NCBI GenBank assembly: GCA_964016885.1
Contig: OZ024749.1
Coordinates: 16,368,001 to 16,432,000 of the forward strand
Direction: 5' to 3'
Origin: Eledone cirrhosa
Taxonomy: Eukaryota
DNA: 64,000 bases
Shown here: in pieces, positions 1 through 64,000 of the stretch
How positions within the stretch are numbered: the stretch's first letter is position 1
Layout: every line of letters starts with the position of its first letter
Program-made: the position numbers and the translations under genes
Notes under the pieces: generated by a model
What the model was told of the DNA's origin: nothing
The model's database searches: none
What the model saw: the letters and a program-made list of their open reading frames with translations, nothing else

Positions 1-3000
1 CACCACACCACCACTAACACACCACTACCACTAACAACACCACTACCACTAACAACACCACTACCACTAACAACACCACTACCACTAACACCACCACCAC
101 CACTAACACCACCACCACCACTAACAACACCACTACCACTAACAACACCACTACCACAAAACACCACCACCACCACCACCACCACTAACAACACCAATAC
201 CACTAACAACCCACAACACCACCACCACCACTAACAACACCACTACCACAACACCACTACCACTACAACACCACTACCACTAACAACACCACTACCACTA
301 ACAACACCACCACCACCACCACCACTAACAACAACACTAACACACCACTACCACTAACACACCACTACCACTAACACCACAACTACCACTAACAACACCA
401 CTACCACTAACAACACCACCACCACTAACAACACCATAACCACTAACAACACCACTACCACTACAACACCACTACCACTAACAACACCACTACCACTAAC
501 ACCACCACTACCACTAACACACCACTACCACTAACAACACCACTACCACTAACAACACCACTACCACTAACAACACCACTACACAACCACCACTACCACT
601 AACACCACACTACCACTAACAACACCACCACACTAACAACACCACTACCACTAACAACACCACTACCACTAACAACACCACTACCACTAACACCACCACT
701 ACCACTAACAACACACCACACTAACAACACCACTAACACCACCACTACCACTAAAAACACCACTACCACTAACACCACCACTAGCACTAACAACACCACC
801 ACACTAACAACACCACTAACACCACCACTACCACTAACACCACCACTACCACTAACACCACCACTACCACTAACACCACCACTACCACTAACAACACCAC
901 TACCACTAACAGCACACTACCACTAACAACACCACTACACTAACAACACCACCACCACTAACAACACCACTACCACTAACAACACCACTACCACTAACAA
1001 CACCACTACCACTAACAAAACCACCACCACAAACAACACCACTACCACTAACACCACCACTACCACTACACCACCACTACCACTAACACCACCACTACCA
1101 CTAACACCACCACTACCACTAACACCACCACTACGACTAACAACACCACTACCACTAACAACACCACTACCACTAACAACACCACCACCACTAACAACAC
1201 CACTAACACCACCACTACCACTAACAACACCACTACCACTAACAACACCACCACGACTAACAACACCACTAACACCACCACTACCACTAACAACACCACT
1301 ACCACTAACACCACCACTACCACTAACACCACCACTAACACTAACAACACCACTACCACTAGCAACACCACTACCACTAACACCACCACTACCACTAACA
1401 GCACCACCACCACTAACAACACCACTAACACCACCACTACCACTAAACAACCACTACCACTACACACCACCACTACCACTAACAACACCACTACCACTAA
1501 CAACACCACAACAACCACCACCACTAACAACACCACTAACACCACCACTACCACTAACAACACCACTACCACTAACAACACCACCACCACTAACAACACC
1601 ACTACCACTAACAACACACCACCACCAACACCACTAACAACACCACTAACACACCAGTACCACTAACAACACCACTACCATAACAACACCACCACCACTA
1701 ACAACACCACCACCACTAACACCACCACCACCACTAACAACACCACTAACACCACCACCACCACTAACAACACCACTTCCACTAACAACACCACTACCAC
1801 TAACACACCACTAACAACACCACTACCACTAACAACACCACTACCACAACAACACACACCACTAACAACACCACTACCACTACACCACCACCACCACTAC
1901 AACACCACTACCACTAACAACAACACCACCACTAACAACACCACTACCACTAACACCACCACTACCACTAACACACCACTACCACTAACACACCACTAAC
2001 ACCACCACCACCACTAACAACACCACCACCACTAACACCACCACACCACTAACAACACCACTACCACTAACAACACCACTAACACCACCACCACCACTAA
2101 CAACACCACTACCACTAACACCACCACCACCACTAACAACACCACTACCACTAACACCACCACCACCACTAACACACCACTACCACTAACACCACCACTA
2201 CCACTAACACACCACTACCACTACAACACACAACACCACCACCACTAACAACACCACCACCACTAACACCACCACTACCACTAACAACACCACTACCACT
2301 AACAACACCACTAACACCACCACCACCACTAACACACCACTACCACAAACAACACCACCACTAACAACACCACTACCACTAACACCACCACCACCACTAA
2401 CAACACCACTACCACTAACAACAACACCACCACTAACAACACCACTACCACTAACACCACCACCACCACTAACAACACCACTACCACTAACAACAACACC
2501 ACCACTAACAACACCACTACCACTAACACCACCACTACCACTACCACTAACAACACCACTAAACACCACCACCACCACTAACACCACCACCACCACTAAC
2601 AACACCACCACCACTAACAACACCACTAACACCACCACCAACAACACCACCACCACTAACAACACCACTACCACTAACAACACCACTAACACCACCACCA
2701 CCACTAACAACACCACAACAACACCACTACCACTAACAACACCACCCCCACTACCACACCACAACACCACTAACACAACAACACCACACCACTACCACTA
2801 CCACACACACCACTACCACTAACAACACCACCGCCACACCACCACTAACAACACCACTAACAACACCACTACCACTAACACCACCACTACCACTAACAAC
2901 ACCACCACCACCACCACCACTAACAACACCACTAACAACACCACTACCACTACACACCACTACCACTAACAACACCACCACCACCACCACCACCACTAAC

Positions 3001-5960
3001 AACACCACTAACAACACCACTACCACTAACACCACCACCACCACTAACAACACCACTACAACACCACAACAACACCACTACCACTAACAACTCCACTACC
3101 ACTAACAACACCACACCACCACCACCTAACAACACCACTAACAACACACCACCACCACTAACAACTCCACTACCACAACACCACCACTAACAACACCACT
3201 AACAACACCACTACCACTACACCTCCACTACCACTAACAACACCACCACCACCACCACCACTAACAACACCACACAACACACACCACTAACAACACCACT
3301 ACCACTACACCACCACTACCACAACACCACCACACACCACACCACTAACAACACCACTACCACTAACACACCACCACCACCACCACCACCACCACTAACA
3401 ACACCACTAACAACACCACTACCACAACAACACCACTACCACTAACACCACCACTAACAACACCACTAACAACACCACTACCACAACACCCACTACCACA
3501 ACACCACCACTACAACACCACTACCACAACACCACCACACCACTAACAACACCACCACCACCACCCCACTAACAACACCACTAACAACACCACTAACACA
3601 CCACTACCACTAACAACACCACCACCACCACCACCACTAACAACACCACTAACAACACCACTAACAACTCCACTACCACTAACAACACCACCACCACCAC
3701 CACCACTACACACCACAAACAACACCACTACCACTAACAACTCCACTACCACTAACAACACCACCACCACCACCACCACTAACAACACCACTAACAACAC
3801 CACTACCACTACACACCCACAACCACAACAACCCACTACCACTAACACCACCACTAACAACACCACTACCACTAACAACACCACTACCACTAACACACCA
3901 CCACCACCACCACCACTAACAACACCACTAACAACACCACAACCACTAACACCACACTACCACTAACAACCACCACTACCACTAACAACACCACTACCAC
4001 TAACAACACCACCACCACCAACACCACTAACAACACCACTAACACCACCACTAACAACACCACTACCACTACAACACCACTACCACAACACCACCACCAC
4101 CACCACCACCACACCACACCACTAACAACACCACTACCACAACACCACCACTACCACTAACAACACCACTACCACTAACAACACCACTACCACTAACAAC
4201 ACCACCACCACCACCACCACTAACAACACACTAACACCACCACTAACAACACCACTACCACTAACAACACCACCACCACCACCACCACTAACAACACCAC
4301 TAACAACACCACTACCACTAACAACTCCACTACCACTAACAACACCACCACCACCACCACCACTAACAACACCACCACCACCACCACTAACAACACCACT
4401 AACAACACCACTAACAACTCCACTACCACTAACACCACCACCACCACCACCACCACTAACAACACCACTAACACACCACTACCACTAACAACACCACTAC
4501 CACTAACAACACCACTACCACTAACAACACCACCACCACCACCACCACTAACAACACCACTAACAACACCACCACCACCACCACCACCACTAACAACACC
4601 ACTAACAACACCACTACCACTAACAACACCACTACCACTAACAACACCACTACCACTAACAACACCACTACCACTAACAACACCACTAACAACACCACTA
4701 CCACTAACAACACCACTACCACTAACAACACCACTACCACTAACAACACCACTACCACTAACAACTCCACTACCACTAACACCACCACTACCACTAACAA
4801 CACCACCACCACCACCACCACTAACAACACCACTAACAACACCACTACCACTAACAACACCACTACCACTAACAACACCACTACCACTAACAACACCACT
4901 ACCACTAACAACACCACTACCACTAACAACACCACTAACACCACCACTACAACTAACAACACCACCACCACCACCACCACTAACAACACCACTAACAACA
5001 CCACTACCACTAACACCACCACTACAACTAACAACACCACCACCACCACCACCACTAACAACACCACTAACAACACCACTACCACTACAACACCACTACC
5101 ACTAACAACACCACTAACAACACCACTACCACTAACAACACCACTACCACTAACAACACCACTAACAACACCACTACCACTAACAACACCACTACCACTA
5201 ACAACACCACTACCACTAACAACACCACTACCACTAACAACACCACTACCACTAACAACACCACCACCACTAACAACACCACTACCACTAACAACACCAC
5301 CACCACTAACAACACCACTACCACTAACAACACCACTACCACTAACAACACCACTAACACCACCACTACAACTAACAACACCACCACCACCACCACCACC
5401 ACTAACAACACCACTACCACTAACAACACCACTACCACTAACACCACCACTACCACTAACAACACCACCACGACCACCACCACTAACAACACCACTAACA
5501 ACACCACTACCACTAACAACACCACTACCACTAACACCACCACTACCACTAACAACACCACTAACAACACCACTAACAACACCACCACCACTAACAACAC
5601 CTCTACCACTAACAACACCACCACCACTAACAACACCACTACCACTAACAACACCACTAACAACACCACCACCACTAACAACACCTCTACCACTAACAAC
5701 ACCACTACCACTAACAACACCACTAACAACACCACCACCACTAACAACACCACCACCACTAACAACACCACCACCACTAACAACACCACCACCACTAACA
5801 ACACCACTACCACTAACACTACCACTAACAACACCACCACCACTAACAACACCACTACCACTAACAACAACACTAACAACACCACCACTACTAACAACAC
5901 CACTACCACTAACAACACCACTACCACAATCACCAACACCAACAACAGTACCTCCTCCAA
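1..5960. repeat. Degenerate ACC/ACT/AAC satellite, commonest unit CCACTAACAACACCACTA (18 bp)
   Basis: Almost G-free + strand built from ACC/ACT/AAC triplets. Many single-base dropouts before ~4450; cleaner afterwards. Confidence 0.95.
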
Positions 5961-6051
5961 TTTGGCACCTGACCAGAAACATTCCCGCCATATTCACAGG
6001 AATACTGTAGCAATGTATGAATTACATGGTAGGTGTATAATTAGTACACTA

Positions 6052-7223
<1,172 letters not shown>

Positions 7224-8235
7224 TATTTAGAAACACACAGATACATGCGGACACACACATATATACATGAATGCGTCAGCACCCAACTGTGAGTTAAGGG
7301 TGCCAACTTCACCGATGTTGCTCAATGAATGACTGGGATAGACCAATTCAGTTGAACTAGACTGAACCAGTATCAGAGTTAAAAATACATTATGAAGAGA
7401 GAAGAAATAATTTAGATATAATTAGTAATAAAATGTATCATACCTAAACTGCTCCTAAATTCCTCGACTACGTAGTTTCGTGGCATAAACAAAAACAATA
7501 TATCATAAAGATATAGAGTCCTTGCGAGGTCTGCCGACTTATCAAGAGGATACCTCATTTTACTAGTCTCAAGAACGCGTCTACACGACGTGAGAAAGAA
7601 TCCCAAAAGGCGGAGGGGGAGACAGTCACGCGATATAACGGTCGAGAAACAGAGCTAAGCCTCTTATAACCCCGAAGAAAATACCACGGAGGCGGAGGGG
7701 GTATTTATATCGAGGCCGCAGAAGAGGGGGTGAAGAAGGCGAGAAGTATGAGTAATGGAAGCTTTCCAGCTGTCCCCAGACTTCAAAGATTGCTCGACCA
7801 GAGGGAGTTATTAACAATATATTTAGAAACACACAGATACATGCGGACACAGCTGGAAAGCTTCCATTACTCATACTTCTCGCCTTCTTCATCCCTCTTC
7901 TGCGGCCTCGATATAAATACCCCCTCCGCCTCCGTGGTATTTTCTTCGGGGTTATAAGAGGCTTAGCTCTGTTTCTCGACCGTTATATCGCGTGACTGTC
8001 TCCCCCTCCGCCTTTTGGGATTCTTTCTCACGTCGTGTAGACGCGTTCTGGAGACTAGTAAAATGAGGTATCCTCTTGATAAGTCGGCAGACCTCGCAAG
8101 TACTCTATATCTTTATGATATATTGTTTTTGTTTATGCCACGAAACTACGTAGTCGAGGAATTTAGGAGCAGTTTAGGTATGATACATTTTATTACTAAT
8201 TATATCTAAATTATTTCTTCTCTCTTCATAATGTA
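7224..8235 (-). mobile_element. Non-coding hammerhead-bearing foldback element (PLE-dependent/retrozyme-like), ~595-nt monomer
   Basis: Inverted arms 7387-7773 and 7849-8235. Sequence at 7225 recurs at 7821 (596-bp period). Flanked by (TA)n. Second copy at 60821-61845. Confidence 0.8.
8071..8160 (+). ncRNA. Type I hammerhead ribozyme motif, U3-A8 core variant
   Basis: TCCTC-TTGATAA-GTCGGCA...TGCCAC-GAAA-CTACGTAG-TC|GAGGA. Stem I is TCCTC/GAGGA, stem III is palindromic, cleavage triplet is GUC. Mirror copy on - strand at ~7461-7550. Confidence 0.7.
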
Positions 8236-8960
8236 TATATAAATGTATATATATATTATATATATATACATATATATATATAGTTATATATATAGACATA
8301 TATAGTTATATATATATTCATATATATATATATATATAGTTATATGTATATGTGTATGTGCATATATATATATATGTATATATATGCGTGCGTGTGTGCA
8401 TATAGGTGTGTATATAGGTATGTATACGCACGTGTCCTGTATTTAGTATATATCGATTTACTGCGTATAGATCTAAGTATATGTTAATCAGTACAATATG
8501 AACGTGTATATATATATATATATATATACATACACACACATATATACACACATACACACACATATATATATACACACACACACACATATATATACACTCA
8601 CACACATATATACACACACACACATACACACACACACACATACACAAACACACATATATAGATATATATATATATATATACACATACATACACAGATACC
8701 TACATACGTACATACATAAATACATACATAAGAATGTATATTTAGTCTAGCTGTGAATTTGTTATATAATTCTTCTTGCTTGTCCGTGAGTATATACACA
8801 CACACACACACACACACACATACACACACATACACACACACACACACATAAAGAGAGAGAGAGAGGGGGTATAAACCAATACATGGTTGAGTGCAGAGAC
8901 GACGCAATATATTAATGTTGTATTAACAGGGTTTTAGTTTCAATGCTATACTAGAATTCT

Positions 8961-9022
<62 letters not shown>

Positions 9023-9037
9023 TGTGTAGATAGATTG

Positions 9038-9078
<41 letters not shown>

Positions 9079-9091
9079 TGTGTAGATAGAT

Positions 9092-9175
<84 letters not shown>

Positions 9176-9188
9176 TGTGTAGATAGAT

Positions 9189-9233
<45 letters not shown>

Positions 9234-9235
9234 AC

Positions 9236-9281
<46 letters not shown>

Positions 9282-9373
9282 ACCTTTATATATATATATA
9301 TATATATACTACAGAATATATCAATAGATTTTTAGCCAACATTGTATATATAGACTGATGTAAACACCTTCTC

Positions 9374-9425
<52 letters not shown>

Positions 9426-9558
9426 GATATATAGATATATATGTGCAGATATATATATATATATATGTTTGTATAAATGTACCTTATATATATATATTGA
9501 GATTTTTAGCCAACATTGTATGTATACACAAATGTAACCACTGTCTGTAAAAAAAAAA

Positions 9559-9599
<41 letters not shown>

Positions 9600-9868
9600 A
9601 TATGCGTATATATATATATATATATATGTATATAAAAATACATATGTATATATATATTTATATGTACCATATATATATATATATTTATATGTACCATATA
9701 TATATATTTATATGTACCATATATATATATATATTTATATGTACCATATATATATATATATTTATATGTACCATATATATATATATATTTATATGTACCA
9801 TATATATATATTTATATGTACCATATATATATATATTTATATGTACCATATATATATATTTATATGTA

Positions 9869-9924
<56 letters not shown>

Positions 9925-10125
9925 ATATAAAAATACATATGTATATATATATATTTATATGTATCATATATATATATTGAGATTTTTAGCCAACATTGTA
10001 TATATTCACAAATGTAACCACTATGTCTGTAAAAAATAAAATATATATAGAAACGATCGTTAAATAATGAACTTTTTTTGTTTAATATAAGGAACTGTTT
10101 CATTGTTTTATTCATTATTTTTTTA

Positions 10126-10180
<55 letters not shown>

Positions 10181-10183
<3 letters not shown>

Positions 10184-10358
10184 GAGGTTATATTTAACTT
10201 GTTGGGACACAACAAGCAAAATATTTTTATAACTGATATAAAGCACTCAACAAATTATTGGTGTAAATATACAATATATTCTCTGGTGGCCCTTGAAATA
10301 TGTATAATGAAATAAATATGGTTTTATAAATATAGTTTCCATTTCTTAATATATTGTA
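10181..10358. mobile_element. PLE 3'-terminal (pLTR) fragment with internal inversion
   Basis: Matches the terminus of the GIY-YIG element at 57436-60142. The two halves are in opposite orientation. Left end abuts (TA)n. Confidence 0.75.
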
Positions 10359-10360
10359 TA

Positions 10361-11184
10361 TGAGGCATATGGACCTTAAAGCGATGAAATGCCTGGGACG
10401 GTTGGAGGGTCACTGATGAAGGACTTACCTTTTCATATGCCCCACCATTTGCAACGTGCAGCCATTATTATCATATTTACACATAATTTTTCTTCTGCTG
10501 CCACTCGTCTGTTCGTTACCTTTTACCCTTTCTAGCAGTCTCTCTCTCTGTTAGCCTCCTCCTCAACTTTCACTCACTCATTCTCTGTCACTACCTCTCC
10601 TCCTCCTCTTTCTTCCTCCTCCTTCAAGTTTGACCTGTGTGTAATTCTTTTCTCGCGCGGTCTTGACCAAGCTGGTATGGAAATTTTTTTCTCTCTCTCT
10701 CTTTCGTCTGCGACTTCACAAAACTTATGTTTACCGAATTCGTAGACCAGACCCCTTTATCTTCTTCTTCTTCTTCTTCTTCTTCTTCTTCTTCTTCTTC
10801 TTCTTCTTCTTCTTCTTCTTCTTCTTCTTCTTCTTCTTCTTCTCTCTCCCCCCCCCCGTTAGACTTGTGCGAAATTCTTTCCTTGCTCACATTTCAACCA
10901 GGTTTGATGGTCTTTTGTCTCTTGTTCACGATTTCACCGAGTTTATATTCATAGAGATCTGGGACTTGTCTATTTCTTCTCACTTTCCGTTGCTTAAACC
11001 TTTTTGTTTGTTACCCTGGCGTCCCCTTTCTTTACGTGTCCCAACGACTTTTTTTAGCCGTTGTTCGCACCAACCTGAGGCATATGGCCCTTAAAGCGAT
11101 GAAATGCCTGGGACGGTTGGAGGGTCACTGATGAAGGACTTACCTTTTCATATGCCCCACCATTTGCAACGTGCAGCCATTATT

Positions 11185-11188
<4 letters not shown>
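10361..11188 (+). mobile_element. Non-coding element with 113-bp direct terminal repeats (partial tandem, 715-bp period)
   Basis: 10361-10473 is nearly identical to 11076-11188. Pyrimidine-rich interior with (TTC)n. Ends in (TA)n. Related to 63345-64000. Confidence 0.75.
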
Positions 11189-11218
<30 letters not shown>

Positions 11219-11281
11219 TACACATGTATACATATATGCATACACAGAGAGAGAGAAAGAGAGAGAGGGGGGAGTCAGAGC

Positions 11282-11343
<62 letters not shown>

Positions 11344-11494
11344 CTGATTACTATAGTGATATATCTATAGATAAATATAGATATATCACTCTGTGTATGG
11401 ACTTATAAACACTTTGTATATTGTGTATCTTCGTGGCAGGGACTGGGGGTTAAAGTGGGTGAGGTTTAATCATTACATCCTATGTTGGGATTTC

Positions 11495-13108
11495 AACAAC
11501 AATACTAAACCTATAATAGCAACAACAACAATACCAACACCAGCAACAACACTAACAACACCGCCAACCATAACACCAACACAAAAAAACACCCACGTTG
11601 ACCACAACACCAACATAAACAACACCATCATCAACAACATCTCCAACATCAACAATAGCAACAACAACACTAACAACGACACCAACAACGACACCAACAA
11701 CACTAACAACAATGTCAACAACACCAACAACACCACCAACATAATCAATAGCAACAACAACACTAACAACACTAACAACAACAACACTAACAACACTACC
11801 AACACTAACAACAACACCAACAACAACACTACTAACACTAACAACAATGTCAACCACAACACCAACAACACCACCAACACTAACAATAGCAACAACAAAG
11901 CTAACAACATCAACTACAACACCAACAGCAATACTACCAACACCACCACTACCAACACCACCAGCACTACCAACAACACCACTACTACCAACACCACCAC
12001 TACCAACACTACCACCACTACCACCACTACCAACACCACCAGCACTACCAACAACACCACTACTACCAACACCACCACTACCAACACTACCACCACTACC
12101 ACCACTACCAACACCACCAGCACTACCAACAACACCACTACTACCAACACCACCACTACCAACACTACCAACACTACCACCACTACTACCACTACCAACA
12201 CCACCAGCACTACCAACAACACCACTACTACCAACACCACCACTACTAACACTACCACCACTACCACCACTACCAACACCACCAGCACTACCAACAACAC
12301 CACTACTACCAACACCACCACTACCAACACTACCACCACTACCACCACTACCAACACCACCACTACTACCAACACCACTACTACCAACACTACCACCACT
12401 ACCACCACTACCAACACCACCAGCACTACCAACAACACCACTACTACCAACACCACCACTACCACCACTATCACAATACCACCACTACCAACAACACCAC
12501 CACTACCACAATACCACCACTACCAACACCACCACCATTACCACAATACCACCACTACCAACAACACCACCAACAACACCACCACTACCACAATACCACC
12601 ACTACCACCAACACCACCAACACTACCAACAATACCACCACTACCAACACTACCACCACTACCAACACCACCACCACTACCACCAACACCACCACTACCA
12701 ACAATACCACCACTACCAAAACTACCACCACCACGTCTACCAACAACACCACTACCAACACTACCACTACCACAATACCACCACTACCACCAACACCACC
12801 ACTACCACAATACCACCACTACCAACACTACCAACAACACCACCACTACCAACACCACCACCACTACCACCAACACCACCACTACCATAATACCACCACT
12901 ACCACCAACACCACCACTACCACCACCACCACTACCACCAGCACCACCACTACCACAATACCACCACTACCAACACCACCACCACTACCAACACTACCAC
13001 CAACACCACCACTACCACAATACCACCACTACCACCAACACCACCACCACCACTACCACCAACACCATCAACAACACCACCACTACCAACACCACTACCA
13101 ACATCAAC
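11495..13108. repeat. AAC/ACC/ACT low-complexity satellite with internal tandem units
   Basis: Direct reading; repeated TTTTNTTSTTNN-type units in the translation. Confidence 0.9.
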
Positions 13109-13606
13109 AGCTCCTGTTATTGTAGAAGTCTAATATTTCACAAGAATTTCCTATTTCTGCTCACTTCGCGCCAACACCGGAAACCGTCCGAACATTTCCG
13201 AACAGAAGAATGGTATTGTATCTATGTATGAGTGTATGTATATATATATGTGTGTGTGTATATATATATATTGTGTGTGTGTCTCTGTGTGTCTCTGTGT
13301 CTATGTGTCCGTGTCTGTATGTGTGAAAAGTAAACAGAAATAACAAATCAAATGACACAGAACAATGAAGAAATATATTAGTTTAACGCTTGAAATAATA
13401 GGAAAAGTGATTTAAGGTTTCGGACACGAGTCTTTCATCAGAAAATTGTATGAGTAATAAAAGATGATATAGAAAGATAAAAAGTGAGGAGAGAAAGGAA
13501 CGGGGGAGAAAATGAGACAAAGCACACAAGCGTATTCAGTCAGCCATTTTGGAATATATATAGTTATACATATATATTATACATACATACACACACGGAT
13601 ACACAC

Positions 13607-13693
<87 letters not shown>

Positions 13694-13765
13694 CTTAATA
13701 TTTACACTTTGTACTGCCTCTTCGCTTCGTTGTTGTTTTTTTTTTTGTTTTCTGTTTTAACTATA

Positions 13766-13833
<68 letters not shown>

Positions 13834-13834
13834 A

Positions 13835-13990
13835 TTTCTTTATTACCCACAAGGGCACAAAAGAAGGGGACAAATACAAATGGAGAGTTTACATACAGGT
13901 ATATGAAAATAAAACTATTAATACAATAACAAATAACAATTGAAATCCCCAAAAGGGGGGAGGTGTTACACAGGGGTTGTACACACCGCG
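13835..13990 (-). mobile_element. 3' end fragment of the Tx1/L1-type LINE, abutting (GATA)n
   Basis: Similar to 52009-52160 (TTTCTTTATT...AAAAGAAGGG(G)ACAAATACAAA...GAGTTTACATA). Confidence 0.75.
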
Positions 13991-14358
13991 ATAGCCGGCT
14001 GAGAACAAAATACCTGTTGACGAAATGGCTACCTTGTTCGATCGTTATACCAAAAGCTTACAACGAAAGCAGGCAGTATAATTGATTTAGAAGTCGCAGA
14101 AACCTCCCACTGGATTTTACCAACACAGGAGGTCCAGGTAAATCCTTTTGTTAACCTGTTAAGCTTGCTTCGTTTTTTTTGGCTCCGGTGGCTGATGGCT
14201 TCACGACCACTGTTTTCATTTTATCTGGCCTTTATAATGTGTGTTAATTGCTCTGGTCTTCTTTTAGTCCATTGAGTGCTTGCCGCATATCTTGAAGATT
14301 GCGTTTCGTTTTGTTTTTGGCCCCCGCCGTCGAAATACGATCTCGCTGAAATTATATT

Positions 14359-14421
<63 letters not shown>

Positions 14422-14769
14422 GTGTATGCGCCTATGTGTATGTGTATGCTGCCGAAAGGCTTCTAAACAGTGCGGCCTAGAGAAAAACAGATTTGATTTT
14501 TGACATCTACATCCCAAGAGGAATGTTTTTGTCTATTAGTAATCAAAAAATATAATTTGCTAAGAGAAATAACTCAACTTCAAGATCTCCAAAAATGAAT
14601 GTCTTTAGAAGCCGCCATCATTTCTATCAACAAAAATATCCATTAATGCACGAAGTGAAAATGTGACAGCTAGCCAATCAGATTAGTGAATGTGTTTTTT
14701 TTTGTTTTTGTTCTTTTTTTATATACCGTCTTTCGATTTCATATTGTTAATGTGTGCATGACTTTTCGT

Positions 14770-14890
14770 TGCAGCGTGGTTTAGTGATTAAAATATTCGA
14801 CTCCTGATCGTAAAATTGTGAGTTCGATTCCCCCAGACAGCGCGTTGTGTCCTTGAGCAAGACACTTTATTTCGTGTTGTTCTAGCCCAC
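14770..14890 (+). mobile_element. tRNA-derived SINE head (CORE/V-domain-like)
   Basis: A box TGGTTTAGTGA, B box GAGTTCGATTCC, then TTGTGTCCTTGAGCAAGACACTTTA. Confidence 0.7.
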
Positions 14891-15054
14891 TTTCCATAGA
14901 AACCACTATAGGGACTATTGACGATTCACGGAAATAGACCACGTGGTATGAATAACGGAAGACGAAGCACAGAGGAGACATGGTCTGACATGGAATAAAA
15001 AAAAATTGAAAGGCATTCTATGTTGAAAATTGCTCAGTAACGACGGGCGACTAG

Positions 15055-16288
15055 GACTGATGAAATCCGAGCTTGTTTGAAAAAATCGTCACTTTACAGT
15101 TCAATCAAAGTTTTTCAAGTCTCTATGAAAAGGACGGCATATCTTGGTGGAGACAAACAGCCAGAGCACTTCACACAAAATCTTTTGATGCTTGGGGAAG
15201 GAAGACTTTCTGTAGGTAGCAAGGGAGCTATTGATATAAGTCTCATAGGCATGATGAATAGAATCCATACCAGATCTCATAGAAAAGGTGTTCCCTAATG
15301 TTGAGAATCTGTTCACAAGTTACAAGTGGCTCAATTAAAGGGATGTTTTGGTGCCGAGAGTGAAATTGATAAGTCAAGAGCTGTTAAAAAGAATTCCAGG
15401 GTTTCGAAGCTCTATCAAACCGTCAGCATCGTGGTGGAAGTCAGAACCTGTCAATTACTGGACAGAATTCCTCAACTCTTCAGGCCCATCGGGAATGCTT
15501 CTACATGTTCTTGACCTTAAAGAAGGAGCACCCATCATGTTATTGAGTAATTTGGACCCACCCTTGTTATGCAACGGTACTCTCGATTGGTTGTAAAAAA
15601 GTTGTATCTACGTGATTCAAGCCACCATTTCAACAGGTAGTGGTATGGGAAAGGATGTGTTCATCCTAAGAATTCCTCTGATCCCCACTGATGTCCCATT
15701 TGAATTCAAACAATTTCAATTTGCAGTGAGTCTTAGTTTTGCCATGACCATCACGATATCACAAGAGCAAGCATTTTCAGTTGTTGGTTTACAGTTTGAA
15801 AAGCCTTGCTTCACCCATGGTCAGCTTTAGGTCGGATGTTTAAGAGTGGAAAGTAAGAAAAATCTTTACATCTATGCACCAAATGGAAAAACAAAACAAA
15901 AAAAAAACATCACTTATCGAGAAGTGATAAATTGCCCCAAATAATGAAGAAATCCGTCCTGATCAACAGGCCTATACATCGAAGAAAATCTTACTAAAGA
16001 AAGAAAAGGGAAAAGCATTCCTTTCATGTATAAATCTGGATACTTTTACTCCTAATAAATCAGCTTTACCTTATATTTGTTGCATTTTTTTCTTAATTAG
16101 CTTTATGATTTCCGTGTTCTTCTTACTCAACCCATCAGATAAAAAAAATTAATTCAGCTTTGTTGAAATCTGCGTCCAAATAAGTAACGGGAGATGAGGA
16201 ATGGGAAGGGAGGGTCTGACATGTAATTAAAAAATAAATTGGCATTCTATGGTGAAAATTGCCCGGCAACGACGGGCGACTCTGCTAG
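15055..16288 (+). mobile_element. Helitron remnant with canonical 3' end
   Basis: Helicase relic followed by the hairpin GCCCG-gcaacga-CGGGC and CTAG|T at 16285-16289. Confidence 0.85.
15100..15930 (+). pseudogene. Helitron PIF1-like helicase C-terminus, disrupted
   Basis: NYWTEFLNS..PSGM..H.L.LKEGAPIMLL.NL.PPLLCNGT; IPLIPTDVPFEFKQFQF..SLSFAMTI..SQ; CFTHGQL. Stops and frameshifts present. Confidence 0.9.
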
Positions 16289-16516
16289 TAATATATATAT
16301 ATATATATGAGTAAAATCGAAGTTGCAACTGCGATTGGCAGTTTTCGAAACCAATCTTGATATATATATATATAGATGTGGTTACACAACAGTTAGTTCA
16401 CCATACCGAGAACAATTGTTTCACCTGTGTAACCACTTCTACCTAACCTTGTCCCATGGACTGAGTGCTCTACCACTACGGATATTACCTTCCAGTGTTC
16501 TACCACTATATATATA

Positions 16517-16870
16517 CAATGATATTAAATAAATGGAAACTATATTTATAAAACCATATTTATTTTATATATATTTCAAGGGCAACCAAGACAACATTGG
16601 TACGCTTTCATCAGATAAAATGTAAAGTTTGTTTTATAAATAGAGACGTGCCCATGAAAAACATACCTTATCGGTTGGAAATTCACTGGGTAATGGAAAT
16701 ATATTAGGGATTATTCAAACTTATGTGTGAATATGCAAATGAATATGTAAATAATTAAAATATCATTTAATATCATTGAATATTTACTCCAGTAAACTGT
16801 TGAGTGCTCTAAATCAGTTATAAACATTTATGTTTGTCGGACTTCCAACAAATTAAATACAACTTCTACT
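16517..16870. mobile_element. PLE pLTR fragment with hammerhead (- strand ~16560-16623) and inverted tail
   Basis: CTGATGA-AAGCGTACCAA...TTGGTTGCCCTT-GAAA-TATATATA on - strand. Tail copy in opposite orientation at ~16763-16870. Confidence 0.75.
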
Positions 16871-16888
16871 TGTATGTATGTATGTATG

Positions 16889-17482
16889 TTCCGCCCTTTG
16901 TCAGGTTTTGTTTTTTGTCCTGCAGGGTGTCCAAAATAACCCTCCTCACCAAGTAAACATGGTGGGGTTGCCGGTTTAGTCGCCGACGACCCGACCATGC
17001 GACAGGTTGTACTGGGTTAGATGTTACCAGTAGCACTCAAAGGGCGGAAGAACTCATAAGAGTCAACGGCCATCCAAAAGTGTGTAAATATGTATATAGA
17101 CATGTAGATGTCTGTGTACACGTGTATATGCGCGGGGACATAGAAATAGTCGGGCTGGACACCCGACCGCGCAGTTAAACCACTGGGAGTGAAGGACCCC
17201 TAGCCTTTGTCAGGGCATTCTTCTAGGAGAAGGCAACTCAGGAAACTGGGATAACTCTGATATAAAACCTGCGGCTCAGTAGTTACCGATCATGTTGATC
17301 TTTTCTTCTTTTCGGGTTATAGCTACTGTTGCTCAGAGAGTGGGATTGGCTCAGTGCACAGTCTTTCGTCACTTTAAAAAAGATCTTCACGCACAGGCAT
17401 TGCACAATAGAATTAATTAATTATTATTAATAATGGTATATCGTGCAATGGCCATACTCGATAACGAGGGGGCAGCCATCAT
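16889..17482 (+). mobile_element. Non-autonomous RTE-type retroposon family B with 5' inversion
   Basis: Homologous to 47326-50610 and 54571-54886. Ends GGCAGCCATCATG(TATG)n. First ~150 bp are inverted. Confidence 0.7.
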
Positions 17483-17779
17483 GTATGTATGTATGTATGT
17501 ATGTATGTATGTATGTAGGTAGGTATGTATGTATGTATCTATGTATGTGCGTAAGTGAGAGAGGGGTTAATACGTGGTATTAACCAAACGTCTTCAAATC
17601 ACTTTAAGTTCGATAGTCAGGATAGTTATTCTCCATTATCAGAACTTGTCTATACAGGCTCTAGACTAATGTATATTTCTTTATATTATTATGTTGCAAC
17701 TTAGAGTTTCGTGGTTAATTACTGATCACGACGGACGTGGTGTTGATGGCGGTGGTAGGGATGGTGAAGGTTGTGTAGG

Positions 17780-18415
17780 CACTGGTATCTGGCTGTAGTG
17801 TTTGTGGTAGTGGTGCTAGTGGTTGTGGTGGTAGTACGGGTGGTGGTAATGGTAGTGGTAGTGGTGGTGGTACGAGTGGTGGTGATGGTGCGGTGCTAAC
17901 GCTGGTACTGGTATCTGGCTGTAGTGTTTGTTCTGATAGTGGTGTTGATGGTTGTGATGGTAGTACGGGTGGTGGTAGTGGTAGTGGTGGTGGTAACGCT
18001 GGTACTGGTATCTGGCTGCAGTGTTTGTTCTGATAGTGGTGTTGATGGTTGTGATGGTAGTACGGGTGGTGGTAGTGGTAGTGGTGGTAGTAACGCTGGT
18101 ACTGGTATCTGGCTGTAGTGTTTGTTCTGATAGTGGTGTTGATGGTTGTGATGGTAGTACGGGTGGTGGTAGTGGTAGTGGTGGTAGTAACGCTGGTACT
18201 GGTATCTGGCTGTAGTGTTTGTTCTGATAGTGGTGTTGATGGTTGTGATGGTAGTACGGGTGGTGGTAGTGGTAGTGGTGGTAGTAACGCTGGTACTGGT
18301 ATCTGGCTGTAGTGTTTGTTCTGATAGTGGTGTTGATGGTTGTGATGGTAGTACGGGTGGTGGTAGTGGTAGTGGTGGTGGTAACGCTGGTACTGGTATA
18401 TGGCTGCAGTGTTTG
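17780..18415. repeat. 97-bp tandem minisatellite, ~5 near-identical copies plus a degenerate one
   Basis: ORF-track starts recur at 17924, 18021, 18118, 18215 (97-bp period). Confidence 0.95.
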
Positions 18416-19080
18416 TGGTAGTAGTGATAGTGGTGCTAGTGGTGTAGCTCTATAGTGTTTGTGGTAGTGGTGATAGTGGTGTAGGTGATGGTCGTGATGG
18501 TGTATGACAATGGTAGTGGTAGTAGTGGTAAGGTTGTGGTTATAGTGCTGGTGCATGACAATTGTGGAGGTAGTTGTGGTGGTAGTGATAGTAGTGGTGG
18601 TAGTGGTAGTGGTGGTAGTAGTGGTAGTAGGGTTGTGGTTGTGGTGCTGGTGTATGTCAATTGTAGTGGTGGTAGTGGTAGAAGTGGTGGTAGTAGTGGT
18701 AGTGGCGGTAGTGGTAGTAGTGGTAGTGGTGGTATAGGGGTGGTAGTAGTGGTGGTTGTGGTGATATTGTACAGCAATAATAGTGGTGGTAGCGGTGGTT
18801 GTGGTGCTGGTGGTGCTATTGTACATCAGTGGTAGTAGTTGTGGTAGTGGTGGTAGTAGTGGTAGTGGTGGTATAGGGGTGGTAGTAGTGGTGGTTGTGG
18901 TGCTATTGTACATCAATGGTAGTAGTGGTGGTAGTGGTAGTGGTGGTACTATTGTACATCAGTGGTAGTGTTGATGCTGAAATGGTATAAGACATTCCAC
19001 AAGTACCGTTAACAACAAAACTATTTACCAGCAATCTCAAACACGTGCCATCAGCCTCCCCCTAATTTCCACGCCCCCTT

Positions 19081-19159
<79 letters not shown>

Positions 19160-19185
19160 TGTTGTAATAGTAGTAGTTGTTGTAA

Positions 19186-19241
<56 letters not shown>

Positions 19242-19287
19242 ACAGCAGCAGTAGTAGTAGTAGTGGTAGTAGTAGTAGTAGTAACAC

Positions 19288-19320
<33 letters not shown>

Positions 19321-22225
19321 CAGCAGCAGCAGTAGTAGTAGTAACAGTAGCAGCAGTAGTAGTAACAGCAGCAGCAGTAGTAGTAGTAACAGCAGCAGTA
19401 GTAGTAGTAGTAGTAGTAACAGCAGCAGCAGTAGTAGTAGTAGTAGCAGCAGCAGTAGTAGTAGCAATAGTAGTAACAGCAGCATTAGTAGTAGCAGTAG
19501 TAGTAACAGCAGCATTAGTAGTAGCAATAGTAGTAACAGCAGCATTAGTAGTAGCAATAGTAGTAACAGCAGCATTAGTAGTAGCAATAGTAGTAACAGC
19601 AGCATTAGTAGTAGCAATAGTAGTAACAGCAGCAGTAGTAGTAGCAATAGTAGTAACAGCAGCATTACTAGTAGCAATAGTAGTAGCAGCAGCATTAGTA
19701 GTAGCAATAGTAGTAACAGCAGCATTAGTAGTAGCAATAGTAGTAACAGCAGCATTAGTAGTAGCAATAGTAGTAACAGCAGCATTAGTAGTAGCAATAG
19801 TAGTAACAGCAGCAGTAGTAGTAGCAATAGTAGTAACAGCAGCATTAGTAGTAGCAATAGTAGTAACAGCAGCATTACTAGTAGCAATAGTAGTAACAGC
19901 AGCATTACTAGTAACAATAGTAGTAGCAGCAGCATTAGTAGTAGCAATAGTAGTAACAGCAGCATTAGTAGTAGCAATAGTAGTAACAGCAGCATTAGTA
20001 GTAGCAATAGTAGTAACAGCAGCATTAGTAGTAGCAATAGTAGTAACAGCAGCATTACTAGTAACAATAGTAGTAGCAGCAGCATTAGTAGTAGCAATAG
20101 TAGTAACAGCAGCATTACTAGTAGCAATAGTAGTAACAGCAGCATTAGTAGTAGCAATAGTAGTAACAGCAGCATTAGTAGTAGCAATAGTAGTAACAGC
20201 AGCAGCAGTAGTAGTAGTAGTAGCAGCAGCAGTAGTAGTAGCAATAGTAGTAACAGCAGCATTAGTAGTAGCAATAGTAGTAACAGCAGCATTAGTAGTA
20301 GCAATAGTAGTAACAGCAGCATTAGTAGTAGCAATAGTAGTAACAGCAGCAGTAGTAGTAGCAATAGTAGTAACAGCAGCATTAGTAGTAGCAATAGTAG
20401 TAACAGCAGCATTAGTAGTAGCAATAGTAGTAACAGCAGCATTAGTAGTAGCAATAGTAGTAACAGCAGCATTAGTAGTAGCAATAGTAGTAACAGCAGC
20501 AGTAGTAGTAGCAATAGTAGTAACAGCAGCATTAGTAGTAGCAATAGTAGTAACAGCAGCATTAGTAGTAGCAATAGTAGTAACAGCAGCATTAGTAGTA
20601 GCAATAGTAGTAACAGCAGCATTACTAGTAGCAATAGTAGTAGCAGCAGCATTAGTAGTAGCAATAGTAGTAACAGCAGCATTACTAGTAGCAATAGTAG
20701 TAACAGCAGCATTAGTAGTAGCAATAGTAGTAACAGCAGCATTAGTAGTAGCAATAGTAGTAACAGCAGCATTAGTAGTAGCAATAGTAGTAACAGCAGC
20801 ATTAGTAGTAGCAATAGTAGTAACAGCAGCAGTAGTAGTAGCAATAGTAGTAACAGCAGCATTAGTAGTAGCAATAGTAGTAACAGCAGCAGTAGTAGTA
20901 GCAATAGTAGTAGCAGCAGCATTAGTAGTAGCAATAGTAGTAACAGCAGCATTACTAGTAGCAATAGTAGTAGCAGCAGCAGTAGTAGTAGCAATAGTAG
21001 TAACAGCAGCATTACTAGTAGCAATAGTAGTAACAGCAGCAGTAGTAGTAGCAATAGTAGTAACAGCAGCATTAGTAGTAGCAATAGTAGTAACAGCAGC
21101 AGTAGTAGTAGCAATAGTAGTAACAGCAGCATTAGTAGTAGCAATAGTATTAACAGCAGCATTAGTAGTAGCAATAGTAGTAACAGCAGCAGTAGTAGTA
21201 GCAATAGTAGTAACAGCAGCATTAGTAGTAGCAATAGTAGTAACAGCAGCATTAGTAGTAGCAATAGTAGTAACAGCAGCAGTAGTAGTAGCAATAGTAG
21301 TAACAGCAGCATTAGTAGTAGCAATAGTAGTAACAGCAGCAGTAGTAGTAGCAATAGTAGTAACAGCAGCATTAGTAGTAGCAATAGTAGTAACAGCAGC
21401 ATTAGTAGTAGCAATAGTAGTAACAGCAGCAGTAGTAGTAGCAATAGTAGTAACAGCAGCATTAGTAGTAGCAATAGTAGTAACAGCAGCAGTAGTAGTA
21501 GCAATAGTAGTAACAGCAGCAGTAGTAGTAGCAATAGTAGTAACAGCAGCATTAGTAGTAGCAATAGTAGTAACAGCAGCAGTAGTAGTAGCAATAGTAG
21601 TAACAGCAGCATTAGTAGTAGCAATAGTAGTAACAGCAGCATTAGTAGTAGCAATAGTAGTAACAGCAGCAGTAGTAGTAGCAATAGTAGTAACAGCAGC
21701 ATTAGTAGTAGCAATAGTAGTAACAGCAGCAGTAGTAGTAGCAATAGTAGTAACAGCAGCATTAGTAGTAGCAATAGTAGTAACAGCAGCATTAGTAGTA
21801 GCAATAGTAGTAACAGCAGCAGTAGTAGTAGCAATAGTAGTAACAGCAGCATTAGTAGTAGCAATAGTAGTAACAACAGCAGTAGTAGTAGCAATAGTAG
21901 TAACAGCAGCAGTAGTAGTAGCAATAGTAGTAACAGCAGCAGTAGTAGTAGCAATAGTAGTAACAGCAGCAGTAGTAGTAGCAATAGTAGTAACAGCAGC
22001 AGTAGTAGTAGCAATAGTAGTAACAGCAGCATTACTAGTAGCAATAGTAGTAACAGCAGCATTAGTAGTAGCAATAGTAGTAACAGCAGCATTAGTAGTA
22101 GCAATAGTAGTAACAGCAGCAGTAGTAGTAGCAATAGTAGTAACAGCAGCATTAGTAGTAGCAATAGTAGTAACAGCAGCAGTAGTAGTAGCAATAGTAG
22201 TAACAGCAGCATTAGTAGTAGCAGC
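19081..22225. repeat. (TAG)n grading into a 30-bp minisatellite TAGTAACAGCAGCATTAGTAGTAGCAATAG (~90 copies)
   Basis: Two units per 60-base line over ~19470-22220. Confidence 0.97.
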
Positions 22226-22568
22226 AGGAGGAGTAGGAGGAGTTTAATTATAGTTATTATTATAGTGTTGTCTGTCTGTTAATAATAGTAACAACACGGT
22301 GAGTTTGTATTTAGTGTACAGACATATAGTATAGTATAGTGTATGTGTGTATATATATATACATACAGAGTCCAGAATTAGCCGTCGAAACGGCTTGAGC
22401 TCAGCCGTTGGGGTCCTACTCGTTCCTATTACCCACTCTACTACCCTAAGTATTGAGTACTTTGGTGCGTTATGGTCCATCTGGTTCCTTACCATATTTC
22501 CTTCGTTATATATATATATATATATTAATTCAAAATATTAACAAAATAGATATTCTTGTGATCAAGTA

Positions 22569-22635
22569 TATTTTATTATACATATTTCAGATGTACTGAG
22601 CTATCTTCAACAGTACGTCCTCATCAGATAAAATA
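22569..22635 (-). ncRNA. Type I hammerhead ribozyme motif
   Basis: TATTTTAT-CTGATGA-GGACGTACTG...CAGTACATCT-GAAA-TATGTA-TA|ATAAAATA, with a perfect 8-bp stem I. Confidence 0.8.
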
Positions 22636-22863
22636 AGATGATACATACCCTGACATGGTAGATGGTTAAGATTCGGTCATGGTAGTGAGTAATATATGAC
22701 AAGACTCAATATTTATATACCTTAATATTGAGAAACATGAAAAAAATATATAATACATACAATAGAGAGGGTGCGTGTGAGACAGCTTATTGTAAAACTC
22801 ATTCTTTGATTTATTCATTGAACCTTGTTTAACTTTTAAATATATATATATATATATATATAT

Positions 22864-23065
22864 GTAGAAGTTCTATTTAAATTGTTGGGATACAACAAGC
22901 AAATATTTTTATAACTGATATAAAGCACTCAACAAATTATTGGAGAAAAAATACGATATATTAACAAATGGAAACTATATTTATAAAACCATATTTATTT
23001 CATTATACATATTTCAAGGACAACAAGTTAAATTATGGTGTGCTTTCATCAGATAAAATATAATA
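22864..23065 (-). mobile_element. PLE pLTR/tail copy with hammerhead
   Basis: Same family as the 57436-60142 terminus. TTTCA...TCATCAG on + at ~23012-23052. Starts at (TA)n. Confidence 0.75.
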
Positions 23066-23595
23066 AGGGAACGGACAAACAGTGGTGCTCATCAATCGAA
23101 TGTCCGTTTCCCTGACAGGTGAACGGACATTCGATTAATATTTGGATCACCTCCTTGATTGGATTACCTCCTTCATTGTAACTTTATTATGTAAGACGCT
23201 GTCTAAAGAGAGCATGGCACTAGCTTCTACGCTGTATTGTGTAACCAATGTCGCCGTCGAAATATGTATCACAGCCTTATCAATAAAGGACTTTATCATC
23301 TAAACTTTGTATTTCCTTATTCTAAAAATACTCCGTCACTCCTGTGAGGAGAAATGCGTGTTGAGTTCTTGAATTGAATTACATCAATATTTTTACTATA
23401 TATACTGTATATATATTTATTTATTTAACATTGTTCCAGTATACTTATCTGAGAAGTTAATCTTGCGATAGACTGGCGTCCTGTTTAGGGAGAATTGTTA
23501 AACACTCAGTCATTTAGCGCCAATGAAACCAGAGATAAGCTCCAGCTTGATGAATCTTCGGCTTAGAACAGACTAACTTATATACATATACACGC

Positions 23596-23696
<101 letters not shown>

Positions 23697-23912
23697 ATAT
23701 AGTAAACTATGGAATTGTGGGTAAGGTATATACAATCTGTGCGTCGTCTTTATCTCAAACTAACTCTAAATAATAATGATAAATGTTGATAGTTTCTTGT
23801 AGGTGAATATACATAATATATAATGTATATCATCTGATATCAATGTATAGTGCAGCTCTTGTTGACACGTAACATCTGTCCAGAGAGAGCGTATGTAGGC
23901 GTGTAGATAAGA

Positions 23913-23972
<60 letters not shown>

Positions 23973-24046
23973 CACATACACACACAGACGTGTATGTATA
24001 TGTATGTACAACTAGAGAGAACGAGATGAAATTATTTAGAAAAACA

Positions 24047-24077
<31 letters not shown>

Positions 24078-25853
24078 CGATATTAACAAATGGAAACTAT
24101 ATTTATAAAATCATATTTATTTCATTATACATATTTCAAGGATACCAAGTTAAATTATGGTATGCCTTCATCAGACAAAATGCAATATATACCAGTTTTA
24201 TAAATAGACATTGACGTACCCTTTCAAAATGCGACCGTTACTTTTGGAAGACATCAGGATAGTGGTTTGTTTACTTTAGTAAATCGTAGTGTTAAGGATA
24301 AGTAAAAAAGACGGAGAGAGAGAGAGAAACGTGGAGAAAAGAAAGGGAGAGATAAATAAAGAAAAAGAGGAAAGAAAAAAGAAAAAAAGAAAACAGAGGA
24401 AAACAACAGAGAGATATCAAACCACCAGACAGAGAGAAAGAACACAAGAGAGAGAAATATAGAGATAGAGAGAGGGGAGAGAACGAAAACTTTAAGTCAT
24501 GTCATATTAAGTTTAGTTAACAATTGAGATGAAATGAATAAATAAAATTAGAAATATTAATATTCATGAATGGAATATACGTATATAATATGAGAAATTA
24601 ATCATTGTTTAATTACGATTAGATATTTAGTTTAAAAATTGAGATCAATATATTAAAAATTGGAATTTAAACATCACAAAATATATATATTGCTAGAGAA
24701 ATTACCTATCGTATAACACGTACATATAGGCAAAGATACATAAATATATATATACACACACACTCAGAAAATATACACTATATCTACTCCCGCATATAAT
24801 ATATACATACAAAGCATAAGTGATTTTTTTTATTATTGCTATACATTCCTTGTGTTATTAAATAAAAATTCTTAGTATATATATATAAATATATAGGATT
24901 AACTTTCATGCATTTATGGCTGTTAAAATCATGCATATCTGCAATCAAAACTGTATGGGTAAGCATGTACATGCACAATTCCTAGCTATACATATATAAT
25001 ATATAAATATGTGTGTGCATCTTCACCCAATTGGTAGACACGCGTCACTCATGCATATATACAGACAGACGTATAATCATAAAAAAGCATATAACACATG
25101 TATATGTATGTTAATACACATATATAGATATATAGTCGTATATAGATAAGTACATCAATATATTACATAGTACAATTGAGTATATAAAATACAAAAGGAT
25201 TATATTTTGGAAATATAATTGTATCAATATAACTTAAAAGACAAACGAATTCTACAAATATCGTATATTCCATTCATGAATATTAATATTTCTAATTTTA
25301 TTTATTCATTTCATCTCAATTGTTAACTAAACTTAATATGACATGACTTTAGGTTTTCGTTCTCTCCCCCTCTCTCTATCTCTATATTTCTCTCTCTTGA
25401 GTTCTTTCTCTCTGTCTGGTGGTTTGATATCTCTCTGTTGTTTTCCTCTGTTTTCTTTTTTTCTTTTTTCTTTCCTCTTTTTCTTTATTTATCTCTCCCT
25501 TTCTTTTCTCCACGTTTCTCTCTCTCCGTCTTTTTTACTTATCCTTAACACTACGATTTACTAAAGTAAACAAACCACTATCCTGATGTCTTCCAAAAGT
25601 AACGGTCGCATTTTGAAAGGGTACGTCAATGTCTATTTATAAAACTGGTATATATTGTATTTTGTCTGATGAACGCATACCATAATTTAACTTGGTATCC
25701 TTGAAATATGTATAATGAAATAAATATGGTTTTATAAATATAGTTTCCATTTGTTAATATCGTATATCTACTCCAAATACTTGTCGAGTGCTTTATATCA
25801 GTTATAAAAATATTTACTTGTTGTATCCCAACAATTTAAATAAAACTTTTGCA
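24078..25853. mobile_element. Non-coding PLE derivative with ~500-bp inverted arms
   Basis: Arms 24078-24581 and 25262-25762, a hammerhead in each, ~90-nt extra tail on the right. Interior resembles the 3' UTR at 57600-58450. (TA)n on both sides. Confidence 0.85.
25658..25722 (+). ncRNA. Type I hammerhead ribozyme motif
   Basis: TATTTTGT-CTGATGA-ACGCATACCA...TGGTATCCTT-GAAA-TATGTA-TA|ATGAAATA. Confidence 0.75.
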
Positions 25854-25879
25854 TATATATATATATATATATATATATA

Positions 25880-26081
25880 GGTTTTAATATAGAAGAGCTT
25901 CTACAGGACTAGAACTGTTTAATTCGTGAGAAATCATCCAGAATCTGATTCCTGATTATTTCTCACGAATGAAACAGTTCTAGTCCTGTAGAAGCTCTTC
26001 TATATTAAAACGTTTATACTCTGCTATGTATTGAGTACCTTACTTACTGTGGTTACCTCCGATTCAACCCGGAATAACTTA

Positions 26082-26082
<1 letters not shown>
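25880..26082 (+). mobile_element. Short foldback element with degenerate hammerhead and 70-nt tail
   Basis: Arms ~25880-25945 and 25947-26011. CTGATTA-TTTCTCACGAAT-GAAA. (TA)n flanks. Related fragment at 32087-32130. Confidence 0.7.
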
Positions 26083-26141
<59 letters not shown>

Positions 26142-26409
26142 CAAATTAAAAGATATGTGTTTCTCTTACGATACATAGCTTTTTCTATATATATATAAAT
26201 ATACATGGTTATTATGGCTCTGGATAAAGTCTATTGAGCTTACTTATTGAGAAACATAAAATTCTAAGCATATCTGTTATGTTTTGATTTATCATTTGTT
26301 TATATATATGTATATATATATATAAACTATAATAAAGTAAGAGACGCGGGACTGCGTACGGTTTATAATTTGTTACCCCCTTAGTAAAATAAGTTGGATT
26401 ACTTTGAAT

Positions 26410-26577
26410 AAATAATTGTTTCGACTTTAGGCACAAGGCCAGCAATTACCCAGTGCATTACTGGTACTTTATTTTATCTACCCCCGTAAGGATGAAAGGC
26501 AAAGTCAACCTCGGCGGGATTTGAACTCAGATCGTAAAGGGACGTAACTATACTGCCAATACTGCCAATCCACCACA
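26410..26577 (-). mobile_element. tRNA-derived SINE with Deu/Nin-like domain
   Basis: Reverse complement of GAGTTCAAATCCCGCCGAGGTTGACTTTGCCTTTCATCCTTACGGGG..GATAAAATAAAGTACCAG. Confidence 0.85.
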
Positions 26578-26984
26578 TTACTTTGAATAAATAAATAATG
26601 AATGAATATTACATAATTTATCTACTAAATATCGTGGCTGTTCATTAAATATATTTTATTACTTATTTAAAGATTCACTTCTTTAAAATTTTCAAATGTC
26701 AACACTTCTGGTTAGCGATCGTTTAAATAAACATATATATATTTCTGTCACTAATTTTCTCCTAATGTAGTATATATATAATATCGTCTTTTTTAAATAT
26801 ATCATGAATTACGTTACTGATTAGGTAAGACAGTTTAACGCAGTCTTCGTTCAATTTCTGTGTATATTGTCAATTACGATTTTATTTGATCATATCTACA
26901 TGCATATATACTTGCGTATAATATCAATATACACACTACACATGTGGTTTTTCTGCTAGTGTGGTTTTTCTGCTAGTGTATATA

Positions 26985-27693
26985 TATTCAATTGAAGAAA
27001 GTTGGTTGATTAAAATTCAGCCGACTTACTCTTCAACAGACGTGAAGCACTCCACGGTTTTTATTCATCCGGAGTTTTATTACAATAAATAAGAGAGACG
27101 GTTTTATTCGTACATCCCCATTTTATTCGTTATACATATTTTAAAGATGTAAGGCAGTTATATAATATCTGCCTTATATGTTCTCTTCAGACAAACATAC
27201 AAACAAGATTTAAAGTTCCATTGACATGTTACTAGACGTGTTATTCACCTCGCCGACCAGTCTGAGAGCGAGGGCGTCTTGAAGCCAATCATTAAAAAAG
27301 TACCAGCATTGTAGATACAATATATTGTAAAAGATCTTACATACATACACACACACGGCATAGTCATAGTTGTTTGGTTTATATATATATATATTTTTTT
27401 TTTTAATGTACATTTTCAAAACAAGGTGGAAAGAAACATAATAAAATAACTAACTAAATGAAATAAATGAATAGACAGATAAAAGATCAAGCAACTATAA
27501 ACAAAATCCTTCAATATTGGTCGGCGAGGTGAATAACACGTCTGACTTGTAACATATCAATGGAACTTTATATCTCGTTTGTATATTTGTCTGAAGAGAA
27601 CATATAAGGCAATTATATATAACTGCCTTACTTCTTCAAAATACGTATAACAAATATAATGGGGATGTAAGAATAAAACCGTCTCTCTTATTT

Positions 27694-27698
<5 letters not shown>
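26985..27698. mobile_element. Foldback element with a hammerhead in each arm
   Basis: Arms ~27082-27259 and 27517-27698. At 27582-27658: TATATTTGT-CTGAAGA-long stem II-(A)AAA-TACGTA-TA|ACAAATATA; GAAA is mutated. Confidence 0.75.
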
Positions 27699-27777
<79 letters not shown>

Positions 27778-27852
27778 CTATAAAGTATGTCCATAGAATC
27801 ATTTGATAATATATATTGTGTATATGTAAATCTTTATATATTATATATATAT

Positions 27853-28138
27853 ATAAAGAAAAAGAGATGAAATAGAAAATGCAACTGGAGTCTTATTTTT
27901 TTTTTAAATATATATATTTATTTGGTTCCTTTACCGGTTTCGCATGTGAGAAAAACCACAGACCCTCCATCTCAACTCACCTTTTGAAAAGCAGAAGAAC
28001 TGCGAAACCGGTAAAGGAACCAAATAAAAAATAAGGCTCCAGTTGCATTTTCGATTTCATCTCTTTTTCTTTATACTTTCACTCGTGTAGTCGTGTAGGA
28101 CACCTCGGTTATTTTTCATTTTGTAAAAAAAACCTCAC

Positions 28139-28145
<7 letters not shown>
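27853..28145. mobile_element. Short foldback element with one-sided tail
   Basis: Arms ~27853-27943 and 28001-28075 containing GCGAAACCGGTA (hammerhead 3' half). (TA)n on both sides. Confidence 0.7.
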
Positions 28146-28183
<38 letters not shown>

Positions 28184-28242
28184 CTCTTTTATGCATTGTT
28201 TTCTTTGGCTTTTTATCTACGGATATCCTGCATTCACACACA

Positions 28243-28292
<50 letters not shown>

Positions 28293-28321
28293 CGTGTGTG
28301 TGTGTGTGTGTATATATGTAC

Positions 28322-28356
<35 letters not shown>

Positions 28357-28357
28357 T

Positions 28358-28756
28358 GACCCCTTAGCCTTTGTCAAGGCAGAATTCTAGGAGAAGGAAA
28401 ACTCTGATATAACACCTGCAACCCTGATGGTATCCAACGATGTTGACTTGTTCTTCTTTTTGGTAAATATCAACTTGGTTAAGAGAGTGGGACTGGCTTT
28501 GTGCAGTGCCTTTGTTCACTATAAAAGCTTCACAGCACAGGCATTTCTTTATATCTGGAGATCTCTCTGCACTTGTCGTCACATGGTACCATGGGCCCAG
28601 TAGTATGTGTCAATAATTGTCACAAGTGTAGTGTTTATACCAGAGTTTTCAAGTCGCTGGCTGGACTAAAAAGTCACACTCGTTCAGTGCATCGGTAGGG
28701 GTTCTCCTACATGGATATAAAGTAGTGGCCGTACTCGAAAACGAGTTGGCAGCCAC
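28358..28756 (+). mobile_element. Non-autonomous RTE-type retroposon family A
   Basis: Homologous to 53531-54260 and 55525-56118. Its 3' part carries a CxxC...[14 protein letters not shown] zinc-finger relic. (TATG)n tail. Confidence 0.7.
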
Positions 28757-28766
28757 TATGTATGTA

Positions 28767-28983
28767 TATTGAAATTTCGTATTTCTAAAGAAATACGGTA
28801 TGTTTGTGGATAAACATTTAGAAAGCCGTAGCTATGCAAAACATAAATGCATTGACAATTGTCCCCCTTGCTTCTGCTGGACACCACGAGAGGGCGATAG
28901 CCCCGGTGTTTTGCATAGCTACGGCTTTCTAAATGTTTATCCACAAACATACCGAATTTCTTTAGAAATACGGAATTTCAATA
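28767..28983. repeat. Inverted repeat, 77-bp arms
   Basis: 28767-28843 versus 28907-28983. Confidence 0.85.
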
Positions 28984-29034
28984 CATATCTATATACAGCT
29001 ATGCATGAAGCTAATTCCTAATTCTATTATATAT

Positions 29035-29328
29035 AAAATAAAAAACTCTTTTTTTTTTTATTTCGCTCTACATGGCTGAATACAATAACTGTAATCTGAG
29101 TTTTTCGAATACTAATAGTAATATTCGATTCGTTGCAATTATGCAAACAAGCCTCACTTTTAAAGCCATGTCAGTAGAATGAGACCCTCATTCTTGCTCT
29201 TATGTTGGCAACACAAAAGCAAGAATGAGGGGCTCATTCTACTAACACGGCTTTAAAAATGAGGCTTGTTTGCATAATTGCAAACGAATCGAATATTATT
29301 ATTAATATTCGAAAAACTCAGATTACAG

Positions 29329-29331
<3 letters not shown>
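29035..29331. mobile_element. Hairpin element with ~118-bp arms and a left-side tail
   Basis: 29085-29203 versus 29213-29331, ending in (TA)n. Confidence 0.75.
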
Positions 29332-29393
<62 letters not shown>

Positions 29394-29394
<1 letters not shown>

Positions 29395-30276
29395 GAGGTG
29401 TGACAGAAAAGTTCCAGGACTGATGTCACAAAAGATTTATTTCAAACCCAAACTTCACACTAAGAGTTTTCTCCTTCAAAGTAATCCCCCTGGAGTATGT
29501 AACTGTAATCTTAGCTCTCTGCAGCGATCAAACTTTTTTCTTCATAATTTTATATACATGTCCTCTGTTTCAGGTCGTCAAGCAATGAGCACAGAGCAAC
29601 GAACAAACTTGAAAACTCCGTCATAAGCACTGGGATTGCTGCAGCAAGTGTATGGAGATGAGACGATGTCACGCTCACGTGTTTTTGAGTGGTGCAAGAC
29701 GTTTAAAGAAGAACGCGAGGACGTGGAAAATGACCCCGGGAGCAGAAGGCCCTCAACAACCAGGACTGAGGTCAACGTTGTGCGCGTCAGGCAGATGGTG
29801 CGTAACGATCGTCGGCTGACTGTTCGACTGATGGCAAATGAGCTGGGCATGAATCGGGACAGCGTCTGGAAGATTTGGACATGCGGAAAGTCTGCACGAA
29901 GATGGTGCCAAAACTGCTGAACGATGACCAGAAGGGTCGACGCATGCAAGTGTGCCAGGACATCCTCGAGTCTCTTGAAACCGAACCAGACTTGCTAGGG
30001 ACAGTCATCACCGGTGATGAGTCATGGATCTTCGAGTACGACCCGGAGGGGACCCGTTTCGAAGACGTGGACGATATCAAAAAGGCCGTGACAACGGAAC
30101 TGCGGAGGATCCCGGAAGAATCCTTCTAGAAGTGCATGCAAGCGTGGCAGAAAAGGATGGAAAAGTACATTAGACTCCAGGGGGATTACTTTGAAAGAGA
30201 AAACTCCTAGTGTAAAGTTTGGGTTTGAAATAAATCTTTTGTGACATCAGTCCTGGAACTTTTCTGACACACCTCG
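29394..30276 (+). mobile_element. Internally deleted mariner transposon
   Basis: ~68-bp TIRs starting CGAGGTGTG, TA target. Relic transposase: HTH (VYGDETMSRSRVFEWCKTFKE), KMVPKLL, TGDESWIFEYDPE, fused directly to the C-terminus. Confidence 0.95.
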
Positions 30277-30307
<31 letters not shown>

Positions 30308-30492
30308 TATATATATATATATATATGCTATATATATATGTATATATATATATATGCTATATATATATGTATATATATATATATGCTATATATATATGTA
30401 TATATATATATATATGCTATATATATATATATATATATATGCTATATATATATATGCTATATATATATGTATATATATATATATGCTATATA

Positions 30493-30545
<53 letters not shown>

Positions 30546-30569
30546 TATATTTATATATGTATATATATA

Positions 30570-31384
30570 GGCATAGGTTAAGAATAACGTCCTCGAAATT
30601 GAAAGTGGATTTTCTGACAAGTGAATGTGTTTTTTTTTTTTACAATGAAATTTACGATACACTCTTTGTTTATTTACAACAGGTCTCTATAGTGATATGG
30701 TGTTAATTAGTATTGCGTGTGTGATTATTTTCTCTTATATATATATGTGTGGGTGTTTATATGTGTGTATATATATGTGTGTCTGTATGTATATATATAT
30801 GTGTGTTTGTATATATATATGTGTTTGTGTCATCATCATCGTTTAGATGTTTTTGTAATATCTTGCCAAAGTTGACACCAACTATAAACAAATTAAGGCC
30901 GGGTCATAAGAAGGACATAAGGGATTTGGGTAAAAACATCTAAACGATGATGATGACACAAACACATATATATATACAAACACACATATATATATACATA
31001 CAGACACACATATATATACACACATATACACACCCACACATATATATATAAGAGAAAATAATCACACACGCAATACTAATTAACACCATATCACTATAGA
31101 GACCTGTTGTAAATAAACAAAGAGTGTATCGTAAATTTCATTGTAAAAAAAAAAAAAAACACATTCACTTGTCAGAAAATCCACTTTCAATTTCGAGGAC
31201 GTTATTCTTAACCTATGCCATATATGTATATCTGTTAGAACACGAAAAGTGTGAAACAACAGAATGTTCACTTTTCGTGTTCTAACATATATGCCTAACT
31301 CCTTCATAAATTTTTCGGGGATAGCCGTGGTGGTGGTGATCGTATGTCATTGGCTAATTTTCAACCAATCAGAGTAAGTGTTGA
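30570..31384. mobile_element. Foldback element with ~285-bp arms and ~165-nt tail
   Basis: 30570-30854 versus 30932-31219. Extra internal hairpin at ~31233-31286. (TA)n flanks. Confidence 0.8.
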
Positions 31385-31389
31385 TATAT

Positions 31390-31720
31390 ATATATATATA
31401 TATATATACTATTCCCCCTCTCTCTATATATATCTTACGCTTTCGCTTTACACTCCTCCCCTTCAATAACACATTTCCCCCTCTCTATATATCTCTTCCA
31501 CTGTTACTTACGCCTGTTTCTCTCTATCTGTTCCGTCTCTATATATATCTCTCTTACTCTTTCGCTTTGCACTCCTCCCCTTCAATACCATCTCTCCCCC
31601 TCTCTATATATTTGTTACTCTATCGCTGCACGCTCCTCTCCTTCAATATATCGATTACACACGCTTTACACTCCTTTATCCACAGCGCCCCTATATATAC
31701 ACCCCCCCCCCCCCTCCCGC
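31390..31720. repeat. Degenerate CT-rich tandem repeat
   Basis: CCCCTCTCTATATAT and TTCGCTTT(A/G)CACTCCTCCCCTTCAATA recur. Confidence 0.7.
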
Positions 31721-32751
31721 ATCTATATTTTAATGTTCCGTTGCACCGTGAATATATGTGTCTATATATATATACATATATATTGTATATACACATTCAT
31801 GTATGTGTATACACACTCATGTATGTATATACACTGGTTTTATGTGTGTATTGTAAATTTGTACTGTTAAAACACGAAACTAACATTCGATTGACACTTT
31901 GATTACCTGTACAGGCAATAGTTATTAGAATGCTGTTGAAGTGTGTATATATTTTGGGGGGACATCCTGTATATACACACATTATATATAATACAATAAA
32001 CAGATAAATACACACATATATATATGAGCTTATTTAATTATAAATATTGTGAATTTTTAACTCAGTTCAATTATATATATAAATGGCTTCTACAGGACTA
32101 GAACTGTTTCATTCGAAAGAAATCATCATAATATTGAGAGGGGGGACTAGATAAAATATTTCAAATCAAATGTGTATAAGTTATAAGTTAAAATGTATAA
32201 ATAGAGACGATAGTGGAGGTATATCTGTTTAGTGGAACAGTAGACGATAGAATTAAATACAGACGAGAGTCTCCCTTTAATGAAACAGCAGACGATAGAA
32301 TTAAGGCAATTTAAATTTTAAGCATTTGCATTTTTGCCTTTCATCGTTACGGGGTCGATAAAATAAAATACCAGTAATACACTGTCACTATAAGTAGACG
32401 ACTTTCAAATTGAATTGTTGGTTCCATTTCTTTAGTATTTTCAATTGTAGTTATCTACTTAAAAAGCGTTACACGGTTAGAGACATAATTGGTAAGTTAT
32501 ATCTTCCCTATTAAACCATTGCATTATTTCGCCTACAATAGAACAAAAATGAAATGTTCTTTAAAGAAACAGGAATATAACTTTATAAAAAAAAAAAGTT
32601 GCATCCGCTTCTTTTATCATTGATAATTTTTTCGTTTTAATATTAATTGTTTTTTGTAGTTGTTTATATTAAAAATCTTACTGTAATATTTACTTAAACG
32701 AAGGCAGACATCTAAACTTATAGATTAATCTTGAGCGAAGGACTAGATAAA

Positions 32752-33151
<400 letters not shown>

Positions 33152-33345
33152 ATATTTATATATATATATATATATATAGCGTATGATTAGAACTGTGTTT
33201 ATTATTAATATTTTAATGGATTTAATGAAAAATTTTAGGTGTTCATATATATATTCTAAAAATGCGCGAAATCGTGAATCCGCGATAGTTGAACCGCCAA
33301 GTAGCGAGGTATCACTGTATATATGTTTAAATATATAGTGTAGCT

Positions 33346-33810
33346 GTGATGTATCTCGCGAGTGAATCGAGACCTGTCACTGATTTTGGTGTCCCCACTG
33401 CCGATGTGAATGAGCAACGCTGCACTTGTGAATTGGGTCTTGATGTTGCAGGCAGTTCATATACTTACAATGATGCGGTCCCACAAGCTTGTTCACATTC
33501 CTGTGCTAATAATCTAGATGGGCGTATTAAATTGGATGTGAAAGCAGCTTACCGGATGCGGAATCGGGAGAAGTTGAGACAAAAACAGGCCGATTATAGA
33601 GCTGTGAATTTTGCTAAATTAACACAAAAACAGGCCAAGTATAGATGTTCAAAACGATTTGAGTTGTCAAACAAGCACGCCAAGTATAGATCTGCAAATT
33701 CAGCTATTATATCTCAAAAGCAAGCCGAGCGTAGAGCTTCTAAACGTACCGAGTTGGCTAAAGAGCAGACCAAGTACAGATCTGCAAATATCTTATTGCA
33801 CAAACAATAA
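33346..33810 (+). CDS. ORF with 15-aa basic helical repeats (KQA.YR), probably transposon-derived
   Basis: 154-codon non-microsatellite ORF; KQADYR/KQAKYR/KHAKYR/KQAERR/EQTKYR at 15-aa spacing. Confidence 0.4.
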   Translation: MMYLASESRPVTDFGVPTADVNEQRCTCELGLDVAGSSYTYNDAVPQACSHSCANNLDGRIKLDVKAAYRMRNREKLRQKQADYRAVNFAKLTQKQAKYRCSKRFELSNKHAKYRSANSAIISQKQAERRASKRTELAKEQTKYRSANILLHKQ

Positions 33811-33835
33811 TTCTGCACAAATGTTGCTCCATTAT

Positions 33836-34017
33836 TTTGGCAGTATTGGTAGAGGGTCGGATGCCATGCTTTCCAGCATAGTTACGTCCCTTTACGATCT
33901 GAGTTCAAATCCTGCCGAGGTTGACTTTGCCTTTCATCCTTACGGGGTAGATAAAATAAAGTACCAGTAATGCACTGGGTAATTGCTGGCCTTGTGCCTA
34001 AAGTAGAAACAATTATT
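33836..34017 (+). mobile_element. tRNA-derived SINE with Deu/Nin-like domain
   Basis: B box GAGTTCAAATCC plus CCTTTCATCCTTACGGGGTAGATAAAATAAAGTACCAG. Confidence 0.85.
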
Positions 34018-34202
34018 AGATCTAATGTTGCAACGATACAGTTAAATGTTGTCTGTGTATTTTAAAAAAGATTTGCTTATAATCTTTTCAAATTTGATTA
34101 CGCCAATGATTCAAGCTCAAATTGACATTATCTAAAAAATTGTACAAACAGCGGTGGATTAGCAGTAGTGAACAGATAAATCAGTCAATTTATTAAGATT
34201 GA

Positions 34203-34856
34203 CTTGGCATCAATCAGCAAGACCTTCATTAGCTGCTCTCCAGCCATCTATTTAAAGCTGTATACATCTATGGTACGAATACACTTGGAGTTCGCGTCAT
34301 CAGTCTGGAACCCCTATCTTTCTCAGAACATTGACCTCCTGGAAACTGTTCAGAGACATGCAACCAAGCGCATACCCTCCATCAGACACCTACCATACCC
34401 TGAATATTTTGCTTCCCTCTGGCAATGGACTTGGTAAACACCCACAAAGTTATTAACCATCCGACCAACAACAACCCCGAACACCTTTTTGATCTCCATG
34501 TGTCTAACACGTGGACATGCCTACAAAGTCAGAAAACAACACAGCTCCCATGACTTTAGGAAATATTTCTTCATGCTCAGAGTTGCTGAAGGATGGAACA
34601 AACTTCCTGCATCAGTTGTTAGCTGATGACACACTGCATCCTTTAAAACCATCATACATTCCGAAATACACCAAAACTACACCTGATGTCCCCCTTCCAT
34701 ACACATGCACATATGTGTATATCATGACTCATGCACTGTTCTTTTTTCATGACGTTTTTATATTACCCTATGTATTATATATGCACTTTTGATGAGTTGT
34801 AGTGCACCTCAGCATTGTACACAATATTTTCATTATTATTATCATTATTATTATTA
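34203..34856 (+). mobile_element. CR1-type LINE 3' fragment
   Basis: LYTSMVRIHLEFASSVWNPY..IDLLETVQRHATKRIP; TRGHAYKV...RKYFF..RV..GWNKLP; (ATT)n tail. Confidence 0.9.
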
Positions 34857-35324
34857 CACTCATTGATCCATTTTGCACTAACTCTGCATCAATCACCCTC
34901 ACCTAAATATTAACCAATCAAGGATCCAATACAGCTATCTGTTGGATGAGTATTGTATAGTGCCAAAAACGAAACCAATCAGTTTAGCAGAAAGTTTCCA
35001 GACAAGAAACACGCATATTTTGCTATCCTCAAACACGTTTACACATGGCATGAAATATAACTAATCCGAGATGGCTAGGTTTCATCTTCTAACTGGATAT
35101 ACGAAATCCATTATGTCTTGACAACAACATGAGGTAACATTATGTTATTCACAGACACACTTTGTACACTGTTCCATATCAGAATGTATTTCCTTCGTCA
35201 CATTCACAAACAGTATTGAAAATATGTTCTTCGGCAAATAAAAATGTTTTGTTCATAATATTTCAACTAGCGATTGCTCTACTCCACGCACGACCACCAT
35301 AAATTAATGACCAGCTCAACACAA

Positions 35325-35497
35325 GTATTGGTAGAGCGTCAGACACCATGCTTTGCAGTATTGTTATGGTCCTTTGCATTCTAAGTTCAAATCCTGCCGA
35401 GGTTAACTTCGACTTTCATACTTACTAATTCGATAAAATAAAGTACCAGTAATGGACTGCCGTAATGGATTTGTGCCGAAAAATAGAAACACTATTA
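35325..35497 (+). mobile_element. Diverged Deu/Nin-like SINE copy
   Basis: AGTTCAAATCCTGCCGAGG...TTTCAT...CGATAAAATAAAGTACCAG. Confidence 0.75.
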
Positions 35498-35999
35498 ATG
35501 TGCAATAAGAGCAAAATATAACGACATTGCTCAATTATTTTATCTAATGTTGTAATAACACAAGGAAATGTTGTTTGTGTATTTATTTTTATATTTGTTC
35601 ATAGGCTTTTACAATTTCGCTCAGCCAACAACTATTAAAAAGTGAGTTGCTTAAGATAAAAATTTAATCACAAATCGTTGCTATCTTTTAATACACTCCA
35701 ACAAGTCATCAAATTATGTACAATAAAAACAAATCTTATTAATTTGCTCAGGGAATATAAAGAAAATGTATATACACTGATAATTGCAATTGTATGTAAA
35801 TATTTTGTTTTTGTATTGTTTATTTTATGTTTTCTATTATGTATAATATATTGATTTAATATTGATTGTTTTTTGTAGTTGTTTATATTAAAAGTCTGAA
35901 AATATTTTTATACATCTTACACTAATATTTATAAGATAATTTATAATAACAATTACATAATCTAATTACATTACAACGATAATTTATTATTAATATATA

Positions 36000-37004
36000 T
36001 CCTGTTTAACTAGAGTTATTACAAGCGTTGCCTTAAAAAAATATTAAACTAGACATGAAAAATGCGCAAGCTCAAAAGTGCCACAGAATGTTATAATAAA
36101 CCTTCAAAAGTGTGGGACTAGAGTTGTTGCTAAAAAATATTGTAATCATTATATATCGTACATTCTGTGGCATCCTTTATAAAAATAGCTTAAACCAACG
36201 AAGCCTTTATTTTTACGCTATTTCACTTAGTTAATTCTTAGAGTGTAACATATAAAAATAAATACATCTATGTTTAATGTAATAACAGCTATAAATAATT
36301 ACGTAATATTATTATCATATACTCATAGTAACAAAATAATTGTGTTGAAAATTAATATGATGCTTATATGAACGATCAAATCTATAATGATAATTTCTTA
36401 AATATACTAATAGTAAAATAATTTAGTTATCTATTGTTACATTTTCATAGAACTATAATATTAACAATCGTATTGCATTATCAAATTTTTATCACTACAA
36501 ACTTTCATATTGGAATTACCTTAAGCCACTTATTATTACTTCGCTTTCGTACTTTTACAACTGTAGATATTGCGCTGTATCTTATATCTAATATCAATAT
36601 CTCATGGTAATTTGCATGCAGTGTAAAATAGGTTTATTAATAACTTTAATATGAAATGTATTATACAGGGCTGCGGAGTCGGCCAAAAATTGACTGGCTC
36701 CAACTCAGGATCCGATATTCCATTATTTCTTAAATTTCAGCTCCGCAGCTCTGTTATTATATTAATTAATTTATTTTATAGTTGTAAATCATATTTTTAT
36801 ATGTTACACTCTAAGAATTAACTAAGTGAAATAGCGTAAAAATAAAGGCTTCGTTGGTTTAAGCTATTTTTATAAAGGATGCCACAGAATGTACGATATA
36901 TAATGATTACAATATTTTTTAGCAACAACTCTAGTCCCACACTTTTGAAGGTTTATTATAACATTCTGTGGCACTTTTGAGCTTGCGCATTTTTCATGTC
37001 TAGT
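36000..37004. mobile_element. Foldback element with 213-bp, apparently identical inverted arms
   Basis: 36048-36260 versus 36792-37004; AT-rich spacer. Confidence 0.8.
36666..36753. mobile_element. 88-bp hAT-type MITE
   Basis: TIRs CAGGGCTGCGGAG / CTCCGCAGCTCTG; 8-bp TSD GTATTATA / TTATTATA. Confidence 0.7.
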
Positions 37005-37267
37005 ACATATATATATATATGTAATGTACTTGTGCGTTGTGTAAACATGTAATAAAATCGGTCACCCAGTTCTAAAATAAACAAACTCGAGGTAACGACG
37101 AATACTGATGAACGTATGTTGCCATTAAATCATCAGTCAACCCTTTTTTGGTGAATCACCGATCTTTCAAATGTCACCTAGGCACATCTGTGCTTGAGGA
37201 GACCCGACATTTTCAGCCGGTTTTAGTTCCGAATGACCTAATTAATTTACACACGTGCAAACACATG

Positions 37268-37362
<95 letters not shown>

Positions 37363-38107
37363 ATGTGTGTGTGTGTGTGCATGTGTGTGTGTGTGAGTAT
37401 GTGTACATGTGTGTGTATATATATATATATAACGTTCTAAGTAGGTCAACAGCACCCGTAGTAGTAGTAGCAGCAGCAGCAGCAGTAGTAGCAGTAGTAG
37501 TAGCAGTAGTAGCAGTAGTAGCAGTAGTAATAGTAGTAGTGATAGTGGGGTGGTGGTGGTGGTGTTGGCGGTGGTGGTGAATGGTGGTGGCAATGATGGT
37601 GGTGGTGGTGGTGGCAATGATGGTGGTGATGGCGATGTTCAACGACTTGCGATCCGTTAAAACTGAACACCAGAACACAGATGTGTGTTGAGAGTTTAAC
37701 ACGTGGTTATGTACAACCTGAAATATGTATTCTACGGGGTTACCTGTGGGATTGTGCTTAAGTAAATATCACCGCCAATGTTGTGAAAGAAAATCTGCTC
37801 TTTCTATATAGAACCAGCCACTCACCTGTGGTGGTGGCGCCGGAGACGATAGCGGGTGTCAAATTTTACCTATATATTTCAGGAGGTATTATGACAGTAT
37901 AACCTATCTTAACTACCCACTTAAAATATTTTAGGGGTCACAAAGATGTATGTATGTTCACTTTTGTATTCCGTATAGGATGACATTGGGTAGCTAGCCC
38001 TTTATATATATATATAGTAATAATAAAAATTTGAAGACTAAAATCCAAAGAGGGCTCGATAAGGATAACTATATATCAAATATATAAGAACCGTAGAGCA
38101 AATATTA

Positions 38108-38161
<54 letters not shown>

Positions 38162-38473
38162 ATAATAATAAATTTGAAGACTAAAATCCAAAGAGGGCTC
38201 GATAAGGATAAATATATATCAAATATATATAGTATAAAAGAGAAAACACAGGTAAGCATTAAAAAAAGGATTTTATCAAGGTATTTACGACCGTTTCATT
38301 CGTAAGTTCAACCTTATATTGCTATACTGCAAATAGCAGCCACTCAATAATAATTGTTGTTCACGTCCAAATTTTCAAAATAGTGAATAAGTTACTCTTA
38401 AAAAGTTGAAAACGTCCATGAAACTGGCTTTCTTAACCACGAACTGGATCACAATAAGCAATTTTCTGCTTCC

Positions 38474-38835
<362 letters not shown>

Positions 38836-39009
38836 CTGATCACCACTGGTACAATAATAACTCCTAATGGAATTGTGAGGTAACTATAATTGGGCGCCGT
38901 CAGAGCCATTTTTATAAATGGGGTTCCCATCCCTTTCCAGGGTTGACTAGACTCCAGCTAATTTTTCCCAGAAATGGAGAGAGAAAAAGGAATTTTGAGG
39001 GAGAAGAAT

Positions 39010-39696
39010 CGATCTCAGTACGTGACTGGTAATTTATTTATCGACCCCGAAAGAATGAAAAGCAAAGTTGAGCCTGACGGGATTTGAACTCGGAGAGAGT
39101 CGGAACAAATACCGTGAAGAATTTTATCCGCCGCGCACTAATCCCTGCCAAATGGCCACCTTTGTGATTATTAGGGTAACATTAATGTTTATTTATCGCC
39201 TATCACATATATTGTTAGTTTGGGTAGCTAGCCACACTTGCAGCACAAGTAGGGGTAACAGAGATGTGCATTTACTCTATAACATGTATAGTATTTACTG
39301 CTTGATCAAAGAGATGAGGGCAATGTCCGTGACACATATTAGGAGCTTTTGTGGCTGGAGGAAGGAAGGATGGAAAGAAGGCATTATTAAACCAGAGAAG
39401 GGTGGTGAATTGGCAGTATCGGTAGAGGGTTGGACATGCTTTCCAGCATAGTTACGTCCTTTTACGATCTGAGTTCAAATCCCGCCGAGGTTAACTTTGC
39501 CTTTCATCCTTATCGGGGTCGATAAAATAAAGTACCAGTAATGCACTGGGATAATTGCTGACATTGCCAAAAGTAGAAACAATTATTAAACCAGAGACAG
39601 GATGGTATATTGACAAAATCGGTAGAGCATCGGACAACATGCTTTCTGGCATATAGTTACGTCCCTTTACGTTCTGAGTTCAAATCCCGTTGAGTT
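39010..39696. mobile_element. Cluster of Deu/Nin-like SINE copies (39010-39155 -, 39400-39588 +, 39600-39696 + partial)
   Basis: Same B box and conserved domain as the other copies. Confidence 0.8.
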
Positions 39697-40498
39697 TCCT
39701 CTCCCCCCTCCCCTCCCACCAAATTGTTCCCCAACAATAAACCCCACCTTGATATCATATATAAAATGAAGTATTTAATATATATATACTACAATATACC
39801 CCACCTTCATATGATATATAACATGAAGTCTTTAATATATATATATATATATCTAAGTCCAAAATTAAGATAAATGAATTAAATGAATTTAATCTAAATC
39901 GAAATCATGGGTGTCATGACATAATGCATGCGCCATAAATCCTGAGAATTTAAGCTCAAAGATAAATAAATCTGAGCATATTATAATAACTAGAGATTGA
40001 TTAACATATAAAAATACATGAATAATCACAGGAGATAATTTAAGCTTGCGTGTAACCGCGCATAGCTAGTTTAGGCAATATTTACCTTTAAGTGTGATTA
40101 TATCACATATATATATGTGTGTGTGTGTGTATATTTATCACAACACTATATGCCACTTTGATATCAAATATAACACTGCGGTTTTAATATATATCTACCA
40201 CAGTAATATATTCCACCTTGACATACATTCTACATGAAGTCTTTAATATATATATATCTTATTTTTTATATTTTTCATCATTTATTTTGTTTTGGCCTGT
40301 TTAGCTTGTTTTGGTTTTGGGCTTGGGTGGTTAATGCTTTCTTGACCACCTTTTCAATTTTGTATGGCTTCTTAACACATTGTTTAGCTCTGGTTTTTAA
40401 CTATTGAGCACTTTGCCAGTATCATTTCTGATTTTTGCGTTTCGCTTCTCTTCGCTTTTCCTGCCCGCCGAAAATGCGATTATCGCTGAATCTTTATT

Positions 40499-40569
<71 letters not shown>

Positions 40570-40749
40570 AAGGAAAGAGTGGTGTATGTATAGTACAGAG
40601 CTATTTAATTATAGATATTTCATTTGGTGAACGAAATAGAGGTTTCTGTTAGAATCGTCTAACTTCGTGAAACCTTGGGCAATGGGATAGTTATATTGTA
40701 TTGTTATAGTTATATTGCCGTTTCGACAGTTAGATATCTGATATATATA

Positions 40750-40834
40750 TATCTATACTACAGCAATATGCCCCACCTCCATATAATATATAACATGAAG
40801 TATTTAACATATATATCTACCACAGCAACGTGAT

Positions 40835-40872
<38 letters not shown>

Positions 40873-41480
40873 ATCATATATAACAAGCAGACTTTAATAT
40901 ATACATATATCTACCACATCAATACATCCCACCTTGATATCATATATACATATATATACACACCACAGCCATATACACCACCTTCATATCATATATATAT
41001 ATATATATATATCTACCACAGTAATATATCCCATCTTGATATCATATTTATATCTACCACAGCTATATACCTACCACAGCTATATGATATCATATATAAC
41101 ATGTAGTTTTTAATATATATCTACCACAGCTATATGATATCATATGTAACATGTAGTCTTTAATATATAACTACCACATCTATATGATATCATAAATAAC
41201 ATGTAGTCTTTAATATATAACTACCACAGCTATATAATATATATAACATGTAGTCTTTAATATATATCTACCACAGCTATGATATCATATATAACATGTA
41301 GTCTTTAATATATAACTACCACAGCTATATATCATATATAACATGTAGTCTTTAATATATATCTACCACAGCTATATAATATATATAACATGTAGTCTTA
41401 ATATATATCTACCACAGCTATATGATATCATATACAACATGTAGTCTTTAATATATATCTACCACAGCTATATACCCCAC
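40750..41480. repeat. ~45-bp AT-rich minisatellite (CTACCACAGCTATATGATATCATATAACATGTAGTCTTTAATATAT)
   Basis: About 9 tight copies at 41050-41475, degenerate copies upstream back to ~39740. Confidence 0.9.
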
Positions 41481-41508
41481 CTTGGTATCAAATATATATA
41501 TATATATA

Positions 41509-41975
41509 TCAAGTAAGTATGTTTTGAAACAGTGAGCGAGTTTGAAATTAGAAAATATATAGCTTTCACCGTATTTTTGACTAAAGGAATTTTAGCCTGA
41601 TAACGGGGTTTAGAACCCTCAGATAAATGGAAAAAGATGAGTATTGACGTACATGGGAGTCGAACCCACATCTTTGGTTATCGCGACCACTGTGCTACCA
41701 TTACACCAACACATCACCATTCAAACACTCTTTCCATTCAAATTACTTACTTGCCATTTAAACTCGCTAAGAATGTAGTTTCTAATTTGAATGGAAAGAG
41801 ATGGGTGATGTGTTGGTGTAATGGTAGCACAGTGGTCGCGATAACCAAAGATGTGGGTTCGACTCCCATGTACGTCAATACTCATCTTTTTCCATTTATC
41901 TGAGGGTTCTAAACCCCGTTATCAGGCTAAAATTCCTTTAGTCAAAAATACGGTGAAAGCTATATATTTTCTAAT
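41509..41975. mobile_element. Foldback element carrying a tRNA-like cloverleaf in each arm
   Basis: Arms ~41547-41745 and 41785-41975, 38-nt left tail, (TA)n flanks. Confidence 0.8.
41807..41877 (+). tRNA. tRNA-like sequence (pseudo-tRNA/SINE head), nominal anticodon CGA
   Basis: Acceptor GATGTGT/GTACGTC-A, D arm GTGT-AATGGTA-GCAC, anticodon arm TGGT-CGCGATA-ACCA, T arm GTGGG-TTCGACT-CCCAT. Mirror copy at 41645-41715 (-). Confidence 0.6.
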
Positions 41976-42317
41976 ATATATATATATATATATCAGAGTA
42001 TATACCCCACCTCGATATCAAATATCTACCTACCAGAATTTGATATGGCATATAAGACACTGTTTTTAACAGGGCAAGGATAACTTGTAAATTAACGGCT
42101 GGGATTTCCAAAATAAACAAATCTCAGATATTGAAGCTGTGTAAAATAATAGTTCGAGATGTGAATTTCGTGTTTACATACATCTATTGTTTCGGAATGT
42201 TTGGCTTGAAAGACTGAACTGTTAATTAAATATAGACAGGAACACACATATATAATGTGTGTGTGTGTGTGTATGTGAGTAGAGAGAGAGATAAATAGAT
42301 ATATGTATATATATATG

Positions 42318-42352
<35 letters not shown>

Positions 42353-42365
42353 GTATATATATATG

Positions 42366-42400
<35 letters not shown>

Positions 42401-42871
42401 GTATATATATATATATATGAATATAGATATACATAGACATATATTTGTATATATATATATATGTATACATATATATGCACATATATATATGCAAACATAT
42501 ATATATATGTGTGTGTGTGTATGCATGTGTGTGTGTGTGAGTAGAGAGAGAGAGATAAATAGATATATGTAGATATATATATATATACATATATATATAT
42601 TTATGAATATAGATATACATAGACATATTTGTATATATATTTATATATATATATATATATACATATATATGCACATATATATATATATGTGTGTGTGCGT
42701 GTGTGTGTGTTTATATATATATATATATATGCATGTATATGTGTACATACCATGCATACATGCACACACACTCCTGAATGAATGTATGCGTGGGTGCATA
42801 TACACACAAGACTCAATACCGGAATTCAATTCAGGTGTGTTAAGGCCTGGGAGCCATAGATACATATGTAT

Positions 42872-42913
<42 letters not shown>

Positions 42914-43068
42914 TATGCGTATACATAGCTACACCCACCCCCACCAACACACACATACATACATATGTATACTCACTTACTCAGGCATCCAAAGACAATC
43001 AGCCCAATACATACACAATTATGTGCACACACATATATTTTTTTTTTCACACATACACACAAATATAT

Positions 43069-43114
<46 letters not shown>

Positions 43115-43287
43115 CTACACAGTGTGGGCACCCTACATCTTCATATCAGGTACAACATAAAAAAACATGCCAAGTTACAGAGAAAGTTAAAACTCCTTAG
43201 AAAAACAATGTATATGTTTGTCTACACTGTGCCTGGTCCGTGTGTGTGTGTGTGAGCGGTGCAAATTATTGTGTGAATCTATAGATA

Positions 43288-43323
<36 letters not shown>

Positions 43324-43324
43324 A

Positions 43325-44346
43325 TCTATATATATAAAGCTGTGGTTGTCTGTCTGTCTATCGATTTTTGGCACACATCTCCTCTTAGAATCTCTCACGG
43401 AATTGCACAGAAATTGCTATACTTGTACATTGAGCCCTAGCGAAGACATCGGAAAAAAAATATTTCAAATTGACCCACCCTATGTGACGAAATCGAATCT
43501 AATGTATCGATTTTTGACCGTAAGTGACGAGTTATTTCCCTTTGTTCTGTTTACATTGAGCGTCTTACGTAAAAAATTACGCTGGCTTTCTCAGCGTTTA
43601 AAATGACATTAACACAATACACGAACAGTTGTCGAGCCAGCAAAATATTGACCTGCAAAATTCATCAGTTCGAACACTAAGCTTCCGTTTTGTTTCATTT
43701 CCATTTAAAAGCCTTTTAAAACAATATTTTTACTTGAAAACAAGTCTATTTAAAGACTACGTAAAACAAGCAAATATTTCATAAAAAAAGCAAAAATTAT
43801 ATAAGTTTATTTAAAATATATGTATCTGTAAATTTCGTTAGGCGTGCAGACAGACAGTCGTGCAGAGAGGTGATATACGCGTGCAGACAGATAGTCGTGC
43901 AGAGAGGTGATATAGGCGTGCAGACAGACAGTCGTGCAGAGAGGTGATATAGGCGTGCAGACAGACAATCGTGCAGAGAGGTGATATAGGCGTGCAGACA
44001 GACAGTCGTGCAGAGAGGTGATATAGGCGTGCAGACAGACATAACTGATAATTTGGTTACGCTAATGTTTTTCTCTGCGTTGCAGTGTTTACATTTTCGA
44101 TCTTTGTTAATAAATAACCAGTGCAGTTTTTATCCCCAGCATCCTCTTTTGTTATAACATTCGGGTTATCGTTATGTTTTCTTAACTTCATAAGGCATAT
44201 TGTTGGTTGAGGGAATATTAATCAAAAACACCACATGCAAGTCTGCACAGTAGACACTACAGTTTTTAAGCCAATAAAGAAACTTAACATTGTAACTTTA
44301 ACACAGCTACTGAGCGACCCCGAGCAACGCCGGGCTTTACTGCTAG
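43325..44346 (+). mobile_element. Non-autonomous Helitron
   Basis: A|TCTATATATATAAAG...(GTCT)n 5' end; CCCG-agcaacgc-CGGG hairpin and CTAG|T 3' end. Confidence 0.85.
43839..44040. repeat. 37-bp tandem repeat (~5.5 copies) inside the Helitron
   Basis: Unit TAGGCGTGCAGACAGACAGTCGTGCAGAGAGGTGATA. Confidence 0.95.
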
Positions 44347-44347
44347 T

Positions 44348-44563
44348 ACATTATAAAGAAAGAAGAAACATTAGATATAATTAATAAGATATACCATACC
44401 CAAATTCCTTGATTAGTCCTCGACTACGTAGTTTCGTGGCATATTATGCAAAAACACGACATCACAGAGATATAGTCGAGGTGAGGTCGGCACCACAAAT
44501 TCAGGGATATATGTGGATATATTCATGTATATGTATGTGTCCGCATGTATCTGTGTATTTCTT

Positions 44564-44566
<3 letters not shown>
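44348..44566. mobile_element. Diverged relative of the 7224/60821 family
   Basis: Shares CCTCGACTACGTAGTTTCGTGGCATA and, inverted relative to it, GTGTCCGCATGTATCTGTGT. Confidence 0.7.
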
Positions 44567-44607
<41 letters not shown>

Positions 44608-44654
44608 TATATATATATGTAGTATGTATATATGTGTGTATGTATAAGTGTGTA

Positions 44655-44715
<61 letters not shown>

Positions 44716-44949
44716 GAATTATTTCCGTCGGAAAGGTACAGGGAAAAAGAGTGCTCTATGTAGGCCACAGAGCTTATTAGTTATGTAATAAACAACATAA
44801 GATAATTATTTCATTTACCAGTGGTTTCTTGAAGGCAGATGTTATGTCTGTCTTCAGTCGTCAGAATGAATAATTCCAGTATTGGCAATACTGCCAATAC
44901 TGGAATTGAACCATCAAGACCGTTGAGGTATGTCATACATCAATTCATG

Positions 44950-45013
44950 TATTTTATCTGACGAGGACGTACTGAAAAAACAGCACAGTACCTTCGATAT
45001 ATATAATAAAACA
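44950..45013 (+). ncRNA. Degenerate hammerhead, relative of 22569-22635
   Basis: TATTTTAT-CTGACGA-GGACGTACTG...CAGTACCTTC-GATA (mutated GAAA)...ATAAAACA. Confidence 0.55.
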
Positions 45014-45194
45014 TATATTTTGATTATGAGAATGTATTCATTTATTAATATTTTGAATAATATATATATATATATATATATATTTATTTCAATATCTATA
45101 TATATATGAATATATATTTGCATATATCTATATCAATATACATATGTATTATCGTTAATTTAATGCATGCTAACTTGTTTACTTCTCATTATTT

Positions 45195-45385
45195 GGCGGG
45201 TGGATTGGCAGTATCGGTAGAGGGTTTGACGCCATGCTTTCCAGCATAGTTACGTCCCTTTATGATCTGAGTTCAAATCCCGCCGAGGTTGACTTTGCCT
45301 TTCATCCTTACGGGGTCGATAAAATAAAGTACCAGTAATGCACTGGGTAATTGCTGGCCTTGTGCCTAAAGTAGAAACAATTATT
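45195..45385 (+). mobile_element. tRNA-derived SINE with Deu/Nin-like domain
   Basis: Near full-length copy with A and B boxes and the conserved domain. Confidence 0.85.
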
Positions 45386-45404
45386 TGGCGGTTTTTAATC
45401 AGAT

Positions 45405-45470
<66 letters not shown>

Positions 45471-45844
45471 TACATACACACAGATACATATACACACATA
45501 TGTACGTACACGCAGATACACAAACAGACACACAGATAGACGGTCATAAATTATCTCTAATGAACGGACACTTTTCTTATCGGTTTAGAATAGCAACGTT
45601 CCTAAATCCATAAGGCTCTTAGAGTTTCGAGACCTTCACAATCTCATCATCAGAATAAGAGAGATTATAGTAGTGTTGTAAACGTGATTATCGCGTTCTT
45701 CCTATGACCACAAAGAATCGTAAAGTACTAGTAAATCCTTCAACGGCAGATATTCAAAGATTGAGGCCCTGAGGACATGATTTGTATCAAAATATAAACC
45801 AAAATTCAACATGCAGATACAGCATATGTGATAATTATCATTTA

Positions 45845-46011
45845 CCGTATTTCCCGGCGTGGAAGACGCTACTTTTTTCCTAAAAAAGTCTAAAAAATCT
45901 ACTATGCGTCTTGGAGGCCGAAGGTTGTTTATTATTTTTTTTCAAATTTTTGGTTGTCAAAATTACGGTGCGTATTCGAGGACGAAGCGTCTTCGACGCC
46001 GGGGAATACGG
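45845..46011. mobile_element. Tc1/mariner-pogo-type MITE
   Basis: TA|CCGTATTTCCCGGCGTGGAAGACGC ... GCGTCTTCGACGCCGGGGAATACGG|TA. Confidence 0.85.
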
Positions 46012-46727
46012 TATATAAGAGAAAAAATTTTTTTTTTAATTCGATGTTGAAGAATTTACCGGTAATCCAACGAAGTAGTGTCTGGCCCTCACCCACTCCC
46101 TTTCTTCCGTTGCTTGATCCCTTTTTACTCTTTTCTTTTCATTTCCTTTTTTCTTTTTCCCTTTGATAGTGTTCAATAATATGTAAACATAAATATCAAT
46201 CAGGATAGTGTCTTAGATTTTATATTCACTGCCTCCGTCTCTCTCGCACACCCCATCTCTCACTATTATAAGCAAATAGGGGCCCACGATCAGGCCGCCC
46301 CGTGGCCCCGGCGGACAGAATAGAGAAGGTGTTTCCCCGGAGGATGGTTAGGGAAACGCGCTGGATGAGCCATTCCTGCCGGTAGTCAACACCGTGCCGG
46401 TTAGTTTCTCAATTGATATATCTGTATATATCGTTTAAAATTATTTTATACAGTGGATGCTCTAAACAGAAGTTCATTGAGCTTTTTCTGAGAAACATTA
46501 TCTATACATATCTTATATGTATTGATTAAATCTAAAATTAAATCATATATATATAGAGAGAGAGAGGGGTGAGGGAGAGTGTATGCGGTGCTGAGACCGA
46601 GGAGACCGTTAATCATGGGAGTACTCAATGCATGGGGAGATGCAGAGTGGGTGTAGAGATAGAATTATACGGACTGCGGCGCCAAGCGGTTTCGTGTTTT
46701 TACCTCTCTCTCTCTCATATATATATA

Positions 46728-47011
46728 TGTAGAGGTTATATTTAATTTGTTGGGATACACAAGCAACATATTTTTATAACTGATATAAAGCACTCAACAA
46801 ATTATTGGAGTAAATATATAGATTATATATATATAAAGATATATAGATTCCAACCAGAATGGTTGCATTTTTTCAGGGTATGTCAATATTTATTTATAAA
46901 ACTAACCTATATTATATTTTATCTGATGAAAGCGCACCATAGTTTGCCTTGGTGGCCCTTGAAATATGTATAATGAAACAAATATGGTTTTATAAATGTA
47001 GTTTCCATTTG

Positions 47012-47013
<2 letters not shown>
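46728..47013. mobile_element. PLE terminus foldback with hammerhead at 46915-46980 (+)
   Basis: TATTTTAT-CTGATGA-AAGCGCACCA...TGGTGGCCCTT-GAAA-TATGTA-TA|ATGAAACA; inverted tail on the left. Confidence 0.8.
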
Positions 47014-47046
<33 letters not shown>

Positions 47047-47258
47047 ATATTATGTATATGCATATATATATATATATGAAGATGTATGTATATATATATA
47101 TGTGTGTGAGTGTGTGTACGTGTGTGTGTGTACGCGCGCGCGCGTATATGTATGAGTACGTGTATATATGTAGATTTAGACATGTGTCTGTGTGTGCATG
47201 TAGGTTATTCAGTAAATTTGTTGATTACAGGGGGTGGTACCAATGTGGACACACAATG

Positions 47259-47294
<36 letters not shown>

Positions 47295-47765
47295 GATATG
47301 TATGAATGTATGTATATATATTATCGGGTCACTCTTGAGTGCTACTGGGAACATGTAACCCAGTAGAACCTGTCGCATGGTAGGGTCGCCGGCGACTAAA
47401 TCGGCAACACCACCAAGTTTACTTGGTGAAGAGAGTGATTTTGGACACCCTGCAGGACAAAAAGCAAAACCTGACAAAGGGCAGAAGAACTCATAAGAAT
47501 CAACGGCCATCCAAAAGTGTGTAAATATGTACATGTGTGCGTATATATATATATATATATATATTTCGTTTCTGAATTTGTTTAGCAAGATTTTTATCAG
47601 AAAACGTGTGTTGAAACCGATATTGTTATACTTTGGGAGGGTCATGTTGCCAATTAGAAACACACGCACCAGTTGCTTTCACTTCAATTTATTATAATAA
47701 ATTTAGGAATTTATAAATTTCCGGTTGGTTGGTTGGTTCCACAACCAGATGGTTGTTTATATATT

Positions 47766-47808
47766 GTCAAAGTGCTTTCGTCACACATTCTGTGACCTCT
47801 TCAGTGAC
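47766..47808 (-). ncRNA. Minimal type I hammerhead in the pLTR
   Basis: GTCA-CTGAAGA-G-GTCACA-gaatg-TGTGAC-GAAA-GCAC-TT|TGAC. Confidence 0.7.
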
Positions 47809-48059
47809 TGGGGATTCTTTTCTTTGTTTTTCGTGCCTCTCCTTTGTTCTGTCCTACGCCATCTTGTTTTTGTGTGTGTGTTGTGTGCTTAGTTTGCGCA
47901 TGTGTTACATCCGGGTGTCTGTGCGTGTTTATATTCAGCAGAATCGGCGACAGTTGGTTGTTTGTTCTACGTGCGTGTGTGTTTTCATTTTGTCCTTAAT
48001 TGTAAGTTGTGATGTTGCTGTTCCACTCATGTTTTCTATTTAATTTTGGTTGTAATTCA

Positions 48060-49663
48060 TTTATGTTTATTGCCTCTGTGATTTGTCTAAACATTGCGTC
48101 TTTTCTGTGTAGATTCTATTTTTATTTCTATGTTTTCTAATTTACCCTTATGTTCTATTTTAGCATGTTGGTAGAGTACAGATGATTCTTTACTATCTTG
48201 AAGGTCTCGCCAGTGTTCATTTATCCGTTCCCCTATACTACGAGCTGTCTCACCTATGTACACTATATTTTTATCTCTACATTGTCCTTCAGTACATCTT
48301 ATGCTATATACTACATTTCTAGTTTTACAGTTAATATGGGGGCTTAATTTACAGATTATACATTTATTATCTATACAGGGAGGTCTTTGAAAAGTGTATG
48401 TATTGCTAATAAGTGTTTTTATGGAGGTACTTGGTCTTTCTACTATCTTAATATTGAGTTTATGTTTATCTGGGCCCTTCTAAATTTGTAAGCTAATTCA
48501 CCTCTAGGGGTTGTATCGATGAACATTACACTCTGGTATTTATTGCTATCATACCATGAGTTTATTCTATTAGCCTTATTCCTAGTTCTTTCTATTCTAT
48601 TCCAAAATTTGCTCCTATACAAGGGGCAGGTCCTATTTGTGTCATTATTTACCATTTTTCCCATTTGGTTCTGGCTCCTCTATACACTCTGATTTTATCT
48701 CTCTGATTGTAACCAGAGAACTGCATACGATGGATGAAGTGTTGTATGTGTCTCTCTAGTTCTTCGGGGTTGCACATGCGGGACACGTTTCTCATCAAAT
48801 CCGCAATCAGTATGTTGATTTTGGTATGGTCCGAAACAGCTGAGTTTCGGTGGATCAGATATTTGGAAGTCATGGGTTTGGTATAATGGAAATGGAGGAT
48901 TTGTTTTTTGTTATTAATGGTATCTAACCAGAGCTCTGTGTCTAGTACAGGTAATCGATGGTTGGGATGTTTGCTTGGGTAGTCTATAGTAACTCTAATA
49001 CTCTGGTGGATGGAGTTAGCTATTTGCTGGATGTTTTCCATTGTGTTTTTCTCTAATTCCTGAATGTTCTCTAGTGGGGGTGTTTTAACTACGATGTTTA
49101 TATCATCAACGTAGCGGGAGTACATTATCAGGGTTAAGGGGTTTTCTAATTGTTCTTTAAGTTTAAGTCTACTGTCCCACCATACCATGAATAGGTTAGC
49201 TATGTCGCCTGCAATGCTAACACCAATGGCTGCTCCCACCTCTTGGGCATATGTTTTTCCATTAAATTTGAACATATGTTCCTTAAGGGTTAATTTTATG
49301 CCGGCCCCCACCGCATGTGCAATCATTTTCTTTAGTTCATCGTGGTTTTCGGCTCTGGTCCACCCGTTCCATCTATCTGTGTGTGTTTTCTTGGCCATTG
49401 AGGTAATGGTAGGTGGTCTGCCTCTTGCTGGTCTTGTAGGGCACAGGTTGCTAATGTCATATGTGTCTAGATAATTATAACTATAGGTAAGTTTAAGTAG
49501 GAGTCTCAGCTCACTGGTATCAATCCCACGGAATTCAACATTGCTCTCACTGATCATTTCTACACATTTCTCCACAGTAAAAGCCACGTCAATAGATGGA
49601 TACAGGGATACAACATCCATACTACCTATTATGCAGTCTGTTAGGTCCCTAGATCGGTTACTC
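48060..49663 (-). pseudogene. PLE reverse transcriptase plus C-terminal GIY-YIG endonuclease, frameshifted
   Basis: GSMDVVSLYPSI, QEVGAAIGVSIAGDIANLFM, RYVDDI, LPVLD, YTKP; then CIDNKCIIC...CKTRNVVYSIRC...VYIGETARSIGERINEH...SVLYQH. Confidence 0.95.
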
Positions 49664-49996
49664 TCGCCGATTCTGCTGAATATAAACACACACAGACACC
49701 CAGATGTAACACATGCGCAAACTAAGCACACAACACACACACAAAAACAAGATGGCGTAGGACACAACAAAGGAGAGGCACAAAAAACAAAGAAAAGAAA
49801 CCCCAGTCACTGAAGAGGTCACAGAATGTGTGACGTAAGAACTTTGACAATATATAAACAACCATCTGGTTGTGGAGCCAACCAACCAACCGGAAATTTA
49901 TAAATTCCTAAATTTATAAATTTATTATAATAAATTTAAGTGAAAGCAACTGGTGCGTGTATTTCTTATTGGCAACATGACCCTCCCAAAGTATAA

Positions 49997-50072
<76 letters not shown>

Positions 50073-50681
50073 TTGTGTGCGCGCGTGTGTGTGTGTGTGT
50101 GTGTGAATATATGTATACACATGTGTACATATGTATGTATATATGCGCGGGGACATAGAAATAATCGGGCTGGACACCCGATCGCACGGTTAAACCACTG
50201 GTATATATATATAAAATGTGTAAACATATGTACATATATATATATATGTGTGTGGTGTATAGACCTATGGTATATATATATATATATATATATGTATACA
50301 TACACACATGTATGTATGTATGGGAATGAAGGACCCCTAACCTTTGCCAGGGCATTCTTCTAGGAGAAGGAAACTGGGATAACTCTGATATAAAACCTGC
50401 GGCTCAGTAGTTACCGATGATGTTGATCTTTTCTTCTTTTCGGGTTATCGCTACTGTCGCTCAGAGAGTGGGATTGGCTCAGTGCACAGTCTTTCCTCAC
50501 TTAAAAAAAAACCTTCACGCACAGGCATTCCACGATAGAATTAATTAATAATTATTAATAATGTTATATCGTGCAATGGCCATACTCGATAACTAGGGGG
50601 CAGCCATCATCATATATATATGTGTGTGTGGGGGGGGGTGCGTGTGTGCGTGTGTGTGCGTGTGTGTGCGTGTGTGTGTGT

Positions 50682-50789
<108 letters not shown>

Positions 50790-51000
50790 TATGCTTGAGA
50801 TGTTTTGATTGAGTCTTCACATCTGAGGAGCAGATCAAATTTAGATCCAGGTCCATCACATCGATATAGATCTCAAACCAATCATCTGTGAAACTAGAAA
50901 TAACTAGTAATTCAACCACTCCCACGCTAGTCGATACATCGATCTTCATCAATCAATCGACCCTATAAAACGATCGTAAAACATACGTACATACATACAG

Positions 51001-51974
51001 CAAAGTAGTCTATATTGGACCCATAACCGCTATATTGGCTCCCACATTGAAGGATGCGCTTTTGCAATCCAAGAACAGGAAATCAACACAAAATACCTGA
51101 TTCACAAAAGAGATGGGGATGCAGGCAAAACACCTAGATGTGACAACAAGTGCAGACTGCAGAATTAACATCGATATGTCACCCATGTCATAAGCAACTG
51201 TCCAAAGATGGCATCGTGGTACTATCTACCTATGAGGCATGATGTAGTGGCCAAAACACTGTACAATGCAATCCGTAGAAAAGATAGCCCGACAATAAAC
51301 ACATTAAAAGCTACAGCAATGTGGAAGATATACAAATACATAATATGAAAGAGTACTGGTGGAATGTTCCGGTAAAAACCCTAATAAAATGCAGGCATAA
51401 CAGACCAGACATAATGATATGGGACAGGGAAAAGAAGGCATACACAGTAGTGGAAGCTAGGTGCCCAACAGATGCCAATATAATATCAAAGATTAGCGAG
51501 AAGGAGAATATCTATGCAGAACTAATGAGAACTCTGCAGATACTCCACCCCGACTATACCTTCAGATTTATGCCTGTGATTATTGGGGCACTGGGGTATG
51601 TTAGTAACTGCTTCAATACAATCTTGAGAAGTTGGGCTTCAAAAGAACACGACTAGTTAGGAAATTACAAGTACAATCCATTAATGGAACAGTAAAAATA
51701 TGTAAAACATTCCAAAAATTTTGCATCTAATAACAGCATATATACTTGTACAGATACAAGGCATATACACATGCACACATACAACTCAAAACATACACAT
51801 CCACACGCAAAATAACATCCATATCTGCACATACAAACATGCATGCATGCAGACATACATACATATCTACCAAGTTGATGTTGTGTAAATTCCAATGAGA
51901 GAGTCTTGTATCTATGTTAGAAACCGACTCTCTCCCTATTGGCAAAAATTTGTGAAATTATAAAACCAGAAGAA
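51001..51974 (+). mobile_element. R4/Dong-like (RLE) non-LTR retrotransposon 3' fragment
   Basis: FAIQEQEINTKY, CCHC relic, RHDVVAK, RHNRPDIMIWD...VVE..CP, MPVIIGALG, GTVKICKTF. (CATA)n on both sides. Confidence 0.85.
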
Positions 51975-52008
51975 CATACATATATATATATATATATATA
52001 TAGATAGA

Positions 52009-53316
52009 TTTCTTTATTTACCATAAAGGCATAAAAAGAAGGGACAAATACAAAGGGGGAGTTTACATATAATCGAGTAAAAAGGGTGTAACATGAAAAT
52101 AATCGAAAATAACCTCAAAAGGGAGGGGACGTGATGGGGGTTGCACACACCCCCGAAAAAGTGTGCAATCCTTTGCCCGGGGAGCACATGGAGAAGGTGC
52201 TCCCCTCTCCTTTACTTCTTTACCTACAGGATGGTATACAGAGAAGGCCCATTTACACGAGCCATTCTCGCCACTATCACCCACCTTTCATAAAACTGCC
52301 TGTGGCCAAGCACCTCTCTCTCCATTCTTATCCTTCTTCCGAAGTGATATCGGAAGAAGTAGACCAGACTATGGCCAGAGAGGAAGTTGCCTGACCTCAG
52401 ACCTTTCAATCGTGTCCACCAAACAACCTCTTTCAACATGGCTATTACGCACAGAAAAACCGCCTTTGCTTCCTTTGTGAAGAGGGGAGGCGGTTTGATT
52501 GTCATCACGGACTCGGCGGTCAATTTAATCGGCGCCACCCGCGACAGTAGTCGTTCGGCGTAGCCCCACAGATCAGCCACGCCCGGACATTGCACCAATG
52601 CGTGCGCAACGGTTTCTTCGTGACGCACGCATCTAGGGCAAATCTTTTTTGAGGGATCCCTGCCCGGGCGCCCGTGTCTGTAGAGCCTCTCTCGAACGGG
52701 TAGAGCCCCCCGGTAGCACTGCCAGGCCAGTGACTTCTGGAAGTTGTCCATTGGTCCTGGGCCGAAAGTCCTACCGAACAGGCTGGCCAGTTCGTCTTCT
52801 TCCATGTCCAGCGACTCTCCAAGGGTGTCATCGCCCCTGCTAGCCACCAGCCCTCTATAGAATGATGAGGTGGATTCTCCACCGATGGCCTGGCCCGCTT
52901 GCCAGAGAGCCCTGAGCGCCTGAGCACACTCAGTGTGCCAGTCTCCCAGTTTTCCGGATCTTTGCTTGACCCAGGACTGTAGCTCGGTGAGCGAGACGAG
53001 TCTCGGAAAGGCTCGTTTCACGAACGGAGCCCACACCGGTTGACCAGTGAGGAATACCTGTAGGTGCCGTAGCCTTAATGCGTGCCTACGCATCATCAAC
53101 CACGGCATCCCCAGCCCTCCTTTCGAAGGTTGTTGGCAGCAGATGGATCTTCTCACCATAGGAGGACGCTTCTTCCAAAGAAATTGGAAGAGCATGCGTT
53201 CCATGGTCGTGAGTGTTTCCTTAGGGCAAGGCACGACAGTCAGGCGGTAGTAAGTGACGGACGCTATGTAAATATTCGCCACCTCCGCCCGGCCTTTTAG
53301 GGACAGCTTACATTTG
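52009..53316 (-). mobile_element. Tx1/L1-clade LINE, 5'-truncated (post-RT region with zf-RVT)
   Basis: Open 352-aa ORF 52224-53282: FLW...QPSKGGLGMP, LAW....ALPVRERL, CPRC...ETVAHALVQC. AATAAA near the 3' end. (GATA)n flanks. Confidence 0.9.
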
Positions 53317-53392
<76 letters not shown>

Positions 53393-53530
53393 TAATTGTT
53401 CTACATCTCTTTGTTACTAAGTTACTAAGACAAAACCTATATCTTTGCTAGCGTAAATATACATCTGTATAAATATGTTGGTAGATATACTAATTCTTTA
53501 TAAATATATATATATATATATACATACATA

Positions 53531-54260
53531 CATGGTGGCTGCCAACTCGTTTTCGAGTACGGCCACTACTTTATATCCATGTAGGAGAACCCCTACCGAT
53601 GCGCTGAACGAGTGTGACTTTTTAGTCCAGCCAGCGACTTGAAAACTCTGGTACAAACACTACACTTGTGACAATTATTGACACATAGTGCTGGGCCCAT
53701 GGTACATACATACATACATACATACATACATACATACATACATACATACATACATACATACATACATACATACATACATGGTGGCTGCCAACTCGTTTTC
53801 GAGTACGGCCACTACTTTATATCCATGTAGGAGAACTCCCACCGATGCGCTGAACGAGCGTGACTTTTTATCCAGCCAGCGACTTGAAAACTCTGGTACA
53901 AACACTACACTTGTGACAATTATTGACACATAGCGCTGGGCCCATGGTACCATGTGACGACAAGTGCAGAGAGATCTCCAGATATAAAGCAATGCCTGTG
54001 CCATGAAGCTTTTATAGTGAGCAAAGGCACTGCACAAAGCCAGTCCCACTCTCTTAACCAAGATGATATTTACCAAAAGAAGAACAAGTCAACATCATTG
54101 GATACCATCAGGGTTGCAGGTGTTATAAAAGAGTTTTCTTTCTCCTAGAATTCTGCCTAGAATTCTGCCTTGTTTTAGTGCTCCAGGATGTCCAAAGTCA
54201 CCCTCCTCACCAAGAAACCTTGGTGGGGGGTTGCCAGTTTAGTCGCCAACGACCCGACCA
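53531..54260 (-). mobile_element. Two RTE-type family A copies (53531-53703, 53777-54260) separated by (TACA)n
   Basis: Near-identical to 55525-56118; C2H2 relic [23 protein letters not shown]. Confidence 0.75.
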
Positions 54261-54329
54261 TATACATACATACATACATACATACATACATACATACATA
54301 CATACATACATACATACATACATACATAC

Positions 54330-54559
54330 GGGTTATATACCAACCCGCTTGGACCAAAGTATGACTGAACTTGGATTTGCGGACAAAAAGCGCAGCTCCC
54401 TAATTCATAGTCTACAAATGGCTGCGATAGCTGGTACCTTCAAAATTTGCAAAACATTCTTGCGATTCAAGGGATGACAATTTCTTTTCTTTTACAACCT
54501 TGCCACCAGGAAGGTGGCCGGTCAAAAAAATATACTCGAAATTAAGAGAAAGAGATAAC
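54330..54559 (+). mobile_element. R4/Dong-like extreme 3' fragment
   Basis: GYIP...LGF...LQMAAIAGTFKICKTFL parallels the C-terminus at 51595-51730. (CATA)n on both sides. Confidence 0.7.
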
Positions 54560-54570
54560 ATACATACATA

Positions 54571-54886
54571 CATGATGATGGCTGCCCCCTCGTAATCGAA
54601 TATGGCCACTGCACGATATACCATTATTAATAATTATTAATTAATTCTATCGTGGAATGCCTGTGCGTGCAGATATTTTTTAAAGTGAGGAAAGACTGTG
54701 CTGAGCCAATCCCACTCTCTGAGTGACAGTAGCTATAACCCGAAAAGAAGAAAAGATCAACATCATCGGTAACTACTGAGCCGCAGGTTTTATATCGGAG
54801 TTATCCCAGTTTCCTTCTCCTAGAAGAATGCCCTGACAAAGGCTAGGGGTCACGCGCGATCGGGTGTCCAGCCCGACTATTTCTAA
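54571..54886 (-). mobile_element. RTE-type family B copy
   Basis: Reverse complement of 17140-17482. Confidence 0.75.
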
Positions 54887-54938
54887 CATACATACATACA
54901 TACATACATACATACATACATACATACATACAGACATA

Positions 54939-55136
54939 CGAGGGTCGGCGAAATTGTTCATAGGCTGACCGTGATACTCTCATGGAATGACCAAATGAGG
55001 TATATAGTGCAACATAGTCCCTGGAAAAACTATGCAGTTATAAATAAGAAGAGTTGAAATTAATGCATGCAATATTTCACAGCTCTAGCATCATTCTTTC
55101 ATAGTCATCTTATGAACCTTTCAGCCGAACTTCTAC
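54939..55136. mobile_element. Degenerate mariner-type MITE
   Basis: TA-CGAGGGTCGGCGAAATTGTTCATAGG versus CTTATGAACCTTTCAGCCGAACTTC-TA. Confidence 0.5.
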
Positions 55137-55143
55137 ATACATT

Positions 55144-55210
<67 letters not shown>

Positions 55211-55212
<2 letters not shown>

Positions 55213-55419
55213 GAAAATGTGTGATCCCGACGGCAGAGCTGAAGCCGTTTCGACGGCTATTTCTGGACTGAAATAGCCGTCGAGTCCATAAATAGCCGTC
55301 GAAACGGCTTGAGCTCTGCCGTCGGGGTCATACATTTTCCTATTACCCACTCTACTACCCTAAGTATTGAGTACTCTGGTGCGTTATAGTCCATCTGGTT
55401 CTTTACCACAACTCCTTCG

Positions 55420-55421
<2 letters not shown>
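55211..55421 (+). mobile_element. Short foldback element with tail; second copy at 22367-22507
   Basis: Arms ~55211-55268 and 55284-55341; GTCGAAACGGCTTGAG resembles a hammerhead 3' half. (TA)n flanks. Confidence 0.7.
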
Positions 55422-55499
<78 letters not shown>

Positions 55500-55524
55500 G
55501 TACATAATTATATATACACATATA

Positions 55525-56118
55525 TGGTGGCTGCCAACTCGTTTTCGAGTACAGCCACTATTTTATATCCATGTAGGAGAACCCCTACCGATGCGCTGAA
55601 CGAGTGTGACTTTTTAGTCCAGCCAGCGACTTGAATACTCTGGTACAAACACTACACTTGTGACAATTATTGACACATAGTGCTGGGCCCATGGTACCAT
55701 GTGATGAGAAGTGCAGAGAGATCTCCAGATATAAAGCAATGCCTGTGCTGTGAAGCTTTTATAGTGAGCAAAGGCACTGCACAAAGCCAGTCCCACTCTC
55801 TTAACCAAGATGATATTTACCAAAAAGAAGAACAAGTCAACATCATTGGATACCATCAGGGTTGCAGGTGTTAGATCAGAGTTTTCCTTCTCCTAGAATT
55901 CTGCCTTGACAAAGGCTAAGGGGTCATCTCTCCTGGTAATTTTGGATGGCCATTGACTCTTAAGAGCTTCTTTGCCCTTTGACAGGTTTTGTTTTTAGTC
56001 CCGCAGGATGTCAAAATCACCCTCCTCACCAAGAAACCTTGGTGGGGTTGCCAGTTTAGTCGCCAACGACCCAACCATGAGACAGGTTGTACTGGGATAC
56101 ATGTTACCAGTAGCACCA
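55525..56118 (-). mobile_element. RTE-type family A, near full length
   Basis: Shares its ~190-bp head with family B; 3' part is family-A specific. Confidence 0.75.
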
Positions 56119-56219
56119 ACTGGTTACCTGACATATGATATATATACGTATATACTGTATATATATATATATTATGTACTATATATATATATTATGTACA
56201 ATATATATATATATATTTT

Positions 56220-56452
56220 CTAGGGCGGTAACATTCCCGAGATCCATGGACGAGTTCTCTCCAGCGGTCTCTGTCCCTCATTATGGCTGCCATGTCCTAC
56301 GCCTCCAACGGACCAGTGTCTTGTCCTTAGGGCATCAACATATGTTAACCTTGGTTTTCCTCTAGCAGTGTGTCCATGCAAAGTTGACACTGCACTCAAT
56401 TCTCCCACTGGATGTCGGTGAGCATGTCCAGCTAACCTCAGTCTCCTCTGTT
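56220..56452 (-). mobile_element. RTE LINE C-terminal fragment
   Basis: QRRLRLAGHAHRHP...HGHTARGKPRLTYVDAL. Confidence 0.75.
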
Positions 56453-57082
56453 AATATATATATATATATTATGTAGAATATATATATATTATGTACAATA
56501 TATATATATTATGTACAATATATATATATATATATATTGTGTAGAATATATATATATTATGTAGAATATATATATATTATGTAGAATATATATATATTAT
56601 GTACAATATATATATATTATGTACAATATATATATATATATATATTGTGTAGAATATATATATATTATGTACAATATATATATATATATTATGTAGAATA
56701 TATATATATTATGTACAATATATATATATTATGTACAATATATATATATATATATATTATGTAGAATATATATATATTATGTACAATATATATATATATA
56801 TTATGTAGAATATATATATATTATGTACAATATATATATATTATGTACAATATATATATATATATTATGTAGAATATATATATATTATGTACAATATATA
56901 TATATATATTATGTAGAATATATATATATTATGTACAATATATATATATATATTATGTAGAATATATATATATTATGTACAATATATATATATATATTAT
57001 GTAGAATATATATATATTATGTACAATATATATTTATATATATTATGTACAATATATATATGTATATATAGTACATAATATA

Positions 57083-57124
<42 letters not shown>

Positions 57125-57134
57125 ACATAATATA

Positions 57135-57168
<34 letters not shown>

Positions 57169-57366
57169 ACATAATATATATTTATATATATATATATAGA
57201 TATATATATATATATATGTATTGTACATAATATATATTTATATATATATATATATATATATATTGTACATAATATATATTTATATATATATATATTGTAC
57301 ATAATATATATTTATATATATATATATATATTGTACATAATATATATTTATATATATATATATATA

Positions 57367-57436
<70 letters not shown>

Positions 57437-57802
57437 GATATTAAATAAATGGAAACTATATTTATAAAATCATATTTATTTCATTATATATATTTCAGGG
57501 ATATCATATTAAAAATATGGTATGCCTTCATCAGACAAAATACAATATAAACAGTCTTATATATAGATAGATTTGACATACCTTACACTTCAACTTCCAT
57601 TTAAAAAGTTGATTTGGTAGTGAAAAATGTTAGGGACAGTTATAGAAAAAAAAAAGAAAGAAAGAAAGAAAACGAAGAAAAAGAAGAAATGCATGCAACG
57701 AAAAAACGAGAGAGATAGATATAGAGAGATAGATAGAGAGAAGAAATTCATGTAAAGAAAAAGACAGAGAGAGATAGATAGAGAGAGAAAAAACAGAGGG
57801 AT

Positions 57803-57839
<37 letters not shown>

Positions 57840-58963
57840 AGAGAGAGAGAGAAAACAAATAGAGAGAGATAGATATAGATAAAGATAGAGAGAGAGAAAA
57901 ATAGGTAGTTGGGCACCAGTTGAATGACGTATCAATGATATATTTATTTATTTATTTATTTATTTATTTAGTTATAGTATTAAGGTAGAGAGAGATTAAT
58001 ATGGTTATGAGAGAAAACAGCCGTTACATAGAGAGAAAAGAAAAATATCCAGAGATAAACGAGGCAGATTTAAAACATTATGTTTCATCAATCTAAAATA
58101 TCAATTCGTATGAATTAGGTATTATAATGTAAAAATCAGTATTCATGAATGAGACACGTATCAATAATGTGTGAAAAATAATGATCATATGTCTAGTTTA
58201 AAATTCCTAGGTTTATAATCAGAACTGAGTTAAAAACTTCAAAAAAAATTGAAATACATAAGTATATATGCACTTTCATGAAAAAAGAAAAGAAAATAGA
58301 AGGTTATCCCAGATTCGACACTATAGACATCCATGTGAATTTACGTGATCAACTCTGCAAATACTTATTTCACATGAAAACATTCTCATTGTGCTATAAA
58401 AATTCTAGTATACATATATGTGTACATACACACAAATATATATAGAATCTACATTAATTATAAGAATAATATTCTTGTCTTTACTCTACATGATTATCGT
58501 TCAAGCATAGAATAGACAACAGATATCAATATATCAATAAAAATATTAAAAATATTAAAAATATTAAAAAATATTAAAAATATTAAAAAATATTAAAAAA
58601 TATAATTAAAACGCCAAGAAAATTCTCAGAGTATCTCGGGCCGTAATAAACACAGAAATCTACCCTTCAAATTTATTTGACAATATATTGCCAAGTTCAT
58701 TATAAGCATCAGAATCAAAAGCAAACAAAACCAAAATTATTCACCAAATCCAGTCTAGCAGAAATCATTCCAAAAGTTTAGGATACCCATTTGATCTACA
58801 GATGGTCTTATATTTATTATAGAAGTTTATCTAGTGTAAAATTTATTTGATATATTTGGAGCATCATCTTTTAGGGTAGTTTAATTATTCATGAAGAATG
58901 TTTAAAAAAAAAGAAATCGAAAGATTTATCGGCGAGTTTCATAAATAATCTTAAGTAAATATA

Positions 58964-59910
58964 CTACATTTTAAATTTATATTTATATTTAAAAGTTGAG
59001 TTCAATCTATGTCTGCAGCAACTGAATAAATTTGTCCGTAAATTAAGGGAATTTTTAGATTTTAGTATAAAGAATTTCTCCTCCGTGCAGAGGTCACATG
59101 TCTCAGAAGATGAATTAAAAGGAATCCCTCTTGAGACTATATTCCAAGCCGTCGAATATCCAACGTTATCATGCTTAAGTTGCCAGAGTAAGCCTGATAG
59201 TGATGTTGAAGATTTTTTGCTTGGATCTGTGAAAGAATCCTTGTGGTTATTATAGCGAAGTTTAAATTCTGTCGAGGTGGAACCAACATAGTTAAAAGAA
59301 TTTAAGTCCGTTTTAACATTACAGTTGTATATTATATTTTTAACTAAGCAATTGTTATTTAACGGACATTTAGATCTATCTCTACAGTTACATTTGTTTA
59401 CTTGGATATTATTTAGGCTATTATCGGTATTTTGGCTAGGTTTTAAATTCCTATTATTTATTCTATTAATATTTTGTGCTAAATTTTTGGTGGATGAGTA
59501 AGTTAATTTTATAGTATGTCTATTGAAAATTGAGTGATACTTATGTGTTCTAGGGAAGCGATTATCAAGAGCATTAAAAAATAGTTTAGCGATGTGGGTT
59601 TTAATGTTTAGTGAGAAAGGGGGGGGGGGGGCAAACCATATTATGTTTCTAGTTCTATTTCTTGTTTGGCTTTTGGAATTATTGTAATGCTTTCTATTAT
59701 AGTTGTTAAAGTTGTTGCCGTAATTAAAATTGTTGTTATTTTGGTTAGTTTGTCTATTATTATCTATGTACATAATTTTATCACTATATCCTGCTCTAGC
59801 TAACGCTTCATTGTAATACTGGGCTTTTTCGTCGAAAATCTTTTTATTAGATGAGATTCTAGAGATACGTTTTTGAACAGAGTTCACTATAGTATTTTTA
59901 ACAGTATTTT
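58964..59910 (-). CDS. PLE thumb/linker plus GIY-YIG endonuclease (truncated ORF, frame open)
   Basis: KRISRISS, YNEAL..AGY, RNIIWF.PPFS, CNCR...CPL...CL...IIY...YVGST...FK.RY.NHK.SF, CDLC.EEK, LN.R....CCRHR. Confidence 0.9.
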
Positions 59911-59946
59911 TGTCAAATCTATCTATTTATAAGACTGTTTATATTG

Positions 59947-60012
59947 TATTTTGTCTGATGAAGGCATACCATATTTTTAATATGATATCCCTGAAATATA
60001 TATAATGAAATA
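59947..60012 (+). ncRNA. Type I hammerhead ribozyme motif
   Basis: TATTTTGT-CTGATGA-AGGCATACCATATT-ttt-AATATGATATCCCT-GAAA-TATATA-TA|ATGAAATA. Mirror at ~57477-57542 (-). Confidence 0.8.
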
Positions 60013-60228
60013 AATATGATTTTATAAATATAGTTTCCATTTATTTAATATCGTAAATATACTCCAAATACTTGTTGAGTGCTTTTATATCAGTTATAAA
60101 TATTTACTCGTTGTAACCCAACAATTTAAATAAAACTTTGCATATATATATATGTATATATTGTACATAATATATATTTATATATATATATTGTACATAA
60201 TATATATTTATATATATATATATTGTAC

Positions 60229-60307
<79 letters not shown>

Positions 60308-60308
60308 T

Positions 60309-60352
<44 letters not shown>

Positions 60353-60415
60353 ACATAATATTGTACATAATATATATTTATATATATATATATATAATAT
60401 ATATATATATATATA

Positions 60416-60541
60416 ATATTAAATAAATGGAAAACTATATTTATAAAACCATATTTATTTCATCATATATATTTCGGGGACATCATATTAACAATATGCT
60501 ATGCCTTCATCAGACAAAATACAATATAAACAGTTTTATAG
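60416..60541 (-). mobile_element. Solo pLTR fragment with hammerhead
   Basis: TTTCGGGGACATCATATT...AATATGCTATGCCTTCATCAG on +. Confidence 0.75.
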
Positions 60542-60615
60542 ATATATATATAATATATATATATATTGTACATAATATATATTTATATATATATATTGTA
60601 CATAATATATATTTA

Positions 60616-60712
<97 letters not shown>

Positions 60713-60734
60713 ACATGATATATATATATTTATA

Positions 60735-60795
<61 letters not shown>

Positions 60796-60820
60796 ATATA
60801 TTCTACATAATATATATTTA

Positions 60821-61845
60821 CATTATGAAGAGAGAAGAAACATTTAGATATAATTAGTAATAAAATGTATCATACCTAAACTGCTCCTAAATTCCTCGAC
60901 TACGTAGTTTCGTGGCATAAACAAAAACAATATATCATAAAGATATAGAGTCCTTGCGAGGTCTGCCGACTTATCAAGAGGATACCTCATTTTACTAGTC
61001 TCAAGAACGCGTCTACACGACGTGGGAAAGAATCCCAAAAGGCGGAGGGGGAGATAGTCACGCGATATAACGGTCGAGAAACAGGGCTAAGCCTCTTATA
61101 ACCCCAGTTCAACTGAATTGGTCTGTCCCAGTCATTCATTGAGCAACATCGGTGAAGTTGGCACACTTAACTCACAGTTGGGTGCGGATGCATTCATGTA
61201 TATATGTGTGTGTCCGCATGTATCTGTGTGTTTCTAAATATATTGTTAATAACTCCCTCTGGTCGAGCAATCTTTGAAGTGTGGGGACAGCTGGAAAGCT
61301 TCTATTACTCATACTTCTCGCCTTCTTCACCACCTCTTCTACGGCCTCGATATAAATACCCCCTCCGCCTCCGTGGTATTTTCTTCGGGGTTATAAGAGG
61401 CTTAGCCCTGTTTCTCGACCGTTATATCGCGTGACTATCTCCCCCTCCGCCTTTTGGGATTCTTTCTCACGTCGTGTAGACGCGTTCTTGAGACTAGTAA
61501 AATGAGGTATCCTCTTGATAAGTCGGCAGACCTCGCAAGGACTCTATATCTTTATGATATATTGTTTTTGTTTATGCCACGAAACTACGTAGTCGAGGAA
61601 TTTAGGAGCAGTTTAGGTATGATACATTTTATTACTAATTATATCTAAATGTTTCTTCTCTCTTCATAATGTATTTTTAACTCTGATACTGGTTCAGTCT
61701 AGTTCAACTGAATTGGTCTGTCCCAGTCATTCATTGAGCAACATCGGTGAAGTTGGCACCCTTAACTCACAGTTGGGTGCGGATTTATTCATGTATATAT
61801 GTGTGTGTCCGCATGTATCTGTGTGTTTCTAAATATATTGTTAAT
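60821..61845 (+). mobile_element. Second copy of the ~595-nt hammerhead monomer element
   Basis: 61106 recurs at 61701 (595-bp period). Inverted arm 60821-61105. Hammerhead at 61510-61599. Confidence 0.85.
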
Positions 61846-62076
61846 ATATATTTATATATATATTGTACATAATATATATTTATATATATATATTGTACAT
61901 AATATATATTTATATATATATATTGTACATAATATATATATATATATATATATATAGATATATATATAATATATATGTATATATATATATTGTACATAAT
62001 GTATATATATATATATAATATATATATATACATATATATATAATATATATTTATATATATATATTGTACATTATAT

Positions 62077-62158
<82 letters not shown>

Positions 62159-62201
62159 TTATATATATATATTGTACATAATATATATATATGATATATA
62201 T

Positions 62202-62261
<60 letters not shown>

Positions 62262-62265
62262 ACAT

Positions 62266-62356
<91 letters not shown>

Positions 62357-62381
62357 ACATAATACATATTTATATATATAT

Positions 62382-62441
<60 letters not shown>

Positions 62442-62475
62442 ACATAATATATTTATATATATATATATAATATAT

Positions 62476-62559
<84 letters not shown>

Positions 62560-62576
62560 ACATAAAATATATTTAT

Positions 62577-62658
<82 letters not shown>

Positions 62659-62880
62659 TGTACATAATATATATTTATATATATATATAATATATATATC
62701 TATATATATATTGTACATAATATATATATATATATATATTGTACATAATATATATTTATATATATATATATATATATATATTGTACATAATATATATTTA
62801 TATATATATATTGTACATAATATATATTTATATATATATATTGTACATAATATATATATATATAATATATATATATATAT

Positions 62881-62971
<91 letters not shown>

Positions 62972-63009
62972 TTTATATATATATATTGTACATAATATAT
63001 ATATCTATA

Positions 63010-63059
<50 letters not shown>

Positions 63060-63084
63060 ACATTATATATATATATCTATATAT

Positions 63085-63177
<93 letters not shown>

Positions 63178-63223
63178 TATATATATATTGTACATAATAT
63201 ATATTTATATATATATATTTTAC

Positions 63224-63299
<76 letters not shown>

Positions 63300-63301
63300 A
63301 C

Positions 63302-63344
<43 letters not shown>

Positions 63345-63349
<5 letters not shown>

Positions 63350-64000
63350 CAGAAGAAAGAAGAATACTGCGTGGTTTGCACACGGGTTACATATGATAAA
63401 AATAGTCCTTCGTCAGTGATTTGCCAACCATCATTGCTTTTTCATCACATTAAAAATCAGATACCTCAGGTTGGTGCGAGCAATAAGCTAAAAAAATAGT
63501 TATTGGGACCAGTAATCCCGTAAAGTGAGGGGGACAAGTGAACAACATAGAAAGATAAAAACAAACCAAAGAAAGAAAATAAACAAGCAACATGGTAGTC
63601 CTGGTCAGCATAAGCTGGGTGGATTTCATGAGCGAATAGTACAGACGTCCGACGTGAGTGAGATGTAAGCAAGAAAAGGCCCACTGTTAGCCAAGCGGGA
63701 GGAAGTGAGAAGGGGAGAAACAGAGAGTGAGTGAGTGGAAGTGCGAGGAAGCGGTCAGTCAAGAGAAAGTGTACCTGAACGAGGGGACGAAAGAAGGTGA
63801 GAGAAACAGAAAGCGGGGAAGCAGTAAGAGAGAAACAGACAAACGCAGCCGAGGTAAATATATATAAAAAACATGAGAAGAAAGAAGAATACTGCGTGGT
63901 TTACACACGGGTTATATATGATAAAAATAGTCCTTCGTCAGTGATTTGCCAACCATCATTGGTATTTCATCACATTAAAAATCAGATACCTCAGGTTGGT
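63345..64000 (-). mobile_element. Direct-repeat element (525-bp period), diverged relative of 10361-11188
   Basis: 63351 recurs at 63876. The - strand shares CGCACCAACCTGAGG...GATGAAA...GGTTGG...TCACTGA.GAAGGACT. Confidence 0.7.

Follow-up and report, generated by a model that had tools for sequence, protein, structure and literature searches.

A conserved motif in a repeated, non-coding element of Eledone cirrhosa reads, from its sequence, as a hammerhead ribozyme whose blocks stand in the non-circular order S-G-C. The motif was analyzed in a window of 64,000 nucleotides (the whole stretch of contig OZ024749.1 from position 16,368,001 to 16,432,000, forward strand), which holds two copies of the element, and in copies from the rest of the genome. 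The host elements have a retrozyme-like anatomy. A fuller reading, on which our judgment is evenly balanced, is that this is jointly the first non-circularly permuted hammerhead of an animal genome, a four-strand type-SGC form in which a junction replaces stem II, a derivative of the minimal hammerhead of Penelope-like elements (PLEs), and the driver of a retrozyme family of more than 10,000 copies.

Elements in the window

The two elements lie on opposite strands, and element 2 runs beyond the window edge (Table 1). Self-comparison bore out the direct-repeat periods of 715 and 525 nt given in the preliminary description: in element 1, positions 10361-10473 recur at 11076-11188 with one mismatch in 113 nt (at 10373), and the repeats of element 2 differ at 4 of 160 nt. 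Every sequence block listed in that description was found in both elements, in the order given there, while their interiors, which had been called different, are rather diverged homologues (global identity of the two families in the window, 46%). The family of element 1 comprises 25 natural units of 632-806 nt. The longest ATG ORF of its window unit is 75 aa, and pyrimidine-rich sequence lies ahead of the 3' repeat on the ribozyme strand.

The 5' repeat of element 1 is without the GTCC/hairpin/TCGC/CCAACC part (the upstream junction and pseudoknot strands) and its stem I is interrupted by the mismatch at 10373. Of the two predicted ribozymes of element 1, one is complete and the other truncated; of those of element 2, one is intact and stem III of the other is broken. 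Release of a monomer is clear for neither copy. In the subfamily of element 1 the TCATATG(CC) block could pair across the cut site, as an off-fold. The (TA)n tract that follows element 1 is likely to be its insertion target site.

Table 1. Features of the two elements, in window coordinates
Feature	Position	Strand	Basis or remark
Element 1: non-coding retrozyme-like repeat, partial tandem of one 715-nt unit + 113 nt	10361..11188	+	sequence comparison
5'-truncated repeat of element 1; blocks S, G and C kept	10361..10473	+	predicted cut 10369/10370
Pyrimidine-rich non-coding interior with (TTC)n tract	10474..11037	+	
Complete predicted type-SGC hammerhead, split stem II	11038..11139	+	alignment, covariation
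5' extension: GUCC + hairpin + UCGC	11038..11068	+	
GUCC of 5' extension		+	putative pairing with 11136-11139
Hairpin of 5' extension	11042-11063	+	covarying
UCGC of 5' extension		+	putative pairing with 11096-11099
Pseudoknot strand CCAACC	11070..11075	+	partner GGUUGG at 11115-11120
Block S: stem III strand GGCA, U16.1, H17 (11084), stem I strand UGGCCCU	11079..11091	+	
Predicted cut in block S	11084/11085	+	
Block G: GCGA, U11.1, GAAA (11101-11104), stem III strand UGCC	11096..11108	+	
Block C: stem I strand AGGGUCA, CUGAUGA (11128-11134), A10.1, GGAC	11121..11139	+	
TCATATG(CC) block	11148..11156	+	common 3' end of copies via microhomology with (TA)n
(TA)n tract adjoining 3' end of element 1	11189..11215	.	
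Element 2: second subfamily, 525-nt period, onward to about 64315	63343..64000	-	(TA)n on both sides
3' ribozyme copy of element 2; H17 = C at 63460	63405..63509	-	two substitutions, stem III broken
5' ribozyme copy of element 2, intact; H17 = C at 63985	63930..64000	-	start at about 64034, outside window

The source genome is of 3.0 Gb and microsatellite-rich, and in the window long arrays of (ACC/AAC/ACT)n and of related trinucleotides occupy 1-6000, 11500-12500 and 18979-22000. Two identical tRNA-like sequences (41 bits each in Rfam) form an inverted pair at 41645-41877 and are likely to be copies of a tRNA-derived SINE. Two related elements with near-perfect inverted repeats of 287-350 nt are present at 7379-8242 and 60819-61673, and degraded, distant PLE-like RT/endonuclease fragments (25-29% identity to the protein of PLE copy L342) at 48141-49272 on the minus strand.

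Identification of the predicted ribozyme

Positions 11038-11139 were folded as GGCA-U-A / UGGCCCU (block S, the slash marking the cut), GCGA-U-GAAA-UGCC (block G) and AGGGUCA-CUGAUGA-A-GGAC (block C), with stem III formed by GGCA and UGCC, stem I by UGGCCCU and AGGGUCA, and A10.1 paired with U11.1. The cleavage site (AUA or AUC) comes first, GAAA second and CUGANGA last, which is the type-SGC order. CTGATGA and GAAA had been noticed before, with the statement that no valid hammerhead could be folded; one does fold once this non-circular order is permitted, and the earlier failure is explained by S-G-C not being a circular permutation of hammerhead types I-III. Of the candidate new ribozyme or structured RNA that had been proposed, the structured RNA stands and the new ribozyme class gives way to a hammerhead in S-G-C order.

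The core letters (CUGANGA, GAAA, U16.1-A15.1 and an H17 other than G) are present in 97-100 of 100 copies at each position. The sole variable core positions are N7 (U in 64, C in 36) and H17 (A in 59, C in 41, never G), which are the positions at which the hammerhead rules permit variation. The R10.1-Y11.1 pair is formed in all 100 copies (A-U 78, G-U 15, G-C 7), and the core is bordered by stems I and III, both of them covarying. The helix by which type-SGC ribozymes tie stem I to stem II at their far sides is found in CCAACC/GGUUGG, the 5' strand of which is upstream of block S and the tie of which to stem II goes through a putative UCGC/GCGA helix.

The Rfam search that had been suggested as a check returned nothing relevant over the element, either at the gathering score or at E<=10. 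RNAfold and RNAalifold missed the fold and recovered only the hairpin and stem I, pseudoknots being beyond energy minimisation.

Alignment and covariation

The alignment held 101 copies from one genome, 100 of them distinct: the two window copies, one from locus L234, and 98 near-full-length copies among the 103 distinct ones listed, five having been dropped as re-trimmed repeats of places already in. In the 34-pair model 94.5% of 3,398 cells are paired, as against 27.5-47.2% when the model is slid by 1-3 columns. The covariation score was 0.200 against 0.119 for shuffled alignments, none of 500 shuffles equalling it. The covariation that the preliminary description had asked for was obtained in several helices, with changes on both sides in 4 of 7 pairs of stem I (92.0% paired), 1 of 5 of stem III (96.6%), 4 of 7 of the hairpin, and 1 of 6 of the pseudoknot, to CCAACG/CGUUGG. 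These four took four of the top six places when the 24 possible helices of at least 4 pairs were enumerated over the alignment. In 67 of 100 copies the core, both of its flanking stems (I and III), pair 10.1-11.1, UCGC/GCGA and the pseudoknot are all intact.

Three pairings had been proposed earlier. CCAACC/GGTTGG was upheld (96.8% of cells paired, 7 compensatory copies). G(C/T)GAT/(G/A)TCAC has one pair broken in 91 of 100 copies, and for GGCATATG/CATATGCC the 12 commonest combinations listed include only 6 distinct copies with every pair formed.

These values are drawn from about seven related subfamilies of a single genome, and the covariation filter was passed by 39 of 698 non-model column pairs as against 10 of 11 model pairs, which are not independent of one another. 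Since many copies were retrieved by patterns requiring the core letters, conservation of the core is partly built in; loci retrieved through the 5' half alone likewise retain the core, and certain unpaired non-core columns equal it in conservation.

Stem II

Pair 1 of stem II is Watson-Crick or G-U in 100 of 100 copies, and pairs 2-4 are formed in only 2%, 1% and 9%. As the continuous stem II of type-SGC (the first pair and 2-6 more) is missing, the motif is regarded as a variant and not as a member of HRIMA-1. Two upstream strands would supply the continuation: UCGC can pair with GCGA (98.3% of cells; in 9 copies a G-C pair has become G-U) and GUCC with GGAC (92.5%), 7 copies of one subfamily being offset by one column. 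Both helices are nearly invariant and therefore show no real covariation, and in the enumeration they rank among chance 4-bp helices; the covarying hairpin sits exactly between the GUCC and UCGC strands. From this conservation and geometry we infer, as the continuation of stem II, a four-way junction of A10.1-U11.1, GGAC/GUCC, the hairpin and UCGC/GCGA. With its 5' strand placed after UCGC and its 3' strand ahead of stem I, the pseudoknot would hold stems I and II together, presumably tying their far ends as in other hammerheads.

Alternatively, stem II may be continuous and irregular (AGGAC/GCGAU, with purine mismatches), the 5' GUCC and UCGC being accessory. The first pair (100%) and the fifth (90% Watson-Crick) would fit such a stem, which stays with the three-block scheme of Eckert et al. 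(2023), and the available text of PMC3088659 records natural hammerheads with a stem II of 1-2 bp. It would, however, contain three non-pairs in succession, and both the pairing frequencies of UCGC/GCGA (with its G-C to G-U changes) and GUCC/GGAC and the exact position of the hairpin speak against it. We consider it improbable and retain the four-way junction.

Pattern matches in the genome and elsewhere

There are three exact matches to CCAACCTGAGG in the window, against 0.29 expected with one mismatch allowed. The exact S + G + C pattern has 10,528 matches in the 3-Gb genome (reversed control, 0) and the exact G + C block pattern 9,727 (reversed control, 1). A filter for stems I and III was passed by 44 of 72 genomic pattern matches, by none of the 80 viral matches examined (of 105 found) and by none of 84 prokaryotic ones. 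Three matches came from metagenomes, none with a fitting block C as judged by eye, and the viral, prokaryotic and metagenomic matches were all taken as chance. Among 24 sequencing runs listed, 3 are recorded as RNA, each with a word share of 0.06, and the two runs of RNA type that were examined gave 0 contigs. An unclassified entry for the repeat may already exist in Dfam or Repbase.

Element anatomy and junctions

A set of 37 natural units fell into six families of 521-806 nt with 42-45% GC. Across the six family representatives, identity was 75-97% in the motif as against 46-83% in the interiors. The units are non-coding, carry one hammerhead each and occur as partial tandems or in tandem arrays of up to 9, as in metazoan non-LTR retrozymes; the type I hammerhead and 150-450-nt unit of the latter are replaced by a type-SGC hammerhead and 521-806 nt. 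The earlier designation as retrozyme-like is thereby sustained for the partial-tandem, non-coding units with 5' truncation and 3' ends at (TA)n.

In 94 of 98 terminal copies GAAA is followed, at no more than 130 nt, by (TA)n with n of at least 5, against a background of 25%. The 3' ends fall at several AT-rich points, e.g. TTCAT/AT. The 5' ends are scattered among 104 junctions, 53 of which are at (TA)n, 22 at an inverted copy, 2 at an inverted PLE and 27 at other sequence. In the two PLE cases (loci L073 and L106) the element is fused directly to a PLE that is inverted and 5'-truncated, host DNA being absent from the junction, and a third, indirect fusion was seen at L091/L092. The 5' truncation, inverted 5' copies, partial tandems and (TA)n target are all those of a non-autonomous PLE derivative; the available part of PMC8557442 gives as hallmarks of PLEs a bias towards (TA)n, partial tandems, and 5'-truncated copies in inverted orientation.

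An ordinary TRIM/LTR element, which the preliminary description named as the outcome that would overturn its reading, or a box C/D K-turn RNA, which it offered as an alternative, is very improbable. The window copy of element 1 does begin with TG and has direct repeats, and GTGATGA and CTGA are present in element 2. Against this, both ends vary between copies (98 3' and 104 5' junctions) instead of having fixed TG..CA termini with 4-6 bp TSDs, the flanks are (TA)n and not short TSDs, and arrays reach 9 units. RUGAUGA occurs in only 9 of 100 copies, which does not place the motif among box C/D RNAs, and the absence of a relevant Rfam match likewise counts against this alternative.

Position of the 5' ends

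Raw starts at +1 numbered 24, against 11, 12 and 5 at +2, +3 and -5, and in a second group 26 against 4. With the flanks read by eye, 21 of the 23 shown at +1 were true ends, against 3 of 10, 5 of 12 and 4 of 5 at the same three positions. The 5' ends were nevertheless rejected as an in vivo sign of cutting, there being no pile-up at the predicted cut against the controls at +4 (30 raw starts, about 26 true) and -8 (26 raw starts; of the 25 shown, about 17 were true; 6 of 7 in a separate check). Start counts track T microhomology with (TA)n, and so the test lends no support to cleavage. In 20 inverted pairs there is a deficit of upstream starts (7 of 40 ends), subject to the same confound.

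The 5' ends would also suit a motif that is hammerhead-shaped and catalytically weak or inactive, kept mainly as a signal at which the PLE RT binds or primes, with spread from long read-through RNA rather than from cut circles. PLE minimal hammerheads are poor cleavers in vitro according to the available text of PMC4209133, and CUGAUGA-A-GGAC/GUCC is common to the PLE motif and the S-G-C motif. Yet H17 is only A or C, N7 varies freely, and compensatory change has maintained both stem I and stem III, a pattern which selection on catalysis would produce and which argues against this explanation; we hold it to be unlikely, if the least so of the alternatives considered, and prefer an active ribozyme.

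Proposed relationship to Penelope-like elements

PLE copies with uninterrupted frames of 822-828 aa were found at L341-L343; their 3' region is long and rich in C and A, and a minimal hammerhead stands at the 3' side. First-look candidates numbered 30,480 genome-wide. The ORFs, which from their CxxC linker we take to be Neptune-like, contain RT and GIY-YIG-type motifs, RVT_1 being matched only below cut-off and GIY-YIG weakly. Minimal type I hammerheads of the form CUGANGA-A-GGRC-loop-GYCC-GAAA number 12,045 genome-wide. The commonest among the first 100 listed, CUGAUGA-A-GGAC-UAGC-GUCC-GAAA, matches block C and the GUCC strand, including the extra A, with about 16 letters in common; PLE motifs carry this extra A (PMC4209133, available part). 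Our hypothesis, drawn from this likeness, is that the S-G-C motif descends from the PLE minimal hammerhead. The CUGAUGA-A-GGAC/GUCC arm of the latter would have been retained, and the whole retrozyme would be its loop in the circle.

A short element with the same commonest minimal hammerhead is present in L091 (5241-5367, minus strand, and 5793-5890, plus strand) and may be the closest relative of block C. Locus L344 (G000:C3:316703500-316711500, minus strand) has three hammerhead-like motifs with their blocks ordered as in type I. Two of these have the same sequence, at a distance of 487 nt, and the locus is probably an ordinary non-LTR retrozyme of the same genome. Spacings of 2.9 kb in L091/L092 were considered as a motif-framed autonomous PLE and turned out to contain the inverted 5'-truncated PLE. 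Within 30 PLE loci and four longer stretches, representing one PLE family, no autonomous PLE had the S-G-C motif in its own terminal repeat, and only the CUGANGA-A-GGRC/GYCC block was common to that family's terminal repeat and the element.

Proposed mobilization

The S-G-C hammerhead repeat probably works as a retrozyme, which would cut itself, circularize and be reverse-transcribed by a PLE into (TA)n. A tandem or read-through transcript would be cut at each ribozyme, after AUA or AUC, and the monomer ligated into a circle. The PLE RT/endonuclease, acting in trans, would nick (TA)n and prime at an AT-rich position immediately beyond the ribozyme; copying once or more round the circle would give partial tandems, such as 715 + 113 nt, and priming off both strands head-to-head pairs. 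In the available parts of the sources, such a cycle has been proposed for PLEs (Cervera 2014, PMC4209133) and circles have been demonstrated for type I retrozymes (PMC7229834).

The ribozyme might be real and the mobilizer something other than a PLE, either a LINE that targets TA repeats or an RNA-to-RNA rolling circle with occasional integration. No PLE with the full motif was found in the family examined, direct PLE fusions account for only 2 of 104 5' junctions, both element types insert in (TA)n anyway, and LINE fragments adjoin some loci. The inverted 5'-truncated copies, the partial tandems, the variable 3' ends at AT microhomology and the lack of poly(A) are, on the other hand, PLE-like, as are the junctions at L073 and L106 without host DNA between the elements. 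This explanation has little probability in our view, and mobilization by a PLE is preferred.

Comparison with known systems

Type-SGC hammerheads (HRIMA-1 and variants) were described by Eckert et al. 2023 (PMC10085705) as 583 sequences, from metatranscriptomes only and none from genomes of known organisms; in the available text the authors leave open the evolution and role of non-circular permutations. Their search pattern (CUGAUGAG...CGAAA with 2-6 further stem II pairs) and Rfam both miss the present copies because stem II is one pair followed by the putative junction. A search of the accessible literature did not bring up any non-circularly permuted hammerhead from an animal genome or retroelement, and the designation type-SGC occurred in one paper. 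The available parts of a 2026 preprint (Li et al., 10.64898/2026.07.22.740005) and of PMC13725137 give animal retrozymes as type I, as the preprint does, or cite Eckert alone for alternative permutations. PMC13725137 also mentions variants with additional helices, with three references, and the accessible part of one of these (PMC10162972) contains nothing resembling the S-G-C motif.

If our reading is true, it breaks the rule that animal retrozymes are type I hammerheads and shows one route by which non-circular RNA permutations evolve. The evolution and role of such permutations become testable, since more than 10,000 animal copies stand beside a plausible ancestor, the PLE minimal hammerhead. 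As the split stem II hides the whole family from Rfam and from published descriptors, 'hammerhead-less' retroelements merit a rescan, and such motifs may be hidden in further animal retroelements. Eight Naiad families are scored 'HHR_half_core', with GAAA 35-50 nt either side of CUGANGA (PMC8557442 supplement S1, of which two of the eight rows, both nematode, were viewed), and may be further non-circularly permuted hammerheads.

The S-G-C order, all core letters, a short linker from stem I to block G (4 nt, typically 3 in the published type) and a helix that connects stems I and II at their far sides are shared with the type-SGC of the available text of PMC10085705. The E. cirrhosa repeat differs from it in being animal genomic DNA with more than 10,000 copies, in a stem II of one pair, mostly A-U, followed by a putative four-way junction with two upstream strands, and in a pseudoknot 5' strand upstream of block S. 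With PLE pseudo-LTR minimal hammerheads (PMC4209133, available part) it shares CUGANGA, the extra A, the GGAC/GUCC helix, (TA)n targets and inverted structures; these are type I, without stem III and active as dimers, whereas the S-G-C motif has a stem III of 4 bp plus U-A, GAAA upstream, and GUCC followed by CAA and not by GAAA. The parts available of PMC7229834 and 10.64898/2026.07.22.740005 describe metazoan non-LTR retrozymes that are likewise non-coding, tandem and of low GC (42-45% in the present repeat), with a PLE link, one hammerhead per unit and no LTR structure. These are type I with 150-450-nt units, and their circular RNA has been demonstrated (PMC7229834); the present repeat is type-SGC with 521-806-nt units and a predicted circular RNA.

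Judged by all of these features together, the repeat resembles a type-SGC hammerhead retrozyme, yet misses one defining feature each of HRIMA-1 and of the non-LTR retrozymes. Plant LTR retrozymes carry type III hammerheads in units of 600-800 nt, with fixed LTR ends and 4-bp TSDs; the E. cirrhosa repeat is like them in its comparable unit size and direct repeats, and unlike them in its variable ends, its lack of 4-bp TSDs and its ribozyme topology.

Follow-up and report, generated by a model that had tools for sequence, protein, structure and literature searches.

The question raised by this locus is what kind of repeat carries a complete tRNA cloverleaf in both arms of an inverted insertion, and by which machinery such a repeat is moved. 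The window, meaning the whole 64,000-nucleotide stretch of Eledone cirrhosa contig OZ024749.1 that was analysed (positions 16,368,001 to 16,432,000; G000:C9), belongs to a 3.0-Gb animal genome, and (TA)n tracts and PLE fragments with hammerhead cores are abundant in this setting.

Examination of the locus revealed that a non-coding 259-nt unit is inserted there head to head, with (TA)n on either side, the two target tracts (41492..41509 and 41976..41993) being read directly from the sequence. The left tract is followed by a long arm on the minus strand (41510..41718; unit positions 51-259), an inversion junction on the same strand made of two short unit patches (41717..41745; unit positions 33-41 and 30-47), a short arm on the plus strand (41744..41975; unit positions 250-259, then 1-222) and the right tract. 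The middle of the insertion is upstream unit sequence with no spacer, the right arm spanning 41744-41975 in full, and the two arms are 100% complementary over 172 nt (41547-41718 against 41804-41975). By mapping on the unit, the long arm is 5'-truncated 3 nt upstream of its cloverleaf and terminates in a 37-nt tail (41510..41546, minus strand); the short arm terminates without one. This tail is normal unit sequence, which in other copies reads on into the next tandem unit. The one-sided tail and the (TA)n target had already been noted in the first-pass annotation, and both were recovered here. MicroRNA matches at the locus were discarded, as they reflect only the perfect inverted repeat. Directly left of the insertion lies a 50-bp minisatellite (41064-41473), and the TA tract hit is in a related unit.

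Each arm contains the 71-nt cloverleaf with A and B boxes that had been described at first reading, at 41645-41715 on the minus strand and 41807-41877 on the plus strand; both score 41.2 bits against the Rfam tRNA family (gathering score 29), and ARAGORN agrees. In the right arm the A box lies at about 41814-41824 and the B box at about 41857-41867. The fold is non-canonical at the locus: it has G33 and U37, G27 is mismatched with A43, and a long variable arm is missing. The 'Ser(CGA)' label attributed by ARAGORN is accordingly meaningless; across the family a canonical anticodon loop (U33 and a purine at 37) and stems were not found, position 33 being G or U by subfamily. The flanks were also said to extend the acceptor stem by about 17 bp. 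This holds for the right arm, where unit mapping and folding pair a purine-rich 5' strand (41790..41806) with a pyrimidine-rich 3' strand (41880..41896) in a clamp of 17 bp including two G-U pairs. It does not hold for the left arm, in which the clamp is incomplete: this arm reaches only 3 nt past the cloverleaf on the upstream side, where the two short patches make the join.

Copy number had been proposed beforehand as a test, and the unit proved to belong to a high-copy family. A DNA search of the genome returned 1,249 candidates, the best matches among the 40 scored being 98-100% identical. Exact patterns matched the genome 1,607 times for the tail, 611 times for the young-type cloverleaf start, 1,033 times for the A-box/B-box pair (cloverleafs with intact boxes) and 1,496 times for the T arm and clamp, and reversed-pattern controls for all four gave 0 matches. 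The 259-nt units are arranged head to tail, and copies are 5'-truncated, tandem or inverted. In two further subfamilies the unit is longer, measuring about 269 nt in C and 290 nt in B. Subfamily B forms a satellite: six 10-kb stretches sampled at C28:19.44-19.66 Mb hold 31-34 units each, at about 92% identity, giving an array of about 220 kb if the gaps between the stretches, which lie outside the sample, are filled as every sampled stretch is. A seventh stretch sampled just beyond the array edge contains no subfamily B units. The array runs on the minus strand from G000:C28:19,440,600 to at least 19,660,000 (L261-L266), and its edge is interrupted by DNA judged by eye to resemble a Helitron fragment. 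Elsewhere, a single insertion between (TA)n tracts (L121, 371-7269) comprises 25 tandem units and a 382-nt inverted arm; it was considered as evidence for circles and dismissed, its 25 units having variants in common. At C1:263.15-263.17 Mb (L215 and L150), a block of about 2.4-2.8 kb in which the element lies beside a Neptune-like end is repeated several times.

The geometry of insertion was examined at 89 loci, all on C1, that between them take in the majority of the first 100 tail matches (out of 1,607); with L121 excluded and duplicates merged, 141 segments remained. At their 5' ends these tail-picked segments meet an inverted arm in 108 cases, a simple repeat in 27 and other DNA in 6. The 3' ends adjoin a dinucleotide run, mostly TA, in 126 of the 141, and are bimodal, falling at unit positions 256-266 or at 197, 214 or 222. 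A long arm is matched with a short one in 74 of the 90 inverted pairs; at loci not picked by the tail the figure is 30 of 35. Among 47 pairs of inverted arms, rare variants are shared 20 times, but only 5 times among 335 random pairs; this excess over random copies indicates that the inverted arms come from one event. Foreign DNA of 80-200 nt was seen between inverted arms at L224:1420-1502, L228:1550-1748 and L188:808-883, and in L224 and L228 both arms end at tRNA position 7-8. No empty allele was seen in the contigs of one sample, in which contig depth is no measure of copy number.

The hallmarks of PLE insertion given in PMC8557442, in the portion available, are 5' truncation, partial tandems, an inverted copy, a one-sided tail of 30-40 bp and a microsatellite target. 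The family displays 5' truncation with partial tandems, a truncated inverted copy at the 5' side, a one-sided tail and (TA)n targets. An ordinary tRNA-derived SINE that depends on a LINE, and whose inversions arise by twin priming, would share the tRNA-derived head with A and B boxes, and SINEs are abundant in octopus according to the available text of PMC13282606. This explanation appears very improbable indeed: the tRNA is internal to a tandemly repeated unit, the element has neither poly(A) nor a simple-repeat tail of its own, and its 3' ends, which fall into two fixed classes separated by about 37-45 nt and both face outward on (TA)n, contradict such a geometry. No LINE-type or poly(A) tail was found among the family copies examined, TSDs being unreadable in (TA)n, and the outcome that the first-pass annotation had itself set against its reading, LINE tails and TSDs without inversion, did not appear among the other copies. 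Its proposal of a non-autonomous, PLE-mobilised element is well supported by the multi-copy family, the tandem and inverted copies, the tail, the (TA)n targets and fusions to PLE terminal repeats.

A resemblance to the 3' half of a hammerhead ribozyme had also been suggested. The motif GAAAGCTA does exist at 41955..41962 on the plus strand, but no hammerhead 5' half accompanies it, and it belongs to no detectable hammerhead. Rfam reported no hammerhead at the locus, and a genome search for a hammerhead core joined to the 3' half of the element gave 0 matches. In a sense-strand scan of subfamilies A, B and C, no CTGANGA (at most one mismatch) with a stem II was found before GAAA; the same scan recovered 4 of 6 PLE controls. 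GAAA itself is replaced by GATA in subfamily C. Folding predicts instead a 7-bp stem between 41566-41572 and 41530-41536 (41530..41572, minus strand), formed by the tail with the GGTGA belonging to the 'GAAA' motif and enclosing a loop that contains the two most frequent ends of short arms; shuffle support for this stem is weak, as 50, 50 and 10 of 500 shuffles scored equally well. The change between GGTGA and GGCGA before GAAA covaries with the tail in this stem (one compensatory event, in subfamily C). A general PLE stem between body and tail was rejected after inspection of 8 other local fold-backs. The element therefore appears, on its sequence, to lack the type I hammerhead that defines retrozymes, none having been found. 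That it is nevertheless a canonical retrozyme whose hammerhead is cryptic or dimeric is an explanation to which tandem 259-290-nt units and a satellite array lend some credit, as do the palindromic AGCT after GAAA and a CTGAG or CCGAG upstream. With no core in subfamilies A, B and C while most PLE controls score, no genomic match of a core to the 3' half, GATA in subfamily C and GGTGA/GGCGA covarying with the tail, we consider it very improbable.

A candidate partner for the element lies in the same window, outside the insertion, at 47561..50002 on the minus strand. This 5'-truncated PLE has a reverse transcriptase, a CX4CxxC linker, a C-terminal GIY-YIG domain and a hammerhead core, together with an inverted arm and a 59-nt tail; the name Neptune-like is given here from motifs in the available text of PMC8557442 and not from a tree. 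Its family has 24,763 candidate matches in the genome; the 121 scored show, leaving aside the window copy itself, 93-95% amino-acid identity, and young copies retain open frames of up to 1,257 amino acids. Its 3' ends also fall into short (25) and long (21) classes, with 49 of 54 on TA. Direct fusion of the tRNA-bearing element to a PLE terminal repeat occurs in 4 of 346 segments, three detected by BLAST (L107, L074, L196) and one by reading (L059). The fusions span more than one PLE family, the Neptune-like PLE being the one joined in L107, and could stem from nested insertion into the (TA)n tracts that both use. The 3' part of the element shows no significant similarity to the Neptune-like 3' end (106 of 1,000 shuffles), and a common GTGAAAGC...TTTCTAATT motif was set aside as not significant. 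Among the PLE families surveyed within the window, and among the tail loci read, no autonomous PLE with the same tail was found; all 30 of those loci are the element family itself. Naiads, for their part, have long been inactive in cephalopods (PMC8557442, in part). On balance, we give even chances to the Neptune-like family being the partner.

Other PLE-related material was observed in the window. A second family (58964-60161, 24070-25860 and 22837-23065) carries CTGATGA hammerhead cores and, on the minus strand, a frame resembling GIY-YIG; its fold-backs are long and its tail is longer. Further inverted insertions lie at 7379-8242, 60819-61846, 29085-29332, 25874-26090, 55211-55430, 30560-31230, 32853-33064 and 36048-37004, several of them with one-sided tails on (TA)n; the first two belong to the same family, and the window scan found no hammerhead core in them.

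If a PLE moves the element, the role of the tRNA module has to be accounted for. A single pattern search found two tRNA-Gly-type genes in the host, and the D and T arms of the cloverleaf resemble host tRNA-Gly(TCC): the D arm agrees at 16 of 18 positions and the variable and T arms at 17 of 21, against 2 of 7 and 2 of 8 for the acceptor strands and 6 of 17 for the anticodon arm. Eight of the 21 cloverleaf pairs are altered on both sides yet still pair, and one is broken. Provided that this tRNA-Gly gene is the source, as we assume, the fold would have been selected at the RNA level; another source would weaken the argument. Strict patterns for the source tRNA gave 0 matches in viral, prokaryote and metagenome collections. 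Covariation inside the family does not reach significance: 3 pairs are altered on both sides, a value at least equalled in 281 of 500 shuffles. The clamp shows no covariation, only A/G changes opposite U, with one pair broken in 6 of 19 rows, and in subfamily B the top acceptor pairs are altered or broken. A 196-nt stretch of the right arm folds with a z of -2.5; for whole units, stability is marked only in the young subfamily (z -2.75 and -1.83), the values being +0.25 in B and -0.95 in C. The tRNA region with its A and B boxes is retained in every subfamily, while the tail and spacer vary in length.

Within the 3' strand of the clamp, 10 nt after the cloverleaf, is a TTTTT run resembling a Pol III terminator (41887-41891, plus strand), which is present in all aligned subfamilies. 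A run of five T is expected to end most Pol III transcripts before they reach the tail. Pol III drive of the element, suggested by its sequence, is possible, yet this run counts against it, since any Pol III transcript must read through. No copy ending at the terminator was found among the 12 candidates read, most of which are point changes or deletions. Such a run is also what a normal tRNA gene would bring along. The cloverleaf and clamp of a PLE-mobilised repeat might then be mere passengers, a captured tRNA gene with its terminator and a relic of fold-back, with templates supplied by Pol II read-through from introns or arrays. Fold-back patches of exactly the clamp sequence are indeed present at the locus junction, the clamp has no significant covariation, and retrozymes are reported to be promoterless and dependent on read-through (PMC7761336, available text). 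A passenger module does not readily explain why A and B boxes are kept across subfamilies in which tail and spacer lengths shift, nor why eight two-sided changes preserve the cloverleaf, and we hold this explanation to be a serious but rather unlikely one.

The points at which copies stop offer a further view of the template. Counted over 133 segments whose 3' ends are normal, the rate of stops per nucleotide at risk reaches 0.122 at unit positions 114-118 (56 stops), at the junction of the T stem and acceptor, about 50-fold above most of the unit; it amounts to 0.038 at 51-61, 0.028 at 86-89 and about 0.002 elsewhere. The equivalent of this main hot spot for 5' truncation and inversion in the right arm is 41867..41871 (plus strand). 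It accounts for 48 of 79 inverted and 10 of 23 non-inverted copies, and joints in independent contigs (one sample) gather at it as well. Other 4-nt palindromes that are passed earlier are not hot, and the tRNA-free Neptune control has no such peak, none of its 5-nt bins collecting more than 4 of the 29 ends. Some copies begin close to tRNA +1, and 5' ends also cluster at tRNA +1 to +8, in the anticodon loop and at positions 63-67; in the set of 152 cloverleafs the peak at 61 is inflated, L216-L235 having been picked for a mismatch at position 60. In the same set, 94 of the 152 cloverleafs extend far upstream. The element consequently does not begin at its tRNA, and extension into an upstream unit implies multi-unit templates. 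The simplest reading is that the reverse transcriptase encountered a folded, perhaps modified, cloverleaf, cleavage of the RNA at the stop points being the alternative.

That alternative can be stated more fully: host tRNA enzymes would cut a multi-unit RNA at the cloverleaf, in the manner of mascRNA, and supply the PLE machinery with unit-length linear or circular templates. It would fit the failure to detect a hammerhead, the acceptor and anticodon stems that still pair despite being rewritten (a DNA promoter needs no pairing) and the 5' ends clustered in the cloverleaf, and a paired purine-rich leader and trailer promotes RNase P cleavage of MALAT1 in the available text of PMC8457004. MALAT1 nevertheless needs a bulge 5' of the cut, where the clamp is continuous; the main stop lies within the cloverleaf and not at +1; and most cloverleafs run well upstream. 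Circles of one unit are weakly opposed by tandem neighbours, which have rare variants in common only 2 times in 15 pairs, against the 20 in 47 of inverted arms. We therefore regard processing by tRNA enzymes as unlikely.

Taken together, the locus is one copy of a non-coding, tRNA-bearing repeat that is likely made from multi-unit RNA, with a PLE supplying the reverse transcriptase and endonuclease for its insertion. On a nicked (TA)n tract, reverse transcription would begin from the tail end. The folded cloverleaf, chiefly its T-stem/acceptor junction, would be where the enzyme stalls or runs into the end of the RNA, and the same template would also yield an inverted second arm without a tail. 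The tRNA module would be kept as an internal Pol III promoter which, in a tandem copy, would transcribe into the next unit, as in SM-alpha. By burying the acceptor ends and the U-run, the clamp would shield the long RNA from tRNA processing. Shielding is preferred as the role of the clamp, since its 5' strand is free of bulges and in MALAT1 an uninterrupted stem of this kind reduces processing by RNase P; the combination of internal promoter and shielding clamp is put forward tentatively, its chances falling a little short of even.

Several known systems resemble this element in part. SM-alpha and Sj-alpha, SINE-like repeats of schistosomes, are likewise short, non-coding and tandem, and their Pol III-type promoter lies elsewhere than at the beginning of the processed unit, which means that expression would require tandem copies; the SM-alpha hammerhead is active (PMC6765202, available text), whereas none is detectable here, and the element adds a full cloverleaf in a 17-bp clamp and a PLE-type insertion geometry. 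Animal non-LTR retrozymes have units of 250-300 nt, are dispersed and arrayed, and are proposed to depend on PLEs (PMC7229834 and 10.64898/2026.07.22.740005, both in part), but they carry a type I hammerhead per unit, circular RNA and pLTR homology, and neither a hammerhead nor significant pLTR homology was detected in the element. The Chlamys element MRC1 (PMC8557442) and the short non-autonomous Penelope elements of heliconiines (PMC6685494) are also non-coding, head-to-tail, pLTR-like and often hammerhead-less, as far as the available portions of these sources go; elements of the MRC1 type are generally similar in their 3' end to an autonomous partner, and the available part of PMC8557442 describes none with a tRNA module. 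The mascRNA of MALAT1 has a tRNA-like fold whose purine-rich leader pairs with the trailer to lengthen the acceptor stem, but its extension is 7 bp with a 5' bulge in a single-copy lncRNA (PMC8457004, in part), against 17 bp, a 3'-side bulge and a mobile repeat here. The element is best filed between SM-alpha, animal retrozymes and non-autonomous PLEs, as a tRNA-bearing, hammerhead-less member. The first-pass annotation had overstated its case in recognising no described class, since SM-alpha, PLE-linked retrozymes and hammerhead-less non-autonomous Chlamys elements had been described; the exact combination, a tRNA-bearing and hammerhead-less PLE client, was not found in the full-text literature searched, a scope outside which lie most subscription papers, Repbase, Dfam and the O. 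vulgaris library. The family may already sit unnamed in Repbase, in Dfam or in that library (PMC13282606, in part).

PLE priming, the formation of the tail and of the inverted arm, and the role of the hammerhead are treated as unresolved in the available text of PMC8557442. A young, high-copy, 259-nt client without a hammerhead offers in vitro PLE assays a compact template, and its natural junctions, numbering in the hundreds, record where reverse transcription starts and stops. Our findings suggest PLEs as possible partners of tRNA-derived repeats; they also suggest that the 'SINE' and 'tRNA-Ser' calls in automated octopus annotation include some elements of this type. A bolder proposal, which we consider doubtful, is that of a ribozyme-free retrozyme, in which a captured tRNA fold has replaced the hammerhead and would serve both as a Pol III promoter and as a signal for cutting, perhaps also circularisation, by host tRNA enzymes, with the clamp tuning the processing. 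If true, it would make this family a SINE-like lineage partnered with PLEs rather than with LINEs, and able to seed satellites.
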